Sequence record: SRR22947727_72
Length of the DNA stretch: 37,323 bases
Direction: 5' to 3' (one strand)
The position numbers were made by a program, and so were the translations under genes. This document shows, piece by piece, positions 1 through 37,323 of the stretch. Below the pieces are notes generated by a model that worked only from the letters and a program-made list of their open reading frames with translations, was not told the DNA's origin and made no database searches. Position 1 is the stretch's first letter. Each line of letters opens with the position of its first letter.

Positions 1-55
1 TAATTTTAATTTTCTATTGATTTTTTATTTAAATTTAGTCAAGATAAGACTTATT

Positions 56-1420
56 ATGACAGACTCTATAAAATACATACTTGAAGAATCGAAAGCGCCA
101 AAATCTTGGTATAATATTAACTCTGATTTACCAAGTCCTCCACCACCACCTTTGCATCCAGGAACAAAACAGCCAGCAGGACCAGATGATTTTGCCCCAC
201 TATTTCCTATGGGCTTAATAATGCAAGAGGTTTCAACAGAAAGAGAAATTGAAATACCTGAGCCAGTAAGAGAGATTTACAAACAGTGGAGGCCTTCACC
301 TTTGTTTAGAGCAAGAAGGTTAGAAAAATATCTAGATACACCGGCAAAAATTTATTACAAGTATGAGGGTGTAAGTCCTACAGGAAGTCATAAGCCCAAT
401 ACTGCAGTTCCGCAGGCATTTTTTAATAAAGAAGAAGGTGTTAAAAAAATATTTACTGAAACAGGAGCAGGTCAATGGGGAAGTTCTTTAGCTTTTGCCG
501 GACAGATGTTCGGTATAGATATAGAGGTTTTTATGGTTAAGGTAAGTTTTGATCAAAAACCTTACAGAAAACTTATGATGCAAACTTTTGGTGGAACTTG
601 CCACCCAAGTCCATCTGAACTTACTGATTTTGGAAAAAAACTGTTATCAGAAGATCCTAACAATCCTGGAAGTTTGGGTATTGCAATTTCTGAAGCTATT
701 GAGGCAGTTGTAAAAAGTGAGGGTAAGGCAAAATATGCTCTTGGAAGTGTTTTAGGTCATGTTCTTTTACATCAAACTATCAATGGCAATGAAGCAATAC
801 TTCAAATGGAGCAAGCTGGAGATTACCCAGATATAATAGTAGGTTGTACTGGAGGTGGTAGTAATTTAGCAGGTTTAATGTTTCCTTTCTTAGGTCAACA
901 ATTAAGAGGTGGTCAAAAGATTGATATAATAGGCTGTGAACCTCTTTCTTGCCCCTCTTTTACAAAAGGTACATATGCCTATGATCATGGAGATATGGCT
1001 AGAATGACCCCACTAATTAAAATGCATACCTTGGGTTCTGATTTTCTTCCACCAGCAAATCACTCTGGAGGATTAAGATATCACGGCATGTCTTATCATT
1101 TAAGTCATTTGTATGACCTAGGGTTAATGAGAGCTAAAGCTTATGGTCAAAAAGATTGTTTTAAAGCTGGAGTATTATTTGGAAAGGAAGAGGGCATTAT
1201 CCCTGCTCCTGAAGGAAACCATGCTGTCAAGGGGGCTATTGATGCTGCTTTAGAGTGTAAAGAAAAAGGCGAGTCAAAAACAATCTTGTTTAATCTTTGT
1301 GGACATGGTTATTTTGACATGTCAGCATATGATGATTATTTTAGTGGAAGACTTGCTGATGACTTTTATGATGAAGAGACAGCCAATAAATCTCTGTCTG
1401 CTTTACCTGAAATAGCATAA
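56..1420 (+). CDS. trpB2: TrpB2-type (stand-alone) tryptophan synthase beta-like PLP enzyme
   Basis: PKSWYNI N-terminus, YKYEGVSPTGSHKPNTA (PLP Lys), TETGAGQWG, GGGSN, GGLRYHG and NLCGHG motifs. ATG at 56 is preferred over TTG at 17. No trpA follows it. Confidence 0.9.
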   Translation: MTDSIKYILEESKAPKSWYNINSDLPSPPPPPLHPGTKQPAGPDDFAPLFPMGLIMQEVSTEREIEIPEPVREIYKQWRPSPLFRARRLEKYLDTPAKIYYKYEGVSPTGSHKPNTAVPQAFFNKEEGVKKIFTETGAGQWGSSLAFAGQMFGIDIEVFMVKVSFDQKPYRKLMMQTFGGTCHPSPSELTDFGKKLLSEDPNNPGSLGIAISEAIEAVVKSEGKAKYALGSVLGHVLLHQTINGNEAILQMEQAGDYPDIIVGCTGGGSNLAGLMFPFLGQQLRGGQKIDIIGCEPLSCPSFTKGTYAYDHGDMARMTPLIKMHTLGSDFLPPANHSGGLRYHGMSYHLSHLYDLGLMRAKAYGQKDCFKAGVLFGKEEGIIPAPEGNHAVKGAIDAALECKEKGESKTILFNLCGHGYFDMSAYDDYFSGRLADDFYDEETANKSLSALPEIA

Positions 1421-1430
1421 ACTGTTTTAG

Positions 1431-1459
1431 TATAAGAAATTATTGTTTTTTTTCTTATA
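1431..1459. repeat. AT-only inverted repeat after trpB2 (possible weak terminator or protein-binding site)
   Basis: TATAAGAAA (1431-1439) and TTTCTTATA (1451-1459). A second palindrome, AATTTAAT-T-ATTAAATT, lies at 1461-1477. Confidence 0.3.
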
Positions 1460-1480
1460 AAATTTAATTATTAAATTCCT

Positions 1481-1590
1481 TATAAAGGGAGAGATTAATT
1501 TAATTAACGCCGAAGGAGCAACGTCCCGGAAACTCTCAGGCAAAAGGACCTTTGTATTTAATGTCTGAAGATTTATAATAATCAACAGAG
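1481..1590 (+). promoter_or_regulatory. Glycine riboswitch, singlet aptamer plus 3' ghost-aptamer hairpin
   Basis: Canonical core GGAGAGA...CGCCGAAGGAGCAA...GGAAACTCTCAGGCAAAAGGAC. P1 is TATAAAGG (1481-1488) paired with CCTTTGTA (1549-1556). P2 is TTAATT/AATTAA (1495-1507). A downstream hairpin TCTG-AA-GATT-loop-AATC-AA-CAGA lies at 1564-1589. Confidence 0.93.
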
Positions 1591-1607
1591 GGCTAGATTG
1601 AACTAAT

Positions 1608-2798
1608 ATGGTTAATGTTTGGCCTTTTCATGGTACTCGCCCTTACAATCAGGATGCAAAAACTTTAATTGCGCCTTCAACAGATCATTTAAGTATTGAA
1701 AATATTAAGATATTTAGAAAAAATAATTATTGGAATTACTTGAAAGTTCTTAATCCTGTAGGTCAATTAAAAGAAAAAGACTCCTTAACAGAGGCTAGAG
1801 AGCATTTTAATGAAATGAAAGATAATGATGTTATTAAAAAAGACAGTGAACTGAATTTTTATATTTATCAAATTGAGCTTGGAGATCACAAGCAGTTAGG
1901 TTTTTTATCTCTTGCATCTGTAAGTGACTTTGAAAAAAATATTATAAAACCACACGAGAAAATTTATCAAAGTAGAAAAGTTGAAAGAGCTGATCAAATG
2001 ATGAATATCAAAACACAAATTGGGCCAATCTACGTTTCTTACCCATCAGAAAAAAATTTATCAAATTTTTTGTTATCAAAAACAAAAAATCCACCATCTT
2101 ATGATTTTGAAAGTTTTGATAATTCAATCCATAAACTATGGTGCATAAATGATAAATCTTCTCTTGCAGAGTTTCAAAATTTAACGAAAGTTATTAGTCA
2201 TCTTTATATAGCTGATGGTCATCATAGAATGGGTGCAATGCAACACATAAAAAATACCAATCCATTAAATGATAAATTTATGATCGCAGCATTTCCCTCA
2301 AATCAATGTAAAATTTTTGATTATAACAGAGTTATAAAAGATTTAAATGGTCTTTCAAAAGATGATTTTCTTGAAACTTTATCAAAAGATTTTAAAATTT
2401 CAAAAATTGATAGAGCCTATAAACCAAAAGTAAAAAAAGAGTTTGGGATATATCATGACAAACAATGGTATGTTGCAAATTTGACAAGTATTTTAAATTC
2501 AGATAATTTTATTGATGATTTAGATATTAATATTTTAAATAATTTATGTTTGACAAAAATTCTTAATATCCAAGATGTCAATAATGATGAAAGAATAAGA
2601 TTTATTGCTGGCTGTCACGGTTTAAGTACTTTAGAAAAAAAAGTAGATGACAACCCCAATAGTATTGCTTTTTCAATCTTCCCATCAGAGATTTCTGATG
2701 TTATGAGAGTTGCTGATAATAATCTGACTATGCCGCCTAAGTCAACTTGGTTTGATCCAAAACCCCTTGATGGTTTGGTTGTGTATGAGTTTAATTAA
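1608..2798 (+). CDS. DUF1015 family protein
   Basis: IKPHEK, LYIADGHHR and C-terminal MPPKSTWFDPKP motifs are typical of DUF1015. It lies next to serC/serA. Confidence 0.85.
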   Translation: MVNVWPFHGTRPYNQDAKTLIAPSTDHLSIENIKIFRKNNYWNYLKVLNPVGQLKEKDSLTEAREHFNEMKDNDVIKKDSELNFYIYQIELGDHKQLGFLSLASVSDFEKNIIKPHEKIYQSRKVERADQMMNIKTQIGPIYVSYPSEKNLSNFLLSKTKNPPSYDFESFDNSIHKLWCINDKSSLAEFQNLTKVISHLYIADGHHRMGAMQHIKNTNPLNDKFMIAAFPSNQCKIFDYNRVIKDLNGLSKDDFLETLSKDFKISKIDRAYKPKVKKEFGIYHDKQWYVANLTSILNSDNFIDDLDINILNNLCLTKILNIQDVNNDERIRFIAGCHGLSTLEKKVDDNPNSIAFSIFPSEISDVMRVADNNLTMPPKSTWFDPKPLDGLVVYEFN

Positions 2799-2801
2799 AA
2801 T

Positions 2802-3965
2802 ATGGAAAAACCAATTATAAAACCTGAAAATCCAAATTTCTCAAGCGGTCCTTGTGCAAAAAGACCAGGTTGGAAGATTGAAAATTTAAAGAATGCTAAT
2901 ACTGGTAGATCACATCGATCTGGTGAATCGAAATCTAAACTAAAACTTGTAATTGATAAATCTAAACAGTTATTAAACCTTCCTGATGATTATGTTGTAG
3001 GTATAATGCCTGGATCAGATACCGGAGCTCTAGAAGCATCATTATGGTCTTTGCTAGGTTTAAGAGGTGTGGATATTTTAGCTTGGGAAAACTTTGGTAA
3101 AGATTGGGTTCAGGATGTTGTAAAACAACTGAAATTATCAGGTCTGAATGTTCATGATGTAGACTATGGAGATTTCCCAGATGTAACAAAAGTTAATTTT
3201 AAGAATGATGTAATTTTTACATGGAATGGAACAACATCAGGAGTTAAAGTTCCAAATGTTGATTGGATACCAGATGAAAGGGAGGGATTAACTATTTGTG
3301 ATGCAACATCTGCTATTTTTGCTATGCCTATTGATTACAGTAAATGCGATGTTATTACTTGGTCCTGGCAAAAAGTTTTAGGAGGAGAGGCCGCTCATGG
3401 AATGATAGCAATGTCTCCAAGATCACTAAATAGATTAGAAACTTATACACCTGAATGGCCAATACCTAAAGTTTTTAGAATAGCTAATAATCAAAAAGTA
3501 ATAAAAGGTATATTTGAGGGCAGCACTATAAATACTCCTTCAATGATTTGCGTAGAAGATGCACTTGACGGTTTGAATTGGGCTGAAGAAAATGGTGGTT
3601 TAGAATTTTTACTTAATACATCAAAAAAATCATTAGATATTATTTATAACTGGGTTCAAAAAAATGATTGGGTAACTTTTCTTTCCAATAATAAAGATAT
3701 GCAATATTTATCAAATACTGGCATAACTTTTAAGATTTGTGAAAGCTGGTTTTTAGATAAAGCTGAAGAAGAGCAACGATCAATAGTAAAAGGAATATGC
3801 AAGGTATTATCTGAAGAAAATGTAGCTCATGATATAAATGGTTATGCTAAAGCCCCACCATCTTTCAGAGTTTGGGCAGGAGGTACTGTCGAGCCTGATA
3901 ATATTGAGAAATTATTACCTTGGTTAGAGTGGGCTTATATGAAAGCAAAAGAAATCAATGACTAA
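2802..3965 (+). CDS. serC: Phosphoserine aminotransferase (Methanosarcina/alphaproteobacterial type)
   Basis: NFSSGPCAKRPGW, GRSHRS, WNGTTSGV, DATSA, SWQKVLGGEAAHG (PLP Lys) and TINTPSM. Confidence 0.93.
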   Translation: MEKPIIKPENPNFSSGPCAKRPGWKIENLKNANTGRSHRSGESKSKLKLVIDKSKQLLNLPDDYVVGIMPGSDTGALEASLWSLLGLRGVDILAWENFGKDWVQDVVKQLKLSGLNVHDVDYGDFPDVTKVNFKNDVIFTWNGTTSGVKVPNVDWIPDEREGLTICDATSAIFAMPIDYSKCDVITWSWQKVLGGEAAHGMIAMSPRSLNRLETYTPEWPIPKVFRIANNQKVIKGIFEGSTINTPSMICVEDALDGLNWAEENGGLEFLLNTSKKSLDIIYNWVQKNDWVTFLSNNKDMQYLSNTGITFKICESWFLDKAEEEQRSIVKGICKVLSEENVAHDINGYAKAPPSFRVWAGGTVEPDNIEKLLPWLEWAYMKAKEIND

Positions 3966-4896
3966 AGTTTTAATCTCCGATGCTATGGATGGCATTGCTG
4001 AAAAAATACTTACGTCAAACAAAATTGATGTCGATGTAAAAACTGATTTTAATATTGAAGAACTAAAAGATAAAATTTCAGAATATGATGGATTAATCAT
4101 TAGATCGGCAACGAAAGTAACAAAAGAAATTATTGAAAGTGCTAAAAATTTAAAAATAATTGGAAGAGCTGGAGCTGGTGTTGATAATATTGATTTAGTC
4201 ACTGCTAAAGAAAAAAAAATTATAATTATGAATACTCCTGGAGGCAATACCAATGCAACTGCTGAGCATACACTTGCATTACTTATGTCTCTTTCGAGAA
4301 AAATTTCTAAAGCTGATATTTCAACACATAAAGGTGAATGGGCAAAGAAAAAACTTAAAGGTAATGAAATTAAAGGAAAGACAATAGGAATTATTGGTTT
4401 TGGAAACGTTGGTAGAAGATTTGCAGAAATATGCCAAGTTCTCGGTCTTAAAGTTTTAATTGTTTCCAAATTATTTACAGCTGTAAAAGATCAATATCCT
4501 GAATATAGTTCTTGTGATTTAAGCGAAGTTTTACAACAAGCGGATATAATAAGTTTTCACTGTAAACCAAATATAGATGGATCTTCAGTTATTGCTTCAA
4601 AAGAATTAAATTTAATGAAGAAAGCTGCACTTATTATTAATACTGCAAGAGGCAATCTTGTTTCTGAAGTAGATTTATGTGATGCTATAAAAGCAAATAA
4701 AATTGGTGGAGCAGCAATAGATGTTTTTGAAACTGAACCTGCTACGAATAATGCTCTTTTTGGTCTTGAGAATGTATTATTAACGCCACATATTGCAGCT
4801 TCTACAAGTGAAGCTCAAATAATTGTAGCTGAAATGGTAGCTAATCAGTTTGTTGAATTTTTTTTAAATAATAAAGTAATTAACGAAGTTACTTGA
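3958..4896 (+). CDS. serA: D-3-phosphoglycerate dehydrogenase-like 2-hydroxyacid dehydrogenase, short form without ACT domain
   Basis: IIRSATKVT, GRAGAGVDNID, MNTPGGNT, GFGNVG, INTARG, DVFETEP and TPHIAAST. It overlaps the serC stop. Confidence 0.8.
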   Translation: MTKVLISDAMDGIAEKILTSNKIDVDVKTDFNIEELKDKISEYDGLIIRSATKVTKEIIESAKNLKIIGRAGAGVDNIDLVTAKEKKIIIMNTPGGNTNATAEHTLALLMSLSRKISKADISTHKGEWAKKKLKGNEIKGKTIGIIGFGNVGRRFAEICQVLGLKVLIVSKLFTAVKDQYPEYSSCDLSEVLQQADIISFHCKPNIDGSSVIASKELNLMKKAALIINTARGNLVSEVDLCDAIKANKIGGAAIDVFETEPATNNALFGLENVLLTPHIAASTSEAQIIVAEMVANQFVEFFLNNKVINEVT

Positions 4897-6754
4897 TAAA
4901 AAGTTCAGTTAGACTCTCCACATATCCAGAAGGATTTGAGAGAACATTACCATCTAAAATATTAGCTTGATCTAAAATTATTTGAGAGATTTTTTTATGG
5001 TCAAACTCATTTAGATTATTAGACATCTTAATAATCATAGGGTGATCTGCATTTATCTCTAAAATCTTTTTTGAGTCAGGTGTTTTTTGATTGTGCATCT
5101 TCATTAGTTTTTCCATGTTGATATCCATCCCTGACTCTTCAGCAACTAGTAACACTGGGCTTTTAGTTAATCTGTCTGAAACTATCACATCAGATATTTT
5201 ATCTTTAAGTTCATTCTTTAATAATGCGGTCAAATCATTGATTTTATTATCTATTTTTTTATTATCCTTACTTTTTTCTTCGCTTTGTTTATCTCCTACT
5301 TTTGAAAGATCAACTTTACCTTTTGTTATGGATTTGAACTCAAATTCTTTATATTTACCTATATTTTGAAGCCAAAATTCATCGACTGCATCGGTCATAA
5401 ACAATACTGGAATTTTTTTATCAAGAAATGACTCTAATTGAGGGGAGTTTTTAATATATTCTTTGTCTGTATTTGCGAAATAATAGATTTCTTTTTGATC
5501 TAGTGCCATTTTTTCTACATAGTTGTCTAAAGATATTGAATCACTATTTAGTGAATTTTCAAATCTTAATAAGTTGAGAATTTTTTCATGATGATCATTA
5601 AACTCATAAAGACCCTCTTTTATTACGGCACCAAAATTCTTCCAAAAATCTAAAAATTTAGCATCATCTTTTTTAGCTATTGAATTTATTTCATTTAAAA
5701 CTTTATTGGTTATTCCCTTTTTAATTTTCTCTATAATAGGGTTATTTTGAAGCATTTCTCTGCTAATATTTAGTGAAATATCTTGAGAGTCAACGACACC
5801 TGGAATAAATCGGAGCCAGTTTGGCATTATTTCATCACATTCATCAGTAATAAAGACCTTTTGCACATATAATTTAATTTTATTTTTTTTCTCAGAATTA
5901 AATAAATCCATGGGTTGATTAGTTGGGAGATACAACAATGCTTTATAATTTATGACACCCTCAGCATTATAATGGATTGTTTTTAATGGGTCATCGAAGT
6001 TAAAGGATATATTGTTATAAAACTGTTTGTAGTCTTCTTCTTTAATATCTTTTTTATCTTTTAGCCAAAGAGGATCACCTTCATTTATTTTTTCTTCTTT
6101 TTCTTTAGTATTGTCTAGATCATCTAACAATATTGGAAATGGAATATAATTTGAATATTTCGTTATTATTGATCTTAATCGAAATGCATCAAGAAATTCT
6201 TCAGCATCTTTCTTGATATTTAGCTTTATAATTGAGCCTCTTTTTTTATTTTCAATTTCTTCAATTGTATAGTTTTCTTTACCATTTGATTTCCATAGAT
6301 ATGACTTTTCTTCTTCTGCACTTTTTGAAGTAACTTCAACTGTATCAGAGACCATGTATGATGAATAGAAGCCTACGCCAAATTGTCCAATAGCTGAGAC
6401 CTTGGAGTCCTTTTTATCTTTCATGGCTTCCATAAATTTGCTTGTTCCAGATCTCGCAATAGTTCCAAGGTTATCTATTAATTCTTGATTAGACATTCCG
6501 ATACCATTGTCTTCAATCTCTATATATTTTTTCTTTTTGGATACCCTGACATTGATCTTTAGTTCCTTATCGTCACCTAGAATGTTTTTTTTAGAAAGTG
6601 ATTGATACCTTAGTTTCTCACATGCATCTGCTGAATTTGAAATTAGCTCTCTAAGAAATATTTCTCTTTCACTATAAAGAGAATTAGCAACTAAATCTAA
6701 AAGTTTACTTACTTCAGCTTGAAAACTATGATTTTTTGTTGTTTTATCTGTCAT
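4889..6754 (-). CDS. htpG: Hsp90 chaperone HtpG
   Basis: FQAEV, SLYSEREIFLRELISNSADA, DNGIGM, GTIARSGT, IGQFGVGFYS and LNISREMLQ. Start is at 6754 or 6772. Confidence 0.97.
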   Translation of the reverse strand: MTDKTTKNHSFQAEVSKLLDLVANSLYSEREIFLRELISNSADACEKLRYQSLSKKNILGDDKELKINVRVSKKKKYIEIEDNGIGMSNQELIDNLGTIARSGTSKFMEAMKDKKDSKVSAIGQFGVGFYSSYMVSDTVEVTSKSAEEEKSYLWKSNGKENYTIEEIENKKRGSIIKLNIKKDAEEFLDAFRLRSIITKYSNYIPFPILLDDLDNTKEKEEKINEGDPLWLKDKKDIKEEDYKQFYNNISFNFDDPLKTIHYNAEGVINYKALLYLPTNQPMDLFNSEKKNKIKLYVQKVFITDECDEIMPNWLRFIPGVVDSQDISLNISREMLQNNPIIEKIKKGITNKVLNEINSIAKKDDAKFLDFWKNFGAVIKEGLYEFNDHHEKILNLLRFENSLNSDSISLDNYVEKMALDQKEIYYFANTDKEYIKNSPQLESFLDKKIPVLFMTDAVDEFWLQNIGKYKEFEFKSITKGKVDLSKVGDKQSEEKSKDNKKIDNKINDLTALLKNELKDKISDVIVSDRLTKSPVLLVAEESGMDINMEKLMKMHNQKTPDSKKILEINADHPMIIKMSNNLNEFDHKKISQIILDQANILDGNVLSNPSGYVESLTELFIK

Positions 6755-6856
6755 TTGAAATGATTTAAGCATTCATAAGTAATATTCAATAGGTTGCAAT
6801 AAAATTTTGACATATTTAATCTTAATAAGAATAAAATTGTGTTATTACGTCTAAAT

Positions 6857-7471
6857 ATGTCTTTAGATAACTTTCTAAAACTATTATCTATTTTATTTAT
6901 ATTTGTTGTTGCATGCACTTCAAATCAGCAGATAAATACTGCAGATTCATGCATTATCTTTGAACAAAAAAAGAATTGGTATAAGGCAACAAAACAATCG
7001 TATGATAAATGGAATACCCCAATTGCATTACAATTAGCAATAATCAATCAAGAGTCTTCATTTAATCAATTTGCAAAACCAGAAAGAAAGAAAATACTTG
7101 GCTTTATACCTGGTTCAAGACCTTCAACAGCTTTTGGATATGCACAAGTAACAAATCCTACATGGGATTGGTATAAGTCAAAAACTGGAAATAAAAATGC
7201 TTCAAGAGCAAATTTTTATGACATTACTGATTTTATAGGTTGGTATACAACTCAAAGTAAAAATATCGTTGGTATTTCTAAAAACGATTTTTACAATCAA
7301 TATCTTGCTTATCATGAAGGTCAAGGAGGTTGGAAAAAAGAAAGTTATTTAGAAAAAAACTGGTTAATGGAAGTCGCTAAAACTGTTGAAAGAAATGCAA
7401 AAATGTATAACAATCAATTAAAGGGCTGTGAGCAGAAACTTAATAAGAAAGGTTTTTTTGGGATTTTTTAA
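6857..7471 (+). CDS. Lipoprotein with SLT/lysozyme-like transglycosylase domain
   Basis: Lipobox VVAC, catalytic-type IINQESSF, STAFGYAQ and YLAYHEG. ATG at 6857 is preferred over 6839. Confidence 0.75.
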   Translation: MSLDNFLKLLSILFIFVVACTSNQQINTADSCIIFEQKKNWYKATKQSYDKWNTPIALQLAIINQESSFNQFAKPERKKILGFIPGSRPSTAFGYAQVTNPTWDWYKSKTGNKNASRANFYDITDFIGWYTTQSKNIVGISKNDFYNQYLAYHEGQGGWKKESYLEKNWLMEVAKTVERNAKMYNNQLKGCEQKLNKKGFFGIF

Positions 7472-8649
7472 TGATCGTATCAAATAGTATTAATCAAATG
7501 TTTGAAGAAATGCAAACTTGGAGACAAGATTTACATTCTATACCTGAGATCGGTTTAGAGGAATATGAAACATCTAAATATATAAAAACTAAACTTTCAG
7601 AATTTAATATAGAATTTAAAGACGGTTATGCAAATACAGGTATAGTAGCACGTGTAAAAGGTTCTCAAGGTGAAAGTGACAAATCTATAGGTTTAAGAGC
7701 TGATTTTGATGCATTACCAATGCCTGAAAAAAACGAATTTGAACATAAATCTACAAATGAAGGAATGATGCATGCATGTGGTCATGATGGCCATACATCA
7801 ATGCTTCTAGGCGCTGCTAAATATTTAAGTGAAAATAATGATTTTGATGGAAGTGTTTATTTTATATTTCAGCCTGGTGAAGAAGGTTTTGCTGGTGGTC
7901 AAAAAATGATTCAAGATGGAATGTTTGATGATTTTAAAATTGATGAAGTGTATGCGCTTCATAATTGGCCTGAGCTCCCAATTGGTTCAATAGGTGTAAA
8001 CAGTGGTCCCATGATGGCTGCTGTTGATGAATTTGATATAGTTGTTAAGGGAAGAGGAGGGCATGCCGCAATTCCACAACTTGCTATCGATCCAGTTGTG
8101 ATTGCATCTCAAATTGTACTTGCTGTTCAAACAATAGTTAGTAGATCAACAGATCCGGTAGACAAAGCACTAATAAGTATAACAAAAATTAATGGTGGTA
8201 CTGCATATAATGTAATTGATGATAGCGTTAAATTAGGAGGCACAATTAGAACATTTAAACCGGAGACAAGGTCTTTTTTTGAAAAAAAATTAAAAGAAAT
8301 TTCTTCTGGGATAGCAAAAGCTAATGGAGCAGAAGCAGACGTTGATTTTCATTTAACAAATAAATATCCACCAACTATAAATTCTAAAAAGGAAAGTGAG
8401 TTTGCTGCAAATGTTGCTAAGAAAGTATTTGGTGATTCTCATGTAGATACAGACATAGATCCTTCTATGGGTGGTGAAGATTTTTCTTATTTGTTAGAAA
8501 AAAAACCTGGTGCCTATCTTTATATTGGCCAAGGTGATGATAATCATAAAGCGCATCTTCATACGACCAACTATGATTTTAATGATAATCTTTTACCTGT
8601 AGGAGTTAACTACTGGGTAGAGCTAGTAAAAGAATTTTTTTCTAAATAA
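7471..8649 (+). CDS. M20 family amidohydrolase (hippurate hydrolase-like)
   Basis: RQDLHSIPE, LRADFDALP, MHACGHDGH, FQPGEEG, GRGGHAA and MGGEDF. Confidence 0.92.
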   Translation: MIVSNSINQMFEEMQTWRQDLHSIPEIGLEEYETSKYIKTKLSEFNIEFKDGYANTGIVARVKGSQGESDKSIGLRADFDALPMPEKNEFEHKSTNEGMMHACGHDGHTSMLLGAAKYLSENNDFDGSVYFIFQPGEEGFAGGQKMIQDGMFDDFKIDEVYALHNWPELPIGSIGVNSGPMMAAVDEFDIVVKGRGGHAAIPQLAIDPVVIASQIVLAVQTIVSRSTDPVDKALISITKINGGTAYNVIDDSVKLGGTIRTFKPETRSFFEKKLKEISSGIAKANGAEADVDFHLTNKYPPTINSKKESEFAANVAKKVFGDSHVDTDIDPSMGGEDFSYLLEKKPGAYLYIGQGDDNHKAHLHTTNYDFNDNLLPVGVNYWVELVKEFFSK

Positions 8650-8658
8650 AAAATATTA

Positions 8659-9420
8659 ATGATTAATTTATTTGCTATTTTTACAATAGTGAAATTTCGC
8701 ATTCGAGAGTTTGCATATGAATATAATTACTCAATTTTAGCCCCTCTTATATCTAATCTATTATTTGTTATTATCTTTTCAACGTTAGATAGATATTATT
8801 CGTTATCATTAGATGGCATAACATTTATTGATTTTTTAGTACCAGGGTTAATTGTTATGACGGTTGCTCAAGAAAGTTTTGACAACCCTTCTGTTTCAAT
8901 AATTAATAGTAAACAGATTGGCTCATTTGATGATTTTTTATTAGCTCCATTATCAAGAATAGAAATTTTTATTTCTTATGTTGTTTCTCAAATAATTATT
9001 GGATTAATTTTAGGTTTGGTTAATTTTATTATCTTATCCTATTTTATTTCATTTAATTATTTTTCTATATTCAGTTTTACTTATTATTTAACTTTGGTAA
9101 TTATTTTCTTTGCATCCATTGGTTCAGTAGTTGGGTTTCTAGCATATAGATGGGATACACAAAGCACAGTTTCTAATTTTTTTATAAGTCCTATAAATTT
9201 TTTATCAGGTACATTTTTTTCAATCAATGCCCTACCTGAAAGTTTTAAAGTTATTTTACTTTATAATCCTTATTATTACATAATCTCATTTTTTAGGGAC
9301 TCATTTTATATAAAAACAGAACTTAATTTATATATAAATCTCATTATTATAATGTTTGTGTCATTGATATTTATAATATCTGGATACATTTTTTATAGAG
9401 GGTATAACGTTATAAAATGA
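8659..9420 (+). CDS. ABC-2 type transporter permease (YadH-like)
   Basis: Multi-TM protein with FIDFLVPGLIVM, LLAPLS, FLSGTFFSI and YNPYYYII motifs. Confidence 0.8.
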   Translation: MINLFAIFTIVKFRIREFAYEYNYSILAPLISNLLFVIIFSTLDRYYSLSLDGITFIDFLVPGLIVMTVAQESFDNPSVSIINSKQIGSFDDFLLAPLSRIEIFISYVVSQIIIGLILGLVNFIILSYFISFNYFSIFSFTYYLTLVIIFFASIGSVVGFLAYRWDTQSTVSNFFISPINFLSGTFFSINALPESFKVILLYNPYYYIISFFRDSFYIKTELNLYINLIIIMFVSLIFIISGYIFYRGYNVIK

Positions 9421-10007
9421 ATGAAATAATCTTTAATTTTTTGATAAATTTAAATGAATTTGTAAGTACTTATTATATTTATTCATTTTGTTTATTTTTT
9501 ATTATTTCGACATTATATTTTACTTTTTCATTGCCAGGTGGAATTATTATTTTACTTAGTTCAGGATTTTTTTTTGGTTTTATTGGGGGTTTTTTTTTAA
9601 ATATTATTTCAATATGCTTGGGAAGTTTAATTTTTATTATATTTTCAAAAACTTTATTTAGAGGTTTATTTGAAAAATATTATGTTAAATTTTCAGATAA
9701 GCTATCTAAATTTATTAAAAGTTCCTCATATGAATATTTAATATTAATAAGACTAATTATTGGCCCACCTTTGTTATTTCAGAATATTTGTATTTCTTTG
9801 CTCAATATTTCAAAAACCAAAATTTTTATTACATCATTCATTGGGTTTACGCCCTTAATGTTATTATTTTCTTATTTAGGAAGTCATGTCTCAAACATAA
9901 TTGAATTAAAATCTTTTACAATTGGTGATATATTTACGTCTGAAATATTAATTATTTTTGGTTTAATTATTTTATTTATATTTTTTAGAATTTTTTTTAA
10001 AAAATAA
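9417..10007 (+). CDS. TVP38/VTT (DedA superfamily) membrane protein
   Basis: Hydrophobic, with SLPGG...SGFFFG..GG and LILIRLI.GPP motifs. Confidence 0.7.
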   Translation: MNEIIFNFLINLNEFVSTYYIYSFCLFFIISTLYFTFSLPGGIIILLSSGFFFGFIGGFFLNIISICLGSLIFIIFSKTLFRGLFEKYYVKFSDKLSKFIKSSSYEYLILIRLIIGPPLLFQNICISLLNISKTKIFITSFIGFTPLMLLFSYLGSHVSNIIELKSFTIGDIFTSEILIIFGLIILFIFFRIFFKK

Positions 10008-10010
10008 TAA

Positions 10011-10766
10011 TTATTTTTTTTTCGCTTTATTCCAAAGTAAATCATAATTCTTCAAAGACAATTTATTTAAATTTAAATTTTCTTTTTTAGCTAGACTCTC
10101 TAATTTTCTCCACCTTTTAGAAAATTTATTATTGGCTTTTTTTAATATTATTTCTGGATCAAGTTTTAATTTTCGTGAAACATCAAGTGTGGCAAAAATT
10201 AAGTCACCTAATTCTTCTTTTATTTTACTATGATTCTGCGCTTTTATTTCAACCTTTAATTCTTCTAATTCTTCTGAAATTTTATCAATTGCATCAAATT
10301 TATTTTTATAATCAAATCCAACCGAAGCAACTTTTTTTTGTATTTTATTTGCTTCTAAATACGCCGGGTAAGTAAAAGGAATATTATCTAGAATTGAAAG
10401 CTGTTTCTTTTTCTTGCTCTTTTCCCACCATAATTTAAATTCTTTCATATTTTTGAATTTTTTATTTTTAAAAACATGTGGATGTCTTGAGATCATCTTA
10501 GATGTTATGCTCTCAACAACATCAAAAAAGTTGAATTTATTTTTCTCCGAAGCTATTTGAGATAGATACACAACCTGAAATAATAAATCCCCTAGCTCTT
10601 CTTTTAGTTCATTATAATTTTTATTATGTATTTGTTCAGCTACTTCATAGGCCTCTTCTATTGTATGAGGTATTATACTCTCCATTGTCTGTTTTTTATC
10701 CCAAGGACATCCACTGTTTGGATCTCTCAGTTTTTCCATTATTTTAACTAATTTATCTATTTTCAT
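10011..10766 (-). CDS. mazG: Nucleoside triphosphate pyrophosphohydrolase MazG
   Basis: LRDPNSGCPWD, IEEAYEV, two EELGDL motifs and RHPHVF. Confidence 0.95.
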   Translation of the reverse strand: MKIDKLVKIMEKLRDPNSGCPWDKKQTMESIIPHTIEEAYEVAEQIHNKNYNELKEELGDLLFQVVYLSQIASEKNKFNFFDVVESITSKMISRHPHVFKNKKFKNMKEFKLWWEKSKKKKQLSILDNIPFTYPAYLEANKIQKKVASVGFDYKNKFDAIDKISEELEELKVEIKAQNHSKIKEELGDLIFATLDVSRKLKLDPEIILKKANNKFSKRWRKLESLAKKENLNLNKLSLKNYDLLWNKAKKK

Positions 10767-10776
10767 TGCTTAAAAT

Positions 10777-10806
10777 AAAAAAAGCCCCCTTAATGAAGAG
10801 GGCTTT
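10777..10806 (-). terminator. Rho-independent terminator of the small membrane protein pair
   Basis: Minus-strand stem AAAGCCCUCUU-CAUU-AAGGGGGCUUU running into a U tract (A run at 10777-10783 on +). It starts 18 nt after the stop at 10825. Confidence 0.85.
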
Positions 10807-10824
10807 AAATAATAATAAATTTAA

Positions 10825-11043
10825 TTATCTTCTAGCTAACCAGTATAAAATACCTAGTACGATAATACCTGTTAGACCACTTCCTCCAAGAGAAGAAACT
10901 AGTCCGGTAATATTACCAACTACAGCTGTACCAATAAAAGGAACTGAGGGACCAAAAATGATACCTAGAACTACACTTAGTGGAATAATCACTAAGGCAA
11001 CATCCATTACTCCTCTTAAAAAACTTTTTGCTGAATCCATCAT
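10825..11043 (-). CDS. Small hydrophobic membrane protein (72 aa), paralog of 11070-11300
   Basis: AAGGAG RBS 7 nt upstream, clear similarity to its neighbour, and a downstream terminator. Confidence 0.85.
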   Translation of the reverse strand: MMDSAKSFLRGVMDVALVIIPLSVVLGIIFGPSVPFIGTAVVGNITGLVSSLGGSGLTGIIVLGILYWLARR

Positions 11044-11069
11044 TGCTTAACTCCTTGTTTAAAGAAATT

Positions 11070-11300
11070 CTATCTACTTCGATTATAAAGCCAAATTATT
11101 ACAGCTATTGAGATTAACCCAACCAGCCCTTGACTGCCTAACTCTGCAGATAGTGCCGTGATGTTTCCTAGGATTGAAACTCCTAAAAAAGGAACTCCAG
11201 CTCCAAAGATAATTTCGAGAACTACAGCTGCTGCAATTACCATTAAACCTAATTCAGCAATTTGCCTCAACCAATTCTTTACAGTATTAAACATATCCAT
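11070..11300 (-). CDS. Small hydrophobic membrane protein (76 aa), paralog of 10825-11043
   Basis: GAGGAG RBS 6 nt upstream and the shared motif VVLxIIFGxxVPFxG...GNIT...LG..GL.G.I...WL. Confidence 0.85.
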   Translation of the reverse strand: MDMFNTVKNWLRQIAELGLMVIAAAVVLEIIFGAGVPFLGVSILGNITALSAELGSQGLVGLISIAVIIWLYNRSR

Positions 11301-11511
11301 AATTAACTCCTCGAACGTTTGTTCATCACGTTACTTAAGCTTGTCTTAAGATGGGATCCCATTAGCTTTTTTAAAAATATCATTAATCAGAATATTTCAC
11401 AAAAGATTAAATATATGAAAAATATATATTATTTATTCATTAATTTGTCTTTTTTGTCAGTGAATCGAATGAAAAGCATGTTTATAAAAATAAATAACTG
11501 ATAAATATAGA

Positions 11512-11898
11512 TTATTTAATAAAAATACTCTTATAATTTAATAATATATAAACTAAATATAAGCTTACAAAAATGGCTGAATATATAGTAAAATCTATTA
11601 TAAGTGTATTTTGGGCTGAAAATTCGTTGTAAAACCTAGAAAAAATTAAGCCTAAAGTTTGTAAAATAGAAGTGATTGTAATTATCATAAATAAATCATA
11701 ATTTTTTGATGGATAGCGATAGACATACAGTAAACCCAAAAATAAAACCCCACAAATAGAAGCACCAATATTTCTAAGCCAAGCAATATTAGTAGGTTCT
11801 GCCTGTGTCAATTCTGCAAAAAAATACGGTGCAAAAGAAAATACTAAGCCATATAAAAGAGAGAAAATAGATATTAATAATAGGCTTATTTTAATCAT
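11512..11898 (-). CDS. Hypothetical four-TM membrane protein
   Basis: 128 aa ORF filling the gap, with four hydrophobic segments. No family recognised. Confidence 0.7.
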   Translation of the reverse strand: MIKISLLLISIFSLLYGLVFSFAPYFFAELTQAEPTNIAWLRNIGASICGVLFLGLLYVYRYPSKNYDLFMIITITSILQTLGLIFSRFYNEFSAQNTLIIDFTIYSAIFVSLYLVYILLNYKSIFIK

Positions 11899-11982
11899 AA
11901 ATAAAAACTATCTTAATCTATTTAAATATCTATATTTTTATTAGAAATATATAAGAAATATTGAAATCGTAATGGGAGTTCA

Positions 11983-12216
11983 ATGATAAGGTTTGTTTTA
12001 GTAATTATAGTAATTGTAGTAATTTTACTTATACTTAGATCTAGATCTAAAAGTAATATCAAAATTAATCAAAATAAATATAGAGCTATAATATTTATCA
12101 TTTTAGTTCTTGGCCTATTATTTTTAATAGCCACATCGGGAAGATATATTTTGCCACAAATTTTGCAATTAATTAAAGTAGGACTTCCTTTTTTAACTAA
12201 GTTCATAGGTATTTAA
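11983..12216 (+). CDS. Hypothetical small membrane protein
   Basis: 77 aa with two hydrophobic segments and a GGGAG RBS upstream. It ends 1 nt before the next gene. Confidence 0.65.
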   Translation: MIRFVLVIIVIVVILLILRSRSKSNIKINQNKYRAIIFIILVLGLLFLIATSGRYILPQILQLIKVGLPFLTKFIGI

Positions 12217-12217
12217 A

Positions 12218-13078
12218 ATGTATTATAATAAATCTGACTTACCACTAAATAAAGAAATGTTAAATTTTTGGGACAATAACGGGTATTTAATAATAGAAGA
12301 TTTTAAAACTCATAAAGAGTGTGATGAATTAATTAATAGGTCTAAGGAGCTTATTGAAGAGCAAGATTTTAATAACCAACAGTCAGTATTTGATACTGTT
12401 AGCCAAAGTCATAATGATGATAATTATTTCTTGGAGTCTGGAGATAAAATTAGATTCTTTTTTGAAGAAAAAGCAAATCTTGATGAAGAAAATGTAAAAA
12501 CAAATAAACAGTATATAGTTAATAAAATTGGTCATGCTTTGCATGACCTAGATGATAAATTTATTGCATTTTCTAAAAATGAACAACTTGACCAAATTGC
12601 TAGATCGGTAGGCTTCCAGGATCCTCTTTTATTACAATCAATGTATATATTTAAACAGCCTAAAATAGGAGGTGAAGTTGTTTGCCATCAAGATTCTACT
12701 TTTTTAATAACTGAACCAGAGAGCACTGTTGGCTTTTGGTTTGCTCTTGAAGATGCGAATAGAGATAATGGTTGTTTACAGGTTGCCAGCGGTGGTCATA
12801 AAGGCCCTCTGCGTAAATTATTTAAGAGAGAGAATAATCAAATGAAAATGGAAGAGCTATCTAATGAGCCATTTCCAGAAACTGATACTTTTGTAGAAGT
12901 GAAAAAAGGCACTTTGGTTTTACTTCACGGAAGACTTCCACATTATTCTTGTGAAAATAAAAGTCCTAATTCAAGACATGCATATACTATTCATGCCATT
13001 GATGGAAAATCAAACTACCTTGATTATAATTGGTTGCAAAGACCAAGTCTAAAACTTAATGGCTTTAGAAATGCCTAA
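12218..13078 (+). CDS. Phytanoyl-CoA dioxygenase family Fe(II)/2OG oxygenase, PHYHD1-like
   Basis: YFLESGDKIRFFFEE, NKIGHALH, QSMYIFKQPKIGGEVVCHQD (HxD), distal His in LPHYS, and SRHAYT. Confidence 0.9.
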   Translation: MYYNKSDLPLNKEMLNFWDNNGYLIIEDFKTHKECDELINRSKELIEEQDFNNQQSVFDTVSQSHNDDNYFLESGDKIRFFFEEKANLDEENVKTNKQYIVNKIGHALHDLDDKFIAFSKNEQLDQIARSVGFQDPLLLQSMYIFKQPKIGGEVVCHQDSTFLITEPESTVGFWFALEDANRDNGCLQVASGGHKGPLRKLFKRENNQMKMEELSNEPFPETDTFVEVKKGTLVLLHGRLPHYSCENKSPNSRHAYTIHAIDGKSNYLDYNWLQRPSLKLNGFRNA

Positions 13079-14015
13079 AAAAATTATACTAGATTGTGAT
13101 CCAGGACATGATGATGCTGTGGCTATAATGCTTGCTGCAGCCTCAAAAGAAATTGAATTACTAGGTATTACTTGTGTTGGTGGAAATGTGGGATTGGACA
13201 ATACTGTTAATAACGCTTTAAAAGTTTGTACATTAATTGAAAGAACTGATTTAAAAGTATTCTCTGGAGCAAAAAAACCAATTCATTATGATTTGTTTAC
13301 TGCTGAATATGTCCATGGAAAAACTGGTTTAGATAAAAAAGGTGATCCTATTGAAGTTAGTTCTAATTATAAAGTTCAAGAACAGGATGCTATAGATTTT
13401 ATTATTGAGACTTGTAAATCTTCTAATGATCAGATTTATTTATGCCCTACGGGACCTTTAACTAATATTGCTCTAAGTTTACAAAAAGATCCATCAATAA
13501 AAGAAAAAATAAAAGAAATAATTTTTATGGGTGGGGCAGCAATGTGTCTAGGTAATACAACTCCATCAGCAGAATTTAATATATTTGTTGACCCACATGC
13601 GGCAAACATAGTTTTAGGTTCAGGCATTCCAATGACAATGATGGGTTTAGATGTAACTCATCAAGTTAATGTAAATAGAAATATTATGAATTATATGGAA
13701 GAAAATAATAATAAAAGTTCTAAATTTTTTAGTGAGCTAATGGAGTTTTATACAATTTTCCATAAAGAATTATATGAAACAGAAGATACCCCTCTTCATG
13801 ACCCCTGCGTTATAGCCTATTTATTAGATCCGAGTATATTTTCAGGAAAGCTAGTTAACGTTATAGTTGAAGAAGACTCTGAGTTAACAAGAGGTGAGAC
13901 AGTTGTTGATTGGCTTGGTGTGACGAATAGAAAACCAAATTGTTTTGTAATGGATAAAGCTGATGATAAAAAGTTTTTTCAACTACTTAAAAACAAGTTT
14001 GCAACTTTACCTTAA
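13071..14015 (+). CDS. Nucleoside hydrolase (IUNH/Rih family)
   Basis: DCDPGHDDA, VHGKTGL, TGPLTNIA, AEFNIFVDP and LHDP. ATG at 13071 is preferred over 13059. Confidence 0.93.
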   Translation: MPKKIILDCDPGHDDAVAIMLAAASKEIELLGITCVGGNVGLDNTVNNALKVCTLIERTDLKVFSGAKKPIHYDLFTAEYVHGKTGLDKKGDPIEVSSNYKVQEQDAIDFIIETCKSSNDQIYLCPTGPLTNIALSLQKDPSIKEKIKEIIFMGGAAMCLGNTTPSAEFNIFVDPHAANIVLGSGIPMTMMGLDVTHQVNVNRNIMNYMEENNNKSSKFFSELMEFYTIFHKELYETEDTPLHDPCVIAYLLDPSIFSGKLVNVIVEEDSELTRGETVVDWLGVTNRKPNCFVMDKADDKKFFQLLKNKFATLP

Positions 14016-14923
14016 GGATTAAATTTTTTTGAAATTTTGCCTGCCAATAATGCGTTGTTGATAATTAAAGCAGTATTTGCTTCAAGTGTTTTATTTTTAG
14101 AAAGGGCATTAATCTCTGCAATTAAAAAAGGCGTTAAATTTTTACCTCTTACGTTATTTAATTTTGCTTTTTCAATTGACTTATTAATCCAGTTTTCTAT
14201 TAAATTTTTCTCAATTGAGTATTTCTTTGGTACTTTATTAAAAATTAAAACAGAAGAATTGTGATTTGTTTCTTCTATAATTTTTAAGTAATTAACTATA
14301 TCCTCAATATTTGTAAAATTCTGATCGACATTATATATTGTTTCATTATACCAAAAGCCTGGCATGAAATCTGATTGGTATGAAATTCTTGGTATGCCAT
14401 ATGTTTCAAGTGTCTCAAAAGTTTTCTCTAAATCAAGAATTGATTTGGCTCCACTTGATATAACAAACATTCTATTTCTGCTCAGTTCAGTTAGGTCTGC
14501 AGAAATATCACTATTATTTTCCGACCCTAGATGAACACCGCCAATGCCGCCAGTTGCAAAAATTTTTATACCAACTTTAGAAGCTATATTTATGGTTGTT
14601 GCAACTGTCGTAGCTGCATTATGTTTGTGAAAGAGTGAAAGCGCAATATTGTGCAAAGATACTTTTTCAACATTTTTAGATGTTGCTAAGAGCTCAATTT
14701 CATGATCATCTAATCCAATTATGATGTCACCATTTATAATTCCAATTGTTGCTGCTACACTCCCGCTATCTTCAACCGCTTTAATTGACTCTTTTGCAAC
14801 ATTTATATTCTCTGGATAGGGTAACCCATGACTGATTAGGGTACTTTCTAAAGCTACAATAGATTTATTATTTTCTAGAGCTTTTTGTACTTTTGTATTT
14901 ACCTTAATTTTTTTTGAAAGCAT
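14012..14923 (-). CDS. psuG: Pseudouridine-5'-phosphate glycosidase
   Basis: VALESTLISHGLPYPEN, ATTVA, FATGGIGGVH, DISADLTEL, GAKSILD and GKNLTPFL. Confidence 0.92.
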   Translation of the reverse strand: MLSKKIKVNTKVQKALENNKSIVALESTLISHGLPYPENINVAKESIKAVEDSGSVAATIGIINGDIIIGLDDHEIELLATSKNVEKVSLHNIALSLFHKHNAATTVATTINIASKVGIKIFATGGIGGVHLGSENNSDISADLTELSRNRMFVISSGAKSILDLEKTFETLETYGIPRISYQSDFMPGFWYNETIYNVDQNFTNIEDIVNYLKIIEETNHNSSVLIFNKVPKKYSIEKNLIENWINKSIEKAKLNNVRGKNLTPFLIAEINALSKNKTLEANTALIINNALLAGKISKKFNP

Positions 14924-14924
14924 T

Positions 14925-15824
14925 TTATTTTTCAGATTTAACTAAAATATTTTTATTTATTTTTTTAACAGAATTATAGTTGAGATTAATTTTTCTTTTT
15001 TTGCTTTTAGCATATAATGTCCCTGCTGCAACTGCAAGTGATAGGGCTCTATTCATTTTATGATCTTTTGATTTATAATAAATATAAGTACCAGTCATTA
15101 CATCTCCAGCGCCATTTTCATTAATAGGCTTTATATTGGGTGGTTTGCATGAAATAAAATTTGAAGCTTCATATCCATAAGTTTTTTTATCAGCGTCTGA
15201 TACAATTATATTAATATAAGGATTTTGATTAATAATTTTCATAATTGATTTCTTGATGTTTCTAATTTTGCTAAGTGAATATAATTCTTCTTTATTTAAT
15301 ATAAGACAATTAATTTTTTTTATTATTTTTTTAACTTTATCAATTTTAAAAACGGATGTCCCACAAATTGTAATATGATTTTTCTTAAAATTTTGACTAA
15401 CAACTGAATGAATAAACTTTTCTGAAAAGTTTAAATCTAATACAATATATTTATTAAGAAATTTTAGATTGGTTGTTTTAGTAAATTTTTCATAGGCATC
15501 AGTATTTGCTATTCCTAATTCAAATTTTTTATATTTGTTAATAAGAACCCCGTAATATCTTTTTTCAATTTTTTTATTCAGTGGAATAAAATCTATTTTA
15601 TTTTTTTTTAAGTAAATTATAGTTTCTTTATCACTCATTAATGAAAAGAAACTGACGTTTTCATGATTAGAGATCATTCTTGCAACATTATGTGCTACAC
15701 CACCATAACTTTCTTTATGTTTTACTGGGTTTGTCCTGTATTTAATAAGATTATTTTTTAATTCAAATACATAATCTTGATGAACTGCACCAAAGAATAT
15801 AAAATTATTTTTAATTTTCTTCAT
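14925..15824 (-). CDS. PfkB family kinase, divergent; probable pseudouridine kinase
   Basis: GGVAHNVA and NENGAGD motifs. It lies directly upstream of psuG in the same orientation. Confidence 0.7.
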   Translation of the reverse strand: MKKIKNNFIFFGAVHQDYVFELKNNLIKYRTNPVKHKESYGGVAHNVARMISNHENVSFFSLMSDKETIIYLKKNKIDFIPLNKKIEKRYYGVLINKYKKFELGIANTDAYEKFTKTTNLKFLNKYIVLDLNFSEKFIHSVVSQNFKKNHITICGTSVFKIDKVKKIIKKINCLILNKEELYSLSKIRNIKKSIMKIINQNPYINIIVSDADKKTYGYEASNFISCKPPNIKPINENGAGDVMTGTYIYYKSKDHKMNRALSLAVAAGTLYAKSKKRKINLNYNSVKKINKNILVKSEK

Positions 15825-15834
15825 ATAAATATAT

Positions 15835-18800
15835 ATGAGTAATATGTCAGTTTTTGAAGAACAGCCACCTATAATTAATGTTTCTTCTTTTTCCGTTTGG
15901 TTAAAAAAAAACTATTCTTTTTTTAAGTCAAAGAGCATTAAATTATCACGTCTAAACAGTGAAAGAGATATTAATTTATTAATAAACGGAGTTGGCACAA
16001 AACAATACGTTGTCAAAATTTCAAACCCAAAAGAATCTTTAGATCAGCTTGAGTATCAAGATTTGTTAATCAATCATTTAAGACAAAGCATTCAGTTAAG
16101 AAAAATATATCCAGAAATTTTACATAAAAAAATTTTATTTTACAAAGATAGAAATGAAAGAAGATGTGCAGTTAGAATTCTTACTTTCATAGACGGAGAT
16201 ATGTATGCAAAATCAAAAAATAGTGACCACACTGAAAAGTCTTTAGGTAAATTATTAGCCCTTCAATCTAACCAATTAAAAAGCTTTATTAACAACCGAG
16301 CTATTAGAAAATTTGAATGGGATCCTTCAGATATAAGATGGACTAAAAAATTTATTAAATTATTTAAAAGTGACAATAAAAATATAATTAAAAATACTAT
16401 AAACGAACATGAGAAGTTTGTTTTTAAAAATATAAAAAATTTAAAACATGCTATTACTCATGGCGATCCAAATGATTATAATATTGTTGTAAAAAATGAA
16501 AAAATAATTGGCTTTATTGATTTTGGTGATTCAATTTATGCGCCTGTCATAAATGATTTAGCAATATCTCTTTCATACGCATTAATGGGTACTAAAAATT
16601 TTTACAAAAGTCTCCAAAATATTGTTGGTGCTTACAATGAGTTTTACAAACTTAGTGATCAAGATATTTATTCGCTATTATCTCTTATAAAGTCGCGTTT
16701 GGTAATTACTTTAGTAATGGCAGCGAAGCAGCGAAGAAAATATCCTGAAAATAAATATTTAAGCATCAGCGAAAATAATGCGTGGGATTTAATTTACAAG
16801 CTGGATAAAGTTGATCCATATTTTTTTATAGCTTCAATACGAGATATTTGTAACTTAGAGCCAATTTTACACTTTAGTAAAAAACTAAAGTTATTTAAAA
16901 GTCAGCAATTTGGTAATTTATTTGATTTTGATTTAAACAATGTAAATAAAAAAATTGTTAATTTTGATAAAAGTAGTTTTTTACTTAAAACAAATCCTTC
17001 AAATAATAAACTCGATAGCTTAGTTAGAAAATTCCTAAAAAAAGATATTGGTATTGGTTTATATAAAGAAAAAAGAAAAGTTTATAAAAGTAATCATTAC
17101 ATTTCTTCACTTAACCAGTTTGAAAGAAGAGACGTCCATCTAGGTATTGACATTTTTGTCGAAGAAAATACACAAATTAAGTCGCCTCTAAAAGGCAAAG
17201 TCATCATTTTGCATAATAATAATTTCAAATATGATTATGGTCCTACGGTTATTTTAGAGCACAAAATTAACAATTATTATTTTTTTACTTTGTATGGTCA
17301 TTTATCTAAAAAATGTTTGAAGAAACTCAAAGTTGGTCAAATTGTTAAGAAAGGAGAATGGATTGGAGAAATTGGAGATTATAAAATTAATGGTAATTGG
17401 CCTCCTCATTTACATTTTCAAATTATGACATCACTTCTTAACGAAGTTGATAATTTTCCTGGAGTTGGAGAGGAGTATTTGTTAAAAATTTGGGAACAAA
17501 TTTCACCTGATCCAAATATTATTTTACAAATTCCTGAGACCTTTTTTACTAATAAAGTTAAAAAAGAAAAAATTTTATTAAAAAGAAAAAAAAATATAGC
17601 TCGTAATTTATCTATTTCATATCAAGAGCCTCTGCATATGCTTGAGGCAAAAGGACAGTTTTTTTATGATGAACAAGGAAGGAGGTATCTTGATTGTGTA
17701 AATAATATTTCTCATGTGGGCCACTCAAATAAACTTGTGCATAAAGCTCTAGTTGCACAAAATCTAAAATTGAATACCAATACTCGCTATCTTTATAATA
17801 TAATAAATGAATATAGTGATAGACTGTTAAAAACATTCCCAAAAAAATTAAATAAAATATTTTTTGTTTGCACTGGTTCTGAAGCTAATGATTTAGCTCT
17901 TCGAATTGCTAAAAACTATACAAAAGCCCAAAATGTATTGGTAATGGATAATGCTTATCACGGACACACAAATTCATTAATTGATTTAAGCCCATATAAA
18001 TTTAATAGTAAAGGTGGAGAAGGTAAAAAAGATTATGTTCATGTTTTAAGAATGCCTGATGAAATAAGAGGCAAATGGACAAAGAAAAATAATAAATGGA
18101 TAAATAAATATATTGATGAAGCTGAAGAAATAATCAACAATAAATTTAATAACAAAAATTCATTATCTAGTTTTTTCTTTGAAAGTATTCTAGGTTGTGG
18201 TGGTCAGATAGCATTACCCAAAGGGTATTTAAAGAATATTTTAAAGTTAGTGAGACAAAAAAATGCACTTTGTATTGCAGATGAAGTACAAACTGGTTTT
18301 GGAAGAGTGGGCAGTAATTTTTGGGCATTTCAAGAACATGGAATTGTTCCTGATATAGTAACTCTTGGAAAACCAATGGGTAATGGACATCCTATTGCTG
18401 CAGTTGTAACAACTAAAAAAATTGCAGATACTTTTAATAATGGAATGGAATATTTCAATTCTTTTGGAGGGAATCCTGTTTCATGTGCAGTGGGTAATGC
18501 TGTTTTAGACGTGATTGAAAAAGATAATTTACAAAAAAATTCAAAAGTTGTGGGTGATTATTTCATAAAAAAACTAAAAAATATTCAAAAAAAATTTCCA
18601 AATTTTATTAGTTATATTAGTGGCAAAGGATTATTTATTGGAATTGACTTAATTTGTAATGGAGATTTATTACTACCCAATGCAAAATTAGCAACTAAGC
18701 TAATTAACAATCTAAGATTAAAAGGCATTCTTTTAAGTACTGATGGTCCATTCAATAATGTAATCAAAATAAAACCTCCATTGGTTTTTAATAAAGATAA

Positions 18801-18858
18801 TGCTAATTCTGTTTGTAGAGAAATTGATAGTTTTTTAATTCATGAAAACAAAAAATAA
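15835..18858 (+). CDS. Fusion: APH-like (hydroxylysine kinase-like) kinase, M23 peptidase domain and class III PLP aminotransferase/phospho-lyase
   Basis: Kinase: [20 protein letters not shown]23: HLGID, YGHL, PPHLHFQ. PLP domain: [37 protein letters not shown]. Confidence 0.88.
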
Positions 18859-19434
18859 ACCATAAAAAAGCATTAAAAATCCCATAACGTTATCAATATA
18901 AAACCATACTTTTGGTGATTTAATGTACTGAGATAAAAAATTAGAAAAATAACCAAGACTAAAAAAAAATATAAAACTTGCGCATATTGCACCTAAGCCA
19001 AAAAAAATTTTACTATCAAAATTTATTGAAATAGATCCGAGTAATATTACAGTATCCAAATAAACATGAGGGTTTGCATAAGTAATAGCAAGGGTAGTAA
19101 GAACAACTTTTATAAAACTTGCTTCATTAATGTCATTGGATTTTATCTCATGTTGTCTTGAGTTTTTAATCTTGTTTATCCCATATAGTATAAGCCAAAT
19201 TCCTGCAATTAACTTCATAATTGTGATGATCGAAGTATTCAAACTTAAAATATTGTTTGAAAGATATATTCCACATACAATAAGTAAACTATCTGATAAA
19301 CTACATATTGAGACGACTATCAGAACAAAATTTTTCTTTAGCCCTTGATTGATAACATATAAATTTTGAGGGCCAATTGCTAAAATTAAAGTTGAGCCTA
19401 TTATAAAGCCTTGAATAAAATCAGATATACTCAT
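18835..19434 (-). CDS. LysE/ArgO family amino acid exporter
   Basis: LILAIGPQNLYVINQG and NPHVYLDTV motifs. Confidence 0.9.
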   Translation of the reverse strand: MSISDFIQGFIIGSTLILAIGPQNLYVINQGLKKNFVLIVVSICSLSDSLLIVCGIYLSNNILSLNTSIITIMKLIAGIWLILYGINKIKNSRQHEIKSNDINEASFIKVVLTTLAITYANPHVYLDTVILLGSISINFDSKIFFGLGAICASFIFFFSLGYFSNFLSQYIKSPKVWFYIDNVMGFLMLFYGLFFVFMN

Positions 19435-19463
19435 ATTGTCAAAAAATTAAATTACACTAATTT

Positions 19464-19928
19464 ATGTTTATGCGAATTATTTCAACTATAATATTTATAA
19501 TTTTACTCCCTTCATCTCTTTTTGCTGAATTACAGAAACCTACTCCTGATATTAAACCTAAGGATGTTGTCAAAATTCAACTATCTTCATTAATGGATAA
19601 TAATCAACCATATGTAAATGCCGGTATTGAACAAACTTGGGAATTTGCTCATCCTTCTAATAGGGCTTTCACTGGACCAATTCAGAAATTTACTCAAATG
19701 ATGTATGCCCCGTCTTATGCTGTGATGCTAGATCACAAAAAACATGACATTCTTGAAGTAAAATTAGAAAATAATGCTGCATACTTTTTTATCGAATTAA
19801 CTTCTGCTGATGGAACAATGTTTGGATTCAAATGGACATTAGAAAAAGTAATAGAAGAGGGTGTTTTTAAAGATTGCTGGATGACTACCGCTGTATCAAC
19901 TCCAATGCCTCTTTCAACTTCATCATAA
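19464..19928 (+). CDS. Exported protein, DUF4864-like
   Basis: Signal peptide, P.DVV..QL..L..N, WEFAHPSNR and C-terminal CWMT pattern. Confidence 0.65.
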   Translation: MFMRIISTIIFIILLPSSLFAELQKPTPDIKPKDVVKIQLSSLMDNNQPYVNAGIEQTWEFAHPSNRAFTGPIQKFTQMMYAPSYAVMLDHKKHDILEVKLENNAAYFFIELTSADGTMFGFKWTLEKVIEEGVFKDCWMTTAVSTPMPLSTSS

Positions 19929-20575
19929 TGTGTGGAAGATTTGCAAGCTATAAAAATCTTAATAAATTAAAAAATATTTTCGATGTTATCAATTCTGATT
20001 TTATTTTAACTAAGTCATACAATATCTCACCTGGGCAAGATGTTAACATTATAGTGAACTATAAATTTGAAAATTATCTCCTGTCATCAAATTGGGGATA
20101 TAATTTTATAAATAGTAAAACTCAAATTAACCAAAGTGTTATTAATAGTAGGATTGAAACTATTAATTCTAAACTTCTTTTTAAGGACTCATTTTTAAAA
20201 AGAAAATGTATTATTCCAGTCAATGGTTACTTCGAGTGGAGTATACAAGATGGAGAAAAAAAAACATACTTTATTCAATTAGGTGCCGGTGAATTAATCT
20301 ATTTCGCGGGTGTATGGAGGAAAGAAAAATATAATGATAATAAACGAAGAGTTTTTTCTATTATTACAAAATCTGCAAATTCAAAAATAAATAAAATTCA
20401 TAACAGAATGCCAATTGTTTTAAATACAAATAATGCACAAGATTATCTAGAAACTAAGGATAATGATTTAATTTTTAACAACTATGACGATGTTGATCTA
20501 AATTTCACTGAAGTATCAAAGCATGTAAATAATCCAAAAAACAATGATGAAAAATGTATTGCAACTATAAATTAG
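19928..20575 (+). CDS. SRAP/YedK (HMCES-like) abasic-site protein
   Basis: True start MCGRF at 19928 with catalytic Cys2, plus YNISP, INSRIET, GYFEW and IHNRMP. Confidence 0.9.
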   Translation: MCGRFASYKNLNKLKNIFDVINSDFILTKSYNISPGQDVNIIVNYKFENYLLSSNWGYNFINSKTQINQSVINSRIETINSKLLFKDSFLKRKCIIPVNGYFEWSIQDGEKKTYFIQLGAGELIYFAGVWRKEKYNDNKRRVFSIITKSANSKINKIHNRMPIVLNTNNAQDYLETKDNDLIFNNYDDVDLNFTEVSKHVNNPKNNDEKCIATIN

Positions 20576-20612
20576 TAATAGAAAATTTATTTTTTTTCTT
20601 TAATAAATACAT

Positions 20613-20750
20613 ATGAATATTTTCAAAAAAAATGAATTTTGGCTTTTAATATTTTCTATTGGTTTGCTTTATTGGTTATTTAATCCCTCAGTATTAATGT
20701 CTTTAGTTATGATTGTTCCTCTGCTATTATCTACAACTGCTAAAAAATAA
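20613..20750 (+). CDS. Small hydrophobic protein (45 aa), not in the supplied ORF track
   Basis: Hand translation: MNIFKKNEFWLLIFSIGLLYWLFNPSVLMSLVMIVPLLLSTTAKK. It fills an otherwise unusually large gap. Confidence 0.5.
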   Translation: MNIFKKNEFWLLIFSIGLLYWLFNPSVLMSLVMIVPLLLSTTAKK

Positions 20751-20780
20751 TTTTATAATTTATCAATTTATTTACTAATT

Positions 20781-21230
20781 ATGACCAAACCTATTAAAAT
20801 TACATTAAACCTTACTAACAATTCAGTGCTTGATACTTCAAAATTAAATAACAAAACTGTTCTATTTTTTTATCCAAAAGCAATGACAAGTGGTTGCTCG
20901 ATAGAAGTGCAAGATTTTCAAAAAAAACTAACAACTTTTAAAAAACTTGGTTTTGATGTTTTTGGAGCTTCAAAAGATACAGTTGAAAAAAATACAAAAT
21001 TTTCTGATAAATATAAACTCAAATATGAGTTAGGTTCAGATTTAACTGATGCATGTGATAAACTAGGCATATGGATTGAAAAATCAATGTATGGAAAAAA
21101 ATACTTTGGAATTAATAGATCAACATTTATTTTAGATAAAAAAGGTAAGATCCTGCATAGTTGGTCGAAAGTAAAAGTTAAAGATCACGTTGAAGAAGTT
21201 ATTTCATTTATTAAAGAGGGTAAACTTTAA
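20781..21230 (+). CDS. bcp: Peroxiredoxin BCP/PrxQ
   Basis: FFYPKAMTSGC (PxxxTxxC), EKSMYGKKYFGINRSTF and VKVKDH. Confidence 0.92.
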   Translation: MTKPIKITLNLTNNSVLDTSKLNNKTVLFFYPKAMTSGCSIEVQDFQKKLTTFKKLGFDVFGASKDTVEKNTKFSDKYKLKYELGSDLTDACDKLGIWIEKSMYGKKYFGINRSTFILDKKGKILHSWSKVKVKDHVEEVISFIKEGKL

Positions 21231-21233
21231 TTT

Positions 21234-22127
21234 TTATTCAATTTTACCAAGTTTTTTTTGTCTTCTTATTACAAATAATCCGCTTAAACTAATTATAGTT
21301 GCTCCAATAACCATATTCGTTGATGGAATCTCATTTAAAACTAAATATCCAAAAATCATACCAAATACAATTACTGAATATCTAGCTGATGCGGTTAATG
21401 ATAGTGGGGCATAAAATATTGTAAGAACAGAAAAGATATAGGCAATAGTTAAAAAGATACTTGAGATAAATAGATTAGGTAAGTACTCTATCTTAAATGT
21501 GAATTCAAAAAATAGTGAACCAATTCCAGAAAATAATGTCATTAAGATAGAAGTTACAAATATAATTTCAAAACTATTTGTTTTAGTTGCTATCCCTTTT
21601 GTTGCTATGTCTCTAATTGTGAGGAAAACAGCAGCAATAATTGGAAAAATATACAAATAATTAAAACTAATATTTTGAGGGTTCACAACAAAGAATACTC
21701 CTATAAATCCTATTGCTACCGCCCCCCATCTTCTTATGCCTACTTTTTCTTTCAAAAATAGAAATGCAAAGATCGTTACAAAAAATGGATTAGTCATTAA
21801 CAGTGTATATACTTCAGCAACAGGTAATAAAATTAGACCTGTAAAAAAACATATTGCAGTTAAAACTTCATATATGCCTCTTTGGTGATATTTTTTTACT
21901 TTTAAAATAGTTAGTATATTTTTTTTTTCATAGAAAATTAAAAACATAAGAATTAAAAAAGTAGTTATTAATCCTCTTAAAAAAATTACGTTTATCACTG
22001 ACATATTATTTGATGAGTCAATGACGATTTCTTTCACCAAAGTATCATTTATTGAAAAAGATAATTGTCCCAACATCATAAATATGATGCCTATTAAACC
22101 TGCTGATAAAATGTACTTGCGTTTCAT
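21234..22127 (-). CDS. DMT/EamA family transporter
   Basis: About 10 TM, with the [13 protein letters not shown] motif. Confidence 0.88.
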   Translation of the reverse strand: MKRKYILSAGLIGIIFMMLGQLSFSINDTLVKEIVIDSSNNMSVINVIFLRGLITTFLILMFLIFYEKKNILTILKVKKYHQRGIYEVLTAICFFTGLILLPVAEVYTLLMTNPFFVTIFAFLFLKEKVGIRRWGAVAIGFIGVFFVVNPQNISFNYLYIFPIIAAVFLTIRDIATKGIATKTNSFEIIFVTSILMTLFSGIGSLFFEFTFKIEYLPNLFISSIFLTIAYIFSVLTIFYAPLSLTASARYSVIVFGMIFGYLVLNEIPSTNMVIGATIISLSGLFVIRRQKKLGKIE

Positions 22128-22154
22128 TATAAAAAAAAATATTTAGTCTCTATA

Positions 22155-23489
22155 ATGCTTAAATCTAATCATTCACACCATCTTTATGGCTTTACAGATC
22201 TAAAGTCTCTTAACGAGAGAGGTCCTGTAGTAATTTCACATGGGAAAGGTATTTATGTTTATGATATCTATAATAAAAAATATTTAGATGCTAATTCTGG
22301 TCTATGGAATGCTTGTGCAGGTTTTGATCATCCAGGCTTAATAGAAGTTGCTCAAAAGCAATATGCCAAATTTGCAGGGTATCATTCTTTATTTGGAAGA
22401 TTGCCTGAGGAAACTCTAGAATTATCAGATAAAATTATTGAAGTTTCACCATTTGAAGATGGTAGAGTTTTCTTCTGTAACTCTGGATCTGAGGCAAATG
22501 ACACCATGATTAAAATGTTATGGATGTTAAATGCGAGAAAAGGAAAACCTCAAAAAAGAAAAATAATCACAAGAATAAATGGTTACCATGGAGTAACTCT
22601 AGGTGCTGCTTCAATGACAGGCAAGTCATATAATGGAGAATTCCAACTTCCTTTAGATGGCTTTATTCATGCTGATTGTCCTCACTATTGGAAATTTGGA
22701 AAAGTAAATGAAACAGAAGAAGAATTTTCTAAAAGAATGGCAAGAAATTTAGAAGAGCTTATTCTGAAAGAAGGCCCTGAAACAATAGCTGGCTTTGTTG
22801 CGGAACCTGTTCAAGGGGCGGGGGGTGTTATTCCTCCATCAAAAAATTACTTCGATTTAATTCAACCTATTTTAAAAAAACATAATATACCACTTGTTGC
22901 TGATGAGGTAATATGTGGATTTGGAAGAACTGGTAATTTATGGGGCTGTGAAACTTATGATATTAAACCGGATATTATTATATCATCAAAATGCTTAACT
23001 GCTGGATATTTTCCAATGGGAGCAGTTATTGTAAGTAAAGAATTTGCAGATGAATTTACTTCCATATCTGAAGATGCTGAAGAATTTCCTCATGGCTTTA
23101 CTGCAGGAGGTCACCCGGTTGGATGTGCAATAGCATTAAAGGCTATTGATGTAATTATTAACGAAGGCTTGTTAGAGAACGTTCAGAATGTATCCCCTTA
23201 TTTTCATGATAGACTTCAAGAATTTAATAAATATGAGCATATAGGTGAGACAAGAGGTATTGGTCTTATGGCCGCTTTAGAAATGGTTAAAAATAAAGAT
23301 ACAAAAGAGCCTTTTGAAGGGCACTTAAATATGGGAGATAAAGTTGCAAATATGTCTATTGATAATGGTTTAATTTGCAGACCTTTAGGTCCTGCAATTG
23401 TTTTATGTCCTCAGTTTATAATTAATAAAAAACAAATAGATGAGATGTTTGAAAGTCTTCATAGCACCTTAAAACAAGCTTTTAATTAG
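22155..23489 (+). CDS. Class III omega-amine:pyruvate transaminase
   Basis: YLDANSGLWN, NSGSEAND, YHGVT, DEVICGFGRTG, SSKCLTAG (PLP Lys) and FPHGFT. Confidence 0.92.
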   Translation: MLKSNHSHHLYGFTDLKSLNERGPVVISHGKGIYVYDIYNKKYLDANSGLWNACAGFDHPGLIEVAQKQYAKFAGYHSLFGRLPEETLELSDKIIEVSPFEDGRVFFCNSGSEANDTMIKMLWMLNARKGKPQKRKIITRINGYHGVTLGAASMTGKSYNGEFQLPLDGFIHADCPHYWKFGKVNETEEEFSKRMARNLEELILKEGPETIAGFVAEPVQGAGGVIPPSKNYFDLIQPILKKHNIPLVADEVICGFGRTGNLWGCETYDIKPDIIISSKCLTAGYFPMGAVIVSKEFADEFTSISEDAEEFPHGFTAGGHPVGCAIALKAIDVIINEGLLENVQNVSPYFHDRLQEFNKYEHIGETRGIGLMAALEMVKNKDTKEPFEGHLNMGDKVANMSIDNGLICRPLGPAIVLCPQFIINKKQIDEMFESLHSTLKQAFN

Positions 23490-23781
23490 TTTCGTATTTA
23501 ACAATAAAACCAGAATAAGTTACATTGCTAATGATATTATTAGGGATAACACCTTCTACTAAGGCTAATTCAGGTCCAGTTTTTGATTTTTCAGTAATAG
23601 ATAATATGGATTGCATATTACCTTGAATTATTGCTTCAACTTCATCTTTGCTTTCTTTATTTTGAACATAACCATTTAAACCTAAAGAAATTGCTAAATC
23701 ACTAAACCAATGTCTAAATCCAACATTTTGGACTTTACCTTTAATTATTAATCTATAAGTTTTTATTTCACTATTATTCAT
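23482..23781 (-). CDS. acyP: Acylphosphatase
   Basis: IKGKVQNVGFR and GYVQN motifs, 99 aa. Confidence 0.88.
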   Translation of the reverse strand: MNNSEIKTYRLIIKGKVQNVGFRHWFSDLAISLGLNGYVQNKESKDEVEAIIQGNMQSILSITEKSKTGPELALVEGVIPNNIISNVTYSGFIVKYETN

Positions 23782-23841
23782 TGTGTTGCAATCATAAATA
23801 TAAGAACAATATTTGTAGATACAATCTTAAACTTTGAAATT

Positions 23842-24717
23842 ATGTCAAAAAATATTATAATCGCTTCTTCTGCATTATTAACAGCTAGTGTATTTTTTGT
23901 AATAAATGATGCTATAGTTAATTATCTATCTTCAATAAATATTCAATTTTATCATTTTATTTTTTATGGCTCTCCTGCATATTTAATTGTACCAGCTTAC
24001 CTTTTTTTCAAAGGAAATTTGAAAAGACACATTGTTTGTACAAATTATTATGTTGTCATTTTTAGGTCTATTATGTTTGCACCAATGCCATTTATTACTT
24101 TTATTTCCTTAAAGAATATAAGCTTACCAGAATTTACAACCCTAAATATGTCTTCACCATTGATTGCTTCAATATTTGCATACATTTTTTTAAAAGAAAA
24201 ATTAAATAAATTTATTTATTTTTCATTATTCATTGGTTTCATCGGTGTTATGCTTGTTATACAGCCAGGTTTTGAAAATTTTAATATTTATTTTCTTGTT
24301 ACTCTATTTGGTGTGGTATTGATTACCTCTACAACAGCAATTGCTAACAAATTTAATAATGTTACAACTGCTTTAGGTTTTTTTATATATGGTGGTCTTA
24401 TAATCCACATAATCTCATTTATTTTATTCATTTATGATCCATTAAAAATAAATATAGATATTTTTATATATATTTCTTTGGCTTCAATATTTATTAATTT
24501 AGCACTTTTTTTAGCTACATTTGCTTTTAAAGAAGCTCAAAAATATTACGCTTCAATATTTTGTTTGGTTTATTTGCAAATAGTATGGTCTTCAATTATT
24601 GGTTTTTATTTTTTTAATGAATTTTTAAATACATATGCTCTTTTTGGAGCATTTTTAATTGTACTAAGTGGTTTTGTTTCTATTCCTGGACAAATGAGGC
24701 AGTTGAATGAGAGATAA
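23842..24717 (+). CDS. DMT/EamA family transporter
   Basis: About 10 TM, with IFLKEK and LVIQPG. Confidence 0.85.
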   Translation: MSKNIIIASSALLTASVFFVINDAIVNYLSSINIQFYHFIFYGSPAYLIVPAYLFFKGNLKRHIVCTNYYVVIFRSIMFAPMPFITFISLKNISLPEFTTLNMSSPLIASIFAYIFLKEKLNKFIYFSLFIGFIGVMLVIQPGFENFNIYFLVTLFGVVLITSTTAIANKFNNVTTALGFFIYGGLIIHIISFILFIYDPLKINIDIFIYISLASIFINLALFLATFAFKEAQKYYASIFCLVYLQIVWSSIIGFYFFNEFLNTYALFGAFLIVLSGFVSIPGQMRQLNER

Positions 24718-25594
24718 TTATTTAGCAATATTATTAAAAGTATTATCAGTTATTTTTTTTGTATTTATGGATGTTTTAATAAAGAAGCTATCATCAGATT
24801 TTAGTACTTTCCATATTGTTTTTTTTAGATGTTTTTTTGGTCTATTTCCTGTTTTAGTTATGGTGGTTGTAACTAAGGCATCTTTAAAAACCTCGAAAAT
24901 TAATTTACATCTATTAAGGGCTGTAATTGCTTGTTTAGCGATGTTTAGTTTTTTTAGAGCTTTTGGTATTCTTCCACTTGCAGATGTATCTTCCATAAGT
25001 TTTGCAAGTATTATGATTATTACTATCTTAGCGATATTTATTTTAGATGAAAAGGTTGGAATACGTAGATGGACTGCAATTTTTTTTGGCTTTATAGGAG
25101 TTTTAATAGTTTTTAGACCAGGTACTTCTTTATTCAGTTATTTTTCTTTATTACCTTTATTTGGCGCTGTTGCTTTATCTTTTGCAGTTATTATTATGAA
25201 AAAATTAGTAAGTTATGATTCTCCACCAACATGCAGTTTTTATCTCCATGTTTTTGTTGCGTTAATTTATTTTCCATTCGTAATATTCAATTGGCAACAA
25301 CCTTCTTTAAATTTATGGTTAATGTTAATTGGCATGGGTTTTTGTGGAGGTATAGCGCAGATATTATTAACAAGTGCTTATAGATTATCTACAGTTAATC
25401 TTTTGCAGCCATTTGACTATACTGCAATTATTTGGGCAATTACTTTTGGCCTTATTTTCTTTAATGATTATCCTGATAGGTATGTAATTATTGGAAGTAT
25501 AGTTATTGTTATTTCAACTTATTATATTATTTACAGAGAAACTAAATTAGGGAAAAAAATCAATGCAATGAAAATTAACCGAAGGCAAATATGA
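24707..25594 (+). CDS. DMT/EamA family transporter
   Basis: About 10 TM, with [17 protein letters not shown] and LQPFDY. Confidence 0.88.
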
Positions 25595-26313
25595 AAAAAA
25601 TTTTATTTATAATTATATTTATTTCCCAAACTGTTATGGCCGATGGACTTCAAATTAATAACATTATTGAAGGAGAGGGTGCAGAAATTATAAATCATTC
25701 AAAAATCCAAGTTCACTATACAGGCAAACTTCAAGATGGCACTAAGTTCGATAGTAGTTATGATAGGGGGCAGCCCTTTAGTTTTCAAATTGGTTTAAAA
25801 GAAGTAATTGAAGGATGGGAAATTGGACTAATGGGTATGAAGGTTGGGGGTAAAAGAACTTTAATTATTCCTCCTGAATTAGCTTATGGTGAAAGGGGTG
25901 CTGGTGATTTAATTCCTCCAAATGCTACTTTGACATTTGACGTTGAAGTAATTGATGTGAAAGCTCCAGGTTATGGTTTTATTAATGCTGAAGAAATTCA
26001 AGACTTACAAGAAGATGGCTATAAGTTTATTGATATACGTACTAAAACGGAAAGAGATAACACAGGCATAATTCCTGGATCATTAGAGATAACAGCATTC
26101 GATATTTATGGAAATTTTGTTCCAGAATTTATGAAAACTTTTAGAGATCTTATTGACTTGGATGACAATACTGTTTTTATAAGCAATGAAGGTAGGGCGG
26201 CTTCAATGTTAGCAAATGGTTTTGTTGAGCAATTAAAAGCAACTAATATTTATGCTTTAAAAGGTGGTATTCAGCAATTAATAAAAGAAAATTTTAAACT
26301 TGAAAAAAAATAG
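25591..26313 (+). CDS. Exported FKBP-type PPIase fused to a rhodanese-like domain
   Basis: Signal peptide, then [20 protein letters not shown] and IPPELAYG. The C-terminal part has FIDIRT..E...G.IPGS and IYALKGGI. Confidence 0.88.
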
Positions 26314-26320
26314 ATTTTTT

Positions 26321-27124
26321 TTAAATCTTAATCTTTAAATTTTGATCGGAAGCAGCATTTAGAATGAACTGCCATGCAGTCCTGCCTGTTCTATTACCTC
26401 GCTGGAGACTCCATTGAATTGCTTTTTTGCTAATTTTTTCATCATAATTAATATTATAATGTAAACAATAAGTCTCAACTATTTTTAGATAATCTTTCTG
26501 CGATAATTTATGAAAACCAATCCACAAGCCGAACCTGTCACTAAGGCTTATTTTTTCTTCAACACTTTCATCTGTATGTATTGCTGAAGATCTTTCATTG
26601 TCAATCATGTCTCTAGGCATAAGATGCCTTCTATTTGATGAAACACATAATAAAATATTTGTCGGTTGGTTTTGGATACTACCGTCTAATGTGGATTTAA
26701 TAATTTTATAATCGCTATCAATTTTTTCAAAAGACAAGTCATCAATAAAAATAATAAATCTAAAATGATTATATTTTCCTAAAACTGAATAAATATATTC
26801 AATATCAAAAATATCATTTTTATTTAATTGTATTAGTTTTAAATTTTTAAATGAAGTTAGGATTTTATTAAAAACAGATTTTATTAAAGAGCTTTTACCG
26901 TTACCTCTTGCCCCCCAAAGTAACGCATTATTAGTAAAATTTCCTTTAGCAAAATTTATTGTATTTTTTAAGAGTATTTGTTTCTGACTATCCACTCCAA
27001 TAATTAGTTTTAAATCCAGAGTTTTGAATTGCTTGATAGTTTCAATATTTTTCTTTTTACTGTTCCAAATAAAGTAAGAGTTTTGCTTTATTTTTTCTTT
27101 AAAAAAATAGTTTTTTAAAAACAT
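26321..27124 (-). CDS. DUF815 family AAA+ ATPase
   Basis: Walker A GARGNGKS, Walker B IIFIDDLSF, SNRRHLMP and EEKISLSDRFGLW. Confidence 0.88.
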   Translation of the reverse strand: MFLKNYFFKEKIKQNSYFIWNSKKKNIETIKQFKTLDLKLIIGVDSQKQILLKNTINFAKGNFTNNALLWGARGNGKSSLIKSVFNKILTSFKNLKLIQLNKNDIFDIEYIYSVLGKYNHFRFIIFIDDLSFEKIDSDYKIIKSTLDGSIQNQPTNILLCVSSNRRHLMPRDMIDNERSSAIHTDESVEEKISLSDRFGLWIGFHKLSQKDYLKIVETYCLHYNINYDEKISKKAIQWSLQRGNRTGRTAWQFILNAASDQNLKIKI

Positions 27125-27200
27125 GTATTTTTGTTAGTTTAATTGCTTTTTTCTTTTACACAGTATAAGAAATCACTCAAATTAATAATCAAGGAAAATT

Positions 27201-27551
27201 ATGGAATCTATCGGCGCTTTTCTACCATTAATTTTGATTTTTGGTGTTTTTTATATCCTGTTAATACGACCTCAGCAAAAAAAGGTTAAAGCACATCGTG
27301 AAATGTTAAATAACTTACGTAGAGGTGATAAAATCATAACTTCAGGTGGAATAATTGGAACAGTGAATAAAGTTGCAGATAATAGAGAATTGCAAGTTCA
27401 AGTTTCAGAGAATGTTGAAATAAAAATAGCTCCTGGAATGGTCGCAGATTTATATACTTCAACTGAACCAAATAAAAAACAACCTACAAAAGAAAATCAA
27501 AATGAAAAAAAAGGTGGATTATTTTCAGGTCTATTAGGTAATAAAAAATAA
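27201..27551 (+). CDS. yajC: Preprotein translocase subunit YajC
   Basis: FYILLIRPQQK and GDKIITSGGIIG. It precedes secDF. Confidence 0.95.
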   Translation: MESIGAFLPLILIFGVFYILLIRPQQKKVKAHREMLNNLRRGDKIITSGGIIGTVNKVADNRELQVQVSENVEIKIAPGMVADLYTSTEPNKKQPTKENQNEKKGGLFSGLLGNKK

Positions 27552-27557
27552 AAAAAT

Positions 27558-29108
27558 ATGAAAAATTATCCTTTATGGAAGATTTTTATAGTTTTTATTT
27601 TAGTATCTTTAGGGGTAGTTTTTGCTATTCCATCAATATTATATCAAGAAGATACTGGAAACTGGTATCTAGACAATCGCTTAAACCTTGGTTTAGATCT
27701 TCAAGGAGGATCATATCTGCTTCTTGAAGTTCAAACAGATGTTTTAATTGAAGAAGAGTTTGAGAATTTTAGTGACACTGTTAGATTTATTGCAAGAGAA
27801 AATAGAGTTAAAATCAATAACATTGAAAGAATTGATGAGGAGCTTAAGGTTCGGTTTGACTCTGAAGAAAAGCTTGATGAAATAAGAAGTTCATTTTTAC
27901 AAAATTACCGCTCGGTTAAGTTTACTGTTAAAAATAATATTGCTTCTATTTCAATTGATCAATTATATAAGAAATCCATTAAAGATTCTGCAATTAAACA
28001 ATCTTTAGAAATTGTAAGAAAAAGAATAGATGAATCTGGTACAAAAGAACCTTTAATTCAGCGATCTGGAAGTGAAAGAATACTTCTTCAATTACCTGGT
28101 GTTAAAAACCCAGAGAGGATCAAAGATCTATTAGGTAAAACTGCAAAGTTAAATTTCCACATGGTTGATGATGATGACTCAAAATCATTATCTCTAAATA
28201 TTGCTACATTTGGAAAAATGATTGTTTCAGATATTAATAATGAAGAAGTAAAATATTTATTAGAGAAGAAATCTAGGGTTGGAGGTGAAAATTTAATAGA
28301 TGCAAATGCATCATTTGATCCAACTGAGGGCCACGCAGTTTCTTTCAGGTTTGATACAACTGGTGCTCAAAAATTTGGTAAAGCTACTTCAGAAAATATT
28401 GGAAAAAGATTTGCAGTAGTCTTAGACGGCGTTGTTATCACTGCACCTGTTATTAATTCTGCTATAACTGGTGGTTCAGGTATTATAACTGGAAATTTCA
28501 CTTCACAAGAAGCAGCAGATCTTGCTGTTTTATTAAGAGCAGGTGCTTTGCCTGCCCCACTTGAGATTGTTGAAGAACGTTCAGTAGGTCCTGGCTTAGG
28601 AGCTGATTCTATTGCTGCTGGTAAAATTGCATCTATAATTGGAATGATACTTGTTTGTATTTTTATGATAATTATTTATGGATCTTTTGGCGTAATTGCT
28701 AATATCTCACTTATTGCCAATCTTTTTATAATTGTATCTTTATTAGGCACTATTGGAGCTACTTTGACACTTCCTGGTATAGCAGGGATTGTTCTTACTA
28801 TTGGTATGGCAGTTGATGCTAACGTTTTAATTTTTGAAAGAATAAAAGAAGAGAGCGTTAAAAATAAAAAAATTTATGAAACTATCAAAAAAGGGTTTGA
28901 TAGGGCACTCTCAACTATTTTAGATGCAAATATTACAACTTTAATTGCCTCATTATTGTTATTTGTATTTGGATCAGGTCCAATAAAAGGATTTTCTATT
29001 ACTTTGTCTTTAGGTGTAATTGCTTCTATGTTTACTGCACTTATGCTTACCAATCTATTAGTTCACCTTTACGTTTCATTTACTTCTAAAAAGGAGATTA
29101 ATTTATAA
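27558..29108 (+). CDS. secD: Protein translocase subunit SecD
   Basis: LGLDLQGG, LRAGALPA, VGPGLG and GMAVDANVLIFERI. Confidence 0.97.
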   Translation: MKNYPLWKIFIVFILVSLGVVFAIPSILYQEDTGNWYLDNRLNLGLDLQGGSYLLLEVQTDVLIEEEFENFSDTVRFIARENRVKINNIERIDEELKVRFDSEEKLDEIRSSFLQNYRSVKFTVKNNIASISIDQLYKKSIKDSAIKQSLEIVRKRIDESGTKEPLIQRSGSERILLQLPGVKNPERIKDLLGKTAKLNFHMVDDDDSKSLSLNIATFGKMIVSDINNEEVKYLLEKKSRVGGENLIDANASFDPTEGHAVSFRFDTTGAQKFGKATSENIGKRFAVVLDGVVITAPVINSAITGGSGIITGNFTSQEAADLAVLLRAGALPAPLEIVEERSVGPGLGADSIAAGKIASIIGMILVCIFMIIIYGSFGVIANISLIANLFIIVSLLGTIGATLTLPGIAGIVLTIGMAVDANVLIFERIKEESVKNKKIYETIKKGFDRALSTILDANITTLIASLLLFVFGSGPIKGFSITLSLGVIASMFTALMLTNLLVHLYVSFTSKKEINL

Positions 29109-30016
29109 TGTTTGGTTTAAATAAAATTATACCCGTTGACTCAGATTATAAATTTCTTAATTTTAGAAAAAATTTTTATATAGCATCCGGTATTGCAATA
29201 TTTTTATCTTTGCTCCTTTTATTTTTTAAAGGATTAAATTTAGGTATAGATTTTAAAGGTGGTACGTTAATTGAAGTTAGTACTAATAATAGCAGCATTG
29301 GTGAATTAAGAGATATATTATCTCCTAATTTTAACGAAGTTTCACTTCAAGAGTTTGGAGATGATAAAACAATAATCATTAGACTTCAAAATGAAAATAA
29401 TCAGGAAAGTATTGAAACTGTAAATAAAGTAAAACAACTTATTAATGACAAAGTTTTAGAATTTAGAAGGTCTGAATTTGTAGGACCCACTGTTAGCTCT
29501 GAATTATTGTGGAAGGGTTTTCAGGCAGTTTCTTTTGCTCTAATAGCAATTCTAATCTATATTTGGCTACGTTTTGAATGGCAATTTGGCTTTGGTGCAG
29601 TTGTTGCTCTAACGCACGATGTTTTATTTACTCTTGGAGTTTTATCAATTCTAAATGTAGAATTTTCTTTATCAACAATAGCTGCTGTTCTCACAATAGC
29701 AGGTTATTCAATTAATGATACGGTAGTAATTTTTGATAGAGTAAGAGAAAATTTGAGAAAATACAAAAATATTGATCTGATAGAAGTTTTTAATATGTCT
29801 ATTAATAATACTTTGTCTAGAACGGTAATGACTAGTATTACAACTCTTTTAGCCCTTGTCTCTCTCTATTTATTTGGAGGTGAGGTTATAAAGCCTTTTG
29901 CTTTAACAATGATTATTGGTGTTTTAGTAGGAACTTATTCATCTATTTTTATTGCGGTCCCAACCCTTCTAGTTTTTAAGTTTAGACCGCAAGATGAAGA
30001 TGAAAATGAAAATTAA
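29108..30016 (+). CDS. secF: Protein translocase subunit SecF
   Basis: LGIDFKGG, VGPTVS and GYSINDTVVIFDRVRE. Confidence 0.97.
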   Translation: MFGLNKIIPVDSDYKFLNFRKNFYIASGIAIFLSLLLLFFKGLNLGIDFKGGTLIEVSTNNSSIGELRDILSPNFNEVSLQEFGDDKTIIIRLQNENNQESIETVNKVKQLINDKVLEFRRSEFVGPTVSSELLWKGFQAVSFALIAILIYIWLRFEWQFGFGAVVALTHDVLFTLGVLSILNVEFSLSTIAAVLTIAGYSINDTVVIFDRVRENLRKYKNIDLIEVFNMSINNTLSRTVMTSITTLLALVSLYLFGGEVIKPFALTMIIGVLVGTYSSIFIAVPTLLVFKFRPQDEDENEN

Positions 30017-30017
30017 T

Positions 30018-30617
30018 TTATAAGTTTTTAGAAAATTCTTCTGATACTTTTTCCCAGTTAACAAGATTATCAACAAAGGCCCTTAAATAATCAGGACGTC
30101 TATTTCTGTAATCAACGTAATAGGAATGCTCCCAAACATCACAACCTAAAAGTGGTGTGTGACCATGAACTATAGGATTTTCAGCATTAGGCGTTTTAGT
30201 AATTTCCAATTTTCCATTATTCAATACAAGCCAGCACCAACCAGAACCAAATTGACCTATTCCAGCGTTTATAAATGCTTCTTTCATGCTCTCAACAGAT
30301 TCGAAATCCTCGTTTATTTTGTGTTCTAATTCTGAGGGTATTTTGCCATTAGGGTTATTTTTCATTATTTCCCAAAAATGCATGTGATTGAGGTGTTGAG
30401 AAACGTTATTAAAAACTGGTGCATTTTTGTTAAATGAATTTTTTACAATGTCTTCTATTGAATCTTCATTGAAATTATTTTCTTTAATAAATTTATTACC
30501 ATTAGTTACATAGGCCATATGATGTTTGTCATGATGTAATTCTAAAGTTTCAGCTGACATATAAGGTGCTAATGCGTCTTTACTATATGGTAAATCAGGT
30601 AATTCTAAATTTATCAT
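30018..30617 (-). CDS. sodB: Fe/Mn superoxide dismutase, Fe-type signature
   Basis: HHDKHH, FNNVSQHLNH, FGSGWCW and DVWEHSYY. Confidence 0.9.
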   Translation of the reverse strand: MINLELPDLPYSKDALAPYMSAETLELHHDKHHMAYVTNGNKFIKENNFNEDSIEDIVKNSFNKNAPVFNNVSQHLNHMHFWEIMKNNPNGKIPSELEHKINEDFESVESMKEAFINAGIGQFGSGWCWLVLNNGKLEITKTPNAENPIVHGHTPLLGCDVWEHSYYVDYRNRRPDYLRAFVDNLVNWEKVSEEFSKNL

Positions 30618-30632
30618 TTCTTGATCCTTTAA

Positions 30633-33437
30633 TTATAAAATTTGTTTAAGAAAACTACCAGTAAAGCTTTTTTTGATATTTGCAATATCTTCAGGTGTTC
30701 CTTTGCCAATGATTTGTCCACCTTTAGTTCCACCAAGCGGGCCTAAATCTATTAAATAATCTGCAGTTTTTATGACATCTAAATTATGTTCTATTACTAT
30801 GACTGTGTTACCTTCATCTACTAATGTGTGAAGAATTTTTAATAACTTATTTACATCGTCAAAGTGCAAACCTGTTGTAGGTTCGTCTAGAATGTATAGA
30901 GTTTTTCCTGTAGATCTTTTTGATAGCTCTTTAGATAGTTTTATTCTTTGAGCTTCACCACCTGACAATGTTGTCGCAGATTGACCTATTTTGATATAAT
31001 CAAGACCAACTTCCATTAAAGTTTTTAATTTCTGTTTTATGGATGGAATTTTAGAGAAAAAATTGTAACCCTCTTCTACAGTCATGTCCAAAACTTCAGC
31101 TATAGATTTATTATTATATTTTACTTCAAGGGTTTCTCTATTGTAACGTTTACCCTTGCAAATATCACATTCAACATAAACATCAGCAAGAAAATGCATT
31201 TCAATTTTTTTCACACCATCACCCTCACAAGATTCACATCTTCCTCCTTTAACATTAAAAGAGAATCTTCCAGGTTTATAACCTCTTGCTGCTGATTCAT
31301 TTAATCCAGCAAACCAATCTCTTATCGGCGTAAAACATCCTGTGTAAGTAGCTGGATTTGATCTTGGCGTTCTTCCAATAGGTGACTGATCTATGTCAAT
31401 AACCTTATCAATATTTTTTATTCCCTTAAAGTTGAAATAGCTTTCATCTTTATTTAGAGATTTATTAAAATATTCATCTACTCTTTTGTAAAGTGTATCA
31501 ATTATTAATGATGATTTACCGCTACCGGATACTCCAGTAACACATATAAAGTTTCCTAATGGAAATTTTACTTCAAGATTATTGAGATTATTTGTTTTTA
31601 TTTTTTGCAATGTGAATATTTTATTTTTATTAAATATTCTTCTATTTTTTGGAACTTCTATTTTCTTCTTTTTATTAAGATACTGAGCAGTTAAACTAGA
31701 TTTATTTTTAAGAATTTTCTTAAGATTTCCTTCAGCTACTACTTCACCTCCATGAATTCCAGCTTTTATACCTATATCAATAATATGGTCAGCTTGTTTT
31801 ATTGCATCTTCATCATGCTCTACTACAATAACAGTATTACCAAGATCTCTAAGTCTAAATAATGTATTTATTAATTGCTGATTATCTTTTTGATGAAGTC
31901 CAATTGATGGCTCATCAAGAACATATAAAACCCCTGTTAATCCTGACCCAATCTGGCTTGCCAATCTTATCCTTTGACTTTCTCCACCCGATAAACTTTT
32001 ACTTGCACGTGATAGTGAAAGATAATCTAACCCAACTCTATTTAAAAACTCTAACCTATCTTTAATTTCTTTAATTACACCTTCTGCTATTTTATTTTCA
32101 TTTGGTGATAAATTTTGTTTTAGTTTGTTAAACCAATCAAAACATTCATCTATAGATTTTTTAGTTATTTCTCCTATGTGATGGTTAGCAATTTTAACTG
32201 CTAGTGCTTTTTTATTTAATCGGAACCCATTGCAAACTTCACAATCTCTTTCTGATAGATATTTCTCTAACTCATATTGTACCCACCATCTCTCAGTTTC
32301 AGAGTATTTTCTATCAATAAAGTTAATTATTCCCTCGAAATCACTTATAAAACTCTCGTTACTATTTTCATCTCCATATAAAATGATGCTCTGAATATCA
32401 TTAGGGATTTTGTACCAAGGTGTTTTAATATCGACTTTGTATACTTTTAATATTTTTGAAATTGTTTCAACAAAAAATTTTTTTTGATATCCAAAAACCT
32501 TAGTTTCCCATGGTTTAATAGCACCATTTAATATCGACCTCGAGTCATCTGGAACAATCTTTTTATCATCAAAATATTTCTCTACTCCTATTCCATCACA
32601 CTCTTCGCATGCTCCCATAGGAGCATTGAAGCTAAATAACCTAGGTTCAATTTCTTCAATTGAAAACCCAGATACAGGACATGCAAACTTTGATGAAAAA
32701 GTTGTTATTTTTTTTGACTCTAAATTTTCTAAATAAACTAAACCATCAGAGAGAGTAAGAGCAACCTCAACACTTTCTGCTAATCTTTGTTGGATATTAT
32801 TTTTAATAACTAATCTATCAACTAATACATCAATATTATGTTTAAAATTTTTTTTTAGATTAGGAACATCGTCAATTTCATAAATGCCCCCATCAACTTT
32901 TAATCTTTGAAAACCTTTTTTCTTTAGTTCTTCAATTTCTTTTTTGTACTCACCTTTTCTATCTCTAACAATAGGAGATAAGATGTAAGCTTTATTATTT
33001 TTATTTGTATTAATAATATTATCGCAAATTTCACTTACAGTTTGCGATTTAATGGGAAGTCCAGTTGTGGGAGAATAGGGAACACCAACTCTAGCAAATA
33101 AAACTCTTAAATAATCATAAATTTCTGTAACAGTTCCTACCGTACTTCTAGGATTTTTTTGAGTTGTTTTTTGTTCTATTGAAATTGCTGGAGATAAACC
33201 TTCAATAGCATCTACATCAGGTTTGTTCATCATTTGTAAAAACTGTCTAGCGTATGCTGATAAACTTTCTACATACTTTCTCTGTCCTTCTGAATAAATT
33301 GTATCAAACGCTAAAGTTGATTTCCCTGAGCCACTTACGCCAGTTATTACAACGAGCTTATTTTTAGGAATTTCTAAACTAATATTTTTTAGGTTATGCT
33401 CTCTTGCACCTTTTATAACAATTTTATCTTGATTCAT
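30633..33437 (-). CDS. uvrA: Excinuclease ABC subunit A
   Basis: GAREHNLKN, two GVSGSGKS Walker A motifs, two LSGGE signatures and Zn-finger cysteines. Confidence 0.98.
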
Positions 33438-33493
33438 TAATTTACTGATGGTTTATTTAAACAAACTGTTATAAAGATATATATATAAAATTT

Positions 33494-33967
33494 ATGGTTG
33501 GTAGTGTTAATAAGGTAATACTTTTGGGTAATTTAGGACGTGATCCTGAAATCAGATCTATGCAATCTGGAAGCAAAATGGCAAATTTTTCTATTGCCAC
33601 CTCGAAACGTTGGAAAGACCGAAACACTCAGGAGCAAAAAGAAAAAACATCATGGCATAATATTGTTATATTTGGAGATGGCCTTGTTGATATCGTTGAA
33701 AAATATGTAAAAAAAGGCTCCAAAGTTTATGTTGAGGGAGAGTTACAAACTCGTAAATGGCAAGATCAAGAAGGAAAAGACAGATATACAACTGAAGTAA
33801 TACTTCAGGGATATAACTGTAACTTAACACTGCTAGACTCAAGAAATCAATCAAGTAATTCTATTGAAAATCAATCTGACAGTATGCAAGATAACTCTAT
33901 TTCAGACGACAGTTTTGGTTCTAATTCAACTGATTCTTCCGATTTAGATGAGGACATTCCTTTTTAA
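33494..33967 (+). CDS. ssb: Single-stranded DNA-binding protein
   Basis: [15 protein letters not shown] and acidic C-terminal DEDIPF. It is divergent from uvrA. Confidence 0.98.
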
Positions 33968-34042
33968 TATTCTAAATAAAATTATTAATCTAATTAATTG
34001 AAAAATATAAATTTTTATTTCGTTCATTTATATTTTATAACA

Positions 34043-34071
34043 TTGTATTACCTATTTGAATTTGTTATAAA
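34043..34071 (+). promoter_or_regulatory. Putative sigma70 promoter of gyrA
   Basis: TTGTAT (34043-34048), 17 nt spacer, TATAAA (34066-34071), with extended -10 TG at 34063-34064. Confidence 0.5.
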
Positions 34072-34107
34072 TAAATTGAAATTTTCCCCAGAAAACCAAT
34101 AAAATTT

Positions 34108-36774
34108 GTGTCAGATAATAATATAAACTCAGAAGGAAGTAAGCCTGATAATATATCAAATATCTCCTTAGTTGAGGAGATGCAAAAATCTTACTTAGAT
34201 TATGCTATGTCAGTAATCGTAAGTAGAGCTTTACCTGATTGTAGAGACGGTCTTAAGCCTGTTCATAGGAGAATTCTTTACGCTATGAATGAATCGGGTT
34301 ATAATTTTAATAAACCTTATAGAAAATCTGCAAGAATAGTTGGTGATGTTATGGGTAAATATCACCCCCATGGAGATGGTGCGATCTACCAGTCAATGGT
34401 TAGAATGGCTCAGCATTTTTCCATGAGATTAGAGTTAATTGATGGTCAGGGTAATTTTGGCTCTCAAGACGGTGATCCTCCTGCAGCAATGAGATATACA
34501 GAAGCTAGGCTTGCTAAAGTAGCTGAAAGGATTGTCTCTGATTTAGAGAAGGAAACAATTAATTTTCAGCCAAACTATGATGATAGCACAATGGAGCCAT
34601 CTGTTTTGCCTGCTCAATACCCAAATTTACTTGTGAATGGCGCTTCAGGGATAGCTGTTGGAATGGCAACTAATATTGCTCCTCATAATTTAGGTGAGGT
34701 AATAGACGCTACTCTTCACTTAATAGAAAACCCAAATTCTGAATTAGAAGATTTGACTAAATATATATTTGGTCCTGATTTTCCAACTGGAGGTCAGATA
34801 ATTGGTAAAAAAGGTATTATAGATGCTTTTCAAACAGGTAAGGGTGGTGTTGTCCTTAGGTCAAAAACTTCAATTGAAAATTTTAAAAAAGATAGAGAGG
34901 CAATAATAATACATGAAGTTCCCTATCAGGTAAATAAAGCTAAGCTTATAGAAAGAATAGCTGAGACTGCAAAAAATAATATTATTGAAGGAATATCAGA
35001 TCTAAGAGATGAGTCTGATCGTAATGGTGTCCGTGTTGTTATTGAGTTAAAAAAAGATGTTGATTCAAAAATAATTTTAAATCAACTTTATAAAAACACA
35101 CTTCTTCAAACTACTTTTAACTCCAATATGCTTGCCTTGAACAAAGGCAAACCAGAACAAATGAATCTAAAAGAAATGTTAGTTGCTTTTATTGATTTTA
35201 GAGAAGAAGTGGTAACTAAAAGAACAATCTTTGATTTAAATAAAGCAAGAGATAAAGCTCATGTGTTGTTAGGATTAGTTGTAGCCAATGCAAATATTGA
35301 TGAAATAATAGAATTAATTAAATCATCTAAAGACTCTAAAGAAGCTAGACAAAAATTAATAAATAAGAAATGGGAGTTAAGTGAGCAAAACATAAATTTT
35401 ATAAAATTAGTGGATGAAGGTACAACTCAATTAAATAATAATATATTTACATTATCGGAGTCTCAAGCAAGAGCAATATTAGAATTACGACTTCATCGTC
35501 TAACTTCACTAGAGAGAGATGATATTCAAAAAGATTTAGAGCAATTAATTTTAGAAATTAAAGGTTATTTAGAAATTTTGAAGTCACGTTCAATACTTTT
35601 AGAAGAGATTAAGCAAGAATTAATTGAAATTAAAAAAGAATTTGCAACTCCTAGAAAAAGTGAAATTATTGATAGGGAGTATGAAGAGGTTGATGATTTA
35701 AAATACATCCAAAAAGAAGATATAGTAATAACTATTTCAAATAATGGCTATATCAAAAGATCTTTGCTTGAAAACTACCGTGCACAAAATAGAGGAGGAA
35801 AAGGAAAGACAGGAATGTCTACTCGAGAAGAGGATTTTGTAAAAGAAATTCATCTTGCTGACACTCATACCAAGTTATTAGTATTCTCATCTTTGGGTAA
35901 AGTTTATGCTTTAAAGTCTCATGATATTCCAGAAGCATCTCTTAAAGCAAGAGGCAAACCAATTGTAAATTTACTACCTTTTTCTAAAGAAGAAAAAATT
36001 GCTACATTTTTGCCCCTTCCTTTAGAAGAAGAAACTTGGCATGAAAGTCTTATAATTTTTGCTACTAAAAATGGCATGGTTAGGAAAAACAAACTTATTG
36101 ATGTTGCAAAAAGTGGAAAGCGAGAACTAAGAGAAACTGGTAAACTTTCTATTAAGCTTGACGCTAGCGATGAACTAATAGGAATAAAATTGGCAAATAA
36201 AGATGATGACATACTTCTTTCATCTAAAAATGGTAAATGTTTAAGATTCCCACTTGAAAAACTCAGACTTTTCTCTGGATTAAATTCCTCTGGAGTCAGG
36301 GGAATTAAGCTGGAAAAAAATAATTATGTAATTTCTCAAGCGATACTTAAACATTCCAAAATTGACATGAGTATAAGACAAGATTATCTTAGAGCGGCAT
36401 CTGAAAATAGAAAGAATACGAGCAGTCTAAGCTCTGGATTTGCTGAACTAAATAAAAATGAAGAATTTCTTTTAGCTCTAACTACAAACGGTTACGGAAA
36501 AAGATCCTCAGCTTATGAATATAGAATTTCTAATAGAGGTGGCAAAGGTATTACTGGAATTATTACTTCTGAAAAAAATGGTGAAGTTTTAGACTGTTTT
36601 GTGATCAATGAAGATGATCAAATTATACTAGTAACTGATAAGGGGCAGATAATACGTATCAACATTAATCAAATTAGAATAGCTGGAAGATCTACTAAAG
36701 GAGTTAGCGTATTTAAAATACCTGAAGGAGATTCAATTGTCTCAGTCTCTAGAATTCCAGATATAGAAACTTAA
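34108..36774 (+). CDS. gyrA: DNA gyrase subunit A
   Basis: [17 protein letters not shown], catalytic AAMRYTE and GyrA-box QNRGGKG. GTG start. Confidence 0.98.
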
Positions 36775-36775
36775 A

Positions 36776-37273
36776 ATGTCAAAAATTGGAATATATCCAG
36801 GAACTTTTGATCCAATGACAAATGGACATTTAAATATAATTCAGAGATCGCTAAAGGTAGTAGACAAGTTAATTATTGGAGTAGCGGATAATCTAAATAA
36901 AAAACCTTTACTTAGTATTGATGAAAGAAAAAATATAATTGCAAATGATATATACTCATTGCAGCAAAATAATAAAAATATAGAAATTCATACTGTTAAT
37001 GGACTTTTAACTGAGTTTGCAAAAATATGTGAAGCAGATTGTATTATTAGAGGGTTGAGAGCCGTCTCAGATTTTGAATATGAGTTTCAAATGACTGGAA
37101 TGAACTATCAATTAAACCCTGAAATTGAGACTATATTTTTAATGTCAGCTGATAATAATTCTTTTATTTCTTCAAATTTAGTTAAGGAAGTTCACAAGCT
37201 TGGAGGAGATGTGTCAAAATTTGTTTCTGAGAACACGATTAAAATTTTAAATAATAAAAACACATCATCATAG
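36776..37273 (+). CDS. coaD: Phosphopantetheine adenylyltransferase
   Basis: YPGTFDPMTNGH, IRGLRAVSDFEYE and ISSNLVKE. Confidence 0.97.
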   Translation: MSKIGIYPGTFDPMTNGHLNIIQRSLKVVDKLIIGVADNLNKKPLLSIDERKNIIANDIYSLQQNNKNIEIHTVNGLLTEFAKICEADCIIRGLRAVSDFEYEFQMTGMNYQLNPEIETIFLMSADNNSFISSNLVKEVHKLGGDVSKFVSENTIKILNNKNTSS

Positions 37274-37276
37274 CAC

Positions 37277-37305
37277 TTGCCTTCATTAATTTTGAACTAT
37301 ATAGA
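37277..37305 (+). promoter_or_regulatory. Putative sigma70 promoter for a gene starting at the window edge
   Basis: TTGCCT (37277-37282), 17 nt spacer, TATAGA (37300-37305). It is followed by GC-rich GGGGCCCT at the very end. Confidence 0.4.
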
Positions 37306-37323
37306 CATTTTGAGTGGGGCCCT

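Follow-up and report, generated by a model that had tools for sequence, protein, structure and literature searches.

The stretch of DNA analysed here (the window, 37,323 nt) carries a glycine aptamer ahead of three genes, which code for a DUF1015 protein, a phosphoserine transaminase (serC) and a short serA-type dehydrogenase, as listed in Table 1. The gap between DUF1015 and serC is 3 nt, and serC and serA overlap by 8 nt. Metatranscriptome contigs from three studies run unbroken from the aptamer into DUF1015, and the leader and DUF1015 are co-transcribed. The spacing of the genes bears out the tight coupling of the three genes behind the aptamer, as claimed in a preliminary description of this DNA. 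The NF009057 and TIGR01415 scores of the upstream trpB2 gene exceed the cut-offs, and this neighbour is also present in the sister clade.

Table 1. Features of the locus, with positions in the window
Feature	Position	Strand	Basis
TrpB-like PLP enzyme (TrpB2 type), upstream neighbour, not riboswitch-controlled	2..1420	+	NF009057 702 bits, TIGR01415 606 bits
A+T-rich hairpin with T-run, terminator-like, after trpB2	1431..1459	+	MFE fold
P0 5' strand UAUUAAA, pairable with linker 1557-1563	1469..1475	+	read from sequence
Glycine aptamer	1476..1561	+	RF00504, 70.3 bits
Aptamer P1	1481-1488 with 1549-1556	+	8 bp
P3b loop CCC	1525-1527	+	kept in 42/42 leaders
Linker, P0 3' strand UUUAAUG	1557..1563	+	sequence and alignment
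Ghost aptamer hairpin UCUG-AA-GAUU, loop, AAUC-AA-CAGA	1564..1589	+	alignment of 42
Invariant GGG right after ghost	1590..1592	+	putative pseudoknot partner of CCC 1525-1527
Start-codon hairpin around ribosome binding region and ATG 1608	1587..1628	+	predicted folds
DUF1015 protein (SerBK family, serine-kinase-like fold)	1608..2798	+	PF06245 210.6 bits vs gathering 25.8
serC, phosphoserine transaminase	2802..3965	+	NF002841 594 bits (cut-off 477), TIGR01365 543 bits (cut-off 448)
Short serA-type dehydrogenase, without ACT domain	3958..4896	+	PF02826, PF00389, TIGR01327 partial

The DUF1015 protein is about 30-35% identical to most DUF1015 representatives, and no sequence-level match to it was found in the PDB. 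Its AlphaFold model has a pLDDT of 95.7. Nine PDB structures match the model by Foldseek at E <= 0.001 (5.2e-8 to 1.2e-6; TM-score normalised by target 0.45-0.58), and all nine are free serine kinases (SbnI and T. kodakarensis SerK) or their P. furiosus homologue. According to the model, the product is serine-kinase-like in fold, and it may have serine kinase or phosphoserine phosphatase activity. In passages of the 2026 GapMind paper, DUF1015 is proposed as a serine kinase for serine synthesis and serine utilisation alike, and DUF1015 complements an E. coli serB mutant (PMC13759103).

The serA-type product is a 312-aa D-2-hydroxyacid dehydrogenase nearest to 3-phosphoglycerate dehydrogenase (PGDH). 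Its TIGR01327 score is below the cut-off (313 against 454 bits) because the regulatory C-terminal half is absent; the match covers only positions 1-307 of 525, and no ACT or ASB part is present. Among PDB sequences, catalytic domains of PGDH match best (e.g. 6plf and 1wwk), and short forms are among them. The product is regarded as a putative 3-phosphoglycerate dehydrogenase. Neither a canonical serB (TIGR00338) nor the Fe-S serine dehydratase gene sdaA was found in five incomplete genomes of relatives, assembled from single cells or by binning (0/5 each); glyA was detected in only two of the five.

The aptamer and the leader

Both strands of the whole window were searched with cmscan, and only one match above the gathering score was detected, to the Rfam model RF00504 (Glycine; E 7.5e-13, gathering score 32). 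The match spans model positions 1-94 of 94, and all the upper-case consensus positions are matched; thus, the aptamer is canonical and not a variant. No second aptamer was found in the window. This search, proposed in the preliminary description, confirms the canonical aptamer ahead of DUF1015-serC-serA. The start of 1481 in the preliminary description is that of P1, as the aptamer begins at 1476, and a conserved hairpin 3' of the aptamer was overlooked there.

In the alignment of 42 leaders, six of the eight P1 pairs show both-sided changes; P2 and P3 either do not vary or stay 100% paired. The cells of the aptamer helices are paired in 94.4% of cases, against 30-47% with the partners slid. 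From the covariance-model match and the covariation, glycine sensing is predicted for this aptamer.

Between the aptamer end and the DUF1015 start, 46 nt are left. The 3' hairpin located there is a ghost aptamer, with a stem shorter than the 8-bp P1. Its internal loop is A-A/A-A in the window, and AA/AA or GA/AA in 42/42 leaders. All eight ghost pairs are 96-100% paired, and two of them show both-sided change: the alignment columns 141:148 hold UA in 26 sequences and CG in 15, and the columns 132:161 hold UA in 41 sequences and AU in one. The GGG is located 1-2 nt past the CAG of the ghost in every leader. From this anatomy we infer a pseudoknot between the CCC of P3b and the GGG; as both are invariant across the 42 leaders, covariation is zero and lends the pairing no support among these leaders.

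The start-codon hairpin is predicted to form between a 5' strand at 1587-1598 and a 3' strand at 1617-1628, which corresponds to codons 4-7 including Trp5-Pro6-Phe7. The GGG is the G-C core of this predicted hairpin. In the 42 sequences, 83% of the hairpin cells are paired, with little covariation. Pro6 is encoded by CCT in 40 of the 42 sequences, and Pro12 by CCT in 16, CCC in 14, CCA in 11 and CCG in one. The hairpin is no more stable than its synonymous recodings (median z -0.68, one of 42 below -1.64, not significant). In the riboswitch-free sister clade, the SD region is also pairable with Pro-Phe codons, and therefore part of the hairpin complementarity may stem from the protein sequence.

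On the 5' side of the aptamer, the P0 columns are 77% paired with zero both-sided changes, and a leader-linker helix P0 is weakly indicated. In three studies the RNA contigs start at 1467-1478, and in two studies those of trpB2 end at 1453; these contig ends are no more than a weak hint of a transcript boundary. A consensus scan detected no promoter or terminator at 1431-1459. A -10-like TATAAAAT at 1456-1463 is overlapped by the 1431-1459 hairpin.

Riboswitch class and conservation

By sequence, the leader is assigned to the type-1 singlets, all of whose sequence features it shows: the aptamer, the 3' ghost, the P3b CCC and the post-ghost GGG. The features of the OFF-type classes do not apply, since the ghost lies 3' of the aptamer and the downstream gene is no transporter. 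According to passages of Torgerson et al. (2018, PMC6239177), a C-run/G-run pseudoknot is present in 85% of type-1 singlets, the G-run often overlaps an alternative platform helix, and glycine locks the G-run in the pseudoknot, so that the genes are turned ON. In the same passages, the Clostridium tetani singlet is ON in vitro, and 93% of the characterised genes behind type-1 singlets belong to glycine catabolism. In the first set of type-1 singlets, every member was predicted to be ON (PMC5066625).

The leader was compared with the type-1 singlets of Listeria monocytogenes and C. tetani, as they appear in passages of two papers (Ruff et al. 2016, PMC5066625; Torgerson et al. 2018, PMC6239177). 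They share a single aptamer resembling tandem aptamer 1, the 3' ghost, its CUG/CAG base, the purine-purine mispairs and, by complementarity, a possible leader-linker pairing. The P3b C-run and a post-ghost G-run overlapping the alternative platform helix are also shared. However, the platform here is a start-codon hairpin, and thus translational, whereas it is a terminator there; the genes are SerBK-serC-serA here and those of glycine cleavage there. In addition, P3b is of minimal size here, with the G-run set immediately behind the ghost.

Of 80 related genome loci, 19 have the aptamer about 100 nt ahead of the start of DUF1015, and the spacer length stays within 179-191 nt in all 19. The sister clade shows the same gene order with a spacer of 44-47 nt, and the aptamer is absent in 61/61 loci. 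Within the clade, each of the 14 genomes searched has the aptamer at the DUF1015 locus, with a single RF00504 match at this locus.

The same clade also carries a tandem riboswitch ahead of gcvT-gcvH (L083, L087, L088 and others). In 9/9 genome pairs, the singlet aptamer is closer to tandem aptamer 1 (77-82% identity) than to aptamer 2 (56-66%). The tandem shares the NCUG/CAGN helix, followed by a G-run opening a start-codon hairpin. In nine of nine tandems, this G-run comes right after the aptamer-2 P1 and forms part of the hairpin 5' strand. The hairpin sequence varies between lineages, and the pairing is retained. The tandem differs from the singlet in its intact second aptamer, in a separate AGGAG Shine-Dalgarno sequence and in a hairpin 3' strand within gcvT codons.

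A metagenome scan detected the ghost motif CUGRAGA...AACAG also in type-1 singlets ahead of gcvT. Ten other true type-1 singlets with this motif precede a gcvT-like frame (Pfam-confirmed as GCV_T in 5/10), and the 5' strand of the terminator is the 3' strand of the ghost in these ten. Judged from sequence, such an overlap would be an ON design.

Direction of the switch

The class membership and the anatomy suggest the ON direction. The type-1 singlet probably governs the translation start of SerBK(DUF1015)-serC-serA, with glycine turning it ON. With no glycine, AGA-GGGC-UAGAU (1587-1598) would pair with codons 4-7 (1617-1628), and the resulting hairpin would shut in both the ATG and the A-rich region for ribosome binding. 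When glycine is present, the aptamer would fold, the ghost hairpin would dock on the aptamer and take the AGA, and the GGG would be pulled into the pseudoknot with the P3b CCC. The start-codon hairpin would then be without its only G-C pairs, and ribosomes could start. Since the GGG of the putative pseudoknot is the core of the hairpin 5' strand, glycine binding should open the hairpin.

The energy for opening the ribosome binding region was modelled at 25 C for the 42 leaders. With the ghost blocked, the median is 10.9 kcal/mol; it is 7.3 kcal/mol when the ghost is formed and the GGG withheld. The GGG withheld, the energy falls by at least 3 kcal/mol in 22 of 42 leaders; the drop is smaller in 20, and the energy rises in a few (L013, L161). 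Formation of the ghost alone opens nothing (median 10.7 against 10.9 kcal/mol). The model fails on two of the nine gcvT controls, and its version without the pseudoknot gives no ON signal for eight of nine. The opening-energy model leans to ON.

The preliminary description favoured an OFF switch, in which glycine would stabilise the start-codon hairpin and de novo serine synthesis would be shut down; serine would then come from glycine by SHMT and the glycine cleavage system. We consider this direction rather unlikely. It is physiologically coherent and as sensible as ON, the operon being the phosphorylated serine pathway. The complementation of the E. coli serB mutant by DUF1015 fits it as well, and as no serB was found in the five incomplete genomes, serine synthesis probably depends on the operon. 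The dehydrogenase without an ACT domain leaves room for feedback at the RNA level. Folding by secondary structure alone places the ghost and the start-codon hairpin side by side, and in some leaders (L010-L012, L015) enforcing the ghost raises the cost of opening the ribosome binding region. However, described type-1 singlets are predicted or shown to be ON, and OFF behaviour is that of type-2 singlets or transporter tandems. The G-run of the ligand-bound pseudoknot sits within the hairpin 5' strand. An OFF switch also requires a glycine-free structure preventing the hairpin, and no conserved anti-sequestor was found in the leaders. On these grounds, the OFF model is the less favoured one.

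Two candidates for such a structure were tried and rejected. One is an anti-sequestor in which ACAGA(A)GG would pair with the P1 3' strand; in L003, L013, L017, L018, L101 and L108, this pairing does not keep up with the P1 changes. The other is a GAUY 'mimic', absent in about one-third of the leaders, for which a better explanation is that it pairs with codon 3 as the inner stem of the hairpin.

Control at another level is quite improbable. Glycine would act through Rho-dependent termination, RNA decay or a weak terminator (the hairpin and the U-run 1625-1628), and the start-codon hairpin would be a constant damper, with either direction of the switch. Secondary-structure energies alone give no switch, the gcvT leaders included, and UUUU or UUUC follows the hairpin; the pairing of the SD region with codons is similar in the riboswitch-free sister clade. 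Against this, a scan of 1350-1750 detected no terminator-like site, the hairpin interior of 20-27 nt is unlike that of intrinsic terminators, and the RNA contigs of the three studies pass through the hairpin into the gene. It is extremely improbable that the aptamer is a relic of no regulatory effect: the sister clade keeps the gene order without it, so the operon can work without a riboswitch, but the aptamer core shows full conservation, compensating changes occur in P1 and in the ghost across 42 distinct leaders, all 14 clade genomes searched have the aptamer, and the spacer keeps its length in the 19 loci.

Known systems and the pathway

In textbooks, glycine riboswitches figure as regulators of the breakdown and transport of glycine. 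The preliminary description presented the operon as an unusual target, which does not hold as a discovery. COG4198 (DUF1015) and serC were described behind single-aptamer glycine riboswitches from the Sargasso Sea metagenome (Kazanov, Vitreschak, Gelfand 2007, PMC2211319), and serC-serA under a glycine riboswitch in one Clostridium in 2013 (PMC3766115). The Sargasso Sea riboswitches, which come from surface DNA of the sea, are very probably the same element as the one reported here. The fragments were guessed to be from Firmicutes, and the passages on them in the 2007 paper mention no ghost aptamer, platform, direction or COG4198 function. As the association has been in print for 19 years, it is the mechanism and the physiology that make the locus valuable, rather than its sighting.

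The same three genes are found as SerBK-serA-serC in Clostridioides difficile, Clostridium botulinum and Bacteroides thetaiotaomicron (GapMind 2026, PMC13759103). In these systems, DUF1015 replaces SerB and its fold is serine-kinase-like, as here; the passages on these operons report no glycine riboswitch.

With glycine probably acting as an ON signal, the evidence leans to a catabolic or reverse role of the operon. In the genomes of relatives, the tandem riboswitch with the same platform would switch on the glycine cleavage operon, and surplus glycine would therefore be converted to serine and sent onward. The serine would pass through the serine kinase (SerBK), and then through SerC and SerA in reverse, to 3-phosphoglycerate. 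We see an even chance that glycine, via the riboswitch, induces the phosphorylated serine pathway run backwards in this abundant open-ocean lineage. If so, glycine carbon would have a direct, ATP-cheap entry to gluconeogenesis in a lineage for which no serine dehydratase was found in the five incomplete genomes of relatives. The riboswitch would also be natural regulatory evidence for DUF1015 as a serine kinase in vivo, and would bear on the direction of SerBK, a question left open in passages of the 2026 GapMind paper.

In a very abundant group of marine bacteria, the operon behind this riboswitch is the only connection seen between serine and central carbon metabolism. An ON switch would mark a route for the assimilation of dissolved glycine in the surface ocean, and would be an argument on the direction of the SerBK (DUF1015) enzyme that is independent and regulatory. 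An OFF switch would be the first OFF-acting type-1 singlet and an RNA-only feedback on serine synthesis.

For 'Candidatus Pelagibacter ubique', a glycine-activated malate synthase riboswitch was reportedly described by Tripp and co-workers in 2009. As far as that account goes, the likeness is that of a streamlined marine alphaproteobacterium in which glycine opens a carbon-assimilation step outside the glycine cleavage system. It differs in the gene (glcB), in the tandem architecture and in the organism, a glycine/serine auxotroph without serA or serC.

Aptamer, operon and leader anatomy

The whole-window scan gave a single Rfam match above the gathering score, the glycine aptamer RF00504, which is matched over its full model length. 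The DUF1015 gene begins 46 nt after the aptamer, and it is the first of three tightly packed genes confirmed by profile matches. Thus, the preliminary description was correct in placing a glycine aptamer before DUF1015-serC-serA; it overlooked that the aptamer is a singlet and that a conserved hairpin follows it. The riboswitch is genuine and well conserved, and its class has been described before. The dehydrogenase scores 313 bits against TIGR01327, below the cut-off of 454, and it has no ACT domain; PGDH chains are its top PDB matches by sequence. Promoter and terminator consensus scans of 1350-1750 and 4700-5100 gave nothing useful. Elsewhere in the window, a 1007-residue protein is encoded at 15835-18858 (+). 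It scores 996 bits against NF004799 (PRK06148, 'hypothetical protein'), below the cut-off of 1128; the N-terminal 570 residues have no match in the domain table, and the C-terminal 430 residues are a class-III aminotransferase.

Positions of the operon, its neighbours and the leader elements in the window
Feature	Position	Strand	Remarks
TrpB2-type enzyme	2-1420		upstream neighbour
A+T-rich hairpin with T-run after trpB2	1431-1459		overlaps -10-like TATAAAAT at 1456-1463
Leader stretch	1469-1475		complementary to linker 1557-1563, cf. P0 helix of glycine riboswitches
Glycine aptamer RF00504	1476-1561	+	70.3 bits (threshold 32), E 7.5e-13, 94/94 model positions
P1 of aptamer	1481-1488 with 1549-1556		8 bp
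Ghost hairpin	1564-1589		UCUG-AA-GAUU/AAUC-AA-CAGA
GGG	1590-1592		invariant; ATG (1608) 15 nt further 3'
DUF1015	1608-2798		PF06245, 210.6 bits
Phosphoserine transaminase (serC)	2802-3965		NF002841 (594 bits) and TIGR01365 (543 bits), each exceeding its cut-off
D-2-hydroxyacid dehydrogenase (serA-type)	3958-4896		312 residues; matches the catalytic half of 3-phosphoglycerate dehydrogenase
htpG	downstream of operon	opposite

The leader alignment comprises 42 distinct sequences: that of the window, 19 from genome loci and 22 from metagenome loci (27 metagenome loci of the family were found, from which one duplicate and four leaders cut by a contig end were left out). In this alignment 94.4% of the cells are paired, against 30-47% with the partners slid. 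Both-sided changes are found in six of the eight P1 pairs. In the ghost, UA (26 leaders) alternates with CG (15) at one pair, and UA (41) with AU (one) at another. P0 is not established, because only 77% of its cells are paired and no double change is seen among the 42 leaders. The P3b loop CCC (1525-1527) and the GGG after the ghost are present in 42/42.

The hairpin 1564-1589 resembles the ghost aptamer of type-1 singlets in its position, its CUG/CAG base and its purine-purine mispairs. Passages of Ruff (2016, PMC5066625) describe the ghost aptamer as the defining feature of type-1 singlets. According to a pattern scan of metagenomes, the CUGRAGA...AACAG motif also heads 10 other true singlets before a gcvT-like frame, which is Pfam-confirmed GCV_T in five cases; the remaining matches are tandems before GCV_T, GCV_H or DAO genes.

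Relatives and marine RNA contigs

The DUF1015 protein has very many near relatives in marine data. One genome per species was scanned, and 80 loci were obtained, the closest of which carry titles such as 'HIMB59', 'MarineAlpha5' and 'Pelagibacterales/SAR11 SAG'. In 19 of the 80 loci, an aptamer core is located about 100 nt upstream of where DUF1015 starts, with a spacer of 179-191 nt between trpB2 and DUF1015. The other 61 loci form a sister clade with about 66% protein identity and identical gene order; the spacer is only 44-47 nt, and no aptamer core was found anywhere in the locus in 61/61 (L019-L077, L079, L080; e.g. L020, 5955-6000). Either this spacer gained the riboswitch by insertion, or it lost a riboswitch that it once had. 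The TrpB2-type gene is the constant upstream neighbour in both clades (loci L001-L080), and only DUF1015, serC and serA lie behind the riboswitch. TrpB2 enzymes are said to have been reported by Busch and co-workers in 2014 as users of O-phosphoserine; therefore, the trpB2-DUF1015-serC-serA cluster may be centred on phosphoserine.

RF00504 was also searched in 15 genomes of relatives, 14 from the aptamer-bearing clade and one from the sister clade. A singlet is present at the DUF1015 locus in 14/14, and 10 of these genomes additionally carry one tandem aptamer pair each. In the two loci scanned, the tandem is followed by gcvT-gcvH, and at the others the reading frame downstream is recognisably this gene. 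The single aptamer of the sister-clade genome precedes gcvT. Therefore, as far as the incomplete assemblies show, the glycine regulon of the clade consists of two operons, gcvT under the tandem and DUF1015-serC-serA under the singlet. Compared with the co-resident gcvT tandem, the singlet aptamer shares 77-82% identity with aptamer 1 and 56-66% with aptamer 2 in nine of nine genome pairs; type-1 singlets are described as having this relation (Crum, 2019, PMC6944388). Because the singlet resembles aptamer 1, an origin by duplication of the gcvT tandem leader would fit.

Four marine metatranscriptome runs from four studies contain contigs of relatives at 90-99% identity. These are assembled contigs, silent on levels, true ends and glycine response, and stretches of DUF1015 and serA uncovered in some runs carry no meaning. 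In three runs a contig begins at 1467-1478 and extends into DUF1015 (to 2008, 1828 and 2210), in two runs a trpB2 contig ends at 1453, and in one run a contig spans 1304-1630. DUF1015 and serC are bridged in three runs. The contigs show leader and gene on one RNA-library molecule, and they hint at transcription beginning immediately upstream of P1, a position also reported for glycine riboswitches of SAR11 (PMC5069720). Within 1454-1580, the runs also show a depth peak over the aptamer core, accompanied by numerous loose ends at 1508/1509 and 1543/1550; it consists of glycine riboswitch contigs of other organisms on the conserved core, not of extra leader expression.

Start-codon hairpin and direction of the switch

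There is no Shine-Dalgarno (SD) sequence at a working distance from the ATG; the sequence that precedes the ATG is A-rich. All folds pair a segment reaching from the final ghost bases through GGGC (AGAGGGCUAGAU, 1587-1598) with codons 4-7 of DUF1015 (GUUUGGCCUUUU, 1617-1628). Therefore, the start region is enclosed in a hairpin, all G-C pairs of which come from GGG 1590-1592. In the fixed register, 83% of the cells are paired with slight covariation. Pro6, whose codon pairs with the G-run, is encoded by CCT in 40/42 leaders, and one exception is CCC, which converts a G-U pair to G-C; by contrast, Pro12 is encoded by CCT in 16 leaders, CCC in 14, CCA in 11 and CCG in one. The hairpin does not significantly exceed synonymous recodings in stability (median z -0.68), since the residues Trp-Pro-Phe by themselves require GGCCNUU. 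In the riboswitch-free sister clade, the SD region is likewise able to pair with Pro-Phe codons. We have modest confidence that the start-codon hairpin is of consequence.

Glycine binding would draw the GGG into a pseudoknot with the P3b CCC, and the ghost would capture the adjoining AGA. With these bases removed, the start-codon hairpin would collapse and translation could start, hence the riboswitch would be an ON switch. Covariation is uninformative on the pseudoknot, because CCC and GGG never vary. A competition between the ghost and the start-codon hairpin predicts ghost extensions into hairpin bases. In L017 and in L005/L107/L137 (leaders of relatives), the ghost P1 is extended (CAACUG/CAGUUG, AUCUG/CAGAU) by changes on the linker and post-ghost sides, and it uses bases that belong to the start-codon hairpin in other leaders.

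The energy to open the ribosome binding region was modeled at 25 C for the 42 leaders. The median is 10.9 kcal/mol with the ghost blocked, 10.7 kcal/mol with the ghost formed, and 7.3 kcal/mol with the ghost formed and the GGG withheld. The drop is at least 3 kcal/mol in 22 leaders, and a few show a rise. Nine tandem leaders of gcvT were used as controls expected to be ON; seven show a drop and two are unchanged. These leaders have the same design, in which the G-run directly after P1 of aptamer 2 forms the beginning of a hairpin that surrounds the SD and the start codon. The pairing of this hairpin is kept while its sequences differ by lineage (AGGGCUU/AAGCUCU, GUGGUAAC/GUUGCCAU, GGGGCAAAG/CUUUGUCUC and GACAGAGG/CUCUGUC). 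By analogy, the effect of glycine on DUF1015-serC-serA is very probably the same as on gcvT, whichever the direction. Secondary-structure energies alone indicate no switch either way, and free folds show no consistent thermodynamic difference from folds with aptamer and ghost enforced. A local comparison of apo and holo states gave no ON signal in eight of the nine gcvT controls, and nine of its values were artefacts of an overlap between the opened segment and enforced pairs; the 25 C model superseded this comparison.

Passages of Torgerson et al. (2018, PMC6239177) state that a pseudoknot between C-run and G-run is present in 85% of type-1 singlets, and that their G-run often overlaps the alternative platform helix. 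For the C. tetani singlet, they describe an ON switch in vitro whose glycine response is weakened by mutation of the G-run. Among the characterised downstream genes given there, 93% are glycine-catabolic for type-1 singlets, and 99% are transporters for type-2 singlets. Taken together, we consider that glycine probably switches DUF1015-serC-serA ON.

The preliminary description had proposed that glycine shuts the operon down. Such an OFF switch would need a glycine-free fold that blocks the start-codon hairpin, and both candidates failed the comparison of leaders. An attenuator-like model has the P1 3' strand (CCUUUGU) act as anti-sequestor through pairing with ACAGA(A)GG. This fits the window (7 bp), but was rejected because the pairing ignores P1 changes in six lineages (L003, L013, L017, L018, L101 and L108). 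A GAUY 'mimic' between GGGC and ATG, competing for the ghost 3' strand, is missing in about one-third of the leaders and was also rejected; a better account of GAUY is that it forms the inner stem of the start-codon hairpin, where its partner is codon 3 (GAU) or codon 4. The proposed OFF logic is probably wrong, and shutdown by glycine is unlikely. A pairing of linker AAUAUCU with codons 2-4 (AGAUAUU) was set aside; it is complementary in most leaders, with no covariation and with codons fixed by the protein.

Two metagenome leaders, L101 and L108, have a variant platform. A second, well-placed SD-like AAGGA or AAGGGA is located 5-6 nt upstream of the ATG, and codon 8 encodes Lys, not an aromatic residue. 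In L108, Pro6 is encoded by CCA, and the sequence CCAUU is able to pair with the start codon itself (AAUGG).

Function of the operon and earlier reports

In the preliminary description, the operon would be an unusual target. A link between this gene set and glycine riboswitches was already published in 2007. Passages of Kazanov et al. (2007, PMC2211319) name serC as a new glycine-riboswitch target in Sargasso Sea and other metagenomes, and describe conserved single-aptamer glycine riboswitches before COG4198 (DUF1015). In the parts of Sun et al. (2013, PMC3766115) concerned with glycine regulons, serine genes are rare, and serC and serA are under a glycine riboswitch in one Clostridium. Meyer (2009) contains nothing on the DUF1015-serC-serA operon, and our literature search found no paper giving the direction, the ghost/pseudoknot anatomy or the SerBK link for the marine family. 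The likely ON logic is new and testable, and it bears on SerBK and on glycine use by an abundant ocean clade.

Gene content was taken from five genomes of relatives, all incomplete assemblies. HAD-type serB and Fe-S serine dehydratase were each found in 0/5, and glyA in 2/5. Thus, no link of serine to central metabolism other than the operon is visible, whichever way it runs. An ON switch firing with the glycine cleavage operon would fit a route from glycine via serine, phosphoserine and 3-phosphohydroxypyruvate to 3-phosphoglycerate. Under glycine shortage the operon enzymes must also provide serine, which would call for a basal level of expression.

Passages of the GapMind report (2026, PMC13759103) name the DUF1015 family SerBK, and place its genes next to serA and serC in serB-less genomes. 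They state that an E. coli strain mutated in serB can be complemented with the C. botulinum gene, that the B. thetaiotaomicron gene is required for serine as nitrogen source, and that the fold is similar to that of the serine kinase SbnI; the support of synthesis by a kinase is left there without a mechanism. The DUF1015 protein of the window has no PDB match by sequence. Its model, folded with 118 diverse relatives, has pLDDT 95.7 and pTM 0.92. According to Foldseek against the PDB, nine matches have E <= 0.001 (5.2e-8 to 1.2e-6), and the tenth follows at 1.3e-3 with probability 0.2. All nine are free serine kinases, namely SbnI from two staphylococci, the Thermococcus kodakarensis enzyme and the P. 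furiosus homologue. The T. kodakarensis enzyme is matched in complex with phosphoserine and AMP or ADP.
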